IMG/VR virus record: IMGVR_UViG_2928125067_000001
Span: 2,187 to 66,186 of that record
Length of the DNA stretch: 64,000 nt
From: a virus
Direction: 5' to 3' (one strand)
Part shown: piece after piece, positions 1-64,000 of the stretch
Layout of the letters: the number at the start of each line of letters is the position of its first letter
How positions within the stretch are numbered: position 1 is the first letter of the stretch
The notes under the pieces: generated by a model
What the model saw: only the letters and a program-made list of their open reading frames with translations
Database searches by the model: none
What the model was told of the DNA's origin: nothing
Made by a program: the position numbers and the translations under genes

Positions 1-1
1 G

Positions 2-244
2 AGCGGCGAGTCCTGCGAGGAAGACAGCCAGCCGGTCTGCGGTTTCATCGTCAAGGACGGCGTCGTCACCCCGAAGCTGCCGACCGAGCACGCCTTCCAT
101 CAAGGCGCTTACGCTTGGGCGAACGTGGGCCCAACGCTGGAGCAGCAGGTGATGGGTCTGATGGTGCCGGCTCGCTTCCGCGAGGTTGGCGTGTCGGAAG
201 ACATGGTCAGGCGCTGGGCTGAAAGCGCGAAGGTCGCCGCCTGA
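2..244 (+). CDS. Hypothetical phage protein, 5'-truncated by window edge
   Basis: Open frame from position 2 to TGA at 242-244, ending ...KVAA. Confidence 0.6.
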   Translation, partial: SGESCEEDSQPVCGFIVKDGVVTPKLPTEHAFHQGAYAWANVGPTLEQQVMGLMVPARFREVGVSEDMVRRWAESAKVAA

Positions 245-295
245 CCCCACCTAACCTCCCCTAGCCTCTCACCAAATCTAATAGGAGAGAAACCG

Positions 296-556
296 ATGGG
301 CGGCCTGAAGGTCATGTCCGAGCGCTGCAATCAATGCCTGTTCGGCCCCGACAAGATCGTCAGCAACGAGCGCCGCGCGGAGATCCTGCGCGACCTCCGC
401 CGGCGGGACAGCCACTTCATCTGCCACAAGGCCTCGATTGCCGGCGTCGATATCGCCTGCCGCGGCGACTGGGACCAAAACGGATGCGGTCAACTCGGCC
501 GTATCATGGGGCGCCTTGGTGGCATTGAGTTCGTCCCTGAGCCCAATCCCGCCTGA
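296..556 (+). CDS. Small Cys/His-rich (putative Zn-binding) phage protein
   Basis: RBS AGGAGA; CxxC...FICHK...C motifs. Confidence 0.75.
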   Translation: MGGLKVMSERCNQCLFGPDKIVSNERRAEILRDLRRRDSHFICHKASIAGVDIACRGDWDQNGCGQLGRIMGRLGGIEFVPEPNPA

Positions 557-568
557 AGGACCCTCACC

Positions 569-1177
569 ATGTCCCAGACAGACCCCCGACCTCCAGCCGC
601 AGACGGTGAGCGGGAGGAAGGATCCACCTTCGATGAGGCGCTGGCTTACCTGCGTCCGCACAAGCTGGAGAGCAGCGATGCGCCCGTTGTTCTGAAGGCC
701 GGCATGCTCCGTTGCTGCGTCTCGGCGATCCTGATGCGGGAGGCCGACACCCTCTCCCGCCTTACTGCGGCAGAAGCCGGACGAGAGGAAGCCGAAGCTT
801 ACGGCCGGGAGGTCGGGTCAGCGCTCATCGGGCTGACTTGTGACGGATCGGAGTTCTATCGGCGCGGTGGCGCCGACTGGCGCGTCGATCCGGCAGCCTG
901 TGCCGCCTACGTCCGGCGCCAGAGATCCGACAAACACGACAGCATTCTGCGGTTCGCCAAGCGAGCCAAAGAAGCCGAGGCCGCTCGTGACGCCGCCCTC
1001 GCCCGCGTGGAGAAGCTGGAGAAGGCGCTTGGCGTCGCTCAGTCTGCGCTCGCGATGCTGACAGAACCGAACGAGATCCGTTCGACCAGCGTGGCAAAGG
1101 CCTGGGCCGTCGCCGTCGATGCCGAACTGAAATGCCGGCAAGCCCTCACCGAAGCCCAGCCCAAAGGAGACCAGTGA
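569..1177 (+). CDS. Hypothetical phage protein with coiled coil
   Basis: 202 aa ORF, TGATG coupling to next gene. Confidence 0.7.
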   Translation: MSQTDPRPPAADGEREEGSTFDEALAYLRPHKLESSDAPVVLKAGMLRCCVSAILMREADTLSRLTAAEAGREEAEAYGREVGSALIGLTCDGSEFYRRGGADWRVDPAACAAYVRRQRSDKHDSILRFAKRAKEAEAARDAALARVEKLEKALGVAQSALAMLTEPNEIRSTSVAKAWAVAVDAELKCRQALTEAQPKGDQ

Positions 1178-1410
1178 TGACCCAAGGTCTCAAGCGAGCT
1201 TCCCAGGCCGAAGCACGCACGCAGATGCTTACCAGGATGCCGCTCGGCTTCAAGCTCTGGTTCGCCTTCGTCGGCATCGTGATGCTGTCGATATTCATCG
1301 GGATTGGCGTCCTCGCCTACCGGATCTCGACCGAGCCGAAAGCGACTGGCGAGTTCATTGGCCGGATCATCAGTGGAGCGATCAACGGCGCTCAGCGGGA
1401 TCAGCCGTGA
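1177..1410 (+). CDS. Small membrane protein
   Basis: RBS AAGGAG; hydrophobic LWFAFVGIVMLSIFIGIGVLAY. Confidence 0.7.
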   Translation: MTQGLKRASQAEARTQMLTRMPLGFKLWFAFVGIVMLSIFIGIGVLAYRISTEPKATGEFIGRIISGAINGAQRDQP

Positions 1411-1455
1411 CCGAAGCCGGCCGCCACGCGCTCAAGGATGCATAAGGAGGAGGGG

Positions 1456-1773
1456 ATGAGCGAAACGCCTGTGCCTGAATATCTGCAGCAGTCGATGGTG
1501 GAGCGGGTCGCTCGGGCCATTTGTCGAGAAACGTGCGACGGCTATGTCGTCCACATCTGCGACCGTGAAGGCAACGGCCCCTGCAAGCCGCGCGCATGCC
1601 GTTTCTGGACCAACAAAACCGACGCGGCCAAGTCCGCCATCGCCGCCATGCGCAATCCACCCGAGCACGTCGCTGATGCGTTGAGCAATGTGCCGGGTGG
1701 CTTCGGCCGTGGAGCGTGGGAAGTCGGCCTCGACGCCGCCCTCACCTCCCCTTCTCCTGCCGAGGAGGGGTGA
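1456..1773 (+). CDS. Hypothetical phage protein
   Basis: Strong RBS AGGAGG; MVERVARAIC...AIAAMRNP pattern typical of phage early genes. Confidence 0.75.
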   Translation: MSETPVPEYLQQSMVERVARAICRETCDGYVVHICDREGNGPCKPRACRFWTNKTDAAKSAIAAMRNPPEHVADALSNVPGGFGRGAWEVGLDAALTSPSPAEEG

Positions 1774-1776
1774 GGG

Positions 1777-2019
1777 ATGAGCGGCCAGAAGATCGTCACA
1801 GGTCTGCGAGAGGCGGTCGCTTGGACCAAGGAACAGGAGCGGCCAGCTGAGCGCATCGCTGAGCTTAAGGCCGAGAATGCACGGCTCCGGAGCGCCTTGG
1901 TAGAGGCCGAAGCCTGCATGTCCATCGTAGCCCCGCGCAGCGACAAGGCCGAGTACTTGCGGATCCTAGGCGTGGTTCGCGCGGCTCTCGCCCCCACTCA
2001 GGCAGAAGGAGAGCGGTGA
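1777..2019 (+). CDS. Hypothetical phage protein
   Basis: 80 aa ORF in operon, coiled-coil segment. Confidence 0.7.
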   Translation: MSGQKIVTGLREAVAWTKEQERPAERIAELKAENARLRSALVEAEACMSIVAPRSDKAEYLRILGVVRAALAPTQAEGER

Positions 2020-2020
2020 C

Positions 2021-2230
2021 ATGGCCTCAATCTCCAACCTTTGGCCGGTCCTTTATTGGTTTCGGTTCTCAGGCGAGGGGCTTCCGGTGCATATGCCGGC
2101 GCTTCCTAAAACAAAACATCTCCGATGGCGGCGGCTCTATGGCGTGCAGATTGGCCGATGGTTTTTTGGAGCCGTTGAAGGAGGACCAGGCAAGCCATGG
2201 GTTGAGCCCTCCCCCACCCCGGAGCCCTAA
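2021..2230 (+). CDS. Hypothetical phage protein
   Basis: RBS AAGGAGAG; fills gap between neighbours exactly. Confidence 0.6.
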   Translation: MASISNLWPVLYWFRFSGEGLPVHMPALPKTKHLRWRRLYGVQIGRWFFGAVEGGPGKPWVEPSPTPEP

Positions 2231-2231
2231 C

Positions 2232-2789
2232 ATGCCTATCGGATCATCAGACGCGGGACGGGGGAAGCTGACCCTCCCTCCCCTGCGCAGAACTATCGCC
2301 GACGCGCGGTCCTTCGCCTCCACTGTCCATGAGGATCAGTTGGACAAGGCCGGGCGGCTCTACGTCAGGCATCTGGCGACCGTGGCGGCCTACACCAGCG
2401 CGTTCGCGCACCACACCCCATGCATGACCGCCCTGGATCGCGAGGAGGCCGTTCAGATCGCGTGGCTGCATGACGTGATCGAAGACACCGATTACGGGCA
2501 CGACGAACTGATCGCGGAAGGCTTCTCGGCCAGCGTCGTTGAAGGGGTCGAATGGCTGACCAAGGGCGTCGTCTGCCCAGGCCCGAGCTATGCCGACTGG
2601 ATCAAGGCGCTTGCCGAGAAAGCGCCGCTCCCCACCATCCTCGTCAAGCTCGCCGACGTGGAGGACAACAGCGATCCCGAACGTCTGGCCTTGCTTCCAG
2701 AAGAGACCAGAGTACGGCTGCTCAGGAAGTACGAGCCGGCGAAGGAAGTGCTGCGCGCGGCGGCGAGGCAGAAGGGATGGATGGGATGA
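2232..2789 (+). CDS. HD-domain hydrolase, RelA/SpoT small alarmone hydrolase (Mesh1)-like
   Basis: H..Q.DKAG..Y..H, AWLHDVIEDT and VKLADVEDN motifs. Confidence 0.85.
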   Translation: MPIGSSDAGRGKLTLPPLRRTIADARSFASTVHEDQLDKAGRLYVRHLATVAAYTSAFAHHTPCMTALDREEAVQIAWLHDVIEDTDYGHDELIAEGFSASVVEGVEWLTKGVVCPGPSYADWIKALAEKAPLPTILVKLADVEDNSDPERLALLPEETRVRLLRKYEPAKEVLRAAARQKGWMG

Positions 2790-2887
2790 TCGAAGTCGCC
2801 CTCGCCTGCGCCGTATTAGCAATCGGCGGATGGGCCTGCCTCAGGCTCTCTCGCCGAGCCTTTGAGCGCAACTACGGCCGAGACTGA
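2786..2887 (+). CDS. Small membrane peptide
   Basis: ATGA overlap; MIEVALACAVLAIGGWACL. Confidence 0.5.
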   Translation: MIEVALACAVLAIGGWACLRLSRRAFERNYGRD

Positions 2888-2947
2888 CCCCGCCCAGGAT
2901 CACCGTCTTGCAGCGGGAAGAAAGATGAGCAGAGGGGTCAGGAGATA

Positions 2948-3130
2948 ATGATGGAAGCCGAGTACACAATTGACCGTAAGCTGCTGGCCGACTGCACGAC
3001 AGAAACGCTGCGTTTGGCATGGGATGCCGGGTCGCGTCTCGACACAATGGGATTTCTGGATGCGACGCAGCAGGCGCGGCTTGAAGCCATTAAACGGGAG
3101 TTGTTCAGCCGGCCGGCGTGGGTCGGATAG
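2948..3130 (+). CDS. Hypothetical protein
   Basis: RBS AGGAGA, 60 aa. Confidence 0.6.
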   Translation: MMEAEYTIDRKLLADCTTETLRLAWDAGSRLDTMGFLDATQQARLEAIKRELFSRPAWVG

Positions 3131-3185
3131 TGAAGCGGGGCCATCCTCCCTTCCCCGCGAGATCCACACCGTCTACGCTCAACCC

Positions 3186-3296
3186 ATGAGCGACCACGAC
3201 GCCGTTACAGAAGCCGCCGAAGCCCTGATCGCCGCGGGCCATTCCGTCGAGCCGTGGGGCGATGATCACGCCCTCTGGCAGGTTGGGGAGGATTAA
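3186..3296 (+). pseudogene. N-terminal half of a small gene interrupted by HNH insertion
   Basis: MSDHDAVTEAAEALIAAGHSVEPWGDDHALWQVGED stops 2 nt before HNH ATG; plausible continuation at 3912-3983. Confidence 0.55.
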
Positions 3297-3298
3297 AA

Positions 3299-3919
3299 AT
3301 GGCTGGCATAAGCAAAGGGACAAAAATATGCGCCCATTGCGCAGCCACGTACTATTCAGAATGGTCCGGCAGCATTTACTGCCAAGACATCTGCCGTGTT
3401 ATGGCAAAGGTCGACAAAACTGCCGGTCAAGGGCCATGGGGCAATTGCTGGACTTGGACTGGGGCGAAGGGCGGGAAGGGTTACGGTCAGGTAAAGCACA
3501 AGGGCAGCAATATCGCAGCCCATCGGCTGGTCAAGCTTCTTCTACATGGCGTTGCCCTCGGCGACCAAATGGGTTGCCACTCCTGCGACAACCCGACCTG
3601 TGTAAACCCAGATCATGTTTTCGCTGGGACCATCCAAGACAACATCGCAGATAGGCAAGCAAAGAACCGGCAAGCTCGTGGCAGCCAACACGCAAAGTCC
3701 GTGCTAACTGAAGCCGATGTTATTAAAATCAGAACTGGGCCGCGCGAGAAGTTCTCAACGTTGGCGACACGATATGGTGTCAGCCGGCAAAGCGCACAGG
3801 CTGCGGCCAAGGGCGAGACGTGGACGCATCTAAACGAGATTGCTACGCCATGGCCCAAGGATCCGGACAGGGTCGCTCGATCACGGGCCGCCTATCGCCC
3901 AAGGATAGAGAATGAATAG
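3299..3919 (+). CDS. HNH homing endonuclease
   Basis: CWTWTG...GYG...AHR...CHSCDNPTCVNPDH...N motif; lower GC than flanks. Confidence 0.92.
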   Translation: MAGISKGTKICAHCAATYYSEWSGSIYCQDICRVMAKVDKTAGQGPWGNCWTWTGAKGGKGYGQVKHKGSNIAAHRLVKLLLHGVALGDQMGCHSCDNPTCVNPDHVFAGTIQDNIADRQAKNRQARGSQHAKSVLTEADVIKIRTGPREKFSTLATRYGVSRQSAQAAAKGETWTHLNEIATPWPKDPDRVARSRAAYRPRIENE

Positions 3920-3983
3920 CGATCTGCTCGCCCTAGCGATCCGGAATGGACTGATGGAGCCGCCCAGCTCCCGAATTCAATAG
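3912..3983 (+). pseudogene. C-terminal half of interrupted small gene (MNSDLLALAIRNGLMEPPSSRIQ)
   Basis: ATG overlaps HNH stop; 23-codon ORF. Confidence 0.45.
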
Positions 3984-4001
3984 CAACCTGAGGCAGAGCA
4001 G

Positions 4002-4367
4002 ATGCGAGGCGATTTCGTCATCAAAACGAAGATCGTAGGCAGCGGACCGACCGTGCGCTATGCCGTGTATGAGGATTTGGGCTTTCCGGCTGGGCTGACG
4101 TGGAACCCATGGTTCACAACCTCCGACAAAGAGGAGGCCGAACGGTACGTCCGTGAGGCCCGACAGATCGTAAACGATCATCCCCGAACACAACTCGCCG
4201 GCCGATATTGGTGCGAAGCAAGCCCGCGCAGCCAATCGTGGGGGGCGCAGTTCAACATCTATGAGCCTGAGGGCCTGTTTGGTTTCGGCAAAAAGCTAGT
4301 CCACGACACTCTTTCGCTAGAAACCGCCAAAGCTTGGGCCGAGCGCGCCGTACAGCTAGCGGCATGA
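4002..4367 (+). CDS. Hypothetical phage protein
   Basis: 121 aa ORF, ATGA coupling downstream. Confidence 0.65.
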   Translation: MRGDFVIKTKIVGSGPTVRYAVYEDLGFPAGLTWNPWFTTSDKEEAERYVREARQIVNDHPRTQLAGRYWCEASPRSQSWGAQFNIYEPEGLFGFGKKLVHDTLSLETAKAWAERAVQLAA

Positions 4368-4579
4368 CACCTCTCGGCCTCGTCCTCCCGCTCCGGATCG
4401 AACGCCTGGAGGAAGCTGTGAAGGTCGTCGATGCCAACGGGAAGGCCGCAGCGTACTTCTACATCTGCGCTGAGCGAGAGCGTAGGCTTCAGACCAACCG
4501 GCTGTCGCCAGAGGAAGGCGTTGAAGCTGCTAGGATCTGCGCACGGGCGCTGACGGATGCGTTGGAAGCGAAGGGGTAG
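4364..4579 (+). CDS. Hypothetical protein
   Basis: VVDANG..AYFY...LS.EE pattern. Confidence 0.65.
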   Translation: MTPLGLVLPLRIERLEEAVKVVDANGKAAAYFYICAERERRLQTNRLSPEEGVEAARICARALTDALEAKG

Positions 4580-4588
4580 GAGAACGAG

Positions 4589-4939
4589 ATGCGAAGCGTG
4601 AGAGCCAACATCGTCGCTGCCATTGAGAAGCATTGCTCCGAAGGCGCCTCTGGCGGCCTGATCGGGGCCGATGAGGCGGCCGACGATATTCTCAATGCGA
4701 TCCCTGACCCAGGCGAGAACGCACGGCTTGCCTCGTTCGCCCGTGAAATCATCAGCTACGCCTTTGACGGCACCGATGCTGACGGCGGGTCAGTCCAAGC
4801 GCTGGCGGTCCACTACGGGCTGCTGAAGCGGACGACTTACGATCCCAAGGTGCATGGCCCCTCGTTCGCTGAGCCCGGCGCCGAGTGGTTCGAGTACGCG
4901 GACACGCTGAAGCTGGCTCGCACCACGACCGAGGCCTAG
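4589..4939 (+). CDS. Hypothetical phage protein
   Basis: RBS AGGAGA, 116 aa. Confidence 0.7.
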   Translation: MRSVRANIVAAIEKHCSEGASGGLIGADEAADDILNAIPDPGENARLASFAREIISYAFDGTDADGGSVQALAVHYGLLKRTTYDPKVHGPSFAEPGAEWFEYADTLKLARTTTEA

Positions 4940-4973
4940 AAACAAAAATTCCCGCAACGGCAAGCCGGGCGGG
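4940..4973 (-). terminator. Putative intrinsic terminator of the late/lysis operon
   Basis: CCCGC...GCGGG hairpin followed by AATTTTTGTTT on minus strand between convergent operons. Confidence 0.5.
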
Positions 4974-5002
4974 CGGGTAGAACGACAGCAATGTGAGAGC
5001 GC

Positions 5003-5098
5003 TCAGAGCTTCGTCAGGTTGCCCAGCACGAGCCCCACGCCCAGCGCCAATGAGCACCACATGACGACGAGGCCCATGTCGGGCGGACAGTGGTGCAT
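5003..5098 (-). CDS. Small membrane peptide (31 aa)
   Basis: TGATG coupled; MHHCPPDMGLVVMWCSLALGVGLVLGNLTKL. Confidence 0.45.
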   Translation of the reverse strand: MHHCPPDMGLVVMWCSLALGVGLVLGNLTKL

Positions 5099-5679
5099 CA
5101 GCTGTGCGCCGTCTGGCGGATCCCCTTTATGGAGGACGACCACCAGTCCCCGATCCAGGGCCGCGTCCTCTCAAGCAGCGGAGCGATGTCCGGCCGGGTG
5201 ATGAGGAGTAGAGCCACGATCACAGTCGCTGCACCGACCCCGACGCCGAGTGCTACGCGATTGCGGCGCGGCACCGTTCCGTCAACAGCGCCCGGCGCGC
5301 TGACGTGGAGGATCGCCGCAACGACGCCCAAGAGCACGATAGGCGAGACGATCTCCGAGTTGAGCAGCCACTGCGAGGGCGAAAGCCGGTAGAGGATCGA
5401 GTACAGGCTTTGCATCATGTGGGAGGCAAAGCTGATCCAGATGCCCACGATCAGGAAATCGGTGCGCTTCGGGTTTGGCGCCGTCAGGGCCTTCCATGCA
5501 TCTGCGCCGTAGACATACAGGACCGTCGCATAGAAGCCGGCCGCCAGGGTGCGCGTCGCTAGGATCAGATCAGCATTCGGGACGAAGACGTTGATGCACT
5601 GGTAGGCGACAAAGAGGAGCAGGATCGAGATATAGATCGTTCCACGAATGCGCTCCGGTCGGTCGTCGTTATAGATCAT
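5098..5679 (-). CDS. Multi-pass membrane protein in lysis cassette
   Basis: About five hydrophobic segments in 193 aa. Confidence 0.8.
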   Translation of the reverse strand: MIYNDDRPERIRGTIYISILLLFVAYQCINVFVPNADLILATRTLAAGFYATVLYVYGADAWKALTAPNPKRTDFLIVGIWISFASHMMQSLYSILYRLSPSQWLLNSEIVSPIVLLGVVAAILHVSAPGAVDGTVPRRNRVALGVGVGAATVIVALLLITRPDIAPLLERTRPWIGDWWSSSIKGIRQTAHS

Positions 5680-5684
5680 GCTGC

Positions 5685-6005
5685 TCAGTCCCTACGCTGG
5701 GCGCGATGGTCTGCGCTCTGATCCATGCCCGCCAGCATGTTCTCCACGATGGCCCGAATGTCGTTGGGGCGCCGGCCGGACCATTTCGCTGCCTGTTCTT
5801 CCGTGCGGGCGCGGATTGAAGCGGCCTCACCCTCAAGGCGCTCGGTTAGCTGCGCATTGGCGTGGATCGTCGCGTCGGCAGCCTCGACTTTCCGGCTGCG
5901 TGCCTCGCTCGCCTCGTTGAAGGCAGCATCCACGCGCCCGGCGTGGATCTTCGCGAAACAGCGCGCCGGGAGCACGTAGGCCAAAGCCTGATCCAGCCAC
6001 GTCAT
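5685..6005 (-). CDS. Lysis-cassette protein, coiled coil
   Basis: ATGA overlap with upstream gene; MTWLDQALAYVLP... Confidence 0.65.
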   Translation of the reverse strand: MTWLDQALAYVLPARCFAKIHAGRVDAAFNEASEARSRKVEAADATIHANAQLTERLEGEAASIRARTEEQAAKWSGRRPNDIRAIVENMLAGMDQSADHRAQRRD

Positions 6006-6442
6006 GCATCGCTCCCCGCTCGGCCGCGACGTAGGTAGCCGCGGATCGCCTCGGCGATGTTGAAGGCGAGTTGCCGCGGGTCGCGGAGCATCTGCAGGAT
6101 GCCCTCCAGCGCTTGGCTGGTGTTGGCGAACCCGTGCCGGATCTCGGTGCCGTTGAGCGCGACGAGGTTGGACAGCTCGCCGAGCGTCTGCGTCCGGCTT
6201 TCCAGCGTCTGCTTGAGGCCCTGGAGCAGTTCGCGAACCCGCTCGTCGCCGGCCGAAGCCTCGGCGAGGGCCACAAGCGCCCGCTCGCTGATGTTCTCGA
6301 TCCGCTTGTAGAGGTAGCGGATCACGAGGGCGAGGACGATGATCACCAAGCCTTCTGCGACGATGATCGCGCCTAGGGGGCCCTGCCCCAGAAATGTGTC
6401 TGCTGCCTTTTGAGCGGTCGTTACAGCGGCGGTCGGGTCCAC
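6002..6442 (-). CDS. Membrane-anchored coiled-coil protein (holin/spanin-like)
   Basis: QGPLGAIIV...IIVLALVIRYLY TM then coiled coil; GTG start inferred. Confidence 0.7.
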   Translation of the reverse strand: MDPTAAVTTAQKAADTFLGQGPLGAIIVAEGLVIIVLALVIRYLYKRIENISERALVALAEASAGDERVRELLQGLKQTLESRTQTLGELSNLVALNGTEIRHGFANTSQALEGILQMLRDPRQLAFNIAEAIRGYLRRGRAGSDA

Positions 6443-6456
6443 TACGCGTCGCCTTT

Positions 6457-6486
6457 TTGCGTAGCAGAAATGGCTTGCGGCATTCT
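6457..6486 (+). promoter_or_regulatory. Putative sigma70 promoter TTGCGT-N18-CATTCT
   Basis: Predicted start about 6492 coincides with 5' end of structured element. Confidence 0.45.
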
Positions 6487-6490
6487 GAGG

Positions 6491-6635
6491 TCCTGACACA
6501 GGGTGAGCCTAGCCATCGCTGGCGCGGTTCTGTCGCGTTAGTGGTGGTCAGTGGGGCGAGCCGTAAGCCGCCAAGCACATCGGCTTGCCCCACGCTGCAT
6601 CGCCTTTGGCCGGGCGATGACGGCTCAGGTCAGGA
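6491..6635 (+). ncRNA. Candidate four-way-junction small RNA antisense to lysis operon
   Basis: Three nested hairpins (16, 13, 8 bp) inside a closing stem; all non-Watson-Crick pairs are G.U on the + strand. Confidence 0.6.
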
Positions 6636-7016
6636 AACCGGCACACCCGGCAGCTTCGCGGCCTCCCGGAGCGAGCCGACGACGTTTTCGGCCGGGATCT
6701 CGTCGGCGGTCTTCGCCTTGGTGATGACCGCATCGACCTGCGGGAGGTCGGCTGCTGACTTGATGATGCCGTGCGGGCGGTTCTTGATCAGGCCCCACAC
6801 GCCGGCACCCGCGAGCAGGATGCTGCCGACAACGGTCTGAAACTCGGGAGTGCCAAGGTAGGCTAGCGTCTCTTTGGAGATGAGGTTGCGGCTGTTCAGA
6901 ATGCCCGCGATGAAGCTGATGATCACGCAGACCATCGCGATCAACTGCGGGGAGATCACGGCCTTCGAGGCTGCCGGCGCCGCCTGAGAAGGCGTGGATT
7001 GCTTCTGCTGGTCCAT
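6630..7016 (-). CDS. Putative holin
   Basis: Two TM segments; ends GVWGLIKNR; located in lysis cassette. Confidence 0.65.
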   Translation of the reverse strand: MDQQKQSTPSQAAPAASKAVISPQLIAMVCVIISFIAGILNSRNLISKETLAYLGTPEFQTVVGSILLAGAGVWGLIKNRPHGIIKSAADLPQVDAVITKAKTADEIPAENVVGSLREAAKLPGVPVS

Positions 7017-7025
7017 GTGCGATCT

Positions 7026-7271
7026 TCAGCCAATATGGGGAGCGATTGCGTCCCACAGATCCTGCGGGATGCTGTCGAGTTCGGCCTTGGTGAAGGTCTC
7101 CCGGTGGAAGACGCTGCACCGCTGGAGCTTCGCGACGAGATCCGGCTTCAGGCGCGGCAGGGCGGCGTGAACCTGCGGGAGGTTCAGTCCCATGCTGATG
7201 GCGAGGCCATCCTTGGCCGACGTCGTGTAGGGCAGTGCGAATGGATACCGGCGAGCCATGGCGCGGCTCAC
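7026..7271 (-). CDS. Hypothetical protein
   Basis: Coupled to lipoprotein gene, 81 aa. Confidence 0.6.
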   Translation of the reverse strand: MSRAMARRYPFALPYTTSAKDGLAISMGLNLPQVHAALPRLKPDLVAKLQRCSVFHRETFTKAELDSIPQDLWDAIAPHIG

Positions 7272-7756
7272 TTGGTCTTGGTGCCGGTCACAGCCACGGG
7301 CTGGCCTTTCACGATGATGGTCTTGGTGACGGTCTCACCGACTTTCGGCTCGGCAGCCTTCGCGGGGGCCTTTTTCGCCTTCTCGGGCGCCTCGCCGGCC
7401 GTGTAGGAGGTCGGAGCCGCGTTGCTCAGCGCCGTGCAGGCGATCTGCGCCACCTTCGTCACCGGCACGCTCACGGAGGCGATATCCGGGTTCAGGGCGA
7501 CGATGATGTTCTGAACCGAGGTCACGGTCGGGAGGAAGCCGCAGGCGGTCTTGGTGGCCGTGCGGACCTGATTGATGATGGTCGTGACCTTCTGGATCTG
7601 GGCAGTCGAGAGACCGATGCCGGAGAGGCCGAAGGGTGTGGTCACTCCGCCGTTCAAGGCGTCGTTGATCTGGCTCTGGCTGGCCGTGAGGTTGCAAGCG
7701 GACACGGCGACGCCGACGCAGCCAAGCGCCAGCGCCCGCGGAATGATGCGGAGCAT
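7268..7756 (-). CDS. Lipoprotein (possible o-spanin-like)
   Basis: Signal with lipobox VSAC; KTACGFLPT motif. Confidence 0.75.
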   Translation of the reverse strand: MLRIIPRALALGCVGVAVSACNLTASQSQINDALNGGVTTPFGLSGIGLSTAQIQKVTTIINQVRTATKTACGFLPTVTSVQNIIVALNPDIASVSVPVTKVAQIACTALSNAAPTSYTAGEAPEKAKKAPAKAAEPKVGETVTKTIIVKGQPVAVTGTKTK

Positions 7757-7826
7757 GGTGGTTCTCGCGGTGGGGGTTGCCGGAGACCGCCGGCTCGGAA
7801 CGTGCTAGGCTTCGTCAGAGGTCGCC

Positions 7827-8051
7827 ATGGATGACGAGCGCACAGACGAAGCAGTCGAATGGCTTCGCAGTCAGCTTTCAGCGCTGCGCGGCGAGGGTCG
7901 CTACATGCAGCGTGAGGTGCCGGACATCATTGAGGAGCTATTCGCTCGCTACCCTGAGATGCTCGACCCACGCCTAGCTTGCACGCTGCTTTGGGGCGAG
8001 GACGAACAGCGCTGGGGCGCCTTAGTGAATTATGCCGACGACGGCTGGTAG
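7827..8051 (+). CDS. Hypothetical moron protein
   Basis: RBS GAGG; antisense to late operon. Confidence 0.6.
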   Translation: MDDERTDEAVEWLRSQLSALRGEGRYMQREVPDIIEELFARYPEMLDPRLACTLLWGEDEQRWGALVNYADDGW

Positions 8052-8087
8052 GTTGGCTCGGAAGGATTTGACTGGGAGCGCGAGGCT

Positions 8088-8115
8088 TTGCCTGGACGCG
8101 CGGAAGTGCTATGCT
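8088..8115 (+). promoter_or_regulatory. Putative sigma70 promoter TTGCCT-N16-TATGCT with extended -10 TG
   Basis: Motif seen; no convincing ORF downstream. Confidence 0.55.
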
Positions 8116-8121
8116 GGCGCG

Positions 8122-8428
8122 ATCAGATCGCGACGTGCGCGACGATGCCGCTTAGCTGGCGGTCATTGGCAAACACGGATGGTCTGGAGAACCGATTATC
8201 CCGTCACGGCATCCGGCAGATTGCCCGCGGGAGACAGGCGTGGCCTGGCGCGCTTTCGATGTTCTAGCCCGATGGGGAGGCTGCCGCTGCCTCGTCGGTG
8301 CGAGTTGGGAAAAATCCGCTACGCCCGTAGGCGGGCATTATCTGTCGGTGCGGGCCGCCGTGTGTCAGCTTCCCTGCGTGCAGGGATGATCCCAACCGGA
8401 AGGACGGATCCCGGCGGCCCGCACTGAC
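8122..8428 (+). ncRNA. Candidate structured RNA containing a solitary type I-E CRISPR-repeat-like unit (8365-8393)
   Basis: 17-bp stem 8344-8360/8412-8428 enclosing TTCCCTGC-GT-GCAGGG-ATGATCCC. Confidence 0.5.
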
Positions 8429-8429
8429 C

Positions 8430-8537
8430 TCACCTCGGAAACTGCCCTGCCACACCCAGCAGGATCGCCAACGCCACCGCAGAGCCGAACAGGATGGCGA
8501 AGACCCATTCCACGCCGCGGGGCTTGAGCAGACTCAT
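8430..8537 (-). CDS. 35-aa single-TM peptide coupled to endolysin
   Basis: TGATG overlap; MSLLKPRGVEWVFAILFGSAVALAILLGVAGQFPR. Confidence 0.55.
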   Translation of the reverse strand: MSLLKPRGVEWVFAILFGSAVALAILLGVAGQFPR

Positions 8538-9271
8538 CAGCGCTTCGTCCGCTGCACGACGTGATGCACGGGCGCGGCTCTCTTCCGCACCGGAACAGGC
8601 TTCTTTGGCTCGACGGCGTGCTTGTCCGCGACCGGCTTGGGCTTGGCGGGGGCTACGGAGGCCGCTGGCGGCGTCGAGGCTTCTGCGGCAGGCTCGGCAC
8701 CTACGCCATGCTTAGCGGCGATCAGCGCGGCTCTGAACTGATTGAAGTACCCCGCGATCAGCGCCGCCTTGTCGGTGCCGTTGATGATGGCCCGAGCGGC
8801 TTTCGGATTGCTCTTGCCGTGGCCGAAGTAGTCGGACAGCTTCTTGCCCGTGAACCAGCCCGAGATCATCCCGTGGAACAGGATGGTGGCGGCCACGTCC
8901 ATTCGCATCGCCAGCGCGGGGGTCTTCACGAGGTCTTCGCTCGCCGTCAGCACGCCGAGCTTGCGCAGTTCCGTCGTGGCCTTGGCGTAGTTCGCTTTCC
9001 AAGTGAGCTGCACGAAGCCGCGGCCCCAGAAGCCGGTTGGCCCGTAGGCTCGCCCCTTGCCGCGCCCATACTCCTCGATCGGCTGCATCGTGCGCGCCGT
9101 CTCATGGATCGTCGTCGCGAGGACGTAGGCCAGCGGATCGGTCGGCAGGGCCGCCGGGCAGGCGTCGAAGATCGCGTCCATGCCCTGGACCTGTTCGGCC
9201 GTCAGGCTGCCGCCGAACAGCGGCTTGCGGACGTGATCAAAGAACGCGGCTCGGTTGAGAGAGGCGGTCAT
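8537..9271 (-). CDS. Endolysin, glycoside hydrolase family 19-like
   Basis: LAYVLATTIHET...PIEE...GRGFVQLTWKANY...ARAIINGTD. Confidence 0.9.
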   Translation of the reverse strand: MTASLNRAAFFDHVRKPLFGGSLTAEQVQGMDAIFDACPAALPTDPLAYVLATTIHETARTMQPIEEYGRGKGRAYGPTGFWGRGFVQLTWKANYAKATTELRKLGVLTASEDLVKTPALAMRMDVAATILFHGMISGWFTGKKLSDYFGHGKSNPKAARAIINGTDKAALIAGYFNQFRAALIAAKHGVGAEPAAEASTPPAASVAPAKPKPVADKHAVEPKKPVPVRKRAAPVHHVVQRTKR

Positions 9272-9768
9272 CGGGCGGCCCCGTCATGCTGCGGAGCGCC
9301 GCCGAACTCGGCGACGTAGCCGGCTTTCCAGTCGCCGAGGAACACCGCCTGGGCCTGCTCAACGGTGATGAGGCCACGCTTCAGCTTTTGACAGGTGCGG
9401 TCTTCTAGCCGGTCCTTGTCGTGGAAGGTCCACGGACCGTCGCCGGCCTCGACCCAGAGGTTGGTAATGTCGTTCGCACCGCCGGCACAGAGCGGGACCC
9501 GGTGGTCAATCTCGAACGGCGCCATGTGGTCGGTGCCAGGGATCGCTTCGTGCGGTCCCTTCATCCCGTAGCGGCGATAGACGGCCAGCTTCTCGGCGCC
9601 CGTGACGTTGCGGACCGTCGCGGTGTTCACGCCCACGATCTCGTTCCGGTCCGTCGTCCTCACCGCCCCCGGTGTCAGCACTGGATCGGGCTCGGTGCCG
9701 TCGCTTGCGGCATGGGCAGGAGTGGAGAGGGCGCAGGCGAGGGCGAGCGCCGCGAAAATGCGATGCAT
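9268..9768 (-). CDS. Signal-peptide-bearing HNH-type protein
   Basis: Sec signal ending AHA-A; PDPVLTPG; EIDHRVPLCAGGANDITNLW. Confidence 0.8.
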   Translation of the reverse strand: MHRIFAALALACALSTPAHAASDGTEPDPVLTPGAVRTTDRNEIVGVNTATVRNVTGAEKLAVYRRYGMKGPHEAIPGTDHMAPFEIDHRVPLCAGGANDITNLWVEAGDGPWTFHDKDRLEDRTCQKLKRGLITVEQAQAVFLGDWKAGYVAEFGGAPQHDGAAR

Positions 9769-9855
9769 GCGGGGTTCCTGGAGGAGCTTTACGAAATCGT
9801 ACGCAGACGCAGAATGTGCGTGCTTTTATGGCGCTAAGAGGATATGGTACCGGCC

Positions 9856-10095
9856 ATGCGTTCCAAAGACTTCGCTGCGGCCCTGTCCCAACTGGATCTG
9901 ACGAAGGCCGCTGCGGCTCGGTTCTTCGGCGTGTCGCTGCGGGCCGTCACGAACTGGTGCAGCCCTGGCAAGGAGCCACCTGCTCCAGTGGTTGTCTTGA
10001 CCCGATACATGCTCGCGAAAGGCATCACGCCGGGCGAGGTGATGAAGGCTATAGGCGAGGAAGGACCGCATTCACCGCCGAGCAAGAGGAGGTAA
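9856..10095 (+). CDS. Small HTH (XRE-like) regulator
   Basis: LTKAAAARFFGVSLRAVTNW; TATGGT -10 7 nt upstream (likely leaderless). Confidence 0.8.
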   Translation: MRSKDFAAALSQLDLTKAAAARFFGVSLRAVTNWCSPGKEPPAPVVVLTRYMLAKGITPGEVMKAIGEEGPHSPPSKRR

Positions 10096-10098
10096 CCC

Positions 10099-10629
10099 GT
10101 GGCGCTATCGGCTTATCACCATGCGTGGCTGTCGAAGCATCCTGAGCGAGATGCGCCGTGGCTGGAGGCTAAGCTTCGCGAGGGATTTGACGTCCACCAT
10201 CTGGACGCCGACCATGGCAACAACGACCCGTCCAACCTAGTGCTAATCGAAACCGGCGATCATATGGGATTGCACGGCATGTCGATGAAGCGACTTCTCA
10301 TCTCAGGGCGGCAGGCCAAGGCGAAAAAGCGCGAAGCTGAGAAGCGCTCATCCAAGAGGTTCGCTCTCGGCAAGCAGGCCTATGAGATGAAAACGCCGTT
10401 GCTGACTTGGGGATACATTGGACGCCGACTAAAGGCACACGGGGAATTACTACCCGACGCGCAGGTCAAGGCTGCGGCTGAGAGATACGCTCAGATCACC
10501 GGGCTTCCTTGGCCTATCCCAGGCACGTTGCCCCGTGAGGCCCTGAACGGGATGCGGTGCCGGGACGGAGTTTGGTCGAAGATGTATGGGCCGTGGAAGC
10601 CAGCTTGGCTGGCGGTCGCGGCAGAGTAA
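10099..10629 (+). CDS. HNH endonuclease
   Basis: VHHLDADHGNNDPSNLVLI...H motif. Confidence 0.85.
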   Translation: MALSAYHHAWLSKHPERDAPWLEAKLREGFDVHHLDADHGNNDPSNLVLIETGDHMGLHGMSMKRLLISGRQAKAKKREAEKRSSKRFALGKQAYEMKTPLLTWGYIGRRLKAHGELLPDAQVKAAAERYAQITGLPWPIPGTLPREALNGMRCRDGVWSKMYGPWKPAWLAVAAE

Positions 10630-10634
10630 ACCGC

Positions 10635-10712
10635 GTGTCCATGCTGCTCAGGCTGATGCTGGCGATGAAGCTGGACGCGGCGAAGGTTGAGGAGTGGCTG
10701 GAGGATAGGTGA
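10635..10712 (+). pseudogene. Orphaned 3' end of an HTH gene (VSMLLRLMLAMKLDAAKVEEWLEDR)
   Basis: Aligns to C-terminus of 9856-10095; TGATG coupling to next gene. Confidence 0.6.
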
Positions 10713-10933
10713 TGCACACCGAGAAGGTTGATGGGCCGCCGACCAAAGAGGGCTGCTACGTGGCTCGACGCAAAAACCTTGGGATCGCTTTTCTGCCCGG
10801 ATGGCAAGTGGTGAATGTTCGTTATGAGCGCGGCGGAACTGCTGATCCGTTTGTAGTCTGGCAGATCGGGGATGAGCGTCCGTGGCCTGCAAGCTTATGG
10901 GAATTCAAGGAACGCATTTGGCCCGGGACCTAA
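10712..10933 (+). CDS. Hypothetical phage protein
   Basis: RBS GGAGG; PTKEGCY motif. Confidence 0.65.
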   Translation: MHTEKVDGPPTKEGCYVARRKNLGIAFLPGWQVVNVRYERGGTADPFVVWQIGDERPWPASLWEFKERIWPGT

Positions 10934-10969
10934 CCCCACGAAGGTCACGGAACGGGTGGAGGAGAGATT

Positions 10970-11113
10970 ATGCCCGACCATGTTTGGAGGAGTGCTTTTA
11001 CAGCGTCGAGTGTCTTGAATATCTTTTTTGCTCTGTTCTTAGCTAATCCGGTTCCTTCGGGGATTGCTGCTGTCGCCTTCGCGCTTTTGTCTATTGCATG
11101 GAGACCCGCATGA
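10970..11113 (+). CDS. 47-aa membrane peptide
   Basis: RBS GGAGGAG; AT-rich, two hydrophobic stretches; ATGA coupled. Confidence 0.55.
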   Translation: MPDHVWRSAFTASSVLNIFFALFLANPVPSGIAAVAFALLSIAWRPA

Positions 11114-11370
11114 CCCCCGACTTCAAGCGCCTGTGCGAGGCGGCAGAGGACGCCTACAATGATCAGTCTGGCTCGCCCTTCTCGCTGGACTGCCGAGAAG
11201 CCATCGTCCGTGCGGTTCTCATGGCCCTGAGAGAGCCTTCGGATGCCGTCAAAAAGGCTGCCGAGGAAGGCACCGAGTTCTACGGCGCTGGCGAGTACAT
11301 TTCCTACGATGCGGGTGAGACGATTGCACGGGCGGTCGATTTCATCCTCGCAGAGCCTGCCAAGGCATAG
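11110..11370 (+). CDS. Hypothetical phage protein
   Basis: VRAVLMALREPS motif. Confidence 0.65.
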   Translation: MTPDFKRLCEAAEDAYNDQSGSPFSLDCREAIVRAVLMALREPSDAVKKAAEEGTEFYGAGEYISYDAGETIARAVDFILAEPAKA

Positions 11371-11379
11371 GAGGGAAGG

Positions 11380-11679
11380 ATGAAATTCGCCGATTTCGAT
11401 GTGAGCTTTGAGCCGCCCGACGGCATTCCTATCAGGCTAACCCCGGCCGACGAAGGTGACTGGACCGTTACGGCTCAGAAGGATGACGATATCCTTGTTC
11501 ACGTGCGCGCTGGCGCAACCGCAGACAAGCTTCGCGCGACGCCGATTGATGCCAGGGGCACCATCCACGACGGCAAGACGGAAGTGAAAGTTCGCGTCCG
11601 CTCCGTTGAGCCGCTTCGGGATGGAGGGGTCAAGGTCGCCTACGAGCGGCTGAGCTTCCCGTATTCAGTAAAAGCCTAG
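11380..11679 (+). CDS. Hypothetical protein
   Basis: RBS GGAGGG, 99 aa. Confidence 0.65.
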   Translation: MKFADFDVSFEPPDGIPIRLTPADEGDWTVTAQKDDDILVHVRAGATADKLRATPIDARGTIHDGKTEVKVRVRSVEPLRDGGVKVAYERLSFPYSVKA

Positions 11680-11681
11680 GC

Positions 11682-12041
11682 CTACCGATGCACCGTCACC
11701 CGAAATGGGATCGACGGAGACGGCAGGCTGATCAGCGCCGACGACGTGAAGCCCAAGGCGACTTGGTTCGTCGCCGACACATACCACCAAGCGAGGTTGA
11801 TCCCGCCCGGGATTGCCGCTGTCGGCTGAACGGAGATGTCCTCCCCGGCTGCAAGGCTGTCACCGGCCACCACGGGCGAGACGGCAAGCGTCACGGTCTG
11901 CGTCGCTCCGAGGCTGATTGTCAGCGCCGTCGTCAGCGTGCCGGTGAACTTGGCGTGCCGCCCAGCGAGTGCCAGAACGTCCGCCCGGGTCATCAGATCA
12001 TTGGCAGCAGCCGCCGCCCTGCCGTATTGCTTGCGGGGCAT
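11682..12041 (-). CDS. Virion-associated hypothetical protein
   Basis: Last gene of fibre block, beta-rich composition. Confidence 0.65.
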   Translation of the reverse strand: MPRKQYGRAAAAANDLMTRADVLALAGRHAKFTGTLTTALTISLGATQTVTLAVSPVVAGDSLAAGEDISVQPTAAIPGGINLAWWYVSATNQVALGFTSSALISLPSPSIPFRVTVHR

Positions 12042-12044
12042 CGC

Positions 12045-12782
12045 CTAGCCGGTGATGACCGCACGCATGGCGCCAGCCGCGGGGGCGGTCGCGAATGTGA
12101 AGGCGACGGCGCTGGTGCTGGACCGAACGGTGTCGGTCTCAATCGTCTCTCCGGTGCTCACCAGATAGAGCTGCGCCACGACATCGAGCGTGCCGAGGTT
12201 GTGAGAGACCGTGATCGTGGTCGAGGAGCCGTCCCCGACGTTCGTCGCGAACTTGCGGGCGATAACCGTCGTATCGACGGCGAACTGTGTTCCGGTCAGG
12301 GTGAGGCCCGTCCCGGCCGTGTAGGCGATGCCGGCCCCGAACTTGGCAAAGGCGATGGCCGTCGTGCCGACCGTGATCGGGTCGTCCGTGGTGATCGTGT
12401 AGGCGGTGTCGGCGTTGACCGTGCCCTCGTCCACGTAGAAGGCCGCGCCTGCGTTGAGATTGCCGGCCGTGCCATCAGCGGCCCGCGTCAGGGCGGACGA
12501 GGCGCCATTCCAGACGTAGATACCGTTCTCCGACGCCGTGGTCTGGTTCTTCAGCAGGACGCGGTTGCCGACCGCCAGCGTGACGCCATCAATGGACGCG
12601 CCAGGCGATGCGATGATGACGTTGCCGGTCGAGGCAGCGCGAGCCGCCCCATGCCACGACAGGCCCGCCAGCGCGCTCTGAAGCTGCGCGAGGTTGACGG
12701 CATCGGTCGGCTGAGAGCCGGTGCCGACGTTCTGGATGCGCTGGTTCTGGAGATCAAGGCCGTTGCCGATTTTCCGGGTCAT
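12045..12782 (-). CDS. Fibre/decoration-like virion protein
   Basis: RIQNVGTG..TDAVNLAQL neck motif; GVTL..GNRVLLKNQT..ENGIY; SHNLGT domain. Confidence 0.75.
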   Translation of the reverse strand: MTRKIGNGLDLQNQRIQNVGTGSQPTDAVNLAQLQSALAGLSWHGAARAASTGNVIIASPGASIDGVTLAVGNRVLLKNQTTASENGIYVWNGASSALTRAADGTAGNLNAGAAFYVDEGTVNADTAYTITTDDPITVGTTAIAFAKFGAGIAYTAGTGLTLTGTQFAVDTTVIARKFATNVGDGSSTTITVSHNLGTLDVVAQLYLVSTGETIETDTVRSSTSAVAFTFATAPAAGAMRAVITG

Positions 12783-12785
12783 GGG

Positions 12786-13235
12786 CTATCCCAGGTAGAG
12801 AGTGCCGGTGAAGGGCTGGGCGAAGGTCAGGGTCGTCAGGCCCGGCGCGTGAACGACGTCGGTGTCCACCTCGGCGCCATCAGGGTCGACGATTGTCGTG
12901 CTCGGCGCGTAGGAGAGGCCGTGACTGACGGCGAAGCTCGCGACCTCAGACAGCGGATAGGACGCGGGGATCGGTCGGACTGGCGTACACTTCGCGAACT
13001 CGCCTTGCAGGTAAGCCAGCGCATCCGCCATGCTGGCCGGCGTGTAGGTGCCGTCAAGGTTCGTCAGCTCGGCCCAGGCGACCGACTGCTCACCGCGGCC
13101 GCCGAGATCGTTGATCTGGATCGTGTCCGGCAAGACGGTCGAGACTGTCGCCACGAGGGACCGGGCCGGAAAGGCGCCGTTCCCCGCGATGACGATACTG
13201 CCCGACGTGGCGTGAAACCCGATGGCCAACGTCAT
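12786..13235 (-). CDS. Virion protein with HGL..P beta-domain
   Basis: VSHGLSYAPS...TLTFAQPFTGTLYL. Confidence 0.7.
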   Translation of the reverse strand: MTLAIGFHATSGSIVIAGNGAFPARSLVATVSTVLPDTIQINDLGGRGEQSVAWAELTNLDGTYTPASMADALAYLQGEFAKCTPVRPIPASYPLSEVASFAVSHGLSYAPSTTIVDPDGAEVDTDVVHAPGLTTLTFAQPFTGTLYLG

Positions 13236-13870
13236 GACGCGAAGTCCAAAGGCGTCACCTCGGGGCTGAACTCCATCAGCGTGCCCCCACTGGTCGCCAT
13301 GACGTAGACCACAGCGCCCGATGCCACGAAGCGGGTGCGGCACTGCTCCGCGAAGGTCTCGGATCCCGGCTGCATCTGGCCGGCATCGGCCGTCAGAGCG
13401 ATCGGATCCGGCCCGAACTCGAAATTGACGTCGTCGCCGGGGCGAACCGAGAACCGCAGGCCCCCGCCCCGCTGCTGCGGAACGACGGTGTAGCTGAACT
13501 TGAACAGCAGCACGTCACCGACCGCACGGGCCCGCAGAAGGCCAGCCGCGTTGTCCCAGAAGGCGAAGTTGGCCCACGGTCCGGACGGCAGATTGAAGTT
13601 GGCGGCCGAAGGCGTCAGGTTCCGAGTCAGGCGAACCCACTCGCCAGCCGGGAGCATGAACGGCGTCCCGGCATCGGTGTCGGTATAGTCGATGGTGCCG
13701 AAGCGCTTGGCGAAGCCATTGGCTCCAGGAGCGCCTTGAATGCCCTGGGCACCCTGTTGCCCTCGAACCGTCACGGACGCCACCACCGGCCTTCCCTGCG
13801 CAGCTACGGCCACATTGGGACGCTGGCGGGCGGTGACGGTGAAGCGGGGGAGCGAGACGCCGCCGCTCAT
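13232..13870 (-). CDS. Virion protein with short collagen-like segment
   Basis: GQQGAQGIQGAPGANG. Confidence 0.7.
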   Translation of the reverse strand: MSGGVSLPRFTVTARQRPNVAVAAQGRPVVASVTVRGQQGAQGIQGAPGANGFAKRFGTIDYTDTDAGTPFMLPAGEWVRLTRNLTPSAANFNLPSGPWANFAFWDNAAGLLRARAVGDVLLFKFSYTVVPQQRGGGLRFSVRPGDDVNFEFGPDPIALTADAGQMQPGSETFAEQCRTRFVASGAVVYVMATSGGTLMEFSPEVTPLDFAS

Positions 13871-14259
13871 GACGAGCCAGTCCCCGGCAGCACCGTGAAC
13901 CCAATCCGGCAGATGCCCTGCGGATGCGCCATGCCGTCTGCATACCGATAGAGATCGCCGTAGACATCTTCGGTGATGCCGAGCCGCAGCAGGCCGAGGA
14001 ACTGCGGCGACCAAGCCCGGCCGGCTTTCGGGATCAGGAACGACAGGGCGCCCGCCGTCGCATTGGTGATCACCAGCGACTGATTGGAGAGCGCGGTATC
14101 GCAGATGCCGACCACCGTCTGAGACTTGTCCTCAAACCGAGCGAACAGGCGGGATCCGGTCAGATCCAGTGGAGAGCCGTCCGCGTTGGTAACGATGAAA
14201 TCCCAAGCGAAATCCTCCCCGTCGAAGAATGCGTCGGGGGATGAAGCCGTGATCGCCAT
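13867..14259 (-). CDS. BppU-N-like adaptor protein
   Basis: GEDF...DGSPLDLTG motif. Confidence 0.65.
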   Translation of the reverse strand: MAITASSPDAFFDGEDFAWDFIVTNADGSPLDLTGSRLFARFEDKSQTVVGICDTALSNQSLVITNATAGALSFLIPKAGRAWSPQFLGLLRLGITEDVYGDLYRYADGMAHPQGICRIGFTVLPGTGSS

Positions 14260-14265
14260 GGGCTG

Positions 14266-15252
14266 CTACCAGTCGGTCAGGGCGGCGCGGCGCCAGCGGT
14301 TCGGCGCGATGCAGCGATACTCATAGGCCTCGCTCCAAGCGTGCTCGCCCGTCTCGCAGGGCGACGAGGCCGAGGTCGGCACATGCGGGATCTGCTCAAT
14401 GACGCGGCCGAGATAGACGCCGCCGTCGTCGCCCATGCGAAAGGTTGGCCCGTAAGGCGTCATGAAGGTGATCTTGCCGTCGTGGAAGCCGAGGAAGCGC
14501 CCAAAGGTGCCGTCCGACTTGCCGTCGAGGCCTAGCCACTGTTCGGGGCCCATCAGGATCGCAGCGCCCGAGAACGAGCCGCCAGCCAGATCAAGGCCGA
14601 TCCCGAACTGACCGCCGACATTCGCCGTCGAGAACGCCCGGTCAATCGTCACGCCCTGCGTCGGGGAGACGACGACGCCGTAGCCGACATGGCTCCCGGG
14701 CTGGCCGCCGCCGGCCGCGTGGATGATGACCCGCTGCCGATTGGCATCTGTGCCGACCGCGCCGCCGACGTCCACCTCGGCACCCACGCACGACGTCGTA
14801 GGATCAACCTGCCCGGTGTTGTCCACGCAGTTGAAGTTCCCAGCCCAGGTCGTGCCGGTCTCCTCACCGTTGTCGGTGGCGTTCTTCCACGCCGTGCCGT
14901 TCACGGCGACGTTCTGCGCTTCGGCCGACTTCCTGGTCCGGTTGTTCAACTCGCCCGTGATCGCCCACTCGAAGCCGGGGGACACGTAGGACGTCGTCGT
15001 CAGGCCCCAGATGGCCTTGTAGGTGTACCAGGGCTTGCCGCCGCCGGACGTGGTCTCAACGTCGCGATCCACGCGCAGAGTGGAGGCGCTGTCGAAGGTC
15101 GAGCCACCAAAGCCGTTCCAGAAGAACAAGGGTAATCCAGCGATGCCCGGTTGCCCCGAGCCGACGACGCTCGCCGTAAAGGGCGGGCTCAGGGTCTGCG
15201 CCGTGGCGGGAGCGGCGAGCACTAGGCTGAGGAAAGCGAGGGCGGCGCGCAT
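14266..15252 (-). CDS. Fibre/spike-like protein with N-terminal signal peptide
   Basis: MRAALAFLSLVLAAPATAQ; C-terminal PTSASSPC..GEHAW...YRC..NRWRR..L..W motif. Confidence 0.7.
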   Translation of the reverse strand: MRAALAFLSLVLAAPATAQTLSPPFTASVVGSGQPGIAGLPLFFWNGFGGSTFDSASTLRVDRDVETTSGGGKPWYTYKAIWGLTTTSYVSPGFEWAITGELNNRTRKSAEAQNVAVNGTAWKNATDNGEETGTTWAGNFNCVDNTGQVDPTTSCVGAEVDVGGAVGTDANRQRVIIHAAGGGQPGSHVGYGVVVSPTQGVTIDRAFSTANVGGQFGIGLDLAGGSFSGAAILMGPEQWLGLDGKSDGTFGRFLGFHDGKITFMTPYGPTFRMGDDGGVYLGRVIEQIPHVPTSASSPCETGEHAWSEAYEYRCIAPNRWRRAALTDW

Positions 15253-16664
15253 TACCATCCCCGCTGCGCCACAAACTTATAGGCCCAACTCGCATTTGTG
15301 ATGGATACGACCGCTCCGGACGTAGCATTAGGAAGGGTGAAATTCGTCACGGCCGGTATCAGCATTCCTGTTCTGCTGGTGTAAACCGGGATTATGCCGA
15401 AATTTCCGTTGGCTGTAGACACGCCGTTGACGATGACCTGACCAACTGCATACCCCTGATCCGACGAAAGGTTCTTGATAACGTATTTTGTCATTTCAGG
15501 AATGACGCCGATGTTATGATTTTTGCCGGCGCCACTGGCCAACGTATTGGTATATCCGCTGTCATAGTACCCATTATAGCCATATGCCATACTGGACGTG
15601 ACGCCCGACGCTGAGGTGACGACCTCACCCACGAAGACGAGCGGCGTCGCCGTGGCGGTCGAGCCATTACCCATGTAGCCAATCATGGCCACGGTATCGA
15701 AGGTGAACTGGCCGTTGGCCGTGCTTGGAGTGCCGCCGGCCTGATATATCGGCGCGAGGGTTGAGAACCCCGCCGCCCCCGTGGAGGCGTTGACGTAGAG
15801 AAAATTCGTGGCCGAGGCCGCGAGCCCGGTCCATGTCGGGTTGGACGTGTAGGTCCAGGTGACGTTCACCGGGCCCGATGAGCCGAAGCCCTGCGCGGCC
15901 GTGACAATCAGCGGAACTGTGGAGGAGACGCCTGTGGCCGTGATGGACAGGCTGCCGGAGGTGGCGGGCAGGAAGCTCGGCAAGCCGCCAGAGGTCGGGC
16001 CAGCGGCGACCGTCTGGCGGACGGGGAACGGCGCTCCGCCCGTGACCGCCGCAATGGCTGTCTGAAGCGCAGCCGTCGTCGCAACACGGGTCGAATTGTC
16101 CCCCGCGGCCGGCGTGGTTGCGGTCGCGGCGCCTAGCGCCGGTCCAGAAAGGGACGTGATGTCGGTGTTGGCACCGGATGCCGCCGCCCCGATCCCAGAT
16201 CGCGCCGTTGCCGCAGTGTTTCCGCCCGTTCCGCCCTGCCCGACGCTCAGTGGGGTCGTCAGACCCGTCAGCGAAGTGATGTCGCTGTTAGTCCCCCGCG
16301 TGGCAGCGCCGAGATTGGACCGTGCGGTTGAAGCGCTGGCAAGATCGGAGAGGTTGTTCGCGGACTGAAGCGCTCCGACGATGCGGCTGTCGTTGCCGGC
16401 CGCAACCGTACCTGCCGCGGTGCCCACGTTCAGAACCGCGGCGCCCCCAAGCCCAAGGTTCGTTCGCGCGGTTGCGGCGGACGGCAAATCGGAGAGATTG
16501 CTCGCCCGTGACAGGAAGGTGCTGGCCGTCAGGATCGCCTGCAGGGATGCGACGTTCGCGTAAAGCTCCGCGTCGTTCGCGTTGAGCTTCGTGAATGCAA
16601 TCCGCGGCGCGTCGCCTGTCCCGGTATTAGCCGCGACGCCGACGTTGACCGGCTGCTGCGCCAT
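15252..16664 (-). CDS. Long tail fibre protein
   Basis: N-term GTGD..R.AF.KLN.N..ELY; NLSDL...ARxNLG and NxDITSL repeats; lower-GC C-terminus. Confidence 0.85.
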   Translation of the reverse strand: MAQQPVNVGVAANTGTGDAPRIAFTKLNANDAELYANVASLQAILTASTFLSRASNLSDLPSAATARTNLGLGGAAVLNVGTAAGTVAAGNDSRIVGALQSANNLSDLASASTARSNLGAATRGTNSDITSLTGLTTPLSVGQGGTGGNTAATARSGIGAAASGANTDITSLSGPALGAATATTPAAGDNSTRVATTAALQTAIAAVTGGAPFPVRQTVAAGPTSGGLPSFLPATSGSLSITATGVSSTVPLIVTAAQGFGSSGPVNVTWTYTSNPTWTGLAASATNFLYVNASTGAAGFSTLAPIYQAGGTPSTANGQFTFDTVAMIGYMGNGSTATATPLVFVGEVVTSASGVTSSMAYGYNGYYDSGYTNTLASGAGKNHNIGVIPEMTKYVIKNLSSDQGYAVGQVIVNGVSTANGNFGIIPVYTSRTGMLIPAVTNFTLPNATSGAVVSITNASWAYKFVAQRGW

Positions 16665-16704
16665 AATCAATGCACTCCGGTTCTTGTTCTAGACGGCAGA
16701 GCGA

Positions 16705-17202
16705 TCACAGCGCGGCCCAAGCGCGCCAGTGCTCGTCCAGTTGTTCCGTCGTCCAACCTTGAGCGTCGCGGACGATGTCGACGAGCGGGTTGGTGCGCTG
16801 GTATTCCTTGGCGCCGGTCACGAGGCCGATGGCGATCTTTCGCGGCGTCGGCTGGCCGGTGTCGTCATCGGCCAGTGTGTCGAGGATCTTGAGAAGGGCG
16901 GGAGGGATCGTGCCAGGGCCCACGAATGCGATGTACTCATCGAAGGTGATGAGTCCGTCGTGCCACAGGCCCTCACCGAACTGGCGATCGGAGATGACGA
17001 CAGGAACAGGCGGCAGAGGCATCGCCGGCACGGGGCCAAAGGCCTTGCCATCAAAGGTCATGCCCACGACGGTGTCGGACTGCGCGGCGACCAGAGCGGC
17101 GGCGACCTCTTCGGTCAGCACATCCTTGCCAGGCGTGACGCCGTCCGGAAGCGTGATGATCTCGGCGACGATACCGTCAACGATATGAGCGTAGCGCGAC
17201 AT
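16705..17202 (-). CDS. Tail fibre assembly-like protein
   Basis: YAHIVDGIV start; ISDRQF...LDEHWRAWAAL end. Confidence 0.7.
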   Translation of the reverse strand: MSRYAHIVDGIVAEIITLPDGVTPGKDVLTEEVAAALVAAQSDTVVGMTFDGKAFGPVPAMPLPPVPVVISDRQFGEGLWHDGLITFDEYIAFVGPGTIPPALLKILDTLADDDTGQPTPRKIAIGLVTGAKEYQRTNPLVDIVRDAQGWTTEQLDEHWRAWAAL

Positions 17203-17214
17203 GCAGGGCTATCC

Positions 17215-18051
17215 TCAGAAGCTCAGGAGAACGGCGCCGTCCGCGCCATTGGAACCGCTCGCGCCGATGACTGCAGACGCCGCAGTCGCCGAGCCGCCGC
17301 CGCCGGGGCTCATCGCGCCTTGATAGAAGCCGACGCCACCGAAAGGGGCCATGCCACCCATGGCGTAGTAGTTGGCGGACTCGATATCCTCGCCGCGACC
17401 ACCCTGCAGGTTAATCTGGCCACCGGAGCCGTTGCCGCCCGTCTGTGGGCCGGCAGAACCGCCAAGACCGCCCGTGGCCGAACAGAACGACGCGAAGGAC
17501 GACGTCCCACCGTTGCCGCCCGTGCTGGTTCCGCTATTGCCTGGGCCGCCGGCGCCTACGATGATCGTGTACGAGGTGCCGGGTGTGACGGTGAACCAAC
17601 CTGCACTGTAGCCGCCACCGGAGCCGGCGCTGTTGCCGCCACCGGAGCCGCCGCCGCCCGCTCCCCAGACCTGAGCGAAGACGCGGGTCAAGCCGGTCGG
17701 GCACGTCCAAGTGTAGGAGCCGTTGGTGAAGAATGGCGCAATGTTGTGCGGAGGCCCCTGTGTGCTGCCGACAATCGTGTTGACGTAAGCAGCCAAGGCG
17801 GCTTCGAAATTGGCTTCCAGCGTTGAAATGCTCTGGCTGTCGTTGGCGTCAACCCCTGCACGCAGAACGATGAACTGGCCGATCATCGAGGCGATGACCG
17901 TGCTCTGCCGATTGACCTTGTTGTAGTACTCAGGCGGGAGCACTCCGACCTGGGCACCGAGTGCGAGCGAGCTGCTGGCAGCATAGGCCGCATCGCTGAG
18001 CACAGTGGCCCCGACACCGGTCGAGTTTGGCAGAAAGCCGTTGGTGGCCAT
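17215..18051 (-). CDS. Short glycine-rich tail fibre protein
   Basis: NKVNRQS baseplate-attachment N-term; WGAGGGG Gly-rich domain. Confidence 0.8.
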   Translation of the reverse strand: MATNGFLPNSTGVGATVLSDAAYAASSSLALGAQVGVLPPEYYNKVNRQSTVIASMIGQFIVLRAGVDANDSQSISTLEANFEAALAAYVNTIVGSTQGPPHNIAPFFTNGSYTWTCPTGLTRVFAQVWGAGGGGSGGGNSAGSGGGYSAGWFTVTPGTSYTIIVGAGGPGNSGTSTGGNGGTSSFASFCSATGGLGGSAGPQTGGNGSGGQINLQGGRGEDIESANYYAMGGMAPFGGVGFYQGAMSPGGGGSATAASAVIGASGSNGADGAVLLSF

Positions 18052-18124
18052 TCAGCGGGTCCTATCGCGCACAGGTTCGCGCGCCGCGGCTCAGCGACGG
18101 GCGAACAGGTTGGAATTGAAAGGC

Positions 18125-19036
18125 TTAGGCGGGCAGTGTCGCGGCTACGGTCGCTGGGTCGCGCCCCCAAGCGCCGGTCCCAAGGCCGCTGATTTGCGAG
18201 TTATTCAGTCCGAGACCGAAGACCGCGGCACCGTCCGTTGAGGTGACGACGATCTGGGCGTTCACGCCCATCGCCTTCACGGGCAGGAGGTCATTCGCGA
18301 GAATGTAGAGATCCGTTCGCGACGGCAGCTTGCCGGCGATGCAGATGCTATACGACATGCCCGCGCGCTCGGGGGTCGCGGGGTACTCCATCCAGCGGAG
18401 CCACCGCCCCTGCCCAAGTCCCGCGCCGGGGACCCCAAGCGAGAAGATGGCATCGCCCGCATAGGGGACGATGGCGCGTGCGCCGTCGTTCAGGAAGACA
18501 AGGGTTGCCGGATCCGAGAGATAGGTCCGAACGATCTGGACCGCCGCTGGGCCGGTACCATCCCACGCGTTCGCGAGGATTTTGGCGTAGAGCAGCGGCC
18601 GATACAGGTTATCCGGTAGGGACGAGATGTCGTTAGTGCTGTCGTAGTTGGTGCGCCAGTACCCTTGTCCAAGGCCACGATTGACGATGCCGAGGGCAAG
18701 GGTCGTGTCCGGCAGAGGGATGGGGACGTAGCGGTTGCGGCCGACCCACTGACCGTCCACGTCCAGCTGCGCGCCAATCGCTTCGTCGATGTCGAAGGCT
18801 TGTGGCAGGCTCGCGACGAAGGCCTGAGCGTCGGCTTGCGGCTGGACGTTCGCCCTGATGGTGGCGAGGAAGCGCGCCTTGGCGGGGTTAGCCTGCCATG
18901 GCGTGACGAAGTCGAGGTAGTCGTCAGCCGTCTTGGTAACGGGCGGCGCAAGGGCGAAAGTGTCGAAGTCAGCGGTCGGATAGGCGCCGTCGATCGTGAC
19001 GGTCGTGCTGTCTGCCGTGACATTGTAGACCGTCAT
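18125..19036 (-). CDS. Baseplate wedge protein (DUF2612-like)
   Basis: FDIDEAIGAQLDV.G.WVG motif; after baseplate J. Confidence 0.85.
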   Translation of the reverse strand: MTVYNVTADSTTVTIDGAYPTADFDTFALAPPVTKTADDYLDFVTPWQANPAKARFLATIRANVQPQADAQAFVASLPQAFDIDEAIGAQLDVDGQWVGRNRYVPIPLPDTTLALGIVNRGLGQGYWRTNYDSTNDISSLPDNLYRPLLYAKILANAWDGTGPAAVQIVRTYLSDPATLVFLNDGARAIVPYAGDAIFSLGVPGAGLGQGRWLRWMEYPATPERAGMSYSICIAGKLPSRTDLYILANDLLPVKAMGVNAQIVVTSTDGAAVFGLGLNNSQISGLGTGAWGRDPATVAATLPA

Positions 19037-19037
19037 G

Positions 19038-20249
19038 TCAGGACGCCAAGGGCAAGACGGTCACGGCGATGCTGGCCGCAGAACACATGGCGGCCTCATA
19101 AAAAGCGATCGGCACGTCGGTCTGGCTCGGTGTTGCGCCATCCCGGGCCTGCGCGAACGAGACGATCTTGAATGTCTTTGACCCGATGCCGTCGCAGTTC
19201 TTGGCTGCAGCAAAGGCTTGATCGCGCTCAACGTCCTCGCCAATCGCTAAACCATTGACAAAATCGACGAGCGCCGCCTTCCAGATGCCCTCGATTGAGG
19301 CCGTATAGCCGCCGAGATTTTGCACTGTGACGGCATACGTCACCGGAACCTGCGTCAGATAGAAGAACGCGACGTTCTGCGGGATGGATGTCGCATCTGT
19401 CGGCTGCACGGTCTGAACCGTCGTCCCGAACGTTGAGACACCAGGCCCCTTTTTCAGTTCGATGACCGAGGCGATGGTCGCGGCATCTCCACCGTCCACG
19501 ACAACCGCGACGGTGTGGCCTGGAATGCCGTTCGCGTCGCGGGTAGCCTTGCTGTTGTCGAAGACCTGAAGGCGGTTGACGCCAGAGATGGCGGCCAGCG
19601 CACCCTTGAGGCCATCTGCAAGGCGCAGCGACGGGATGGCGGTCGAGATCGCTTGACGCTGACGAAGGGCGCTGTCGCCCTCGACGGGCTGCCCAACTGA
19701 CGCTGCGGCCGTGTTGATCGCGGACTGCCAGCCGCGGGTCACGGTGGCGATAGAGCCTTTGCCATTTGCGGTGTCGATTGCCCCGGCCGACAAGGCGACC
19801 GCGCCGATGGTCTGACAGGTGATGGTGACGGTGAGCTGCCCGGCGTCCGGGATCAACACAATGGCGGGCAGCGCCCACTGGTTGCCGGCCGCATCCGTGA
19901 CGATGCCGTTCGTGATCGTGATGCCCGCTTGCCCGACGACCAAGAGCGGCGCCGTCGAGTAGCTGGCCCGCTTCCGGCGGATGCCGTTCAGCTTGACGTT
20001 GCGGTCCAGTCCTGTGCCCTGCGCCGTTGAGGGCGAGAACGAGTTGTAGGCCGCAAGCGTCTCGCCGTTCGCGTCGTGGATCGCGTTGGCGAGCAGAACC
20101 ATCAATTGCCCGTCCTGCGTCGCCGGGTCTAGGTTCAGATCCTGCCCGTAGATTGCCCGATAGGACGCCTGCACGTAGGCCAAGCAGTCCGCGAAGGTCG
20201 GGCGGACACAGCCGGCAGCTGTGATCTGGCAGACAGGGGTAGCGCCCAT
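19038..20249 (-). CDS. Baseplate J-like protein
   Basis: YNSFSP..A.G..LD; E.D..LRQRQ. Confidence 0.9.
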   Translation of the reverse strand: MGATPVCQITAAGCVRPTFADCLAYVQASYRAIYGQDLNLDPATQDGQLMVLLANAIHDANGETLAAYNSFSPSTAQGTGLDRNVKLNGIRRKRASYSTAPLLVVGQAGITITNGIVTDAAGNQWALPAIVLIPDAGQLTVTITCQTIGAVALSAGAIDTANGKGSIATVTRGWQSAINTAAASVGQPVEGDSALRQRQAISTAIPSLRLADGLKGALAAISGVNRLQVFDNSKATRDANGIPGHTVAVVVDGGDAATIASVIELKKGPGVSTFGTTVQTVQPTDATSIPQNVAFFYLTQVPVTYAVTVQNLGGYTASIEGIWKAALVDFVNGLAIGEDVERDQAFAAAKNCDGIGSKTFKIVSFAQARDGATPSQTDVPIAFYEAAMCSAASIAVTVLPLAS

Positions 20250-20644
20250 TAGCGACCGTTCTCGACCTTGACGGTGATGTTGGCGGTATTGGCGCCCTGT
20301 CCCGCGAGGTAGGCTCGCGAGTAGACGGTCTGGATCGTGGCCGAAACAGTCAGGCCGCGGGTCTGGCGATCAAGGACGCTGCTGTAGTCCTCGATTTCGA
20401 CGACGCCGGGGGTGTCGAGGATGCGCGCCTGCAGAGCCGGATCGCGAAGGCCCTCGGTGCGCTTGCCGAGCACCTGTTGCTCGTAGGGCGTGCCCTCTGT
20501 GCGATCCAAGTACCACTGCTCCTGCCAGAGGTTCATCCGGGCTTCGACGAGCACGCCGACCGCCTCCGGCACGTCGCGCCAAATGGAGGCTTGGTCGCCG
20601 CCGAAAACCATATCGCCCTGCGCATCGACCTTCCGTACGCGCAT
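20249..20644 (-). CDS. Baseplate/sheath-initiator (gp46/W-like)
   Basis: RKVD..GD..FG...WYLD..EGTPY. Confidence 0.85.
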   Translation of the reverse strand: MRVRKVDAQGDMVFGGDQASIWRDVPEAVGVLVEARMNLWQEQWYLDRTEGTPYEQQVLGKRTEGLRDPALQARILDTPGVVEIEDYSSVLDRQTRGLTVSATIQTVYSRAYLAGQGANTANITVKVENGR

Positions 20645-20865
20645 CAGGCGCCATCGCCTTCTTGGACGAACTCACCGTCACGAAGATGTTTGAGGATGGC
20701 GGCTTTCAGAGACTTACGACGCTTCCGCTCGGTGGCGTCCGCGTCACAGCGCGCTTTAGTGCCCTCTACGTCATGAGCGCCGCTGACACGAAGGACTTCC
20801 GCTGCTCTTGCCGCGCATGCGAACCGATATAGAGCCTGGGTTATATCGGGCGGCAAATTCTGCAT
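20644..20865 (-). CDS. Hypothetical 73-aa protein
   Basis: TGATG coupled on both sides; lower GC. Confidence 0.55.
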   Translation of the reverse strand: MQNLPPDITQALYRFACAARAAEVLRVSGAHDVEGTKARCDADATERKRRKSLKAAILKHLRDGEFVQEGDGA

Positions 20866-21743
20866 CAGTCGTCTCCAAGAGAGGTCATCGCGGCCGTATC
20901 AACCGCCGCATGTGCGGTGTGGGCGATTTGGGCCGCTAGAGAGGCCGCTATGGCTGCCGCGGGCGCCGCCTGCACGATGGATGACAGAACGCCCTGAAAG
21001 GCTGTGGCGACCCCTTCCTGACGATATCCATCGGCATCGAAGGTCGGCGGGATAGCCAGAGCCCCCGCGACGCTCGACACCGTGGCGATCAGCGGGTGCA
21101 TCTGCGCTCCGTAGGCGAGCGCGCCAGCCGAGCCCGCAGTCATGCTCCCGATGCTGGCGATCTGCCCGAGAACGAAGTTCGTCGCTGCGTCAGGGGCCAT
21201 CGTGCCGCCGACGACTTGGGACACGACCTGAGGCAGGATCCCGCCGAGATTTCCGAGAAAGCCCGCCTGCGTGAGCGGGGCCGTCACCGCCTCCATCGCC
21301 GCCGAGATCGGCAGGCCCGCGCCGGCCATATCGACTGTGGCCGCATGCCCGAGCATGGAGAAGAAGCCGGAGGCACCGTTGGTCAGGCCCGCGAGGTTAT
21401 CGCCGGCTGCTTGAAGCGCACCGAGCGCGTTGCCGAGACCAGACGCTCCAGTGAGCGCGGAGATCAGCCCGGCAGGCCCACCGCCGGCCATACCCTGCAG
21501 TTGTGCGACCAACCCGCCGAGTTGCCCTTGAATGCCCTGCGTCAGGGCTGCCATCGGGTTCTGCATGATCGACGACAGGTTGCCGTCCTTCAGCACCTGG
21601 GCCATCAGCCCTTGGAGGCCGGGGCCGCCGTCGAGCCGCTTGGTGATGCCCAGCTTTTCGACGAAGAAAGTGGCCGCCCTCACCAGCGGGGCCCCGCCCT
21701 GAAGCTGAAGATTTTGCCCGAAGGGTACGAAGCCACCAGCCAT
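20865..21743 (-). CDS. Gly/Ala-rich hydrophobic virion protein downstream of spike
   Basis: 292 aa, translationally coupled to spike gene. Confidence 0.75.
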   Translation of the reverse strand: MAGGFVPFGQNLQLQGGAPLVRAATFFVEKLGITKRLDGGPGLQGLMAQVLKDGNLSSIMQNPMAALTQGIQGQLGGLVAQLQGMAGGGPAGLISALTGASGLGNALGALQAAGDNLAGLTNGASGFFSMLGHAATVDMAGAGLPISAAMEAVTAPLTQAGFLGNLGGILPQVVSQVVGGTMAPDAATNFVLGQIASIGSMTAGSAGALAYGAQMHPLIATVSSVAGALAIPPTFDADGYRQEGVATAFQGVLSSIVQAAPAAAIAASLAAQIAHTAHAAVDTAAMTSLGDD

Positions 21744-22381
21744 CAGCAGTTAATCAGGATCTTGGAGGCGATGTGCTGGATCGTCTTAGCATCGACCACG
21801 TGCCGAGAGCCCTTCAGTTCGGACTGGATCGCCGCGCCGTTGACCTGCTGCACCGCGAACTCACGGATTGTGGTGATCGCCGTATGGCTGATGTCGTGCA
21901 GCGATTTCTTGTCGTCTGTGCGGGTCTGCGTCGAGTTCGGCGAGACGCCCTTGAGCTTGTTGGGGTCAGACCGGACGCCAGGGACGAAGACCGCATCCCA
22001 CAGGGAATGCTGTCGGGTGTCGCCGGGCGACTGCACGCCGCCGTTCTGGTGCCATCCGTCGATCCCGAGGGCGGCCGGGACGCTGAAGCCCTCGTTGCCT
22101 GCCTTAAGCCCGAACGTAGTGGTGATCCCGCCACCGCCCATGAAGTGGACCGGCACGTCGGGGATGACCGGAAGCGTCACTTCCTGCGTGGTGCCATCCA
22201 CCTTGCGGATCACCGCCTTGGTGGTTGGCTGTAGCTTCGCGGTGTGACCGTCCTTGCTGTCCTCGGCCAACATGACCGGGCCCGCCTTCGGAAGCCGAGA
22301 CAGGACGCCATCGACTACAGTCTCAAGAACCTCGGTCAGGTCTTCAAAGCGTTCGCGGATATCGAGCGCGTGATCAGCCAT
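21743..22381 (-). CDS. Baseplate central spike (Gp138/gp45-like)
   Basis: LPVIPDVPV.F.GGG...IDGW...RQHSLWDA.FVPG. Confidence 0.85.
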   Translation of the reverse strand: MADHALDIRERFEDLTEVLETVVDGVLSRLPKAGPVMLAEDSKDGHTAKLQPTTKAVIRKVDGTTQEVTLPVIPDVPVHFMGGGGITTTFGLKAGNEGFSVPAALGIDGWHQNGGVQSPGDTRQHSLWDAVFVPGVRSDPNKLKGVSPNSTQTRTDDKKSLHDISHTAITTIREFAVQQVNGAAIQSELKGSRHVVDAKTIQHIASKILINC

Positions 22382-22390
22382 CGTACGTCT

Positions 22391-23347
22391 TCACTCGTTC
22401 GGCATGGCGATGAGGCGCGTCTTCAGCGCGGGCGTGGGCAGCGAGCCCTTCTTGATACCGACGAAGGCCGTGAAGAAATCATTGCCGCGCGTGTCGCCGA
22501 TGTGATCGACGACGTAGATCTTGTAGATGCCGTCCGTCGCGATCTCTGGCAGCAGAGCGTTCTGGGCCTCACCCGTATAGCTCGGATTGATCGCGGCCTG
22601 CTGGATGCTCTTCTGATCGATTTGGACGAGGCTTCCGACCTTGATCTGCGGGTTGCACAGGCACTGGCCCTCAATGCCCTGGATCGTCTGAACGGGAAGC
22701 CCGACAAGGCCGGTCTTGCCATTCAGGACGATCGTACCGCCCGGCAGCGCCTTGTCGTTGCCGAGGATCTGCACCTTGCCGTTCTGGATCGACCACGAGG
22801 TGCCGGTCGCCGCGCAGATCTGCCGGAGGAGATCCTTCGCGTTGCCGAACAGCGCGGCGCCCCGGGGGAACTTGATCTTGGATAGGGCGGCCGTGTCGAT
22901 GTAGCCCTGCTGCACCCCTAAGGATTTCAAAGCGTCAATCGCGGCCTGCGCCCTGTCCATGTGGGTGTGGCCGGAGGCCAAGGACTTGTTCACCACCGCG
23001 AAGTTGCGGGCATCTCCGCTGTCCGTCGCGATGATGACCAAAACCTTGTCGGTCACGTCCTCCCGCAGGTTCCTCGCCTGTCGTATCTGGCCCTGGAATA
23101 TGCCCTGCAGGTTCTGGCCGTAGCCGACCGAGACCTTGATCTGCTTGCCGGTAAAGAAGGCCGACTGCGTCGAGGCGTCCTTCAGGTTCGTGATGCTGAT
23201 GACCGCGACGTTCGGGGTCGAGACATCCTTCTGTCGGACATCGAAGCGGATGCGCAGCCCTTGGCCGCCATTGGCCTCGCCGTCGTAGTCGAAGGTCTTG
23301 CCGCCCGCGATCTCGACGCGGACGTTGCGCAGGTATTGCTCACCCAT
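22391..23347 (-). CDS. Baseplate hub protein
   Basis: PN.A.I.I.NL; WSIQNG; TGLVG.P; GDTRG.D. Confidence 0.85.
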   Translation of the reverse strand: MGEQYLRNVRVEIAGGKTFDYDGEANGGQGLRIRFDVRQKDVSTPNVAVISITNLKDASTQSAFFTGKQIKVSVGYGQNLQGIFQGQIRQARNLREDVTDKVLVIIATDSGDARNFAVVNKSLASGHTHMDRAQAAIDALKSLGVQQGYIDTAALSKIKFPRGAALFGNAKDLLRQICAATGTSWSIQNGKVQILGNDKALPGGTIVLNGKTGLVGLPVQTIQGIEGQCLCNPQIKVGSLVQIDQKSIQQAAINPSYTGEAQNALLPEIATDGIYKIYVVDHIGDTRGNDFFTAFVGIKKGSLPTPALKTRLIAMPNE

Positions 23348-23353
23348 CGGGGG

Positions 23354-23671
23354 TCAGTCTGCGATGAAATAGAGATGCGCCGTGGCGCCTAAGCCATCGA
23401 AGGTCGGCACTTCGCCTGCCCCGCGATCCGTCGTCACGACGAGAGAGCCGCCGAAGCTCAGATAGGCGTATTGCGCCAGCAGATCGACGCCAGAGACCAG
23501 CGGGATACCGGCCACGAGCGGTACTTGATTGGCATCGCCGATGTCGAGGATCCAGCACCCATCTTGCGCGACATTGTAGGTCAGGCGCATGTTGTAGAGC
23601 ACGCCCGCGAGCGTGATCGTGAAGACGCACGCCTGAGACGGCGTGAGTGGGATCTCGGTGATCGTACTCAA
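23354..23671 (-). CDS. Baseplate plug-like protein
   Basis: GIPLVSGVDLLAQY.YL motif. Confidence 0.8.
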   Translation of the reverse strand: MSTITEIPLTPSQACVFTITLAGVLYNMRLTYNVAQDGCWILDIGDANQVPLVAGIPLVSGVDLLAQYAYLSFGGSLVVTTDRGAGEVPTFDGLGATAHLYFIAD

Positions 23672-24474
23672 GGGCCGCCGCCAAACATGTTGTACTGATC
23701 CGGCCCAGCAGCTTGGAGGCCGCCGATCGTCGGCGCGACGCTGATCTCGGGCAACGTAACAGAGGCCGGCGGGCTGATGCCGCTGAGCTGCGGTGTTTGA
23801 GGCGTCAGGTCTGCGCCCGGCGTGTTTAGCCCGAAGCTGCCGTTCCCAACCGAGCCGCCATCAGGGCTGTAAGAACCCGGATTGAACGATCCCGCAAACG
23901 CTTGGGAGCCAACACCGGTCGCCTCTACGGAACCGCTATTCGTCACACTCCCAGTCGAGGCCGGGCTTGCTTGGTTGGCGTTGGCTCCAGGGGATGCCGT
24001 GCTGCTGTCCCCGTTTCCGCTTCCGTTCCCGGTGCTACCGCCTTGCCCCGAACGCGTCGTCTGGGTCGAGACGAGGATGACCTCCTGCAGGGCGACCGAC
24101 GCCATGAGGATGTTTTCGGAGTGCCCATCGGTCGCGACCGAGATGCCGCGGATGAGCATGTTCCGGTATCGGCGCTTGCCGGTGTAGACCGTGAAGGGCT
24201 GCCGAGCGAGCTGCAAAGCCAGCAGCGCGCGGTACTGCTCCTGCACATAACCGACATAGCCGGCGCTGGAGTTTGAGAACCCGCAGCGGATTTCCAGTTC
24301 GGCCGGCCGCTTGTAGGCGTGGTCCGTGATCACCCCGCCGCCCTCAATCGGGTGCTGGGTGATGATGACTTCGTCCCGGTGGACCTCTTCGACCGTCACA
24401 TCGGCATAGATCTGGCCGATGGCGCGGGCGCTGGGCTGGATCAGCGCGTAGGAGATTTCACCGAGAAGGGACAT
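23668..24474 (-). CDS. Tail tube initiator/Dit-like protein
   Basis: EEVH.D...ITQHPIE.G..ITDHAY..P; TGKRRY.NM. Confidence 0.85.
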   Translation of the reverse strand: MSLLGEISYALIQPSARAIGQIYADVTVEEVHRDEVIITQHPIEGGGVITDHAYKRPAELEIRCGFSNSSAGYVGYVQEQYRALLALQLARQPFTVYTGKRRYRNMLIRGISVATDGHSENILMASVALQEVILVSTQTTRSGQGGSTGNGSGNGDSSTASPGANANQASPASTGSVTNSGSVEATGVGSQAFAGSFNPGSYSPDGGSVGNGSFGLNTPGADLTPQTPQLSGISPPASVTLPEISVAPTIGGLQAAGPDQYNMFGGGP

Positions 24475-24499
24475 GCACCGCCCTCCCCGGCCGGTTGCG

Positions 24500-24796
24500 T
24501 CAGGTTCGTCGCGGCTTCAGCAAGTCGCGCAGCGGGTCGGCGCCCTGCCCGATGGGCCGCAGTGGCTTGGAAAGCGCCAGGGCCTGGGTCGCGATAGCTT
24601 TTGGGTCATCAACGCCGGCCGCGATCTGGCTCAGAGCGGCGCCGTATTCCTCAAGGGTCTGAGCGGCTTCGCCGTGGACCGTCTCTTGCGCCGGGATGCC
24701 CTTTAGGTCTCGGGCCAGCTCCTCTGCCTCCTCGCGCAGCTCCTCGACCAACTCCTCAGCGGAGCGCCGGTCAGAATGGCGGGAAAGCGATGGCAT
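24500..24796 (-). CDS. Hypothetical moron protein
   Basis: 98 aa helical acidic ORF in tail insertion. Confidence 0.6.
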   Translation of the reverse strand: MPSLSRHSDRRSAEELVEELREEAEELARDLKGIPAQETVHGEAAQTLEEYGAALSQIAAGVDDPKAIATQALALSKPLRPIGQGADPLRDLLKPRRT

Positions 24797-24844
24797 CCAG
24801 TATCGGTAGCACTCAGCAATCGCGCGCGGAAGGCCGAGCCGTCA

Positions 24845-24859
24845 GTTCCAGTTCCGTTC
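24845..24859 (+). promoter_or_regulatory. Possible LexA box GTTC-N7-GTTC
   Basis: GTTCCAGTTCCGTTC between divergent morons; spacer atypical. Confidence 0.3.
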
Positions 24860-24897
24860 CCGTAGACGGAGACCGCACCCGCCACCATTTTGATGGG

Positions 24898-25251
24898 ATG
24901 CGCGCGACCATCGCCCTTCTTGCCGCCGGCCTCTGCACATCCGCACTTGCTCAGCCGGTGGCGACGGGCGGCATCGAGATCCCTCAGTACGATGTCGACG
25001 CGGTCTGTGCCACGGATCAGGATCCGCGTGGCCGTGCCTTCTGTCTTCGACTGGAGCAGAACAGCTACGACACCCTGACGCTGCTCTGGCCTCAGGCCAG
25101 CGACGCCGCGAAACGGTACGCCCTCAAGGGCGCAGCGGGAAAGACCAATTCCAAGGCGTACTACCAGATCCTTGAGCAGTACCTTGAGGTCTCGATGCGC
25201 AACGACGAGATGGTGCGCGACGTGGCCTCCCCTCCCAAGTTCGTCCGGTGA
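24898..25251 (+). CDS. Secreted moron protein
   Basis: Signal peptide ending ALA-Q; two Cys. Confidence 0.7.
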   Translation: MRATIALLAAGLCTSALAQPVATGGIEIPQYDVDAVCATDQDPRGRAFCLRLEQNSYDTLTLLWPQASDAAKRYALKGAAGKTNSKAYYQILEQYLEVSMRNDEMVRDVASPPKFVR

Positions 25252-25262
25252 CGGAGGCCCTG

Positions 25263-25625
25263 ATGCGCTTTGCGACCGCCCTTCTCGTCCTGACCGCGTT
25301 CGCTACCCCGGTCGCAGCGCAGGAGGTCACAGCCGCCACCTTCAACGGCTACCGACAGATCCCCTGCAAGGTCTACGTCAACCCGAAGTCAGACCCGACC
25401 GGCGATATCGTCGACATTCTGCCGGAGATCCGCTCCAGCGTCCGGAGCTACGTTATCGAGCACGGAGCGTTCGACAGCTACCCCAGCGAATGCAACGTCA
25501 ACGCCTACGTCGAGGCCGAGTGCAGGCTAACCCCGAGGGCGTCGATCGGGTCGGCCGTCGATAGCCTTTATGCCAAGATGAGGACGGGGAAACCACTTCC
25601 CCGCCCTCACGTCTGCGGTGCCTAG
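25263..25625 (+). CDS. Secreted Cys-containing moron protein
   Basis: RBS GGAGG; signal peptide ending VAA-Q; four Cys. Confidence 0.7.
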   Translation: MRFATALLVLTAFATPVAAQEVTAATFNGYRQIPCKVYVNPKSDPTGDIVDILPEIRSSVRSYVIEHGAFDSYPSECNVNAYVEAECRLTPRASIGSAVDSLYAKMRTGKPLPRPHVCGA

Positions 25626-28042
25626 GCGACCGCGGATTGCGCATTCGCCAGTGCGAGGCCATGCACGCGTGACAGCGAGCTTTCCATGATGCGCCCGTGC
25701 TCCCGCGGGTTGTTGCTCCCCTGAACAGTCACGTTGTTGACGATGTTCTGATTGACCGCTCGGCTGGTCGAGTTGTTCGTTACCCCGGCTGCGCCCATCG
25801 GGGCTGCCGGCCGGAGGGCGGCCTGCGGGTCCACGTTCGGGGCTGAAGGCCGATTGCGAGCCGCCATCCCCTCTTCGTGTGCCCGCTTGACCCAATCCGG
25901 CGCATTGGCCGATGAACCGCCGGCACCCCAAGCGGATGGCGAGCCGCCGCCGACGTGGATGCCGTTGGCGCCCATGTAGTCGATGGCCGCGCCGACGCCG
26001 TTCGCGCCTGCCTTGACGCTCTCCTTGATGAATTTCTCCATCACGACGCGGTCGGCGTCGTTGGTCATGTCAAGGTAGCGGCGCTTCCCGTCTGCCCCGA
26101 GGGTATAGAGCTTCAGATCGGCCGCGTTGCCGTGGTCGTGGCGATGGCTGCCGGTCCGATGCGGGCCACTCTCGTCCTGGCCGCCTGAATAGACCTCGGC
26201 GTTGACCCCAGCCGCGGTCGCAGCGGCCACGATTTGGCGTTGCAGGGCGTCGGTGATGGCTTGGTTGCGAGTAGCGCCCCCTTGGCTCTGCTCTAGGCCG
26301 CCGACCCCATTAACAGGGTCCACGTTCCCGCCAACTTGGCTCGGTTTGTAGCCGCTGTCACCCCAGCTCGGATCGGCGTTCCGAAGGCCCTTGTAGCCGT
26401 ACCACTCACTGCCGGGGTTGTAGTTCGGGTCTCTCGCGAGCCGCTTCTTGATGTGCTCCGCGGCCCACCGAACCTGCGCGGGGATGGTCTTGGGATCGTG
26501 CAGATCGAGCCCGGTCTCTTTCTCAAACTCCTGCCCCAGCCCGCCACGGCGGTTGAGCTGGAACGGACCGTAGCTGTCTTCCTGCGCGTCGCTCTTGACG
26601 TCGTACTTGTCCGAGTGAAGCGACTCGCCGGCACGGATGCCGTGGAGGATGCGGGGGTCAATCCCCGCCCGCTTCGCTTCCGCCTCGTAGAGCGCCGTCA
26701 GGTTGCCGGCAGAGCTTCCAGGTGGAACGCCCCCTTGTGGGGACGGAGCATCGCGACCGCCGGCCCAGCGGGGCGCGCGGCGCTGCCACCAGTTGCGATC
26801 GTCCTGAACGGAGCCGGGCGTACCTCCACCAACGCCTGGGCCCCCATTCGCGCGCTCAAACGCGGCAGGCCCTGCGAGGATGCCGTTGATGACCTTGTCG
26901 TATCCGCCCAGGATCGTCGAGAGGTGCGTGACGCGGGCGATCTTCTGGAGAAGCCCGAAGATCACCTCAAATGCGTGGGCGATGGATTTGATGCGTTCCG
27001 AGAAAGCGTCCCAGCGCTTCATAAACGCTTCGCCGTCGCTGCCCGCGAACCACTGGACCATGCCGGTGATCTTCTCGGTCAGCCAGACGATGGCGTTCGA
27101 GATCGACTGCAGGATCCGTTCAAGCTTGTCGGGGTTGGCCTCGATCCAGTCGTTGAACCCCTTGGCAATGCGCTCCAAGGCGGGCGCAAGCTGGATAAGC
27201 AGCTTCTCACCGAGCGCCGAGGCCGTAGCCTGCAGCCGCGTCAGCGTGCGCTGAAAGGCGGCCGCGGCCCGAGCGGCTTCGTCCGAGTTGAGCCCGATCC
27301 GCTTCGCCGTCGCGTCGTACTCGGCGCGATACTGCTTCACCGCCTCCATCTGGCGGCGCAGAAGGTTATAGTCCTGCTCGCTGATGCCCAGCATCTCGGC
27401 GTGCTGGACGGCAACCTCGTAGGGCTCGCGGTTCAAGGCCTCGACAGTGGCGAGGAGCTTGTCGACGCCCTGAAGCTTGTTATCGACGCCGAGATCTTTG
27501 ACGAACTGGCGCAGGCCCGGGTTGTTGCGCAGCGCTGTCGTGAAGCTATCGACCGCGGCCGACGCCTGCTGTGCCGAACCGCCGGTCTGTGAGAAGGCGT
27601 ACTGCAGCGCCTTAAGGCTCTGAACGGACGTGCCGCTGCGCTGCGCCTGAAAGTACAGGTTGTCGAACGAGCCGGCGACCTTGGCCACCGCGTAGCCGAT
27701 GGCTGTAGCCGCAGCCGTTGCGGCAATCGCCATCCGCTCCATGCCGGACACGAAGGAAGCCGCGTGCTCCTTGCGACGCTTGGCGGCTTCCTGCTCGCGC
27801 TTTTCGGTCTCCTTGGCGCGCTCCAACCCCTCGCGAGCGAGCTTGAGGTTCAGTTCGCGCGTGAGCTTGGCGACCTCTTCCTCTGTCTTCGCCCCAGCCC
27901 AGCGGGCGTCCTCGATGCGCTTCTCGGCCTCGCGGACGGCGCGCTCGTAATCGGAAACCGACTTCTTGGCAGCGCCCAGCGAACTCTGGTTCACGTTGAA
28001 CCCGAGCGCGACCATGAAGGAAGCTAGGACGTTATCCGCCAT
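25622..28042 (-). CDS. Tape measure protein with C-terminal peptidoglycan-hydrolase domains
   Basis: Helical N-term; GES...SYGPFQL transglycosylase-like and SHRHDHGNAAD...IHV M15-like motifs. Confidence 0.85.
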   Translation of the reverse strand: MADNVLASFMVALGFNVNQSSLGAAKKSVSDYERAVREAEKRIEDARWAGAKTEEEVAKLTRELNLKLAREGLERAKETEKREQEAAKRRKEHAASFVSGMERMAIAATAAATAIGYAVAKVAGSFDNLYFQAQRSGTSVQSLKALQYAFSQTGGSAQQASAAVDSFTTALRNNPGLRQFVKDLGVDNKLQGVDKLLATVEALNREPYEVAVQHAEMLGISEQDYNLLRRQMEAVKQYRAEYDATAKRIGLNSDEAARAAAAFQRTLTRLQATASALGEKLLIQLAPALERIAKGFNDWIEANPDKLERILQSISNAIVWLTEKITGMVQWFAGSDGEAFMKRWDAFSERIKSIAHAFEVIFGLLQKIARVTHLSTILGGYDKVINGILAGPAAFERANGGPGVGGGTPGSVQDDRNWWQRRAPRWAGGRDAPSPQGGVPPGSSAGNLTALYEAEAKRAGIDPRILHGIRAGESLHSDKYDVKSDAQEDSYGPFQLNRRGGLGQEFEKETGLDLHDPKTIPAQVRWAAEHIKKRLARDPNYNPGSEWYGYKGLRNADPSWGDSGYKPSQVGGNVDPVNGVGGLEQSQGGATRNQAITDALQRQIVAAATAAGVNAEVYSGGQDESGPHRTGSHRHDHGNAADLKLYTLGADGKRRYLDMTNDADRVVMEKFIKESVKAGANGVGAAIDYMGANGIHVGGGSPSAWGAGGSSANAPDWVKRAHEEGMAARNRPSAPNVDPQAALRPAAPMGAAGVTNNSTSRAVNQNIVNNVTVQGSNNPREHGRIMESSLSRVHGLALANAQSAVA

Positions 28043-28214
28043 TGGGCTTCATCGCCTCATTGAGCCGCCAGCGGTTCTCGGACTCGACCCGCATCGCGTC
28101 GTTGATTTCCGCGATGTCTTCGATGTGAATGGCGCCGTTCAGAAGGTCGGGGTAGCTGTAGTAGCCCAACGGGATCGGGGCCAAGTACCATTCCTCTTCG
28201 TCCGGCATAGACAC
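28032..28214 (-). CDS. Tail assembly chaperone, downstream (T) part
   Basis: Lies in -1 frame of upstream chaperone, frame open back to T-run. Confidence 0.65.
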   Translation of the reverse strand: MSMPDEEEWYLAPIPLGYYSYPDLLNGAIHIEDIAEINDAMRVESENRWRLNEAMKPNGG

Positions 28215-28219
28215 GAGGT

Positions 28220-28630
28220 CTACTGCGGGAAGCTGGCCCCGCCGTTGAAAAGAGACGGGGCGTCGAGAAAAAGCGGGTAGTAGTTGACGTAGAGAACGTT
28301 GGCACAGATCGCGAGCTGGAGGCCGCCATCGTTGCGCACATCCTCGAACATGATGCGCGTGCCATCGCTCGACATGAGCGAGGGCCAGCCCGTGCCCTCC
28401 TTTTTCTGGACAACAGCAAGGGCCCGATCAAGGATGTAGTCCAGCTTTTCGTCTTCCAGGGTGCCGAGACCCTGAATGACCATCCCGGCCACTTCGGGCG
28501 TGAAACCGGACGAGATGCTTCGGAACAGCGGCTCGATGATCGGAGCGGCGCGGCGCAGGACGTGGATCTGCGTGCGGCCCACCATCTTGCCGGAGCGGTA
28601 GGTGACGCCTTTGATCGTGAACTCAGACAC
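28220..28630 (-). CDS. Tail assembly chaperone
   Basis: Between tube and tape measure; EFTIKG..YR..K. Confidence 0.8.
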   Translation of the reverse strand: MSEFTIKGVTYRSGKMVGRTQIHVLRRAAPIIEPLFRSISSGFTPEVAGMVIQGLGTLEDEKLDYILDRALAVVQKKEGTGWPSLMSSDGTRIMFEDVRNDGGLQLAICANVLYVNYYPLFLDAPSLFNGGASFPQ

Positions 28631-28639
28631 GGATCAGCC

Positions 28640-29098
28640 TCACAGAGCCAGATTGCCGTCGCCGAGCTTCGCGTCGATGTAGATGAAGTTCATCGGCCAC
28701 TCCATCGTGCCGCCATCCTTGGCGTTCACGTTGTCGGGCAGCTTCACGAATGCGCCGGCTTGGCACTGATAGTCGTCGCCCCACTGGGGGTTGGACAGCG
28801 TCAGGACGTTCTGGCCGGTGTAGGCGCTCGCCGTCTGCTGGTAGTTGTACAAATCCATCAGGATCCGATTGAGCGGGCTGTTCTTCAGAAGGCGCACCGT
28901 GACGCGACCCGACTTGGTCGCGTGCAGCGAGTGCATGCCGTAGCCGTCCGCTCCCGTCACCATGGAGGTCTTGTCGTCCGTCATGGCGATGGTGATGCCC
29001 TCGTCGGCGAGGCCACCCTCCGACAGGATGACCGAGCCGCCAGGGCCGGTGAGCGAGCACACGATATCGGCGAACGAATATGCGACGGGCGCGGCCAT
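28640..29098 (-). CDS. Tail tube protein (DUF3277-like)
   Basis: YSF.D...GADG..MHSL...G.VT.RLLK.SP.N. Confidence 0.85.
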   Translation of the reverse strand: MAAPVAYSFADIVCSLTGPGGSVILSEGGLADEGITIAMTDDKTSMVTGADGYGMHSLHATKSGRVTVRLLKNSPLNRILMDLYNYQQTASAYTGQNVLTLSNPQWGDDYQCQAGAFVKLPDNVNAKDGGTMEWPMNFIYIDAKLGDGNLAL

Positions 29099-29116
29099 GG
29101 GTTCGGGTCCTCGGGC

Positions 29117-30622
29117 TTAGCGGTCCAGGAGGACGCTGATGGAGATGAGGTGGACGGCGCCGGCCAGCTTGCAGCAGACCTGGAACGGCACGGACTTGCG
29201 GGCGGCGCGGTCGGCCTGCGACTGGGTCGAAACCGGCGGGGCGAAGATGTAGAAGCCGCTCGTCAGCACATCGAAGGTGCGCAGCGTGCCGACGCTGGGG
29301 CCGAGCCAAGTGCCGGGCGCGATGAAGCCGTTGTTGACCGCGACCGTGCAGGCGTTGGCGATCACCGTCTTGATGAGGCTCATGCCCGCGTCGGTCTGCG
29401 GGACCTTCGTGGCAGTGGTGTAGAGCAAATTGTAGCAGTCGGTCTGGATGCGGTTCTGGAGCCAGTCCGCGCCGATGCGCTCGTCGATGTAGTCCCCGTT
29501 CGCCATGACTGCGGGGAAGATGATGTTGGTGCCGTTCTGAACGGACACGAACACGTTGGTGTTCTTCGCCTTGATCTGCCCGAACTGACTTTCAGTCAGC
29601 ACTTCGGCGGCAACGCCCGGCTCCTGCTTGTAGGCGCCCGTGATCGTGGTGTTGCTGCCCTCGTAATCGACCGTGGCGAACCGACCGAACAGGCTCTCGG
29701 CCGCATACGGGTCGTTGCGCGAGAACTGCGAGAACGTGCGGCTGAAGTTGCCGGTCTTGAACTGCGAGGCCAGATCCGCGCTGGTCGTGCTGTCGAGGAC
29801 GTTGGCGTTCTGGAGCGTCGCGCCGTAGATGCGGCTCTGCGACGTGCTCAGGCCCTCGATCAGGGCGGCGACGGCGAGATGATCAGCATCGGCCGGCGGG
29901 GTCGAGGTAGCGACTTGGAGCGAGTACCAAGCCCCGGACTGGTTGGCGAGGGTCGAGACCGCGGAAACAAGGCTCTCAGCCGCCATGCCGGCCACTGGGG
30001 CAGACGCATCAGCGCTGGTCAGGTGCAGCAGCGGGCCGAGGTCGGTGCCGCTCGGTGCTGTGGTGGCATAGCTGACCGTCGATGTCGGGCCCGTGGTACC
30101 GGACGCGACATCAAATCGGTTGTACACACCATCGTACTTCACCACCGCGCCTGGGGCGACGGCGGCTAACGCAGTCTGGATGATGGAAGCGACATTGTTC
30201 AGGTTCAGCGCACCGGACAGGTTGATCCCGGTCAGGTTGCGCGCAGTTCCATCAACCATGATGCTGAGGGAGCCGGTGGTGACGCTCGTGAAGTTGGACA
30301 GGAGCTGCTGAGCTGGCGACAATGAAGCGCCGCGAACGTGCCCACGCGTCGCCGTCTGAGCCCACCGCCCGACGTAGAGCACGGCCGGCTGCGGCGACTG
30401 GCTGAAGTAGTCCTTGGCGGCAAGGTACTCCGGCGCGGTGGTGCCGAAGTCCTGCGTCACGCCGTCGAGCGACGTGTAGAGCCGCAGACGCTCGGCGGTG
30501 TCGATCACACCGGAGGTCGAGCCGAGGATCAGGCCAGCGCCGAAATTTCGGTACTGCGCGGCCTTGGGGGAGATTGTGACCGAGACGGAAACGAAATCGG
30601 CGACGTTCAGGCCAGTAGCCAT
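29117..30622 (-). CDS. Tail sheath protein (DUF3383-like)
   Basis: YFSQSPQP..LYVGRW; KQEPG; KVPQTDAG; AGAVH. Confidence 0.9.
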   Translation of the reverse strand: MATGLNVADFVSVSVTISPKAAQYRNFGAGLILGSTSGVIDTAERLRLYTSLDGVTQDFGTTAPEYLAAKDYFSQSPQPAVLYVGRWAQTATRGHVRGASLSPAQQLLSNFTSVTTGSLSIMVDGTARNLTGINLSGALNLNNVASIIQTALAAVAPGAVVKYDGVYNRFDVASGTTGPTSTVSYATTAPSGTDLGPLLHLTSADASAPVAGMAAESLVSAVSTLANQSGAWYSLQVATSTPPADADHLAVAALIEGLSTSQSRIYGATLQNANVLDSTTSADLASQFKTGNFSRTFSQFSRNDPYAAESLFGRFATVDYEGSNTTITGAYKQEPGVAAEVLTESQFGQIKAKNTNVFVSVQNGTNIIFPAVMANGDYIDERIGADWLQNRIQTDCYNLLYTTATKVPQTDAGMSLIKTVIANACTVAVNNGFIAPGTWLGPSVGTLRTFDVLTSGFYIFAPPVSTQSQADRAARKSVPFQVCCKLAGAVHLISISVLLDR

Positions 30623-30688
30623 TGCGATCCGCCGCAGTCCGGCGTCCCTGGTTGGTGCTTCGGTGGGTTGGGGCGCAGAAGCGCAGCG

Positions 30689-31324
30689 TCAGGCCGGCGG
30701 CAGCGGCGACGCGAAAGGGGTGTTGATCTGCTTGGGACCAGCGGGCGTGCCGCCAGTCGCTTGGATGGTGCCGTCAGCCTGGAGCACGTTCCGGATCTCG
30801 TACCGGCGCTCAATCGTCTGGGTCAGCCGGAAGGGCAGATCCGAACGGCGCAGCGTCCGAGTGGCCCGGATCTCCGGCACGCGCCGGATGGTGTCGAAGT
30901 CCACGAGGTTCAGGCCGGCAGCCCGCATCGCCTCGCGGTTCTGGCCGATGTAGAAGCTGTCCCGGGTCAGCTTGGCGTAGGCGTCGCCCTTGGGGCCGTA
31001 GAAGCTCGCCAGCACGTCCAAGCGGTAGAACGTGCGCAGTATGGTGTAGCCGTCGCTCTCGCCGTGGTGGATCTGGGCAGGTGTGTCGTCGCCCATCGTG
31101 GCGGTGACGCCGACTGCAACCCAGGTCTCCGTGACGTCGGGAACCCGTGGCTGCGTCTCTTGCCAGCGCGGGCGGATCATGTCGCCCGGCAGCCCTGTCA
31201 CGCCCGCGATCAGCGTGCCGATGATGGTGTCGAGGTCGAGGTCATCGGCCGGAGGCGTCGAGGTGGGCCCGAGCGGGCCGCCGGTCGCGCTCGTGTTGTT
31301 ATTAGGAGCCGAGGAAGCCGCCAC
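30689..31324 (-). CDS. Neck/tail terminator protein
   Basis: GLPG.MIRPRWQ...SFYGP. Confidence 0.8.
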   Translation of the reverse strand: MAASSAPNNNTSATGGPLGPTSTPPADDLDLDTIIGTLIAGVTGLPGDMIRPRWQETQPRVPDVTETWVAVGVTATMGDDTPAQIHHGESDGYTILRTFYRLDVLASFYGPKGDAYAKLTRDSFYIGQNREAMRAAGLNLVDFDTIRRVPEIRATRTLRRSDLPFRLTQTIERRYEIRNVLQADGTIQATGGTPAGPKQINTPFASPLPPA

Positions 31325-31709
31325 TGGATTGCTGCCCCGTCAGGCTCGGATTGATCGTCGCTAGCTTGCAAACGGCCTGCGTGAAGCCGTCCCCGAAGGG
31401 CCATGCTTGCGCGTTGGTGATCGTGTAGGGCAGGCCGCCGAAGATGACGCCGTCCGCCGCGATCTCGCGCTTGCCGGTGTCGAGCGGGTAGCGGGTGACG
31501 ATCATCAGATCGCCCTCCACCCAATCCCCTTCTCCCGATTGAACGAGGCCGAGACCGTTGCCGGGCCAGATGACGCCCGTGAACGCCGCCCCTGACTGAG
31601 AAGCCTGGGCGATCCCGACTTGGCTCACCGTGACGATGGCCTGGATCAGAATGGCGTCCGACCAGAAGTCCGGATCGTCGATGACGTCGCAGACGTTGAG
31701 AAGGGCCAT
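31302..31709 (-). CDS. Head closure protein
   Basis: L.V.DVI.DPDF motif. Confidence 0.75.
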   Translation of the reverse strand: MALLNVCDVIDDPDFWSDAILIQAIVTVSQVGIAQASQSGAAFTGVIWPGNGLGLVQSGEGDWVEGDLMIVTRYPLDTGKREIAADGVIFGGLPYTITNAQAWPFGDGFTQAVCKLATINPSLTGQQSSGGFLGS

Positions 31710-32197
31710 CACTTCACCACGTGGGTGATCGCCCGGCGATACTGCCCGGTGTCAATGAGGGGCTTCGTTCCCGTCCGTCCCCTCGCCTTCCGAGCTTTCA
31801 GCGTGCGCTCGGACAATGGAGCGAAGGTGCCATCCGTGATCTGGGCCTTGACGGCGTTCTCACCGATGATGCCGACCGCCGTGAGACCCTTCTGGATTGC
31901 CGAGAGATCGCCCAAGAGGGCCGCCTTGCCCAAAGCCTCAAGCCGGGGCGTGATCTGCGGCATGGCCGCCTCAATGCCCGGCAGGAGGTGAGGCCGGGCC
32001 GGAAGGTTGCGCTCCGGAGCACCGTTCTCCATCAGGTAGCCGATAACGGCATTTGAGGGAGGCTGATCCTCAAGCGCACCGTCTGGCTGGCGAGGGGAGG
32101 CCTCAGCCGGGATGCCGACGTAGGCCTTGAGCTTCGTCAAGGCGTTGGCGGCGGCAAAGATCTGGTTCGTGCGGTCAACGGTCTTGGTGACAGGCAT
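31709..32197 (-). CDS. Neck/tail completion protein
   Basis: VGIP...NLPARP.L...KPLIDTGQ. Confidence 0.85.
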   Translation of the reverse strand: MPVTKTVDRTNQIFAAANALTKLKAYVGIPAEASPRQPDGALEDQPPSNAVIGYLMENGAPERNLPARPHLLPGIEAAMPQITPRLEALGKAALLGDLSAIQKGLTAVGIIGENAVKAQITDGTFAPLSERTLKARKARGRTGTKPLIDTGQYRRAITHVVK

Positions 32198-32592
32198 CAG
32201 AGCTGGATCCCGCCAGCGCCGAACATGGTCAGAAGCTGATAGTAGCGGCGGCCGTAGCTCGTGGCGCCGTAAAGCCCCGCTCCGTCCTGAAGACCGACCG
32301 ACGTGTCGATGGACTTGGAGATCGGGCCGACCGATTTGCTGGATACGATGCCGGTCGGAACACCGATGCCGACAGCACCTCCGCCGATGCCGCCCACTGC
32401 GCCGGCAGGTGCCGTGAGCGCCAGATTGTGCGCCGTCAGGAACAGGATGCCGTCATCATAAAGCTCGCCCCACCGCACCGCGTCCAGCAGCCGCGACGAG
32501 AGGCCCAGATTATAGGTGACGGTGCCGTCCGGGTATTTCTCAGGAGTGAACTCCGGGAAGGCCTGACGGAAACTGGCGAGCGTGACGGTCAT
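32197..32592 (-). CDS. Head-tail adaptor (DUF4054-like)
   Basis: FR..FPEF...YPD...TAH...T.YG..Y. Confidence 0.85.
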   Translation of the reverse strand: MTVTLASFRQAFPEFTPEKYPDGTVTYNLGLSSRLLDAVRWGELYDDGILFLTAHNLALTAPAGAVGGIGGGAVGIGVPTGIVSSKSVGPISKSIDTSVGLQDGAGLYGATSYGRRYYQLLTMFGAGGIQL

Positions 32593-33092
32593 CGGCCTTG
32601 CTTGGCGAGATCGTCCGCTTGCTGTTCCGACTGCCGACGCGCCTCGGCCTCAACCTTGGGCATCGGGTCGGTAAGCTGCTCCTCCCCGCGGAACACGGCG
32701 AACAGGCCGCGCCCCTTGCGCCGGATCGTATAGAGCCCCGACGGGGCGTCCGCCTCATCGTCGTCCGCGCCGCCAACCGCCTCCAGCTTGGCTCGCGTCT
32801 TGGCATGGGCAGCACGCTCCGCCTCCAATCCCCTCTCCGCGGCTTCAGCGCGCCGCACAGCGGCATCGAGGTCGACCGCGAGGGGATTACCCGTCACGGG
32901 CTTGACGGCCCCTGCGGCGGCCTTCTCGTCGCCGAGATGCAGCTTCACGTAGGGGTGGCCCGCGATGACCGGATGCACGTCATCGTGACGGCCGGCGCCG
33001 AAGTTCAGCATCGGCTTGTCCACTCCAGCCGCAACCTGCTCCTCGTGGTTGAGAAGCAGATTGAACGGCTTGACGACGTGCAAGGTAGCCAT
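32589..33092 (-). CDS. Head-associated hypothetical protein
   Basis: V.KPF.L...F.AG.H N-terminus following capsid gene. Confidence 0.75.
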   Translation of the reverse strand: MATLHVVKPFNLLLNHEEQVAAGVDKPMLNFGAGRHDDVHPVIAGHPYVKLHLGDEKAAAGAVKPVTGNPLAVDLDAAVRRAEAAERGLEAERAAHAKTRAKLEAVGGADDDEADAPSGLYTIRRKGRGLFAVFRGEEQLTDPMPKVEAEARRQSEQQADDLAKQGR

Positions 33093-33096
33093 CGGC

Positions 33097-34104
33097 TTAG
33101 ATCCCGTCGCGGTAGGCGAACGTCTCGGGGTAGATGAACTCCATCTGACCGAGGCGGCCGTAGTAGGTCACGGCCTGGTAGATGGAGCGGTACTCCAGCG
33201 GGGTGCGCTGGAGATCGGTCAGCGGGTAGCGGACGTAGTCAGGGGACTTGTGGTAGGCGACCATGCGGTTGACCGTGGTCGCATCGCCCGCCGTGCCGCC
33301 CGTGCCGCGGCCGTTGAGCCACTTCAGCGGGAGGATCTGGAGGTCCTGGCCCTGCTCATTGGCGATGTTGTTCTCGCGAATGAAGCGCAGCAGCGACATG
33401 CCGCCAGCCTGGCCGTTGACCGAGATGATGGTCGAGGTCAGGTACGACATGGAGCCCGGCGGGAGCAGCAGCCGGTTCGGGAACACCGACCACGCAGAGG
33501 CCTGCCACGCCGAGTTCAGGGTCTCATTCACGTCGGCGAGGATCGCGACCGGCGTCTTGTCCGCCCACTTGGTGGAGGTGGTGTTGCTGGTCGGGCTGGT
33601 GCTGCCGGCAGTCGGGACATTGGCGACGTTCGACACGTAGGAGCTGTTGCACAGCCCGGTGAAGCCCTTCAGGGTGTCGCCGGTGTAGACCACCTGGTCG
33701 ACGTTCTGATTGTAGGCCTTCTGCATCACGTCGTAGTAGGTGACGTCGATGCCCTCACCGAGAGCCTGGGACTTCGCCAGATCGACGACGGTCCACTTCA
33801 GCTCCTTACCCCAGAGGTGCAGCGGCTGCGGGGTCTTACCCACGTCGACCGCGACCCCGGAGATGGAGTCGGTGCCCTGGCTGATCCAGGAGATGCCGTT
33901 CGGCGACATGCCGCCGGTCTCGGCATAGCCCGCGAGCAGGAACGACGCCGTGTCGTTCGCGATCGTGATGTCCTCGCGCAGGTCGATGTCGCGCGACCAC
34001 GTGAAGGTCATCAGCGGCTTGTTCAGCTTCGGGTCCAGCTTTTCGAGCTGGCCGATGAGGAAGTTGCCGGTCGAGTCGATCGTGTACTGGTCGAAGGTGT
34101 GCAT
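33097..34104 (-). CDS. Major capsid protein (DUF2184-like)
   Basis: FLIGQLE.LD....PL...TWSRDI.LRED; YP.T..YRDGI. Confidence 0.92.
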   Translation of the reverse strand: MHTFDQYTIDSTGNFLIGQLEKLDPKLNKPLMTFTWSRDIDLREDITIANDTASFLLAGYAETGGMSPNGISWISQGTDSISGVAVDVGKTPQPLHLWGKELKWTVVDLAKSQALGEGIDVTYYDVMQKAYNQNVDQVVYTGDTLKGFTGLCNSSYVSNVANVPTAGSTSPTSNTTSTKWADKTPVAILADVNETLNSAWQASAWSVFPNRLLLPPGSMSYLTSTIISVNGQAGGMSLLRFIRENNIANEQGQDLQILPLKWLNGRGTGGTAGDATTVNRMVAYHKSPDYVRYPLTDLQRTPLEYRSIYQAVTYYGRLGQMEFIYPETFAYRDGI

Positions 34105-34115
34105 TTAAGGCTCCA

Positions 34116-34210
34116 TCAGGGGGACGGGCGCGCAGTCGCTGCGGGCCAAGGCCACTGCCCAAGTGGCTTTAAGGGCGAAGGGCTGCGCGCTAAGCGGCGC
34201 GTCTCCCTGA
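34116..34210. other. Long interrupted stem-loop between decoration and capsid genes
   Basis: Three stacked helices of 11, 10 and 9 bp. Confidence 0.55.
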
Positions 34211-34212
34211 AC

Positions 34213-34701
34213 TCAGATGTTGTAGGCGATCTCGGTGTTGCCGTAGGCGTCAGCCGGACCCATGAAGTACGCGCCCGGCAGCGCGTAAGTGTTGGTGCTG
34301 TCGGCGGCGGCCTCAAACCCACCGATCGGCTTGCCAGCGGCGGCAGCCGCGACGCGCACGTAGACGGCGCCGCCCTTGGTGGCCGCAGTCGCGCCGCCGA
34401 GCAGCACGTTGATGTAGCCGCGCTTGAGCACGCTGATGCTGCCGCGGGTCGGCGGGGTCGAGGTGCCGAGCGGGTCCTGGCTCGCCACACCGGGGAAGTC
34501 GCGGACGCTGATGCCATACATGAGCGTGCCAGCGTCACCCGAGGCGAGCGGCTGGATGCGACCGGCGACGAGCTTCACAGCCGCACCGTAGACGGTGGGC
34601 GGCGTCGTCGGATCGATCTCGTTCGGCTCGATCGTCGCGGACTCGATGCGATGCACGGTGCCAGGAATGCCGGCCGGCAGGCGGTAGGTGTAAGCGACCA
34701 T
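34213..34701 (-). CDS. Capsid decoration/cement protein
   Basis: Y.YR.PAGIPG...LKRGYI.V...EIAYNI. Confidence 0.85.
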   Translation of the reverse strand: MVAYTYRLPAGIPGTVHRIESATIEPNEIDPTTPPTVYGAAVKLVAGRIQPLASGDAGTLMYGISVRDFPGVASQDPLGTSTPPTRGSISVLKRGYINVLLGGATAATKGGAVYVRVAAAAAGKPIGGFEAAADSTNTYALPGAYFMGPADAYGNTEIAYNI

Positions 34702-34761
34702 GTGAAAGGTTCCTTCTGAGGGCCTAGCGCGCCATCACGGCGGGCGTTGAGGCGGATGGGG

Positions 34762-36141
34762 TTAGGCGCTGTGCTTTGCCCAGAACGCGCGATTGGCTTC
34801 GTTGCGCTCGGCTGCGGTCATGCGGGCGGCCGGCTGCGCGTCGCTCACGAGAATGCGCTTCGTGACGCGGCTGTTGTTCTGGGCCTTCGCGACCTCAGAG
34901 GCTCCCATGAAGGCGAGGTGGACGGCGGCCGGAGCCATGGCGCCGAAGTCGGGCGCGGTCTTCATGCCGAGCAGCACGGGGGCCATCTCGGCGTGATCGC
35001 GGTAGTAGTTCTTCAGAGCGGCACGCTTGTGCGCGGTGATGGCCGCGCCGCGCGCCTTGTCGTCTGTCAGGCTGTCGGCGGTCGCCATGCGCAGGCCGGG
35101 GGACAGGATCTCGGCACGAGCCGCGGTGTCGCGGAAGGCCGCGTCGGTGACAAGCTCCGGCTCAATCGGGCTCTCGACGGTCGGCTCTTCCTCGCCGAGC
35201 GTCGGATCCATCTCTTCGTCCTCGGTCTTCTTCTTGTCCTTGTCGTCTTCGTCGTCCTTGTCCTCGTCCTTGAACTTGGCGTCGAAGGCGTCCATCCGAC
35301 CGCGCAGGCCGTCCATCGTCTCCATGATCGGAGCGATGGCCTCGGCGACCGCCTGCTTGATGGTCTCCATCTGGTCGGGGGCGTTCTCGGTGGCCTCTTC
35401 CACGGCCGTCTCGATCGCCTCCTGGATCTCCTCGACGAAGGCCTCCGGATCGTTGTCGCGGAAAGCCTTGAAGGCGCGATCAAAGCAACGGGTCTTGCGA
35501 TCCATGGCCTTGGCGCGCACGGCGGGAACACGGCTCGGGGTGACGGGGGCGGTGGTCGTCATAGGTTCGCTCTCCTTGTCGCCGAAGGCGCAGACCGGCC
35601 CGCAGCGGCCCCGGTCGACAATGGCTAGATGGTTGCCGATGATGTTCGTCTGTTTCCCACGCCCAGCCTCAAGCCGAACGTAGTTGGCCTCATATCCGGC
35701 TGAGACCTGTCGCTTGCCGCTCTCAATGTCGGCGATGGCGTCCGCGCAGTAGATCAGCGCGTCTGCCAGCATGAGGTGGGATTGCCGCCCCTCGCCCCGC
35801 CGCACGTTGCGGATGACGCCGACGAGGTGCTCCCGGTAATTCTCAGGCCCGACCATGACGGTCGGGTGATCGTTGGTGATCGGAACCCCCTCGAACGAGG
35901 CGAGGGTTGCTGGGTCGAAGACGTCTTCCGGCTCGCGTTCTACGACCACATAGCCCATCGGGCCAGGCTCAACCGGGACCTCATTGGCCCGGTAATCCTG
36001 AGGACCGGTTCGCGCGATGGCGACATCATAGATCCAGAGGTAGCCCTGTGTGGTGCGTTCGCGCTTGCTGGTGAGCGCGACGGGGGTCGCGAATGTGAGC
36101 CGTGGGGGCTCGGCGAGAAGGTCAAGGAAGGCGTGGGGCAT
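34762..36141 (-). CDS. Head maturation protease/scaffold (DUF2213-like)
   Basis: T..GYL...IARTG...SFEG.PIT..HP...NHLAIV..GRCG..C. Confidence 0.9.
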   Translation of the reverse strand: MPHAFLDLLAEPPRLTFATPVALTSKRERTTQGYLWIYDVAIARTGPQDYRANEVPVEPGPMGYVVVEREPEDVFDPATLASFEGVPITNDHPTVMVGPENYREHLVGVIRNVRRGEGRQSHLMLADALIYCADAIADIESGKRQVSAGYEANYVRLEAGRGKQTNIIGNHLAIVDRGRCGPVCAFGDKESEPMTTTAPVTPSRVPAVRAKAMDRKTRCFDRAFKAFRDNDPEAFVEEIQEAIETAVEEATENAPDQMETIKQAVAEAIAPIMETMDGLRGRMDAFDAKFKDEDKDDEDDKDKKKTEDEEMDPTLGEEEPTVESPIEPELVTDAAFRDTAARAEILSPGLRMATADSLTDDKARGAAITAHKRAALKNYYRDHAEMAPVLLGMKTAPDFGAMAPAAVHLAFMGASEVAKAQNNSRVTKRILVSDAQPAARMTAAERNEANRAFWAKHSA

Positions 36142-36962
36142 TACGCCTCCGGAATGATCGGCTCCGGGTAGCACCGGCAGTTCCAGATACCGCCTGGCAA
36201 AGCGTGGTGCCCCGGGTCACACTCGGGAGGCTCGTCCCAGCGGAACGTCTGCCCGTTCAGCTTCTTGTGGCTCGGGCGGACGTCGCTATCGCCGGCCGTG
36301 CGCCAGATGAAATGCGTGGACCCAATGTGCTCGGCCCGCGCCTTTGTCAGCTCAGTTGCCGTGCGGCTAACCTCGGTCCGCGCAATCAACGTTGCCCGGC
36401 TCTTCGTGACCTCGCCCGTGCGAGCGATCTCCTCAGCAATGGCGTCTGCTCTGCGGCCTTCGCTGATGCCGGCGATCACGAGGTCATGCACGCGCTGACC
36501 TGCATCAGTCGGCAGCGACGTGATGAGCTTCACCTGAGAGGCCATCGCGGAGCGCATTGCCTCACCTGTCGGTGCGGTGGCAATCTCCCGCTTGAGCGCC
36601 TGCCCCATCTGTTGCGAGACCCGCACCCAAGCCCGCTCGTCTCGGGCCGCGACCTCCGTCACCATCCGCCGCGAGACCGCTTCAGCCCAAGGCGTCAGCG
36701 TGGCCGAGTAGCGCGCCATGACCGCCTGGAGCATCTGAGCGCCAGGAAGGTCCTGGATGTTGAACCCGTTGACGATATCGCCGATGTGCCCGGCAATCTT
36801 GCGAAGCTGGGCGGCATAAGTGCGTTCCAGCTTCTTTGCGCGAATGAACGCCGACTTGATGTCGACGCCCTCAAACCGATCTGCCGTGAAGCTACTGGAT
36901 CGGAGGCACGTCGGGCAGCCGTTCGTCCTTAGGCGGTAGTCGCGTCGGGGCGAGGCCTGCAT
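36141..36962 (-). CDS. Minor head protein (SPP1 gp7/Mu F-like)
   Basis: RA.LIARTE...W.T.GD..VR..H...NCRC. Confidence 0.9.
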   Translation of the reverse strand: MQASPRRDYRLRTNGCPTCLRSSSFTADRFEGVDIKSAFIRAKKLERTYAAQLRKIAGHIGDIVNGFNIQDLPGAQMLQAVMARYSATLTPWAEAVSRRMVTEVAARDERAWVRVSQQMGQALKREIATAPTGEAMRSAMASQVKLITSLPTDAGQRVHDLVIAGISEGRRADAIAEEIARTGEVTKSRATLIARTEVSRTATELTKARAEHIGSTHFIWRTAGDSDVRPSHKKLNGQTFRWDEPPECDPGHHALPGGIWNCRCYPEPIIPEA

Positions 36963-38373
36963 TGGTTTCCTCAGGGCCAGGCGGGTTCACGAGGTCGGTC
37001 TCGTTCGGAGGCGGCGGCTCGTTCTCAGCCTCCGTGATCTCTTCGTCCGTGATGTTCGTCCATACGCCGGTCTCTTCGGATTGCCCCTTGAGTTCCTTGA
37101 GCGTCGTTGCGTGGCTGGTAGTGCCCTGTGCCTCGGCAGAGAGGATCGTGCGGGTGTTGATTTCGCCGACCTCGGCCTTCTCCTTCGCGGAGAGCTGCCA
37201 TAGAGGCTCGAACTCGATGCCGAAGCCGTCTGGGACCCGAATGCCCAACTCCGAACGGCACAGCAGCTCATAGACCCGCTTGGTCCCGCCGCGAATGCGC
37301 GCATTCTGCTGGCTATTGATCCCGTCGTAGTAGGTGCGAAGATCTGCATCACCAGTCGAGAAGCCTGCCGGCGATTGACCGAACATGCGCACGAGCGGGA
37401 TATCAGCCGCGCCCGCGATCTGCTCCTCAAACCGAGCCAGAAGATCGGACAGACCCCCAAACTGGTAGGTCAGAGCCTCCATCTCGTCTTCCGCGTCCAT
37501 GAGGGTCATGCCCTCGGCGGACTGGTAGGCGCGCATGGCGTCGATCTGGGCCATCAGGCCTTTCTGAGCGGCGGCAGGTCCGCCCAGGATCTCGCGGAGC
37601 CCCTTGACCTTGTAGGTCCTGAGATAGGCCTTGTAGACGAGCTGCGCGGCGCCCGTGGTGGTGCTGTCGAACGCGACGAGGCGATCGTACAGCCGCTCCA
37701 CGACCGACATGCCCCAGAATTGCTCCGTCTGGCTCTGCCAGTAGGGGAGCTTCACGCCCTCCAGCCGGATCACCCGGCTATGGTGGATGCGCTCGCCCTG
37801 GAAGGCGGGAGCGTTCGCCGTGACGTCGTAGAATAGCGGCTTGCCGAGATTTGGGCCGAGTTCCGTGACGGTCTCGGTGAAGGACGGCTGGATCATCCAG
37901 CGATCAAGCGGGAGCAACCCGCGAAACTGGCCCTTGCCGATGGTGTTGAGGTTGAGCTTGGTCGACGGGTTCTGGCCGTCGATCAGGATGACGAGGATCG
38001 CACCACCGTAGAGGCGAGACCACTTGATGCCGTCCGCGAACTGATCCCAGATGCCCCAATTTCGGGCACCGTCATGGATCGCGTCGATCTGCTTCGGGTC
38101 GAGTGTCGAGGTGATCTTGACCCCGGCTCGGGTCATGTCCTCCGCGACGACGTCCACGACCTTGCCGACGATCCACGAGCCCCGATACATGAAGTCCAGC
38201 AACATGCGGTTGCGGGAGATCGGGTTGTAGCCGTAGGTGCTGCCGGAATGGATGTTCGCAGTGCCGACGCCGAGCCGGGCGACGACGTTCTGGTAGGTGT
38301 CGGCGGTGAAGGTCGGCTGTGAGCCTGCCTGCACCCTTATACGGCGCTTTGCAGGCGCGGGCGTGTCTGCCAT
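36892..38373 (-). CDS. Portal protein (DUF1073-like)
   Basis: DMTRAG; W.RLYGG; IH.SR; IP...FGQSP.G. Confidence 0.9.
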   Translation of the reverse strand: MADTPAPAKRRIRVQAGSQPTFTADTYQNVVARLGVGTANIHSGSTYGYNPISRNRMLLDFMYRGSWIVGKVVDVVAEDMTRAGVKITSTLDPKQIDAIHDGARNWGIWDQFADGIKWSRLYGGAILVILIDGQNPSTKLNLNTIGKGQFRGLLPLDRWMIQPSFTETVTELGPNLGKPLFYDVTANAPAFQGERIHHSRVIRLEGVKLPYWQSQTEQFWGMSVVERLYDRLVAFDSTTTGAAQLVYKAYLRTYKVKGLREILGGPAAAQKGLMAQIDAMRAYQSAEGMTLMDAEDEMEALTYQFGGLSDLLARFEEQIAGAADIPLVRMFGQSPAGFSTGDADLRTYYDGINSQQNARIRGGTKRVYELLCRSELGIRVPDGFGIEFEPLWQLSAKEKAEVGEINTRTILSAEAQGTTSHATTLKELKGQSEETGVWTNITDEEITEAENEPPPPNETDLVNPPGPEETNAGLAPTRLPPKDERLPDVPPIQ

Positions 38374-38374
38374 G

Positions 38375-39721
38375 TCATTCGCCCGCAAGCCTTGCGTAGA
38401 GTTCGACCATTGAGACGTGGTCGACCATCAACTCGGTGAGGCCCCATACACTCGCATCTGCCCGGTCGGGCGAACGGCTGCCTTGGTAGCCGGCGGTGGA
38501 GAAGTTGCACATCTGCTCCTCCATGTCCGGGAAGGCGCCGACGTGCGTGACCCTGCCTTGTTCGTAGAGCGCCGCAACCGGCTCAGCTCTGACCTTCTTG
38601 CCTCGTGAGGCGTGGACGAGCTTTACGGGTGCGTATTGGCTGGCCGTGCGAATGGTGCTCTCGACCATCGCGCCGCCGTAGTTCTGCTCGGCGACGATGT
38701 GGTCTGCACGCCAGTTCGTGAATGCGTTGACCGCGACACGCGCCCAGCCTTCCGGCGAGAAGCGCCCTGTCAGGTCGTCAAGGACATACCCCTGACCGTT
38801 GTAGTCCAAGCCGTTGACGACGATGCCGACCTCGTCGGACCGCTCATCCTCCGGGCCGGAGCAGCCAGACGGGTCGATGCTGACCACGATCCGTTGCATG
38901 CGCTCAATCAGCGCCTGTCGCTCTTCCTCGGTCCTCCAGCGCGCCTCGCGCTTCTTGTCGATCAGGTCCAGCGTCCAAAGCGCGCCGTCGACCTGAGCCA
39001 GAAATTCGCCGTAGAGGAAGCGCTTCCGATCCTTCTCCGGCAACGCTTGAAGCTGAGCAAGATACGTGTCGGGCAGGTTGGCGAGGTTATCGCCGGGGTT
39101 CATCTGCACCGATGCGTAACTGTCAGGATCCGCCAGCGCCTCGCCGCCCGTGGGCTCAATCTTCTGAAACCACAGCCGGTACGTCCAGTGGCTGACGCTC
39201 GGCGGGTTGCAGTCAACGTACTCCTTGAGCGCCAACCCCGATGTCTGAGCCAATCGCGTGACGGCCTTGTTCCGGGCCGAGTAGCTGATCTGGCTCGCCT
39301 CATTCAAAAAGATCGACGAGTGCTCCTGGCCGAGGATCTTGTCGGCACGTTCCTTGTCGTCCAGCCCGCCGTAGATGATCCGCGAGCCATTCGGCAGCTC
39401 GTGGAACCAATCGGTCTTGTCGAGGTGGAGCTTGAGGCCTGGGTAGCAGAGCGCGGCTACCTTCGGCACGGTGTCGAAAATAACCGAGTGCTTCAGGTGG
39501 TTGAACCGCTGCCTCAGAACCGCGTGCGTCGAACCCGGCGCCTTCAGCCCTCGGATGATGAGAGCCCGGCAAATCAGGAATGTCTTGCCTGACCGAGATC
39601 CGCCACGAAGCAGGATATGCCGCGCTTGGCTCGCGAGGATGCGATTGGCCGCGTCCTGCTTGTCGGTGAGGCTAAAGCTGGGCGTCCGTGCCGTTGATGA
39701 TGATACGGATAGGGCCGTCAT
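38375..39721 (-). CDS. terL: Terminase large subunit
   Basis: Walker A GGSRSGKT; FLNEA; nuclease DP...E.N.GG...DRADA; start uncertain. Confidence 0.92.
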   Translation of the reverse strand: MTALSVSSSTARTPSFSLTDKQDAANRILASQARHILLRGGSRSGKTFLICRALIIRGLKAPGSTHAVLRQRFNHLKHSVIFDTVPKVAALCYPGLKLHLDKTDWFHELPNGSRIIYGGLDDKERADKILGQEHSSIFLNEASQISYSARNKAVTRLAQTSGLALKEYVDCNPPSVSHWTYRLWFQKIEPTGGEALADPDSYASVQMNPGDNLANLPDTYLAQLQALPEKDRKRFLYGEFLAQVDGALWTLDLIDKKREARWRTEEERQALIERMQRIVVSIDPSGCSGPEDERSDEVGIVVNGLDYNGQGYVLDDLTGRFSPEGWARVAVNAFTNWRADHIVAEQNYGGAMVESTIRTASQYAPVKLVHASRGKKVRAEPVAALYEQGRVTHVGAFPDMEEQMCNFSTAGYQGSRSPDRADASVWGLTELMVDHVSMVELYARLAGE

Positions 39722-39956
39722 CGGGACCCTTGTGCTCAATCGCGGCTAGACGGGGGTGGACGTAAGGCGCAGCGTCCTTGGCGAAGGAAGCCGCGTCCTT
39801 CCACTCTCCCATCTCAGCGTGCTTGCGCATCGCCGTCAGCATGACCTCCAAAGGGGACATGCCTTCGTTGATCGCCTTGTCCGCGATCTCTCGGGTCTTC
39901 TGCGTCGTGGAGCCTGGCTTACGGCCAGCGCCCGTGCGCTTACCACCGTGGGCCAT
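39672..39956 (-). CDS. terS: Terminase small subunit
   Basis: GGKR.GAGRK.G...PLE.ML...AAPYVHPRL. Confidence 0.85.
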   Translation of the reverse strand: MAHGGKRTGAGRKPGSTTQKTREIADKAINEGMSPLEVMLTAMRKHAEMGEWKDAASFAKDAAPYVHPRLAAIEHKGPDDGPIRIIINGTDAQL

Positions 39957-39991
39957 CTTGATTGCTCTTGAATGATTTCAAGCGGCCTCGC

Positions 39992-40270
39992 TTAGGCCTT
40001 GTCGCCCTTGGCCGCGGCCCTCTTCTCGGTCACGGTCTCATGCGCTTCAGGAGCGTCTTCCGTGATCGGGGGTCCGGCTTCGGACTGCAGCATCGGATCG
40101 GGGGCATCGCCCGGGGCGGCCGTGCTCATGGCGCCGTCACCCATGTTGTTCACGAGGCCGCCAGCCATCTTGCCAGTCGGGTCGCTGGTAGCGGTCTCGG
40201 ACACGTTATGCGGGGCAGCCGGGTTGAGCGGGCTGTCGATGGCGCCAGTGCCGGGCTTCTCTTCGGTCAT
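39992..40270 (-). CDS. Low-complexity acidic protein
   Basis: RBS GGAGAG; 92 aa. Confidence 0.65.
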   Translation of the reverse strand: MTEEKPGTGAIDSPLNPAAPHNVSETATSDPTGKMAGGLVNNMGDGAMSTAAPGDAPDPMLQSEAGPPITEDAPEAHETVTEKRAAAKGDKA

Positions 40271-40293
40271 GGTCTTCTCTCCCTGAGATTGGC

Positions 40294-40707
40294 TTAGCGC
40301 TTCCGCTTCGTGGCGGCCGAGTCCTCGGTCGAGGCATCGCCATCAGCCGGGACGTAGTCGCCCGTGCTCTCGGTCGAAGCCGGCATGTCGCTGGACGAGG
40401 CAGGAGCGGCAGCGGCGGTCTCGGCCGAAGGGGAAGGCGCGGCAGGAGCCGGATCTGTCTCAGCGGCCGTCTCTGCGGCTGCTACGGGCATCTCACCCGT
40501 CGCCATGACGGTCGCGGTCTGGACGATGGCGTCCATGGAGGTGCGAAGATCGGACAGGAGCGGCATGGCAGCAGCCAGCTTCTCCTTGACCGTGCCCATG
40601 TCAGGGGCGGAATTGGCTTCCGCGAGAAGGTCGAGGCCCTTGGCGTGCTGCTCGGCGACATTGGCGCAGAGGCGGCTGAGGGCGATCTTGTGAGCGTCCT
40701 GCGTCAT
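40294..40707 (-). CDS. Hypothetical protein with disordered tail
   Basis: RBS AGGAG; 137 aa. Confidence 0.65.
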   Translation of the reverse strand: MTQDAHKIALSRLCANVAEQHAKGLDLLAEANSAPDMGTVKEKLAAAMPLLSDLRTSMDAIVQTATVMATGEMPVAAAETAAETDPAPAAPSPSAETAAAAPASSSDMPASTESTGDYVPADGDASTEDSAATKRKR

Positions 40708-40724
40708 GGATGGCTCCTGCCGGC

Positions 40725-40958
40725 CTACAATTGGTCGATGCGCTGGGCGAGGAAGCCGTCAGCACGGGCGAGGGTGTTGAGACGGAGGATGGCGGCGCCG
40801 ACGCTGTGGCGGACAGCGATGGGATCAGACTGAGCGATGCGGGCCAGATGCTGGCGATCGGTCAGGAGCGTGGGCTGTGTGGCTCGGCGAGGACCTGCAG
40901 CAGCAGCACGGGCAATGCGGGCATGGCTGAGGGAGATGAGCGTGTCGGTGGGGTGCAT
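40725..40958 (-). CDS. Hypothetical protein
   Basis: TGATG coupled to upstream gene. Confidence 0.5.
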   Translation of the reverse strand: MHPTDTLISLSHARIARAAAAGPRRATQPTLLTDRQHLARIAQSDPIAVRHSVGAAILRLNTLARADGFLAQRIDQL

Positions 40959-41122
40959 CAGAGCCGGCCTGTGAGCAGCAGGATCGCCAATACGACGACG
41001 AGCAGGCCACCGATGCCGAAGCCGTAGCCTGACCCATAGCCGCCATAACCAGGGCCGCCGTAGATGCCGCCGCCGAAAGCGCCAAGGATCAGCAAGATCA
41101 GGACGATCGTGACGAGGCTCAT
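40958..41122 (-). CDS. Small Gly-rich membrane protein (DUF3309-like)
   Basis: MSLVTIVLILLILGAFGGG...GIGGLLVVVLAILLLTGRL. Confidence 0.75.
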   Translation of the reverse strand: MSLVTIVLILLILGAFGGGIYGGPGYGGYGSGYGFGIGGLLVVVLAILLLTGRL

Positions 41123-41345
41123 GCCTTCGCTCCCGGCATGAGATCAAAGCCCGCGCAACCCCAGGCTGCGGAGAAGTGGCTCGGTAGGAGGAGCCAGGTC
41201 AGGACGGCGTCAGGGTTCGGCATTGTCAGAACCCTGCGGTCTCAGCGAGGATGGCAATCAGAGCACACACCAGCCCAGCCGAAGCGATCACAGCGCCGAG
41301 AGCGAAGCCGGACAGCGCAGGATGCTCAAGCATCCAGGCTTCCAT

Positions 41346-41522
41346 CAGGCGTGCTCGGCGACCTCGGACAAAATCTTATGCCCCGGCAGGCGCGCCCAAA
41401 CTTTCCTGCCGTCCATGTACTCCCGCTCGGCCTCAACGACAGCGAAGCCAAACCAACCTGTCCGGACACGAGTACGGCCCGTTGTGCGCCATCCGCCTGA
41501 GTTGAAGGGCTTGGCGGGCATC
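41346..41522 (-). CDS. Hypothetical 58-aa protein
   Basis: MPAKPFNSGGWRTTGRTRVRTGWFG..., coupled ORF chain. Confidence 0.45.
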
Positions 41523-41663
41523 AGATGATCTCCGCGGCTTCAGCCATCACCCGGCGCCGAATGCCGGGTAGCTCGATCTCTCCATCAACGACCTCGTCCC
41601 AATCATCGGGGAGGAGGTCGTCGGGGTCGCGGTCCAACCGGACGTCGCAGAGATCGTCTTCGT

Positions 41664-41882
41664 TCAACGACCGGCCTCGATCGCTTCCAACGCGGCCCTC
41701 AACTCAGCATGCCCGCGGAGGTGAGCGCTGATTGCCCTCTCCAATCGCTTACGGGCTTCACTGGCGGCGTTCGCGGCCTCGGATGAGGCTTGGGTGCCAA
41801 TTCCAAGCTTGCCCTCTCTCAGGGCTCGCAAATGGAAAATGTCGATTGCCGCAGCGATGTCGGCCGGGATGGTCTCGGGCAT
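41664..41882 (-). CDS. First gene of late operon, hypothetical
   Basis: 72 aa, directly after structured leader. Confidence 0.55.
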   Translation of the reverse strand: MPETIPADIAAAIDIFHLRALREGKLGIGTQASSEAANAASEARKRLERAISAHLRGHAELRAALEAIEAGR

Positions 41883-42208
41883 GAGAGGCTACCGGCTGAA
41901 GGCTTCGACGTGACCGTAATCGGCCCTGATCTAAGATCTGTGGGTGGCCGCCTACGCGGATTTCCGCGGCCGTTTAACCGACTGTCTAGAAGCGGTTCCT
42001 GGCCCTGGATTGGCCTCCCCGCATTCACACGTCGAACTGATTGCCCGAGCGCTGGGCGCTCAAGGGCGGAATTTGGGGGCAATACGACCGGTGGCCCGTC
42101 AAGCGGCTCCATGAGGGAGCGCTACGAGCACGCGACCGAGGGCGGCGGGGTATCCCCTCATGGCCCAGAGCGTGGAGGGCACTGCCCTTTACCCCACACA
42201 ACGTCGTG
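41883..42208 (-). ncRNA. Structured late-operon leader RNA (about 325 nt)
   Basis: Long-range stems 41904-41912/42028-42036 and 42109-42117/42155-42163 with internal hairpins; G.U pairs on minus strand. Confidence 0.55.
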
Positions 42209-42214
42209 CCGCGG

Positions 42215-42242
42215 ATTATAGAAGCACCTATCGCAATGTCAA
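42215..42242 (-). promoter_or_regulatory. Late promoter TTGACA-N16-TATAAT
   Basis: Exact sigma70 hexamers upstream of late operon. Confidence 0.85.
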
Positions 42243-42268
42243 GCATTGATAGGCGTTGTCTATGACTG

Positions 42269-42787
42269 TTAGCTGGATGCTGACCGGATCAGTTCCTTGC
42301 CGCGCGCGGTAGCATTCTCATTCGGAGTGACGAGAGCGGATCTTCCGTCCGGAGCGATGACATATGCCGGCATGCCGCCGAAGACCGCGGCGTCGATATC
42401 CATATGCACGCCGTCACGGTATGGGACCGCGTTCGCAAGGTCGCACGTCTCCCAGTTGCGACGTTCGCCGTTCACATTGGTGCGGCCGAGTTCAACGACC
42501 CCATGATTGGACCCAGGGTCATTGCGAACGTCATGTTGTGCGAGCGGAAAAACCATCTCGTAATGGCAGACAGCCGACCAATCACTCAGTTGCTCCCACC
42601 GCAATTGCAACCGAGGTGCGGGCAAGCTCGGCAGGCAAACGTCATCAGAAGTATCGTACCGGACTTTCAGTACCTTGCGCATCTCCTCTTGAGTCTGCCG
42701 TATGGCATCCATGGCGTTGCGCTTGAGCGCCTTAAACGCCGGCTTCAAAAGCTCATCAACCTCTTTGCTTAGTGTCGTGCGCGCCAT
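42269..42787 (-). CDS. Hypothetical moron protein
   Basis: RBS AGGAGG; lower GC; 172 aa. Confidence 0.7.
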   Translation of the reverse strand: MARTTLSKEVDELLKPAFKALKRNAMDAIRQTQEEMRKVLKVRYDTSDDVCLPSLPAPRLQLRWEQLSDWSAVCHYEMVFPLAQHDVRNDPGSNHGVVELGRTNVNGERRNWETCDLANAVPYRDGVHMDIDAAVFGGMPAYVIAPDGRSALVTPNENATARGKELIRSASS

Positions 42788-42812
42788 TTGTGCCTCCTGA
42801 GCCAAAATGCAG

Positions 42813-43655
42813 TTAGGCGCGACGAAGCGCAATCGGGGCTGCTCGCATCGGCCGATCTAGGTTCTCGACCGCCTCCAGCGACACCTCCATCAGTGCCATA
42901 CCGCCGAACACCGACGTCAGGATACGAAACCGCCCTCGCCCGTCGTTGTCGTTGTCCGCCGTACCGGTGGCGCCTGCGAACGGGCCTTCAGTGATTTGGA
43001 TGCGGTCCCCCTTAGCGACGGCCGGTAACGAGGCCAGACGCAGGGCTTCGGCAGTCCGCGCCTCCCGGAAGGCTATCAGGCTCTGCCGCTTGCGCTCGTC
43101 GAACCAACCTTCCCGCTCCTCGTCTGCCATGGGAGCGATGCCGCCGGGCTTGCCGTCAGCGGCGATGTAGCGGATCGGCATGGGGACGGGGTAGCCGTTG
43201 TTGCCGAGACAGGACAGCACCCCGGCCGGGGATGATGGCTGATGGCGCGGCTTGATCGTCGGACCCCAGGCGTCCGGAAGAACGGGGTACTCCACACCGG
43301 CCGCATCGGTTCGCCACTCGGGATGCGGGAGATGAGCGAACACGTAGCCACGGAACATCGGCCGCTGCAGTTCGGTCAAGCAAAGGTCCCTGCCTTTCCG
43401 ACGCCGCTCCCAGTACGTCTCTGTCGGGACGTAGCTGGGAACGCCGGCCTCGCTGAGAGCGTCCTGGCAGCGGTACTCGCCCTGCGGCACGGTGATGAGG
43501 CAATACCAGCCCTTGCCGACCTCCTTCTCGATCACAGGCGCCGTGCGGCGCTCGTCGTGCTCAAGCGGGATCTCGTTGGCCTTGGCCTTGGCCTTCGGCT
43601 GGTTGTCGTTGTCCGGCTTTGAGCCGAGGTGCTTGCCGAACAGTCGGGCGCCCAT
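42813..43655 (-). CDS. NusG-family antitermination protein
   Basis: NGN: WY...PMFRGYVF; KOW: GDRIQITEGPFAG. Confidence 0.88.
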   Translation of the reverse strand: MGARLFGKHLGSKPDNDNQPKAKAKANEIPLEHDERRTAPVIEKEVGKGWYCLITVPQGEYRCQDALSEAGVPSYVPTETYWERRRKGRDLCLTELQRPMFRGYVFAHLPHPEWRTDAAGVEYPVLPDAWGPTIKPRHQPSSPAGVLSCLGNNGYPVPMPIRYIAADGKPGGIAPMADEEREGWFDERKRQSLIAFREARTAEALRLASLPAVAKGDRIQITEGPFAGATGTADNDNDGRGRFRILTSVFGGMALMEVSLEAVENLDRPMRAAPIALRRA

Positions 43656-43659
43656 CAGT

Positions 43660-43833
43660 CTACTCCGCTGCGTGCTGTTGCTGGATCTTGGCGCCGACGT
43701 ACCAGTGCCAGCGAGGGGCCTGGATGCGGGCTTTCGGCCGGGAGAAATCGTTGGCCGGGCCCCAGACAAGTTCATCCGGGTTCGCCCCTATGGAGAGGCA
43801 GTAGGCGCGGGCGTTTCGCTCCTGCGGGGTCAC
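43660..43833 (-). CDS. Hypothetical 57-aa protein
   Basis: GTGA coupled; ARAYC...G.NPD...PRW..Y. Confidence 0.45.
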   Translation of the reverse strand: MTPQERNARAYCLSIGANPDELVWGPANDFSRPKARIQAPRWHWYVGAKIQQQHAAE

Positions 43834-43918
43834 GCTCTCACCTCATCCGTCTGAGTGGATTTCGCTTTGGCTTCCGCTTCTCTCAGGTGAGAGAGAGCTT
43901 GAAGACGGTCAGGGATCG

Positions 43919-44893
43919 TCATGCTGCCCTCGCGCGGTCCGGAAGGAGGTTCATCTCGGCGAGGATGTGCTTTGGGACAGCCGTGCGCGGATCGTCCGGC
44001 GGCGGAGTGCGTGCCTTCAACGGCCAGTAGCCGACACGATCCCGCCATCGACTGACTTCGGTTCGCCAGCGGTCATCGCTCAGGCTTGCAAGGTATGGGT
44101 CAGGGGCATCCGGCGAGCGGGGCTCTGCCAGTGCAGGCCGCTCTGAGAAATCCCGCCAGCGCTGCTGATTGAGCCAAACGTCCGCGGTTTTGACGTACTC
44201 GGTGCCGACCTTGCTAATGCGCGTCTGCTCAACCGCATAGGCCCTGGCACCGACGATGATGGCCGCCGGATCGGCGCCTTTTCGGATAGCCTCGTTCCAA
44301 CGCTTACGCGCTGCGGTCGTCGGGAATGCCGTGTTCCTTTTTGGGTAGGCCGAACGAAATTCCTCGAACCTATCAAGGCCCCCTGTGGGGGCTTTAGGGG
44401 GTTCTTCTCTTCTCTTCTCTTCTCTGCTTCGCGGCGTCGAAGCATTTGCTTTATCAGTGTTGTTGTTTTTCAATGACTTAGACGCATTCAGTCGAGCGTC
44501 ACTTGACATCCACTCGGGGTGCACTCGGGGGTCACTCGGGGTGCACTCGGGGGTCACTCGGGGTGCACTACCCCCTTTTTGTCCCGCCTCACGGCGCACA
44601 GCGGCGACCTTTTCGCGGGCCTGAAGCTCCTCAGAAACCCGGTGATTAAACAGCCGTCCGTCCGCTGTGACAGCGATCTTGCGCGCCTCAATAAGTTGCC
44701 GGACAAGCGACGCGGCCTTTACGTTGCCGCACCGGAAGATACCCATCAGGAACCGCGGGCTGTTCGGAACCGGGCCGCCTACGCCGTACATCGCATGGCA
44801 GAGCCGCAGGTACGCCGCTTCCTGCTCAAGGCTCAGATCAACCGTGCCGTGATCCCAGGCGCGAAAATCCATCTTGTAGAACTCGCCCTTCAT
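43919..44893 (-). CDS. Replication initiator (DUF1376/YdaU-like)
   Basis: LSLEQEAAY.RL N-term; FEEF..AYPKR...WLNQQRW C-term; internal iterons. Confidence 0.85.
   Translation of the reverse strand: MKGEFYKMDFRAWDHGTVDLSLEQEAAYLRLCHAMYGVGGPVPNSPRFLMGIFRCGNVKAASLVRQLIEARKIAVTADGRLFNHRVSEELQAREKVAAVRREAGQKGGSAPRVTPECTPSDPRVHPEWMSSDARLNASKSLKNNNTDKANASTPRSREEKRREEPPKAPTGGLDRFEEFRSAYPKRNTAFPTTAARKRWNEAIRKGADPAAIIVGARAYAVEQTRISKVGTEYVKTADVWLNQQRWRDFSERPALAEPRSPDAPDPYLASLSDDRWRTEVSRWRDRVGYWPLKARTPPPDDPRTAVPKHILAEMNLLPDRARAA
44511..44565. repeat. Five 11-bp iterons (CACTCGGGGTG/CACTCGGGGGT alternating); putative origin
   Basis: Direct repeats inside initiator gene next to AT-rich tract 44443-44480. 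Confidence 0.85.
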
Positions 44894-46302
44894 GACGCGA
44901 TCTCCGCCAAGACGTTGCAAGCGATGTCGCAGAAGCACTCCATGCGATCAGTCGGACCGCCACGCTGCTTCAGGATCTCGACCTCAAGAATGTTGCCAAC
45001 GCGATCCAGCCGGTCTTCTTCCTCGGGCGTCCGCTCCGGGATATGTTCGAGGTAGTAGGCTTCCCGGAACAGCGCGATCACGACATCCGCGTCCTGCTCG
45101 ACCGAACCACTGTCGCGCAGATCAGCCAGCTTCGGGCGTTTATCGTCTCGGTTCTCCACTGCCCTGTTGAGCTGCGACAGAGCGAGCACGGGCACGCCGA
45201 ATTCCTTCGCCATCCCCTTGAGCGAGCCCGTGATCTCGGTCAGCTCTTGGACTCGGTTTCCGGAGTAGCGCTTGGAAGCCTTGATGAGCCCGATGTGATC
45301 GACCACGATTAGGCCAAGGAAATTCCCTTGGCGCTCTAGGCGCATCCGGTACTGGCGCACGCGGGCGGCGATCTGCGCGACAGTCAGCCCAGGCTGCTGC
45401 TCAATCTCGAAAGGAAGCGTGTCCAAAAGGCGCTGCGCATCGACAAGCCGCTGAAGGCCTCGGTCGCTAACGTCTCGCCCCTGCGCGATGGCGCGGTAGG
45501 TTAGATACTCGTTGGCGCGTGGATCGTAGGCGCACGCTGCCAGCGCACGCTCCGACAGCTCGTTGGCGTCCATCTCCAATGAGATGAAGCAGACCCCGAA
45601 GCCGGCGCGCGCCGACGAGAGTCCAAAATGGATCCCGGCGGTCGTCTTGCCCATGCCGGGGCGTCCGGCGAGGATGATGAGCTGGTTCTCACGCATGCCC
45701 AGCGTAGCGTGATCCAGTTTTGGCAGGCCATACGGGGCTCCGAGCTTGACCCGGCCGGCGCGGGCTTCCTGCACACGCTCAATCACGCCGAGGGCGCTTC
45801 GGCCGATGGCGACGCGGCGCATGTGATCCGGCATCGCCGCAGTCGCGATCTCGTCCAGATCCTCAATCATCTGCGCGGCGTACCCGGCCGGGTCAGCGAC
45901 GCCGCCTGTGGTCATGGCAGCCTGAGCCGCAATCGCGGTTTCAAACAGACGGCGCATGCGCGAGGCTTCGCGAACCGCCTTGGCGTAGGACGGGGCGTTA
46001 ATGACCGTCGTGGCTTCCGTCGCGAGCCGGCCGAGGTACTTACCGACCGTTTCGCCGCCGAGATCACGGTTGCCGAGGATCGTCGTCAGAAGCCGGAAAT
46101 CGACATGCTCGCCGGCATCTCGGCGGGCGCACATGGCCTCGTACAGCCAGCCGTTGATCTCGCTGTAGAAGTCAGACGGCTCGACGATGTGGCGCACGCC
46201 GTCGATCGCGGCCGGGTTGTGTAGGATCGCCCCAAGCAGCGATGCCTCCGCGCCAAGGGCCTGAGGACGCTCAACCTGATCCTGCGGCGCGCCCGTGCTC
46301 AT
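44890..46302 (-). CDS. dnaB: Replicative helicase DnaB-like
   Basis: AGRPGMGKT; SLEM; LSQLNR; DLRDSGSVEQDAD. Confidence 0.95.
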   Translation of the reverse strand: MSTGAPQDQVERPQALGAEASLLGAILHNPAAIDGVRHIVEPSDFYSEINGWLYEAMCARRDAGEHVDFRLLTTILGNRDLGGETVGKYLGRLATEATTVINAPSYAKAVREASRMRRLFETAIAAQAAMTTGGVADPAGYAAQMIEDLDEIATAAMPDHMRRVAIGRSALGVIERVQEARAGRVKLGAPYGLPKLDHATLGMRENQLIILAGRPGMGKTTAGIHFGLSSARAGFGVCFISLEMDANELSERALAACAYDPRANEYLTYRAIAQGRDVSDRGLQRLVDAQRLLDTLPFEIEQQPGLTVAQIAARVRQYRMRLERQGNFLGLIVVDHIGLIKASKRYSGNRVQELTEITGSLKGMAKEFGVPVLALSQLNRAVENRDDKRPKLADLRDSGSVEQDADVVIALFREAYYLEHIPERTPEEEDRLDRVGNILEVEILKQRGGPTDRMECFCDIACNVLAEIAS

Positions 46303-46514
46303 GCGCGCCGCCCGAACGTCGTGACGGTGGCACCCATGAACTCGTTCTGAGCCGGGGTCTGATAGAGTTCAAGGAAGGCGCACCAAGCCCGCGCTGCGCG
46401 CCGACCGTCTTCGATCTGATGCGTCCGATCGGCGAGGTTGCGAGCCGCCACGTAGGCATCCCATGCCTCGGTCTCGCGCCGCTCACGCTCAGAGTTAAGG
46501 TTAACCACGCTCAT
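46299..46514 (-). CDS. Hypothetical protein
   Basis: ATGA coupled; AWDAYVAA...RAW..FL. Confidence 0.65.
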   Translation of the reverse strand: MSVVNLNSERERRETEAWDAYVAARNLADRTHQIEDGRRAARAWCAFLELYQTPAQNEFMGATVTTFGRRA

Positions 46515-46822
46515 GCGGCTCTCCCAAACAAGTCGAGGTTGTCTTCAGCGTTGCTGGGCTTGGCGGGAGGAGACGGGCAGTCGCGCTCGCGGGCCTTCGT
46601 CTCAGCCTCAGCCATGCAGTCAGCCTCGGCACAGCTCCACACGCCGTCGTCCTTCAGGCTGACGCCGAAGCCGTAGCAGGCGCTCTGTCCGCACCCAAAG
46701 CACCAGCGCTCAAGACGGGCTCGGGCTGCGTGCTCTTGCTGCCAGCCGATAGGAGACAGACTCTCCGTGCGGAAGAACAAGCCAGCGGCTCCCGGCTGTG
46801 TCGGATCGGATGGCGGCTTCAT
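46511..46822 (-). CDS. Zn-finger-like protein
   Basis: CFGCG...CYGFG...WSC. Confidence 0.65.
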   Translation of the reverse strand: MKPPSDPTQPGAAGLFFRTESLSPIGWQQEHAARARLERWCFGCGQSACYGFGVSLKDDGVWSCAEADCMAEAETKARERDCPSPPAKPSNAEDNLDLFGRAA

Positions 46823-47199
46823 TCATCGCCACCATCGCCCGCCAGTTGCTCTGCCTTCTTGCGCGGACGCGGTGCGATGCTGGGTGCGGGATCGCGCAGC
46901 GAGAAATGGCGGCAGGACGCTTGCCCATGCGGGACGCCTGGACCTTCGGCGCCCTGCATCAAGCGGCTGAACTGCCGGAAGCGGCGGGGGCAGAGCTGCC
47001 CTTCCTCGCGACGGAATCGCTTGCCACTGCCCCAGTGAATGCACTCGCGACAGGTCCGGCCGTCGGGGCCTGTCTCGGCCCAATGCGCCATACCGGGCAC
47101 GGATGCGGCGAGCCGACGAGCCTGTACGGCGTCGTCTGGAGGCATCAATCCAGGGGTGAGCAGGCCGAAGATCTGCTGCTGCGGGGAATGCATGCTCAT
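46819..47199 (-). CDS. Hypothetical Cys-containing protein
   Basis: GMAHWA.TGP...TCREC..W...CRHF. Confidence 0.7.
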   Translation of the reverse strand: MSMHSPQQQIFGLLTPGLMPPDDAVQARRLAASVPGMAHWAETGPDGRTCRECIHWGSGKRFRREEGQLCPRRFRQFSRLMQGAEGPGVPHGQASCRHFSLRDPAPSIAPRPRKKAEQLAGDGGDE

Positions 47200-47651
47200 G
47201 CCGCCACCTCTTTGCTGATGAAGGGGATCACCTCGACCATCGCGACGGGCTGCTCAGACTGCCACTCCAGCACGATCCGAGAGGCCAGACGGTCGTTGCG
47301 CACGACGCCGTGAAGCTGCAGCAAATCCGAGGTCGCCTTGATCGCGTTGTCGAGATCGAGGCCGCTCTCTACAGGCATGCGAAGGGTCAGTTCATACCGG
47401 CCGGAGACGCGACCAGGGCGCTGCATCGTCAGCCGCCAGCCGGCCTCGGACAGCCAGGCGCTGTAAGCCTTCGACAGACGAACACCGCCTCCAGGGTGAC
47501 GCTCATAGATGGCGTTGACGGAGACCGGCACGGGCAGCAGCAGGCGAACGACGTCAGCCTCGGCGCGCTGGGCGAAAGTGCCCGGCACGCTCGGCTTCCT
47601 CGCCCAGCGCTTGGCTGCCTTGATCTGTCGAAGGACGTCGGCCGTAGGCAT
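47196..47651 (-). CDS. rusA: RusA-like Holliday junction resolvase
   Basis: P.SVN..Y...DLDN..K...D.L...G...ND. Confidence 0.85.
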   Translation of the reverse strand: MPTADVLRQIKAAKRWARKPSVPGTFAQRAEADVVRLLLPVPVSVNAIYERHPGGGVRLSKAYSAWLSEAGWRLTMQRPGRVSGRYELTLRMPVESGLDLDNAIKATSDLLQLHGVVRNDRLASRIVLEWQSEQPVAMVEVIPFISKEVAA

Positions 47652-47671
47652 GGGGCCTCGTGCTGTGAGGG

Positions 47672-47950
47672 TTAGAATGGCGAGGGTGGGACGAGGAGCG
47701 GCGCACCGAAGCGGGCCGCCTTCTCGACGAAGGCCGAATACCGATGCGCCCGATCTTTCAGGCGAGCGCGCCGAAGGCGCTGTTCGTCTGTCGGGGCATC
47801 CGGGCGCTTCGACCGGCCCAGATGTCGATAGACCGCATGGCGACCGCATCCTGTCAGCCGCGCGATCTGCGTGTTGGTGAAGTCCAATTCGCGAAGCTCG
47901 CGCATCCGGACGACATCGCTGGCGGTGATCCAGCCGGACGCGTTAGGCAT
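47672..47950 (-). CDS. HTH protein
   Basis: TNTQIARLTGCGRHAVYRHL. Confidence 0.65.
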   Translation of the reverse strand: MPNASGWITASDVVRMRELRELDFTNTQIARLTGCGRHAVYRHLGRSKRPDAPTDEQRLRRARLKDRAHRYSAFVEKAARFGAPLLVPPSPF

Positions 47951-48363
47951 CAGGACCGCCCAGCCAGGGAGCGATGAGCAACGCGAGGCGGTCGGCACGA
48001 AGCATCACCCACCGGGCGAGCCGCGTCCGCGTCCTGTAGGCCCAAGGCCGCTTCGCAGGCGGCAAGTCTTTGTAGAAGTGTCTGTCTGGCATCGTGGGCC
48101 TTCCCGAGGGAGTCGGTGTCACGAGCGGCGCGCTCGCGAAGTTGGTCCATGGTGTCGGCGTCGATGCGGCGAGCCTCGCCGTACCAAAGCCTCTTGCCGA
48201 GACCGGCGGGAATGCCGGCCCGACGTGCCGCGCGATTGATCGCGGCCTTCATGCTCTCGCCAGGCACGGCGGGCTCAGCGAGCTGCCGAAGCAGCATCGC
48301 GGCTTCAACGAGGGCTGCCATTGGCCGACGCTTTTCCGAGTTCTGAGAAAGATTTTCCGGCAC
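47950..48363 (-). CDS. CII-like transcription regulator
   Basis: KAAI.RAARR.G......LWYGEARRIDA..MD. Confidence 0.65.
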   Translation of the reverse strand: MPENLSQNSEKRRPMAALVEAAMLLRQLAEPAVPGESMKAAINRAARRAGIPAGLGKRLWYGEARRIDADTMDQLRERAARDTDSLGKAHDARQTLLQRLAACEAALGLQDADAARPVGDASCRPPRVAHRSLAGRS

Positions 48364-48612
48364 GTAGGAACTCCGTCGTGGTCGATTGCTCGTCGACACG
48401 GAGGAGTCGCAGATGGCCGGACTCGACAGGAAGGGGGTAACGCGACGTGACTACGGTCACCGCGCATGGACCGGGCTGGACCATGAATGCGCGGTTCGAG
48501 AAAGCGGGCGTGCGTACAGACCCTGCAAGGTCCACGACCGTCCGCATGTGAGCGAGCGTCCGGGCTGCAACCCGGCTGATCGCAAAGAGAATGGAAAGTG
48601 ATGGCGAAGGGA

Positions 48613-49158
48613 TCATTGCGATACCTCCGCCCAATCGGCGGCCCACAGAAGCTCGGCCGCCGCAATCGGACAGGTGGGCTTGGCGACATTCAGTCGATCA
48701 AAGATCTTCTGCACTTTGCGTATCCCGAAAAGCGCGGTGGAATGATCGCGCTTGCCGACCCGATAGCTGATCTGCGGCAGGCTCAGGAGGGTGTAATTCT
48801 TAGAGACCCAAAAGAGGATCTGCCGCGCCTTGACCTGCTGAGCGAGGCGCCGATGCGAGCAGATCTCCAGGACGGAAACGCCCGTCACGGCGGATACGAT
48901 CGCCGTCAGGCGCTTCATCGGGAACGCCTTCTGATCCTCAAAGTCCTCCGGGCGAACGGGCTTCGGAGGGATGAAGCCCTTCTCGCCTATCTTCGGCTCC
49001 GTCCGAGGCTTCGGAGCGGGCGACTTGATCGGGCTTTTCGGCTGGGCGGCGGCCTTCAGATGCGCCCCGCGCACCAAGGCGATATCGACGAGCGGCGCCT
49101 TTGGGCGATTGTTGCCGAAGCTCACACGGCCAGTCTCAAAGGTGCGGAAGCCAGTCAT
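48613..49158 (-). CDS. Protein with DnaA domain IV-like HTH
   Basis: RR....ARQ.......T..SLPQI....G.RDHST...GIRKV. Confidence 0.85.
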   Translation of the reverse strand: MTGFRTFETGRVSFGNNRPKAPLVDIALVRGAHLKAAAQPKSPIKSPAPKPRTEPKIGEKGFIPPKPVRPEDFEDQKAFPMKRLTAIVSAVTGVSVLEICSHRRLAQQVKARQILFWVSKNYTLLSLPQISYRVGKRDHSTALFGIRKVQKIFDRLNVAKPTCPIAAAELLWAADWAEVSQ

Positions 49159-49383
49159 TCACGCCTCCGGCGGCATGTTCGCGTGCAGATCGGAAAGGCC
49201 CTCAATCAGAGCCGTGATCTGCGAGCGCTTGAGGTTCATCCCGAGGCCCAGGCGCATGTCGCGGAACAGGCTGATCCGCATGTGTCGGCCGTAAGCGGTG
49301 ACAGAGGCCGTGATGACATCCGAGGGATCGACCTCGGACTGGATCACCAGATCAGCCTTTGGGAGACGGACGGCGGCGCTCAT
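49159..49383 (-). CDS. Hypothetical protein
   Basis: Coupled ORF, 74 aa. Confidence 0.55.
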   Translation of the reverse strand: MSAAVRLPKADLVIQSEVDPSDVITASVTAYGRHMRISLFRDMRLGLGMNLKRSQITALIEGLSDLHANMPPEA

Positions 49384-49520
49384 GAGCGAGCTGCCGAATG
49401 AGGCGCCGAGACGGTGGCAGCCCTCTCCAGGCCCACCATCGCCCCGGCTTCTCGCGCCAGGGCACTACCCTGGACGATACCGGCCACGATGAGCCGGATC
49501 TGGTTGGCGAGGTCGGCCAT
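49380..49520 (-). CDS. Hypothetical 46-aa protein
   Basis: TGATG and ATGA couplings. Confidence 0.45.
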   Translation of the reverse strand: MADLANQIRLIVAGIVQGSALAREAGAMVGLERAATVSAPHSAARS

Positions 49521-49864
49521 CAGGCGGCGCCCCGGTCCATGACCGCCACATCGGGATACAGCACGTCGTGAGCACGCTCGCGCCATTCGTCGGGGGCAGC
49601 CTCCCAAAGGTGTTTAAGGCTTTCCCACCACGCGAAGTGCATCAGTTCCTTGGTGGCGTGGAACCACTCACCGTGACTGTGCAAATGGTCGAACTGCCGA
49701 TGAAATTGCGCCTCGACCAACGAACCGCCGTTGACGACGCCGATCACCTTCAAATCAACCGGGGAAAGCAGGCGCAGCTCGCTAAAACGGCGCTCGGGAT
49801 CAACCGAGCGTCCGATCTTGACGAGGTTTACAGACGGGGCGTGGACGAAATAGACGAAGCTCAT
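49520..49864 (-). CDS. GIY-YIG nuclease (T5orf172-like)
   Basis: VYFV......VKIG.S..P..R...E...H..F......GEWF. Confidence 0.85.
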   Translation of the reverse strand: MSFVYFVHAPSVNLVKIGRSVDPERRFSELRLLSPVDLKVIGVVNGGSLVEAQFHRQFDHLHSHGEWFHATKELMHFAWWESLKHLWEAAPDEWRERAHDVLYPDVAVMDRGAA

Positions 49865-50154
49865 CACGCAGCCTCACGTGCATGCGTATGCGAGGCAGCG
49901 CGGTGGTAGGCCTCGCGGTACAGGTCGAGGATCGCGGCGGCTTCCTGAGCCTTCGACGCGTCCTTGCTCGCCTTGCGCAGCTCGGAGACGAGCGCGCCCA
50001 TAGCGGTCTTATCGAAGCCCATCGAACGAGCCTCGGCGTAAATCTCCTTCACGTCCTGCTGCAGTCCGTCGATCTCCTCGCGGAGCCGAAGGATGCGGTC
50101 GATGAAGGAGGCGAGCTGCTGGTCGGCAGAGCCGTCTCTGATCGCATCACTCAC
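49864..50154 (-). CDS. gapR: GapR-like DNA-binding protein (DUF2312)
   Basis: L.SFIDRI.RL.EE......D.KEIYAEA.S.GFD. Confidence 0.88.
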   Translation of the reverse strand: MSDAIRDGSADQQLASFIDRILRLREEIDGLQQDVKEIYAEARSMGFDKTAMGALVSELRKASKDASKAQEAAAILDLYREAYHRAASHTHAREAA

Positions 50155-50306
50155 AGCGCGTACCTCACAGCACCGCAGAGGATCAGGATGGCAGCGCCAG
50201 GAATGACCGCGCCGTCGATGTGGCGCCAACGGCAGACACACCAGACGAGAGCGATGCAGCCGAACGCGAGCCAGAGCTTGAGGATGATGAGTGGAAGCAA
50301 AGTCAT
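50151..50306 (-). CDS. Small membrane protein
   Basis: Two hydrophobic segments; ATGA/GTGA coupled. Confidence 0.55.
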   Translation of the reverse strand: MTLLPLIILKLWLAFGCIALVWCVCRWRHIDGAVIPGAAILILCGAVRYAL

Positions 50307-50542
50307 GCGGCCTCCGTCTCGGCGCCGATCATGCCCCACAGTCTCGGTTCAGCCGTTCGGCCGATCTTCGCGAGAGCTGCATTGAGCGCGAGATACGTCT
50401 CAGCCGGGAACCGACCTCGGTTCCACCTTCGCCAGTTGGAGACAGCCTTGTGACTGACGCCGACAATCTTCCCGACATCGGCGTTGCCGCCGAGCGCGTC
50501 GATGGCCTCATCCGTGCTGGCGATAGGGGGCGGCTTAGACAT
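50303..50542 (-). CDS. Cro-like repressor
   Basis: IDALGG...VG..VGVS..AVSNW....FP; divergent from repressor. Confidence 0.85.
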   Translation of the reverse strand: MSKPPPIASTDEAIDALGGNADVGKIVGVSHKAVSNWRRWNRGRFPAETYLALNAALAKIGRTAEPRLWGMIGAETEAA

Positions 50543-50548
50543 GAGCCC

Positions 50549-50595
50549 AATATCGTCCACGCAACATGGACGCGTCAAGTCCATAAATCGTTGAT
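50549..50595 (-). promoter_or_regulatory. Early promoter (TTGACG-N18-GATATT) with operator GTCCACGCAACATGGAC (50555-50571) and degenerate copy (50579-50595)
   Basis: Palindrome GTCCA-N7-TGGAC fills the -35/-10 spacer. Confidence 0.75.
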
Positions 50596-50629
50596 GGCGC
50601 GAAAATCGCGCCTCGCTGATATTTCCGGC

Positions 50630-50935
50630 ATGTCAGAGAACGCACTCACGCCCGAAAGCCGGGAGGCCATTGGCCACCGGCTACGTCTAACTCGCGAAGC
50701 GCTCGGCCTGTCATTGACCGAATTCGCCACGAAGGCCGGGATGAGCAAAACCCGCTATGAAAATTTTGAGGCCGGGCGCAATCTCATCAAGCCCGATTTA
50801 GTCGCGCAGATCATTCGCGCCTTTCCGGCTGCGAAGCTTGATTTCAATTGGGTCTATCACGGCGACATGAACGGCATAGCTCACGACCTTGCCGTCCGCA
50901 TTTCTGAGACCATGGGCGGAAAGCGCGTCGCCTAG
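50630..50935 (+). CDS. CI-like XRE repressor lacking S24 peptidase domain
   Basis: IGHRL...REALGLS..EFA...G......Y.N.E.G; only 101 aa. Confidence 0.88.
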   Translation: MSENALTPESREAIGHRLRLTREALGLSLTEFATKAGMSKTRYENFEAGRNLIKPDLVAQIIRAFPAAKLDFNWVYHGDMNGIAHDLAVRISETMGGKRVA

Positions 50936-51138
50936 GCGCCGACGATCTTGAACCGCTTCGGCTCCGAGCTACTTACGCAGTCTTCCTCGTACACCATAAA
51001 ATTTTCGACAAGCCATTTGACGTCCGCGAGCAGAGCAAGAGCCTCTGCTTGGTCCACCGGCAACTGAACAGCGATCTGTAGCGCCATCGCCTTTTGCCGC
51101 TGTAGCCGCTTCTTAGCGGCGTGATCTGACATCGGCAT
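50932..51138 (-). CDS. Putative SOS-inducible antirepressor
   Basis: RBS AGGGGGAG; ALQIAVQLP....AL..L motif; LexA box upstream. Confidence 0.6.
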   Translation of the reverse strand: MPMSDHAAKKRLQRQKAMALQIAVQLPVDQAEALALLADVKWLVENFMVYEEDCVSSSEPKRFKIVGA

Positions 51139-51221
51139 CGGTTATCCAGGCTCCCCCCTTCGACTAGAACTATCGTAACCAGGGATACTCTGGTCGCGCA
51201 AGTTGCAATCCGCTCCCTGTG

Positions 51222-51236
51222 GAACAAAAAGGGAAC
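51222..51236. promoter_or_regulatory. Alphaproteobacterial LexA box GAAC-N7-GAAC
   Basis: GAACAAAAAGGGAAC. Confidence 0.75.
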
Positions 51237-51245
51237 AGATTTTTC

Positions 51246-51299
51246 GTCCACGGAACATGGAATTTGGGCTTGCAACGTCCATGCAACGTGGACTATGGT
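51246..51299 (+). promoter_or_regulatory. Early promoter (TTGCAA-N18-TATGGT) with operators at 51246-51262 and 51277-51293
   Basis: GTCCACGGAACATGGAA and GTCCATGCAACGTGGAC. Confidence 0.78.
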
Positions 51300-51334
51300 C
51301 ATCACATCAGCAGCCGCCACGGAGCGCCGCCGCG

Positions 51335-51445
51335 ATGTCTCAGATCATCACCGATCCCATCACCATCAAGATCGGCCTCTCGGCCCTTCTGTTCGTCGCT
51401 AGCGCCTTCGGCATCGGCCGGGCTGCTCTCGGGTACGAGGGCTGA
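51335..51445 (+). CDS. Small membrane peptide
   Basis: RBS GGAG; hydrophobic 36 aa. Confidence 0.5.
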   Translation: MSQIITDPITIKIGLSALLFVASAFGIGRAALGYEG

Positions 51446-51448
51446 GCC

Positions 51449-51835
51449 ATGGCCGTCTCCTACGCCCTCACCATGCCGGCGGGTTACTGGACCGCGCCGG
51501 GCCGCGACGAGTTCGGCGCCCCCTGCCTGACGCTCCATCACGAGCGGTTCGGCGTGCTCTCGGATCACGAGTGCCGCGCTGATGCGATCTATGCCGCCCA
51601 GGACCACGCTGACGAGCTGGCCGACGAAGCCTCGGCCGAAGCTGCCGCCGCCGCTGGCGGGGCCTACGAAGCCACACTCGACACCATCCACGCGATGGTC
51701 TCGGCGCTGATCGTCCAGCCGCTTCCTGGCGACGACGAGGCTCGTGGCGAGCAGCGTGCGGTTCGGGCCGCTCTGGTCGCTATCGAGGCCATCGGCAAGG
51801 CGCCGGCCGCTCAGCAGATCGCGAGGGCCGCGTGA
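51449..51835 (+). CDS. Hypothetical phage protein
   Basis: 128 aa in early operon. Confidence 0.7.
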   Translation: MAVSYALTMPAGYWTAPGRDEFGAPCLTLHHERFGVLSDHECRADAIYAAQDHADELADEASAEAAAAAGGAYEATLDTIHAMVSALIVQPLPGDDEARGEQRAVRAALVAIEAIGKAPAAQQIARAA

Positions 51836-52095
51836 TGGCTCAGGTCTGGAAATTCGACGTCGCGCCGATTGATGGCCCGCAGACGCTTAAGGCTCCTGGG
51901 CTTGGGAGGGCTGTGTTCTTCGCCATGCAGGGCGGCAAGCCTCGCGTCTGGATGAAGATAAAGCCGGATTACCCGGAGGTTGAGCGGCGCATCCAAGTCG
52001 TCGGGACTGGGCACGACCTGCCGGAGCATTGGCGCTACGTCGGTAGCCTACAAGATGGCCCCTACGTCTTGCACCTCTTCCAAGAGGGCATGTGA
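51835..52095 (+). CDS. Conserved phage hypothetical protein
   Basis: VWKF...Q.G...VW...VGTGH...YVGS.Q...V.HLF. Confidence 0.75.
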   Translation: MAQVWKFDVAPIDGPQTLKAPGLGRAVFFAMQGGKPRVWMKIKPDYPEVERRIQVVGTGHDLPEHWRYVGSLQDGPYVLHLFQEGM

Positions 52096-52511
52096 TGCCC
52101 TTCGTTGTCTGCGAGGATGTTGGCACCACTGCCCGCAAGCGCCTGAGCCCTCGCGACGTTCTCGCCGCATGGGAGCGCACAAAGGGCGTCTGCGTGACCT
52201 GTGGTGAGCGGATCGACGGGGTTCGCCAGCGCTGGTTCGTCGAACACGAGATCGCGCTTGAGAATGGCGGCTCCGATACAGCCGACAATCGCGGCCCCGC
52301 GCATTACGAAACCTGCAAGCGCGTGAAGGATGCGGCCGATCACTCGGCTGCGGCCCAGGCCAAGAGGCGCAAGCGGGTGCAGCTCGGCATCACCGCCGCT
52401 GCCACGAAACCGAAGATCCAGAGCCGCGGCTTCGCGAAATCGGAGCCCCAGCGTCGAGCCTCGAAGCCGCTCACCAAGTGGTTCGGCGAAGCATTCCCGA
52501 CCCGTTCCTGA
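52095..52511 (+). CDS. HNH endonuclease
   Basis: C..CG...EHEIALENGG.D...N...H..C. Confidence 0.8.
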   Translation: MPFVVCEDVGTTARKRLSPRDVLAAWERTKGVCVTCGERIDGVRQRWFVEHEIALENGGSDTADNRGPAHYETCKRVKDAADHSAAAQAKRRKRVQLGITAAATKPKIQSRGFAKSEPQRRASKPLTKWFGEAFPTRS

Positions 52512-52522
52512 CGGAGGCCATC

Positions 52523-52675
52523 ATGGCCGAGCCTGTCACAGCAGATCTCGACACGCCGGAAGACGATCCCGGCTTCGACTTAGACGATGCGGCGATCCTT
52601 TGCTGCGTCCTCATGTTCCTCGGCGGCCTCGGTGGCATCGCCAGCACGCTTTTCCTGATCCTCGTTGGAGGCTGA
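52523..52675 (+). CDS. Small membrane protein
   Basis: RBS GGAGG; C-terminal hydrophobic. Confidence 0.55.
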   Translation: MAEPVTADLDTPEDDPGFDLDDAAILCCVLMFLGGLGGIASTLFLILVGG

Positions 52676-52676
52676 C

Positions 52677-52985
52677 ATGATTGATCGCAGCGACATCCTT
52701 CGTTCCCGCGACATCATCCGCGATCACTTCGACAACGTGCTCCGCATGATGGACGACGTGGCGGCCGGTAAGCCCGGCCACACCACCGGCACCGTCGATC
52801 TGACGTGCAACGGCCTCGCCTCGGCTCTCAAGACCGCCGGCCTGGATGCCGACGCCATTCGCGACGCCTACCGGCAGCGTGTTCCGGCGCCGCTGGCACG
52901 CCTTCCTCTGGCAGCCCGTCTTCGCCCTTCCCGTCCTGTCCCCGATAGCCGTCTGCCGGCCGTCGCGAGCGTCGGGAGTCTCTGA
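52677..52985 (+). CDS. Hypothetical phage protein
   Basis: RBS GGAGG. Confidence 0.6.
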   Translation: MIDRSDILRSRDIIRDHFDNVLRMMDDVAAGKPGHTTGTVDLTCNGLASALKTAGLDADAIRDAYRQRVPAPLARLPLAARLRPSRPVPDSRLPAVASVGSL

Positions 52986-52988
52986 GCC

Positions 52989-53270
52989 ATGGCTAAGCAT
53001 ACTCCGGGCCCTTGGATGGCGACTATCGGCAATCGCGGCACGCTCTGCGTGATCTCTGGAGACGCTTGGATTTGCGGCGAGCTTTCGAATGGGAACGGTG
53101 AATTTCCCGGAGAAGCCGAAGCCAATGCTCGACTGATTTCCGCTGCGCCGGAAATGCTGGAGGTTTTGGCCGAGTACCTGATGCTTGGCGCGGGCAAGTG
53201 CACGATCGGCCGTCAGCAGGCAGACAAGGCGCTGGCCGTCATCCGCAAAGCTACGGAGGCGCAGTCATGA
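52989..53270 (+). CDS. Conserved phage hypothetical protein
   Basis: KHTPGPW...ANARLI.AAPEML motif. Confidence 0.8.
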   Translation: MAKHTPGPWMATIGNRGTLCVISGDAWICGELSNGNGEFPGEAEANARLISAAPEMLEVLAEYLMLGAGKCTIGRQQADKALAVIRKATEAQS

Positions 53271-53554
53271 GCGCCTTTACCGCCGTAGAGACCCAACCCG
53301 ACTACCACGCGATCTATTTCGGTGATCACAAGGTGGCGATCCTGACGCCCGCCTTCCCCGCCAAGTCCTGGCTCGGTATCCCGATGTTCCCGGCCGAGCC
53401 GTGGACGATCATCCCTGATCCGGAAGCCTTTCCGGACGCGGATTGTGTTGGCCTGCCTCGCCCGCTGAGCCCGACCGGCAACACGTTCGCCAGCTTCGGG
53501 GCGGCTCTGGATTTCCTCGGCATCGAACAGCGTGCGGAGGCGCAAGCTGCATGA
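53267..53554 (+). CDS. Hypothetical phage protein
   Basis: ATGA coupled, RBS GGAGG. Confidence 0.6.
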   Translation: MSAFTAVETQPDYHAIYFGDHKVAILTPAFPAKSWLGIPMFPAEPWTIIPDPEAFPDADCVGLPRPLSPTGNTFASFGAALDFLGIEQRAEAQAA

Positions 53555-53964
53555 GCGCGCTCGATCTATGCGAACGCGAGACAATCGTCGTCGCAACCCA
53601 CGATGGCCCAGACGCAATCCCTTCGTGGCGCTACCGCGATCTGGCTTGTCATAATGGTCTCGGCGGTGAAGCCGGACGCTGGGTCATCACGCATCTGCCG
53701 AGCGGCCTGGCATTCACACAGTTAGGCTCGTTCGAGAAGATCGAAGATGCCGCCGCTGCTCTCGTTGAGGTCGCGCTACTGCGCAACGACTGGCCGTACA
53801 TTGAGCGGGACGACTTGCAGCGGATAGCCGAGCAGGTGCGGCCGATCTTTCGGAAGCACAATGCAAAGCCTCGTCTCTCGCGCCACGGTGGCACCATTTA
53901 CGGGCCGGGCAAGAAAGTCGTCGGACGGCCGCTTAATGGCTTTGATGGTCTGGAGAAGCGGTGA
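53551..53964 (+). CDS. Hypothetical phage protein
   Basis: W.ITHLPSG motif. Confidence 0.7.
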   Translation: MSALDLCERETIVVATHDGPDAIPSWRYRDLACHNGLGGEAGRWVITHLPSGLAFTQLGSFEKIEDAAAALVEVALLRNDWPYIERDDLQRIAEQVRPIFRKHNAKPRLSRHGGTIYGPGKKVVGRPLNGFDGLEKR

Positions 53965-54473
53965 TGAACGCTCCTACTCGCGTCCCGCTTCACGTCGAGA
54001 TGGCGACCGCCAGCCGCGTCGCCGCTCAACTCATCGCCGCCGGTATCGACGAGACCGACCCCGATTTCGCCGAGCTGATGGCCTCGGAGACCGACATTCA
54101 AGACCGGCTGGTGCGGGTACTTCGCGCCGCCCGCTACACAGAGGCTCAAAGCGACGCGCTGGCCGAGATCATCAAAGACAACCGGGAGCGCAAGGCCCGC
54201 CTCGACAAGAAGGTGGAGGACCTACGCAGCGTGGTCATCCAAGCCATGGGCGAGCTTGGCTTGAAGAAGCTCGCGGGTCCCGACCTGGGCGCCTCGCTCT
54301 CTGTCGGCAAGCCGAAGGTTCAGGTCATCGACCCGGCCGCGCTGCCTGACGACGTATGCGTCTTCAAGCGCGAGCCGAGCAAGACCGCCATCGCCGCTGC
54401 ACTCGCCGAAGGCCCGGTCTCGGGCGCCGAGTGGAGCAACCCCGCACCAGTGCTGACCGTCCGCACGAGGTAG
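53964..54473 (+). CDS. Siphovirus Gp157-like (Gam-like) protein
   Basis: Coiled coil; D...LP......PSK.AI...L..G.V.GA. Confidence 0.85.
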   Translation: MNAPTRVPLHVEMATASRVAAQLIAAGIDETDPDFAELMASETDIQDRLVRVLRAARYTEAQSDALAEIIKDNRERKARLDKKVEDLRSVVIQAMGELGLKKLAGPDLGASLSVGKPKVQVIDPAALPDDVCVFKREPSKTAIAAALAEGPVSGAEWSNPAPVLTVRTR

Positions 54474-54475
54474 TT

Positions 54476-55171
54476 GTGAGCGAGAACCTGACCCTCTGGC
54501 GCCAGATCGAGCGCACCGACCCATCGCAGGTCAAGGGCATCACCGGCAAGGCCTACAAGGGCAATTCGCCGAAGCCTCACTTCCTGATCTTCAAGGCGAC
54601 CGAGACCTTCGGACCGTGCGGCCTTGGGTGGGGGTTCGAAATCGTCGAGGAAAAGCTTCTCGACGGCGCTCTAATCGCGCCCGACTTCCATGAACGCATC
54701 CACATGGCCCGTGTTCGGGTCTGGTACGAGTGGAAGGGCAAGCGCGGGCAGGTCGAGCACGTCGGTCAGACTGCCTTCTGCGGCAAACGCAACAACGGTC
54801 AGACCTACACCGACGAGGATGCTCCGAAGAAGTCCGTCACAGATGCGCTCGTGAAGGCGCTCTCCATGATCGGCTTTGCCGGCGACATCTTCATGGGCCG
54901 GTACGACGACAGCAAGTACGTCTCCGACATTAAGCGCGACTTTGAGCAAGAGGCCGCGGCCGAGCAAGACGATAGCCGCGCTCGGTTCTTGAACTCTTGC
55001 CGGCAGCACATTGCTGACGCGGCCGATCCGGTCGCTCTTCGCCAGTGGTGGGCTTCCGACGACCAGAAGCGCGCTCGTCGCGATTTCAGCCTGACGCAGG
55101 ACGAGGTGGACAGCCTCAAGACCGCGTTCGGCGACCGTCTCCAGCAACTCGCACCGAGGGCCGTAGGATGA
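54476..55171 (+). CDS. Sak/Rad52-like single-strand annealing protein
   Basis: TETFGPCG.GWG...DAPKKS.TDAL.KA...G...DIFMG..DD.KY. Confidence 0.75.
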   Translation: MSENLTLWRQIERTDPSQVKGITGKAYKGNSPKPHFLIFKATETFGPCGLGWGFEIVEEKLLDGALIAPDFHERIHMARVRVWYEWKGKRGQVEHVGQTAFCGKRNNGQTYTDEDAPKKSVTDALVKALSMIGFAGDIFMGRYDDSKYVSDIKRDFEQEAAAEQDDSRARFLNSCRQHIADAADPVALRQWWASDDQKRARRDFSLTQDEVDSLKTAFGDRLQQLAPRAVG

Positions 55172-55452
55172 GCCTGTTCGAGCAGAACGTTCTGCCTCTC
55201 TTTGAGGAGCATCGCGCCGACTGGCTGCAGGCGGCACGGGCTGTCGCTGCTCGCTTGGGAGCGGGTGGACGCGCCATCACGATTGATGACGTTCGGGCGC
55301 AGATCCCTCCGCCTCGGCATATCGACCCGCGCGTCATGGGCGCCGTGTTCCTCCGCCGGGATTGGGAAAAGGTCGGCTACCAGAGCAGCATCCGCACAAC
55401 GTGTCACAAGAGGCCCGTGGCGACGTTCCGGCTTCGGAGCGCCGCGCGATGA
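55168..55452 (+). CDS. Hypothetical phage protein
   Basis: TIDDVR...PP...DPR.MGAVF. Confidence 0.75.
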   Translation: MSLFEQNVLPLFEEHRADWLQAARAVAARLGAGGRAITIDDVRAQIPPPRHIDPRVMGAVFLRRDWEKVGYQSSIRTTCHKRPVATFRLRSAAR

Positions 55453-56066
55453 CCGGCCGCGCCTTCCTCATCCTGGCGAATGCCGCCGCGCGCGAGCGTG
55501 CCTGCCAGCACTGCGGGGAGATGTTCTCTCGCCCAAAGGACTACAGCGCCAAGCAATGGGCGCAGAGAGTGTTCTGCTCGCAGGCATGCACCGGCCTCGC
55601 GAAGAAGGCGAAATTGGCTGCTGAGCGGCCGTCGCTCCGAGAGGCGTTCGAGGCGCGCTTCACCAAGGGTGACGGCTGCTGGGAATGGACCGGCGCCTTA
55701 GATGGCTACGGGTACGGCTTCGTTGAGCATGCAGGCCGACGCTATCGGGCTCATGTCCTCGCACTTCGCTTAGCCGGCCGCCCATACGCTGACGGGCTTG
55801 TTGCCTGTCACGACTGCGATAATCCGAAATGCGTCCGGCCTGATCACCTGTATTTCGGCACGCCTCGCGACAATGTTCACGATGCAATGAGACGCGGCCG
55901 TCTCCCTAGGGGCGAAACACATGGCCATGCGAAGCTTACGGAACAACAAGTTCTAGAGGTTCGGGGCATGCCCGGATCGTACTCGGAGATCGCTCGCCGC
56001 CTAGGCGTTTCGCGTCCGACAATCACTCGGATCATCAAGGGCAAGACTTGGAGGCATTTGTCGTGA
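55449..56066 (+). CDS. HNH homing endonuclease fused to NinB-like N-terminus
   Basis: CWEWTG...GYG...CHDCDNPKCVRPDHL..GT...N. Confidence 0.92.
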   Translation: MTGRAFLILANAAARERACQHCGEMFSRPKDYSAKQWAQRVFCSQACTGLAKKAKLAAERPSLREAFEARFTKGDGCWEWTGALDGYGYGFVEHAGRRYRAHVLALRLAGRPYADGLVACHDCDNPKCVRPDHLYFGTPRDNVHDAMRRGRLPRGETHGHAKLTEQQVLEVRGMPGSYSEIARRLGVSRPTITRIIKGKTWRHLS

Positions 56067-56491
56067 GCAAGGCGCTCCTGATTTTGGCCAACGATGCGAT
56101 CCGATCCCGCGCCTTGTCGTGGGTGGGGAGCGCGCCTTTGGGGACGCGGCTTGAGTTTCGCGAGCCTCAACGGTCGCTTTCTCAAAACGCAAAGCTCTGG
56201 GCCATGCTCACCGACATCGCTCGGCAGCATGAGCACTTCGGCCAGCGCTACGAGCCGGATGCCTGGAAGATCCTGTTCCTGACAGCGCTCGGCAAGGAGC
56301 TGAGGCTCGCGCCGGCTCTGGACGGCAAGGGTGTCGTCGCCCTCGGCACTTCGTCGTCCAAGCTCAGCAAGTCCGAAATGTCGGATCTCTTGGAGTTCAT
56401 GACGGCCTGGGGCGCCGAGAACGGGATTGTCTGGTCAGATCCGACCCTGATCCAGGCCGATGCTGCCAGCACTCGGAGGGCTGCGGCATGA
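56063..56491 (+). CDS. ninB: NinB-family recombination protein
   Basis: RS..QNAKLWAML.DI..Q...WK...G.SSS.L...EMSDL.E...A.GA. Confidence 0.9.
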   Translation: MSKALLILANDAIRSRALSWVGSAPLGTRLEFREPQRSLSQNAKLWAMLTDIARQHEHFGQRYEPDAWKILFLTALGKELRLAPALDGKGVVALGTSSSKLSKSEMSDLLEFMTAWGAENGIVWSDPTLIQADAASTRRAAA

Positions 56492-56955
56492 CCGATTGGC
56501 CCTCCTACCTCATGAGCTTCGCGCAGCTCGCCGCCACGAAGTCCAAGGACAGCACGCAGGTCGGTGCGGTCCTCGTCGCCCCGAATGGCCGGTCGGTTCT
56601 CCTGACGGCCTACAACGGTCCGCCCGCCGGCGTGGACGATCTGCCCGAACGCCGCGAGCGGCCGGCGAAGTACCTCTACGCCTGTCATGCCGAACTTGGG
56701 CTCATCTCGACCGCCGCTCGCCACGGCATCCGTACCGAGGGCTGCACGGCCTACGTGACCCATCACCCGTGCAGCGCCTGCGCTCGCACGCTGATCCAGG
56801 CCGGCATCCGCTCTGTCGTCTACGGCGACGGGACCACGTCCATGCCGCCGGAAGAGTTCACGGCCGCCGAGACGATGTTCGCCGAGGCCGGCGTCATCGC
56901 CCGCCGTCGCGTCGCCGAAGCCAATCCCCAGAGTTCATGTGGAGACGCGGCATGA
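56488..56955 (+). CDS. dCMP deaminase-family protein
   Basis: SKD.TQVGA...YNG...HAE...PCSAC. Confidence 0.92.
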   Translation: MTDWPSYLMSFAQLAATKSKDSTQVGAVLVAPNGRSVLLTAYNGPPAGVDDLPERRERPAKYLYACHAELGLISTAARHGIRTEGCTAYVTHHPCSACARTLIQAGIRSVVYGDGTTSMPPEEFTAAETMFAEAGVIARRRVAEANPQSSCGDAA

Positions 56956-57338
56956 GCGATCAGCGCTTCTTCGTCGTCGACTTCCGCAAGGAGTGGACTC
57001 GGCAGCCATACATCACCCTCTGGGGCCCGGACAGCCGCGGCTACAACTGGTCGCTGTCTGGCGCCGGCCGTTACACCGCCGAGGAGCTTGACCGCTCGGT
57101 CGGCTACCACACCCGGCGCCGGTACGTCGCCAGCCGCGGCGCCTACGTCGGCCCGTGGGAACGCTTCGGCGTGCCCTGCGAGGTTCTGGAGCGCCTTGGC
57201 TCGGAGCCCGACACCGAAGGCCGCTGGCGCCTCGACAATGGTGGGCGCCCCATCGTCCGTAACTCAGCTGCGGTCCGCAAGCTGCTGACGGCCAATCGCT
57301 ACGTGCCGAAGCCGGTCACCAGCGTGGAGGCCGCATGA
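56952..57338 (+). CDS. Hypothetical phage protein
   Basis: W.P...GY...L..AGRY motif. Confidence 0.7.
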   Translation: MSDQRFFVVDFRKEWTRQPYITLWGPDSRGYNWSLSGAGRYTAEELDRSVGYHTRRRYVASRGAYVGPWERFGVPCEVLERLGSEPDTEGRWRLDNGGRPIVRNSAAVRKLLTANRYVPKPVTSVEAA

Positions 57339-57493
57339 CCGCCTCCGACGCCTCCTGGCTCACCGCCGCCATGGTCGGCGGCACCGCAATCACTGCGGTC
57401 ACCTTCCGCCTCAACCCCCTCGTCCGCTCAGCAGGCTTGAGGCGGACTTGGCTGCGCTGCCTCATTCGATCTTCCAGCCGATAGGAGACTGAG

Positions 57494-57952
57494 ATGTCCA
57501 CCCTCAACGTCCCGAACCTCGACAAGCTCATCGCCCATCTGGAGGCGCAGCCGCCGGAGCGGATCAATATGGCGTTTACGTCCGTCCGACAGCGCCCGAT
57601 CGTCGGCGAGTGCGGCTGCATCCTCGCGCACTCGGATCTGCTGTTTGGCGACGCAGTTGGATGCGAGGCCTTCGACCCCGAAGACGTCGTTCCGAATGAC
57701 CTCTACATGCCGGACGGCTACTTCGATGAGAGCGAAGGCGTCGTCCGCTACCCCGCGCACCGCGTCATCGCCGCCCTCAAGCGCCTCCGCGACCGGTTCT
57801 TGGCGACGGGCGAGATCGTCGTCGATTGGGGGCCGGAGCCGACTGCTGGCGAGACCTGGGCCGCCCCGCGGGCGACCGAGCTGACCCCGCCGACCCTTCC
57901 TGACGAGATCACCCGGCTTCTCGATCCCGCTCTCACCACCTCGGAGGCCTGA
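57494..57952 (+). CDS. Hypothetical phage protein
   Basis: RBS AGGAGA, 152 aa. Confidence 0.7.
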   Translation: MSTLNVPNLDKLIAHLEAQPPERINMAFTSVRQRPIVGECGCILAHSDLLFGDAVGCEAFDPEDVVPNDLYMPDGYFDESEGVVRYPAHRVIAALKRLRDRFLATGEIVVDWGPEPTAGETWAAPRATELTPPTLPDEITRLLDPALTTSEA

Positions 57953-57953
57953 C

Positions 57954-58304
57954 ATGGCCGAAGCAAGCAACACAGCACCGGCCGAGACGCATCCCGAGGC
58001 TGAGCAGGCTGACAACCGGCTCTGGTACATGCACATCCAGGGACCGGACGATGTCCACGCGGCGCCCGACTTCTGGACGGCCCTAGCATGGGCGGCCGAG
58101 CTGAACACCGCCATCGCGCAGAAGGCCGCCAAGGAGAACTGGGCGGCTGACGGGAACTACCCGCATACGCAGGCCGTCGTGCGGCGTTGGACGTGGTCGG
58201 CGACGGAGCACGCGACCATGCTCGCCCGCGAGCTTGCCGAGCGCCAGGAGCATGCCGAGAAGCGTGCCGCCGCCCTCAAGCAGCGGGAGGCGTCCCATGG
58301 CTAA
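57954..58304 (+). CDS. Hypothetical phage protein
   Basis: LW.MHI.GPDDV.AAP motif. Confidence 0.75.
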   Translation: MAEASNTAPAETHPEAEQADNRLWYMHIQGPDDVHAAPDFWTALAWAAELNTAIAQKAAKENWAADGNYPHTQAVVRRWTWSATEHATMLARELAERQEHAEKRAAALKQREASHG

Positions 58305-58497
58305 GACGCCTCGCTATCCAACCGCTCGCTGGTTCCGTGGCCTGGGCCGGTGCGTCTCCTGCGGCAAGCCCGCGACCGGCGACCTGATGAGCTTCCGGAA
58401 CGACCGGATCGGCACTTTCTGCACGCGGTGCGGCGAGCGGGAGGCGAATGCCGCCCTCAAGGCCGTCGAAGAGACGAGGAAGCCTCTCCATGTCTAG
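58297..58497 (+). CDS. Small Zn-finger protein
   Basis: CVSC...CTRC. Confidence 0.6.
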   Translation: MAKTPRYPTARWFRGLGRCVSCGKPATGDLMSFRNDRIGTFCTRCGEREANAALKAVEETRKPLHV

Positions 58498-59560
58498 CCC
58501 CCACGCCAACCACCAAGGCGAGTCCGGTGACACGGGGCCGGGAGCAAGCCTGCTGGCGAGGGCGCGCGTCGCCTACTACGGCGTCAACGGCCGCGATCCC
58601 GGCACCCAGGAACTGGCCGCTGCGCTCCGGGCTGCTGGCGTAGCAGATCCGTTCGCATCCGCCCCCGCACCTTCTGATCCAGCCGGAGCGGGCGGGGATC
58701 TGGGGGAACCCTCACGAGAAGCCATCGAGATGATGGCCGAGCACCTGCACGAGGAAGGCGATCACGACCGGCAGTGGGTCTGGCCAGAGCACGCTGATGA
58801 TGACGGCTACCGTGGCAACGGCGGGTACGTCACGATCACGCCGACCGATGTGCAGTGCCGGCTTCGCGAGATGGCCCGCCGGGTTCTTATCCGGGCCAAC
58901 CAGATCGCTCACCGCTCCGGCCAGATCGTCGCCTCGACACCGGGACAAAAGGGAGCGGGAGAGGAGAAGACGGGCGCGACCCCGTTGGGGTCAGGCTCTC
59001 GTCCTTCGGATCAGGCTGCTTCGCATCCTGCCCCTGCGGGCTTCGATCCTTCGCGCGGGGCGCTTGGCAGCCGCGTTCTTATTCAAGTCATTGATAGCGG
59101 GTATTACTACTGCGCGTTCAACGAAGGTGTCACGGATCGCATATCTGAAGCTTTCGTCTATGATCTTGAAGAGGCGGAAGGTATTGTCCGCCATGATTGC
59201 TCCACACTTCGGATAATCCCGGTCCCATGCGTCAGCGATGAGCACCCTGCGGGCGAAGACGCGATAGCGGCTGAGGGCGAAGCCTGCCAGCGCGGCGGCG
59301 AAGCCGAGACGCCCGCCCAAACGCCCCCACCCCCGCCCTCCGCAACGCCCGAAGGCGATCCTCAGGAGCTTTCGTTCGGGCCTGGATGCTACGACTTCGC
59401 GTCGTCGGTGGCCGCGAAGGTGGCTGCTCTGCCCTGGGCATGGGCCGAAACCGGCGACGCGCAGGACGACCGGTATTCCGACGTCCAGGCGATCGTGGAC
59501 GCCGAGCTTCGATCTCTCGCGAATGACCGCACCCTTCACGCTGCCGGGGAGGTGCGGTGA
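58490..59560 (+). CDS. Mosaic hypothetical protein
   Basis: 356 aa; modules separated by Pro/Ala linkers; low-GC segment about 59070-59230. Confidence 0.65.
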   Translation: MSSPHANHQGESGDTGPGASLLARARVAYYGVNGRDPGTQELAAALRAAGVADPFASAPAPSDPAGAGGDLGEPSREAIEMMAEHLHEEGDHDRQWVWPEHADDDGYRGNGGYVTITPTDVQCRLREMARRVLIRANQIAHRSGQIVASTPGQKGAGEEKTGATPLGSGSRPSDQAASHPAPAGFDPSRGALGSRVLIQVIDSGYYYCAFNEGVTDRISEAFVYDLEEAEGIVRHDCSTLRIIPVPCVSDEHPAGEDAIAAEGEACQRGGEAETPAQTPPPPPSATPEGDPQELSFGPGCYDFASSVAAKVAALPWAWAETGDAQDDRYSDVQAIVDAELRSLANDRTLHAAGEVR

Positions 59561-59561
59561 C

Positions 59562-59789
59562 ATGAAGAAGCTCATCACCTTCGAAGTCGATACCGACGTC
59601 TACTGGGACACGGTTGCCGAAGTCGGCGACGGTGGCCACGCGATCGGCGCCCGGCTTGCCTGTGTGCTCTTGGCGCCAAACCAAGTCAGCTTCCTCGATG
59701 CCATGGGCATGGCCGTCTACGGCGTGACGGTGGCCTCGGTCACGAACGCCCCCTCCGAGTCCCCGTCCACCAAGGAGACGTCGGAATGA
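59562..59789 (+). CDS. Hypothetical protein
   Basis: RBS GGAGGT; ATGA coupled. Confidence 0.6.
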   Translation: MKKLITFEVDTDVYWDTVAEVGDGGHAIGARLACVLLAPNQVSFLDAMGMAVYGVTVASVTNAPSESPSTKETSE

Positions 59790-60280
59790 GCGCGATCCTC
59801 TCCGAGTGCGGCACCTATCGCTACCGATTGGAGCGCGAGGTCTACGGGCTGCTCGGCAGCAAAGTCGTGGCCTTCGTCATGGTCAACCCGTCCACCGCGG
59901 ACGCCGAGACGGATGACGCAACGGTCCGCAAGGTGATCGGGTTCGCCAGGCGGATGAGCGCTCGGCGGGTCTTGGTCGGCAACCTGTTCGCCTACCGGGC
60001 CACCGACATCAAGGCTCTGCGAGACGCGCCGGACCCGATCGGCGCCGAGAACGACGCGCATCTGCGTCGGATCCTCGGTGAGGCTGACATCTGCATCGTC
60101 GCCTGGGGTGCGCTCGCTAAGCTGCCGCCCAACCTTCGGCGCCGCTGGGCGCGCTTCCACGACATGGCGACCGCCGCTGGCGCGCGGCTAATGTGTCTTG
60201 GCACGGCCCAGGACGGACACCCGCTGCATCCTTGCATGATCGGCTACGAGCGCCCGGTGATTGAATGGAGGCGCCCATGA
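59786..60280 (+). CDS. DUF1643-family protein
   Basis: CG.YRY.L...M.NPSTAD...DD.T...NLFA.RAT...AWG...P.HP. Confidence 0.9.
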   Translation: MSAILSECGTYRYRLEREVYGLLGSKVVAFVMVNPSTADAETDDATVRKVIGFARRMSARRVLVGNLFAYRATDIKALRDAPDPIGAENDAHLRRILGEADICIVAWGALAKLPPNLRRRWARFHDMATAAGARLMCLGTAQDGHPLHPCMIGYERPVIEWRRP

Positions 60281-60822
60281 GCCCCGCCACCGATCCCGGC
60301 CGGGCGGCTGAGGAGATGCAGGAGGTCAGATACCTTCGCGCTGTGATCGACGTCCTGCGACAGGAACTCGTCACCGAACGCAAGCTTGTGAAGGGCTTCG
60401 AAGCCGATCTCATCGCTGCACGGAAGGAGCGGGATGAGGCGCGGGGCTACGCGAACAGGAACGGCAACGCCGCCCGCTACCGGGAATGGATCCACGCCGA
60501 GAAGGACAAGCGCCTCGCTCGCGCCGAAGGAGAAGCCGCCCAACTCCGCGCTCGTCTCCACGAGGCTGAGAAGACCGGGGAGGCTTGGAAGCGCGTCGCA
60601 GTCATCGCGGCGATCCCGCTTGAGGCCATGCGGATGGGCGGCTCGTACAAGGCACTCGCACCGTCGACACAGACCTGTGTGGACGAGGCGGTCGTCACGA
60701 TCCGCATGGCTGTCGCCGGTCACAGCCTCCCACCGGCTGGAAATCTTGATGCCGCTCTAGCGCCCGCCCGCGCCGCCCTCACCCCCGCACCAGAAGCAAG
60801 CCAGGAGGCAGGCGATGCGTAG
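60277..60822 (+). CDS. Coiled-coil phage protein
   Basis: ATGA coupled, 181 aa. Confidence 0.65.
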   Translation: MSPATDPGRAAEEMQEVRYLRAVIDVLRQELVTERKLVKGFEADLIAARKERDEARGYANRNGNAARYREWIHAEKDKRLARAEGEAAQLRARLHEAEKTGEAWKRVAVIAAIPLEAMRMGGSYKALAPSTQTCVDEAVVTIRMAVAGHSLPPAGNLDAALAPARAALTPAPEASQEAGDA

Positions 60823-61231
60823 GCAACCCTCTGTCCAAGCCCGCATGGCTGAGGCTGCCGAGCGCAGAGAGCGCGGCACCCGCCAGGAAGTGCTGGACAC
60901 CTTCTATCACCAGCGCGGCCCATGCTGCGCCGGCTGCGATTGGTGGCACTCGATCAGCTCGCTTGTCGGCGAGTGTCATCAGAGCGCGATGGTGGGCGGT
61001 GCGGAGCGATGGGCAGCCATCGGCATTGAGAACGTCTCCATGCCCCTCCGCGCCGGCCACGTCATCACCGAACGCGCGCACGTCTGCGGGCAATTCAAGG
61101 ACGAGTTCGACTGGTCGAGCCTGCCGCTGCCCTACCGCAAGCAAATTGGCGACCGCACCCTCGCCGCCAAATCCGCCCCTCCCCTCAACCGATCCGAGAC
61201 CGATGGAGGACGACATGGGCCGGAGGCCTGA
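60815..61231 (+). CDS. Cys-rich phage protein
   Basis: GPCCAGCDWW...GEC...CG.FKD.FDW..LP. Confidence 0.7.
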   Translation: MRRQPSVQARMAEAAERRERGTRQEVLDTFYHQRGPCCAGCDWWHSISSLVGECHQSAMVGGAERWAAIGIENVSMPLRAGHVITERAHVCGQFKDEFDWSSLPLPYRKQIGDRTLAAKSAPPLNRSETDGGRHGPEA

Positions 61232-61550
61232 CATCCTGACGCCGCGCGAGGTCGCGGACGAGTGGGGGTGCTCGGAGCAGCACGTCCGCAACATGGTCAA
61301 TCGTGGCGACCTCGGGCATTTCCGGCTCGGCGGCAAGCTACTCAGGATCCCCCGTTCAGCCGTGGAGGCAGCAGAATGCGCCGTGCTCAGCGCGACTACG
61401 ACATCGGACGGCTCAAGACCACTCAGTTCCCCCGAGGCGAGTGTATCCTCACCTTCTATCAAGAGGGCAAGCGACGCCGGCTCCGGCTCGGCACAGATAA
61501 TGAGGCTGAGGCAGAACGTCGTGCGCCAGCGCTTTACGCCGAGGCCCTGA
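61215..61550 (+). CDS. xis: Excisionase (HTH_17/MerR-like)
   Basis: LTPREVA..WGCS..HVR.....G.L..FR.GG...RIP. Confidence 0.85.
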   Translation: MGRRPDILTPREVADEWGCSEQHVRNMVNRGDLGHFRLGGKLLRIPRSAVEAAECAVLSATTTSDGSRPLSSPEASVSSPSIKRASDAGSGSAQIMRLRQNVVRQRFTPRP

Positions 61551-62422
61551 GGCCGACAGGTACGAGCGTCCGCGAATTGTGGGACGCCTACTGCCGGGAC
61601 AAGGAGGGAAACCCGTCCGTCGTCATCATGGGGCACCAGTGGAAGGCACTTGGGCCATGGTTCGGTGCCATGAACGCTGAGGACGTCACCATCGCGGACT
61701 GCCGGGCCTACACGGCCGCGCGGCGGCAGCAGGGCATCAAAGATGGCACGATCATCACCGAGTTGGGACGTGTCCGCACGGTGCTGAATTGGGCGGTAAA
61801 GCACAGCCTGCTTGAGAAGGCGCCCTACATCGAGCGCCCACGCGAGGTGAAATCGACCACGGGGCACCTGACGCTGCCTCAGGTTCGCGCGCTCGCCAAT
61901 GCCTGCGCGGCTCCGCACCTGAAGCTGTTCGTTTGGCTGGCCTACGCCACCGCCGGTCGGGCTGGCGCGATCTTGGACCTGACGTGGGACCGCTGCGATT
62001 TTGAGCGGAACAAGATCGATCTGGAGAACCCAGAGATCCAAGTGGCGCATAAGGGCCGCGCGGTCGTGCCGATGAACCGGTCGATCAAGCTACGCCTGCT
62101 GGCGGCGCGTGAAGGTGCGAGGTCAGACTACGTAATCGAATGGGCGAAGCAGAAGGTTGGGTCGGTCAAGAAAGGGCTGGCGAGTGCCGCCAAAGCCGCG
62201 GGCCTGCCGCACGTCCACGCTCACATGCTCCGACACTCTGCCGCCGTGCGACAAGCTGAGGAAGGCGTGTCGATGGAGGAGATCGCCAGCTACCTTGGGC
62301 ACTCAGACCTGAAGGTGACGCGCAGGATCTACGCGCGGTTTAGTCCGGAGGCCTTGAGCAAGGGTGCGAACGCCCTGGAATTTGACGATCTGGAGCCGAC
62401 CGAAGTGCGCCGTTCGGCCTGA
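61376..62422 (+). CDS. int: Tyrosine integrase
   Basis: TAGR (R), K, HMLRHS (HxLR), LGH, Y. Confidence 0.95.
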   Translation: MRRAQRDYDIGRLKTTQFPRGECILTFYQEGKRRRLRLGTDNEAEAERRAPALYAEALRPTGTSVRELWDAYCRDKEGNPSVVIMGHQWKALGPWFGAMNAEDVTIADCRAYTAARRQQGIKDGTIITELGRVRTVLNWAVKHSLLEKAPYIERPREVKSTTGHLTLPQVRALANACAAPHLKLFVWLAYATAGRAGAILDLTWDRCDFERNKIDLENPEIQVAHKGRAVVPMNRSIKLRLLAAREGARSDYVIEWAKQKVGSVKKGLASAAKAAGLPHVHAHMLRHSAAVRQAEEGVSMEEIASYLGHSDLKVTRRIYARFSPEALSKGANALEFDDLEPTEVRRSA

Positions 62423-62524
62423 GCCGGTGGGCGCCATTTCGGTCCAACTGACACGCCGTGACTGAGGTAACTACCCAATGTTGGCGTTCTCGAAACTTAA
62501 GCCACTGTTCCCGCTAGAGAAAAG

Positions 62525-62599
62525 TGGTGGGCGCGACAGGGATCGAACCTGTGACCCCTACCATGTCAAGGTAGTGCTCTCCCGCTGAGCTACGCGCCC
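62525..62599 (-). tRNA. tRNA-Val(GAC), prophage attachment site
   Basis: GGGCGCGTAGCTCAGCGGGAGAGCACTACCTTGACATGGTAGGGGTCACAGGTTCGATCCCTGTCGCGCCCACCA cloverleaf with CCA. Confidence 0.97.
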
Positions 62600-62632
62600 G
62601 GGCCGGAGCCGTTCTTGCTCCGGTGGGCGGGG

Positions 62633-62661
62633 CCTATAGCGGCTGGCCGGCGAGGGCGCAA
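62633..62661 (-). promoter_or_regulatory. tRNA promoter TTGCGC-N17-TATAGG
   Basis: Spacing and position upstream of tRNA. Confidence 0.6.
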
Positions 62662-62753
62662 GCAGAACCTGCATCGCGGATCGGATCGATCGCGCCCGGC
62701 CCGGGCACCGGACGACCGGATCGCGACGGGGCCGGACTGCATCGGCGATGTCT

Positions 62754-62781
62754 GGCAAGGGTTTGCGGGCAAGGGTTTGCG
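62754..62781. repeat. Perfect 14-bp tandem duplication GGCAAGGGTTTGCG x2
   Basis: Seen in host intergenic DNA. Confidence 0.8.
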
Positions 62782-62956
62782 GGAAAAATCTTCGGGCCGG
62801 TTCAATCGACCGGCTCGGATGCGGTTCGAGGCCGAAGCCGGCCCTGGTGCACGCCGGCGGAAAAATGCGCTATGGCCCTGCCGCTCGGCATCAGGCCGTG
62901 CCGCGACACATGGCGGACACAGGGCGCCGGCATGCCGCCGCCTCACGCTTCAGGAC

Positions 62957-64000
62957 ATGCGCTACTTCATCGACCACGATCAGGGCGTTGCGATCCGCGG
63001 CTGGATCGTGCCGGACAATCCCCTCGCCATCAGCCGGGTCGTGGTCGCGGTCGACGGACGACGCGTGGCCGAGGTCCCGGCCAGCGTCATCGACGAGGCC
63101 TTCAAGCGCAACGGGTGGCATGCCACCGGGCAATGCACCTTCGTGGTCACGGAGGCGGAGGTGCCGGGGCTGACGGAGATCCCGCGGCTCGAATTGTACG
63201 ATGCCGACACCAACGTGATGGTCTATCGCCGCATGCCGCCCGAGGGGCTGGTGCGGTTGCGGACCATGCTGATCAACACCGGCATCGAGCCCGAGACCGT
63301 CCTCCAGACGGCGCTCTTCCCGCATTTCCAGCATTGCTATTTCGGCATCCATAAGCTGCCGGACGAGATTCTCACCTGCGTCCTGACCGGACCGGCCGCC
63401 CCGTCGGCCTTCCTGTCCGGCGCCGTGACCGTCCCGCGCTACGAGAACTTCCTGACGCCGGACCTGATGATCACCGCCATCCTGCTGCAGGAGCCGCAGA
63501 TCGAGATGGCGACCCGGATGCGCTGGCTGAAGGCTCGGGCCGGGGATGCCGCCGATCCCGCACGCAGCTGGCGCCTGGGCCCGCTCGCCGAGGCCGCCGC
63601 CTTCGCGGAGGGGTACGACTTCTCCGACGTGAAGAGCCTCAAGCGCTTCTTCCGCATGCTGCCCGAACCCGCCTACCGGCTGCTCTACAATCCGCTGACC
63701 CGCCAACTCGGGACCCGCATGCCGGACGACCGGCTGCATCCGGGCAACTCCATCGCGGCGATCGAGATTCTCGCCCGCGTCGGGATCGTCGGGCACAAAT
63801 CCCGGTTCCCCGCCTTCGCATCGACGCTGTTCGACCGCCTGGGGATCGCCAAGCCGATCCCGGCCCTGCCCCCGGTGCCGGCCGAGACGATGGCGCTCGC
63901 CGAGCGCCTGAAGGCCGTCAAGGCGGTGGAAGACATGATCGTCTTCGATGTCGCCATGTCGGATGCCGTGAAGGCCTCGGTCGACAAGAGCTGGAGTTGA
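62957..64000 (+). CDS. Host hypothetical protein
   Basis: RBS CAGGA; host-like high GC3; stop at 63998-64000. Confidence 0.8.
   Translation: MRYFIDHDQGVAIRGWIVPDNPLAISRVVVAVDGRRVAEVPASVIDEAFKRNGWHATGQCTFVVTEAEVPGLTEIPRLELYDADTNVMVYRRMPPEGLVRLRTMLINTGIEPETVLQTALFPHFQHCYFGIHKLPDEILTCVLTGPAAPSAFLSGAVTVPRYENFLTPDLMITAILLQEPQIEMATRMRWLKARAGDAADPARSWRLGPLAEAAAFAEGYDFSDVKSLKRFFRMLPEPAYRLLYNPLTRQLGTRMPDDRLHPGNSIAAIEILARVGIVGHKSRFPAFASTLFDRLGIAKPIPALPPVPAETMALAERLKAVKAVEDMIVFDVAMSDAVKASVDKSWS

Follow-up and report, generated by a model that had tools for sequence, protein, structure and literature searches.

A window of 64,000 nt (the whole stretch of DNA analyzed here), taken from a 66 kb IMG/VR provirus record with approximately 65% G+C, carries a real, conserved, and strand-specific structured element of a new family within its lysis module. 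The conserved unit is three tandem hairpins at 6512-6624 on the + strand, and there is high confidence that this fold of approximately 115 nt exists as a + strand structure under selection. Sequence comparison suggests that it is probably a real, undescribed regulatory RNA. A sequence-only reading of the window had been unable to assign it to a known family, and nothing at or near the gathering score was identified in Rfam 15, the best matches within 5500-7500 (E up to 10) being the L13-Bacteroidia leader (16.9 bits vs. 38) and sR53 (12.5 vs. 49); the whole window at gathering scores returned tRNA-Val only. GenBank phages gave no DNA match, the holin-like protein next to the element had no match in phages or plasmids, and full-text searching of the literature, read as listings and abstracts, returned no description of such an RNA. 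Lysis cassettes are viewed as protein-only systems timed by holins and antiholins, and a conserved RNA in this position would extend the control of lysis, or the safety of the prophage, to the RNA level.

Conserved hairpins on the + strand

Hairpin 1 (H1; 6512-6527/6533-6548) has 16 bp including six G.U pairs and a 5-nt loop, hairpin 2 (H2; 6551-6563/6581-6593) has 13 bp with one G.U pair and a 17-nt apical loop containing a GC-N6-GC mini-stem motif, and hairpin 3 (H3; 6598-6605/6612-6619) has 8 bp with one G.U pair plus a 4-bp outer extension, GCUG/CGGC, with which it spans 6594-6624 and ends 5 nt ahead of the holin stop codon. The stems and G.U counts of the three hairpins had been described in these terms from the sequence, and each hairpin was recovered in the RNA minimum-energy fold. 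The + strand of 6491-6635 folded at -87.1 kcal/mol compared to -60.8 +/- 4.0 kcal/mol for 200 dinucleotide-preserving shuffles, none of which folded as well (z -6.5), and its reverse complement had a z of -3.8 as RNA against shuffles of the same kind. For the core at 6510-6628, the + strand RNA reached -74.3 kcal/mol (z -6.6 vs. -1.9 on the - strand) and the minimum-energy structure made up 36% of the ensemble. The caveat that G/T-rich strands form G.U pairs more easily by chance was answered by these shuffles since they preserve composition, and the local GC skew at the element is just +0.09 to +0.16.

Homologs were collected by several routes. A holin protein search of IMG/VR revealed four related loci, among which L003 and L004 carry the element at 82-84% nucleotide identity with holins 54-60% identical in protein; no element was present in L002 or L005 from the same search, nor in L006 from a search with the next gene, p146. 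A 20-nt H3 pattern identified 8 viral and 77 metagenome stretches, from which an nhmmer profile retained full-length matches only, and two H1 patterns returned the same viral records plus L147 and L174. Two further H1-pattern matches (L168 and L173) were chance, lying in coding sequence and failing the model, and none of the 54 matches of the H3 pattern in 185,579 species genomes extended past the pattern. After removal of duplicates, the set held 16 distinct sequences including the window, from 11 viral records (the window's own included) and 6 further metagenome contigs, with an identical element in the two viral records holding L010 and L013. Several of the 16 are close variants, and approximately nine H2 types were distinguished by eye.

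Covariation, one of the checks proposed in the sequence-only reading, was present in both a plain MAFFT and a model-fitted alignment. RNAalifold on the MAFFT alignment returned the three tandem hairpins with compensatory changes in 13 of 42 pairs. The model-fitted alignment had compensatory changes in 14 of 40 pairs and 98.1% of cells paired, compared to 36-64% when pairing partners were slid by 1-3 columns, and none of 500 shuffles reached any of five measures; this alignment leans towards the model, so that the MAFFT figure is the more conservative. By hairpin, the model-fitted alignment gave 96.5% of cells paired and 5 of 16 compensatory pairs in H1, 100% and 9 of 13 in H2, and 98.2% with no compensatory change in H3. 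Variability and covariation both peak in H2, which keeps its pairing at sequence identities to the window down to 42% and its GC-N6-GC apical motif while the stem changes. As the nearly invariant H3 never covaries, its structure is supported by folding energy and conservation. Invariance of H3 is partly a collection bias, as sequences retrieved through the H3 pattern are uninformative on it; in the H3-independent search, the exact 20-mer occurred in 8 of 10 true matches, with two changes in L147 and H3 absent from L174, and all H3-found sequences have the H1 invariants. H3 and the ends of H1 stay near-invariant while the flanking holin drops to 30% amino acid identity. A coding origin of the conservation was not supported, since none of the frames read showed a conserved amino acid sequence, H2 differs among homologs through indels and paired substitutions, and the subtypes have entirely different translations.

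Additional pairing between an upstream GCUUG and the H2 loop (CAAGC or CAGGC) was considered as a pseudoknot. It is possible in the window-like, L008-like, L116, and L174 types, and was rejected because the CCCGGC loop type (L011, L014, and the L070 group) disrupts it and because the upstream side never covaries as judged by eye. The element is itself a mosaic, the window H2 being 100% identical to that of L010, the upstream block 90% identical to that of the L070 group, and H1 nearest to L004 and L147, which suggests recombination inside the element. The divergent copy in L174 (1026-1252) keeps H1, H2, and the upstream block, and has in place of H3 the 3' end of a 30-codon ORF for a lipobox peptide (MGRRAVNRMLIVLGVAAFVFTAAC...).

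The strand carrying the fold was indicated by the wobble pairs. It had been noticed in the window that every wobble would be G.U on the + strand and A.C on the mRNA strand, and this asymmetry was both borne out and conserved: across 15 sequences, H1 contained 86 G.U cells vs. 0 A.C and H2 contained 25 vs. 2, and five pair positions of H1 were G.U or U.G in all 16 sequences. The + strand was steadier than its reverse complement in 16 of 16 homologs by 12-30 kcal/mol (mean 21.5), and H1 alone ranged from -17 to -26 kcal/mol on the + strand vs. -7 to -11 kcal/mol on the - strand. H2 and H3 are mostly Watson-Crick paired, and their complements still fold on the - strand. The absence of A.C cells in H1 together with the greater + strand stability identifies the folded strand as the +, antisense to the lysis genes, so that the strand assigned from the sequence holds. 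Through G.U pairing, the element illustrates how an operon can encode a folded RNA on one strand while its mRNA stays unfolded.

Genomic context of the element

Nearly all long ORFs from approximately 5 kb to beyond 22 kb of the window are on the - strand. The lysis neighborhood on this strand comprises an endolysin (8537-9271; phrog_181, E 1e-27), the lipobox protein p162 (7268-7756), p81 (7026-7271), a 128-aa holin-like gene (6630-7016), p146 (6002-6442), a 106-aa ORF between p146 and p193, and the multi-pass membrane protein p193 (5098-5679). The holin-like protein matched Pfam Phage_holin_10 with E 2.3e-5 and 24.8 bits, under the 27-bit cut-off, and its stop codon (6630-6632) adjoins the element. 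The next - strand gene after the element, p146, matches its family profile and encodes an N-terminal membrane segment and a coiled coil; its PHROG matches are weak (Rz-like spanin, E 0.007 for the L014 homolog; holin, E 0.03 for the window protein), and p146 is possibly spanin-like judging from these. Elsewhere in the window, a tyrosine-integrase-like ORF (61262-62422) lies beside tRNA-Val(GAC) (62525-62599), and this is likely the attachment end of the prophage with host DNA past 62.6 kb.

The holin stop (6630) and the likely GTG start of p146 (6442) are separated by 187 nt, which the element occupies. Of the 16 loci, 15 place the element immediately upstream of a - strand gene of the p146 family (profile E 1e-41 to 1e-51), the exception being L116 in which the following gene encodes a multi-pass membrane protein. 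The preceding gene, whose stop codon the element follows, encodes a Pam3-gp28-like holin in 11 of 16 loci; L011 and L014 have an unrelated membrane protein of 145-146 aa (phrog_12264) in its place, L147 a 66-aa ORF, and L174 a 30-aa lipobox peptide, and the L116 contig ends there. In L005 and L160, which have no element, the order is holin, p146-like, p106-like, and p193-like, with the holin and p146 genes abutting or overlapping, and L006 has a p146 homolog of 86% identity without the element. A model search of whole records found one copy in each of 10 positive records, a single copy in the window, and none in 5 negative records, including three rated complete. It follows that the element is an optional, discrete insertion, approximately 170-190 nt long, at a single lysis-module junction, lying between genes that abut in relatives as a moron would. 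A REP- or MITE-like repeat does not fit the single copy in the window and in each of the 10 records or the failure of any pattern match in species genomes to extend.

The four-gene order of holin-like gene, p146, a protein of approximately 100 aa, and a multi-pass membrane protein of approximately 200 aa is conserved (window 5098-7016 on the - strand, L005 2492-4233, and L160 1997-3738), and no member has a firm family assignment. Gene content compared among 7 positive and 4 negative records (11 of the 15 records) displayed extreme mosaicism, with structural genes of the window common to one positive and three negative records. No window ORF was present in all 7 positives and absent from all 4 negatives, and only lysis-module genes recur; the lysis module is shuffled among otherwise unrelated phage genomes.

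Contigs from RNA libraries, in 3 runs of different studies, matched p81 and p162 at 95-99% and diverged sharply at 7026, which indicates that lysis-module relatives with another downstream neighbor are present in those libraries. With a 2.2-kb query, which hides a small RNA, these contigs covered 7026-7745 and nothing on 5600-7005, and a run searched as raw reads gave 0 reads.

Ends of the element and candidate promoter

The sequence-only reading had enclosed the three hairpins in a four-way junction of about 145 nt by two closing stems, with 5' halves at 6491-6497 and 6504-6509 on the + strand complementary to 6629-6635 and 6622-6627, respectively. Neither this junction nor its extent was retained, as the closing stems are not conserved: cells were paired in 44.8% for the outer and 76.7% for the inner stem vs. 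96.3% for H1, 94.1% for H2, and 87.5% for H3. Both stems are perfectly complementary in the window; the outer one is part of the minimum-energy fold and the inner one is missing from it because RNAfold extends H3 instead, the inner stem competing with the invariant GCUG/CGGC extension. The 3' half of the outer stem is the stop and last codons of the holin-like gene, so that the overlap with the stop codon (6630-6632) noted earlier is correct for that structure, and its 5' half (6491-6497) is complementary to the AGGA ribosome-binding site serving a mini-ORF.

This mini-ORF of 13 codons (MPQAISATQKGDA; 6442-6483, - strand) is preceded by AGGA, its stop overlaps the p146 GTG start (TAGTG), and it is confined to the window-like subtype. 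Counterpart 13-codon ORFs with other residues were observed by eye in the alignment for L003, L010, L070, and L075 and are absent from the L008 and L004 types. The mini-ORF MPQAISATQKGDA looks like a coupling leader that arose after insertion of the element.

A promoter had been proposed upstream as TTGCGT-N18-CATTCT. Both hexamers are present (6457-6462 and 6481-6486) and each matches its consensus in 3 of 6 positions; they are altered already in the nearest relatives, in other subtypes the next gene covers the -35 position, and a sigma-70 scan of 5600-7400 found no promoter-like site, such that this promoter was discarded as weak and unconserved. Two other blocks on the + strand are conserved. 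The first, GGCTTGC (6472-6478), contains CTTGC (6474-6478), invariant in 15 of 15 sequences and a candidate -35 element. The second, ACAGG (6498-6502), is nearly invariant with A6500 invariant, and is a candidate -10 region or RNA 5' leader; it lies 19 nt past CTTGC and 9 nt ahead of H1, with fixed gapless spacing and variable sequence between. L174 keeps both CTTGC and ACAGG, and L116 keeps CTTGC only. CTTGC-N19-ACAGG may act as a promoter, with the RNA beginning at the base of H1, in which case TTGCGG would serve as the -35, followed by an 18-nt spacer, CAGGGT as the -10 with the invariant A at -11, and a start at an invariant A/G. The candidate CAGGGT is a poor -10 region whose last base is not conserved, and CTTGC-N18-21-ACAGG occurs once in the window vs. 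0.48 expected by chance. In the -35 boxes of alphaproteobacteria, conservation is highest in CTTG, and the host here is known only as Pseudomonadota. A protein encoded in the host flank matched two Methylobacterium genomes at no more than 32% and had no match at E 1e-40 or better in the other 400 of 401 genomes sampled from the same class. No intrinsic terminator was found at the element, where no T run follows H3; between 5600 and 7400, terminator-like sites occur only at 7253 and 7356.

Possible roles and related systems

The best explanation, proposed tentatively and at somewhat less than even confidence, is that the element is an RNA "moron": a self-contained gene, lying between the holin-like gene and p146, for a non-coding antisense RNA that acts on the lysis mRNA. 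This mechanism is less certain than the existence of the selected + strand structure. Transcription would start at approximately 6510-6512 from the conserved CTTGC...ACAGG block and would yield a stable RNA of approximately 115-120 nt, possibly longer if it continues into the antisense of the holin 3' end. Such an RNA would match the intercistronic part of the lysis mRNA with perfect complementarity. On that mRNA, the H1 G.U pairs would become A.C mismatches, leaving the mRNA copy of H1 open beside the p146 translation start as a landing site. The intermolecular duplex over H1 was computed at approximately -80 kcal/mol, compared to -17 to -26 kcal/mol for the moderately stable H1 hairpin, which favors invasion and a long perfect duplex. 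Long perfect duplexes are the usual substrate of RNase III, and cleavage of the duplex or uncoupling of translation would make expression of the lysis genes less leaky or shift its timing.

Prophage-like elements of Bacillus subtilis encode the 3'-overlapping type I antitoxin RNAs RatA (against txpA, in skin) and SR4 (against bsrG, in SPbeta). By sequence, the element described here is complementary to its operon over the intercistronic segment, and its neighbor is holin-like in 11 of 16 loci; any overlap with the ORF would depend on where the RNA ends. As a putative small structured prophage RNA, it would resemble these antitoxins in its convergent orientation next to a small membrane (holin-like) gene, at the 3' end of that gene, and in the proposed duplex formation with RNase III-type decay. 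It differs in having no similarity to them in sequence or structure, in that the putative RNA is far more conserved than its neighbor, and in that the neighbor belongs to a long late operon rather than being a stand-alone toxin gene. The classical phage antisense RNAs, lambda OOP, P22 sar, P1/P7 c4, and P4 CI RNA, act in immunity and early regions. The predicted RNA would share with them a short length, a phage origin, a phage mRNA as target, and control of a developmental decision, and is distinguished by its place in the lysis module, its three long tandem hairpins, and the lack of a match to an Rfam model.

A purely cis-acting antisense RNA needs no conservation of sequence, yet H3 and the H1 ends are near-invariant, which points to a trans partner. 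The same + strand RNA could accordingly bind a host protein or RNA through H3, the H1 ends, and the H2 apical motif, with a nuclease, RNA polymerase, defense sensor, or host mRNAs as candidate partners and the lysis module as a merely tolerated insertion site. This alternative is rather unlikely, although it accounts for primary sequence conserved far past the needs of self-complementarity, for an H2 apical motif that outlasts changes in its stem, and for an element that is optional among close relatives as morons are. The lack of a co-occurring ORF favors a local or host-factor role over a distant phage partner, and any trans partner would then come from the host. The trans-acting alternative is opposed by the position of all 16 elements at the same lysis-module junction and in the same orientation despite differing upstream gene families, where varied sites would be expected, by the absence of the Rho-independent terminator typical of trans-acting sRNAs, and because no target was identified.

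A more specific and still less probable form of this proposal is a portable RNA moron of a new class, which would be made in the lysogen and would use H3 and the H2 apical motif to bind a host factor (nuclease, RNA polymerase, or immune sensor), with the H1 G.U pairs ensuring that only the antisense strand folds, and would protect the lysogen or the phage rather than only pairing with its own complement. Binding of a host factor would make the element a new kind of prophage cargo. The morons of lambdoid phages, a concept from the HK97 and HK022 literature, are independent promoter-gene-terminator units between late genes. The element is similarly a discrete insertion between late genes that abut in relatives and is present or absent among close relatives; its cargo is in contrast a structured RNA rather than a protein gene, is antisense, and lacks a recognizable terminator. 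As the element is small, intergenic, and easy to delete or mutate, its role is directly testable.

Improbable as a third reading is an element of the - strand lysis mRNA, in which the complements of H2 and H3 would form a processing site, a stabilizer of the holin 3' end, or a translation spacer, with the + strand remaining untranscribed. Transcription of the - strand within the operon is certain, the complements of H2 and H3 retain folding on it, and in the window subtype the coupled mini-ORF with its AGGA site lies right beside the element. However, H1 is unable to form on this strand, where its 86 G.U cells become A.C and its energy falls to -7 to -11 from -17 to -26 kcal/mol, the compensatory changes in H1 preserve + strand pairing, and the - strand core folds as RNA no more stably than shuffled sequence (z -1.9).

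G4-type complementary-strand origins and single-strand initiation signals are three-hairpin structures that function at the DNA level in ssDNA phages and plasmids. The element shares with them three adjacent hairpins in about 120-140 nt and would, like them, function on one strand only, and differs in folding much more strongly with RNA parameters and in a locus with no sign of an ssDNA stage. A single-stranded DNA structure on the + strand, such as a priming or initiation signal in phage replication, is very improbable: the + strand core exceeds shuffles as DNA (z -3.8, vs. -0.9 on the - strand) and its adjacent hairpins and strict strand specificity fit such signals, but its stability with DNA parameters is much lower (-34 vs. 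-74 kcal/mol as RNA), 6 of 16 H1 pairs would be G.T, and the element is dispensable in close relatives and always placed in the lysis module rather than near replication genes.

Elsewhere in the window, a weak covariance-model match at 58251-58370 on the - strand (17.8 bits) is probably chance, with a z of -1.4 against shuffles and a position across the junction of two + strand genes. It has GGCTTGC, CAGG, and CGCTGC...GGCGGC in common with the element.
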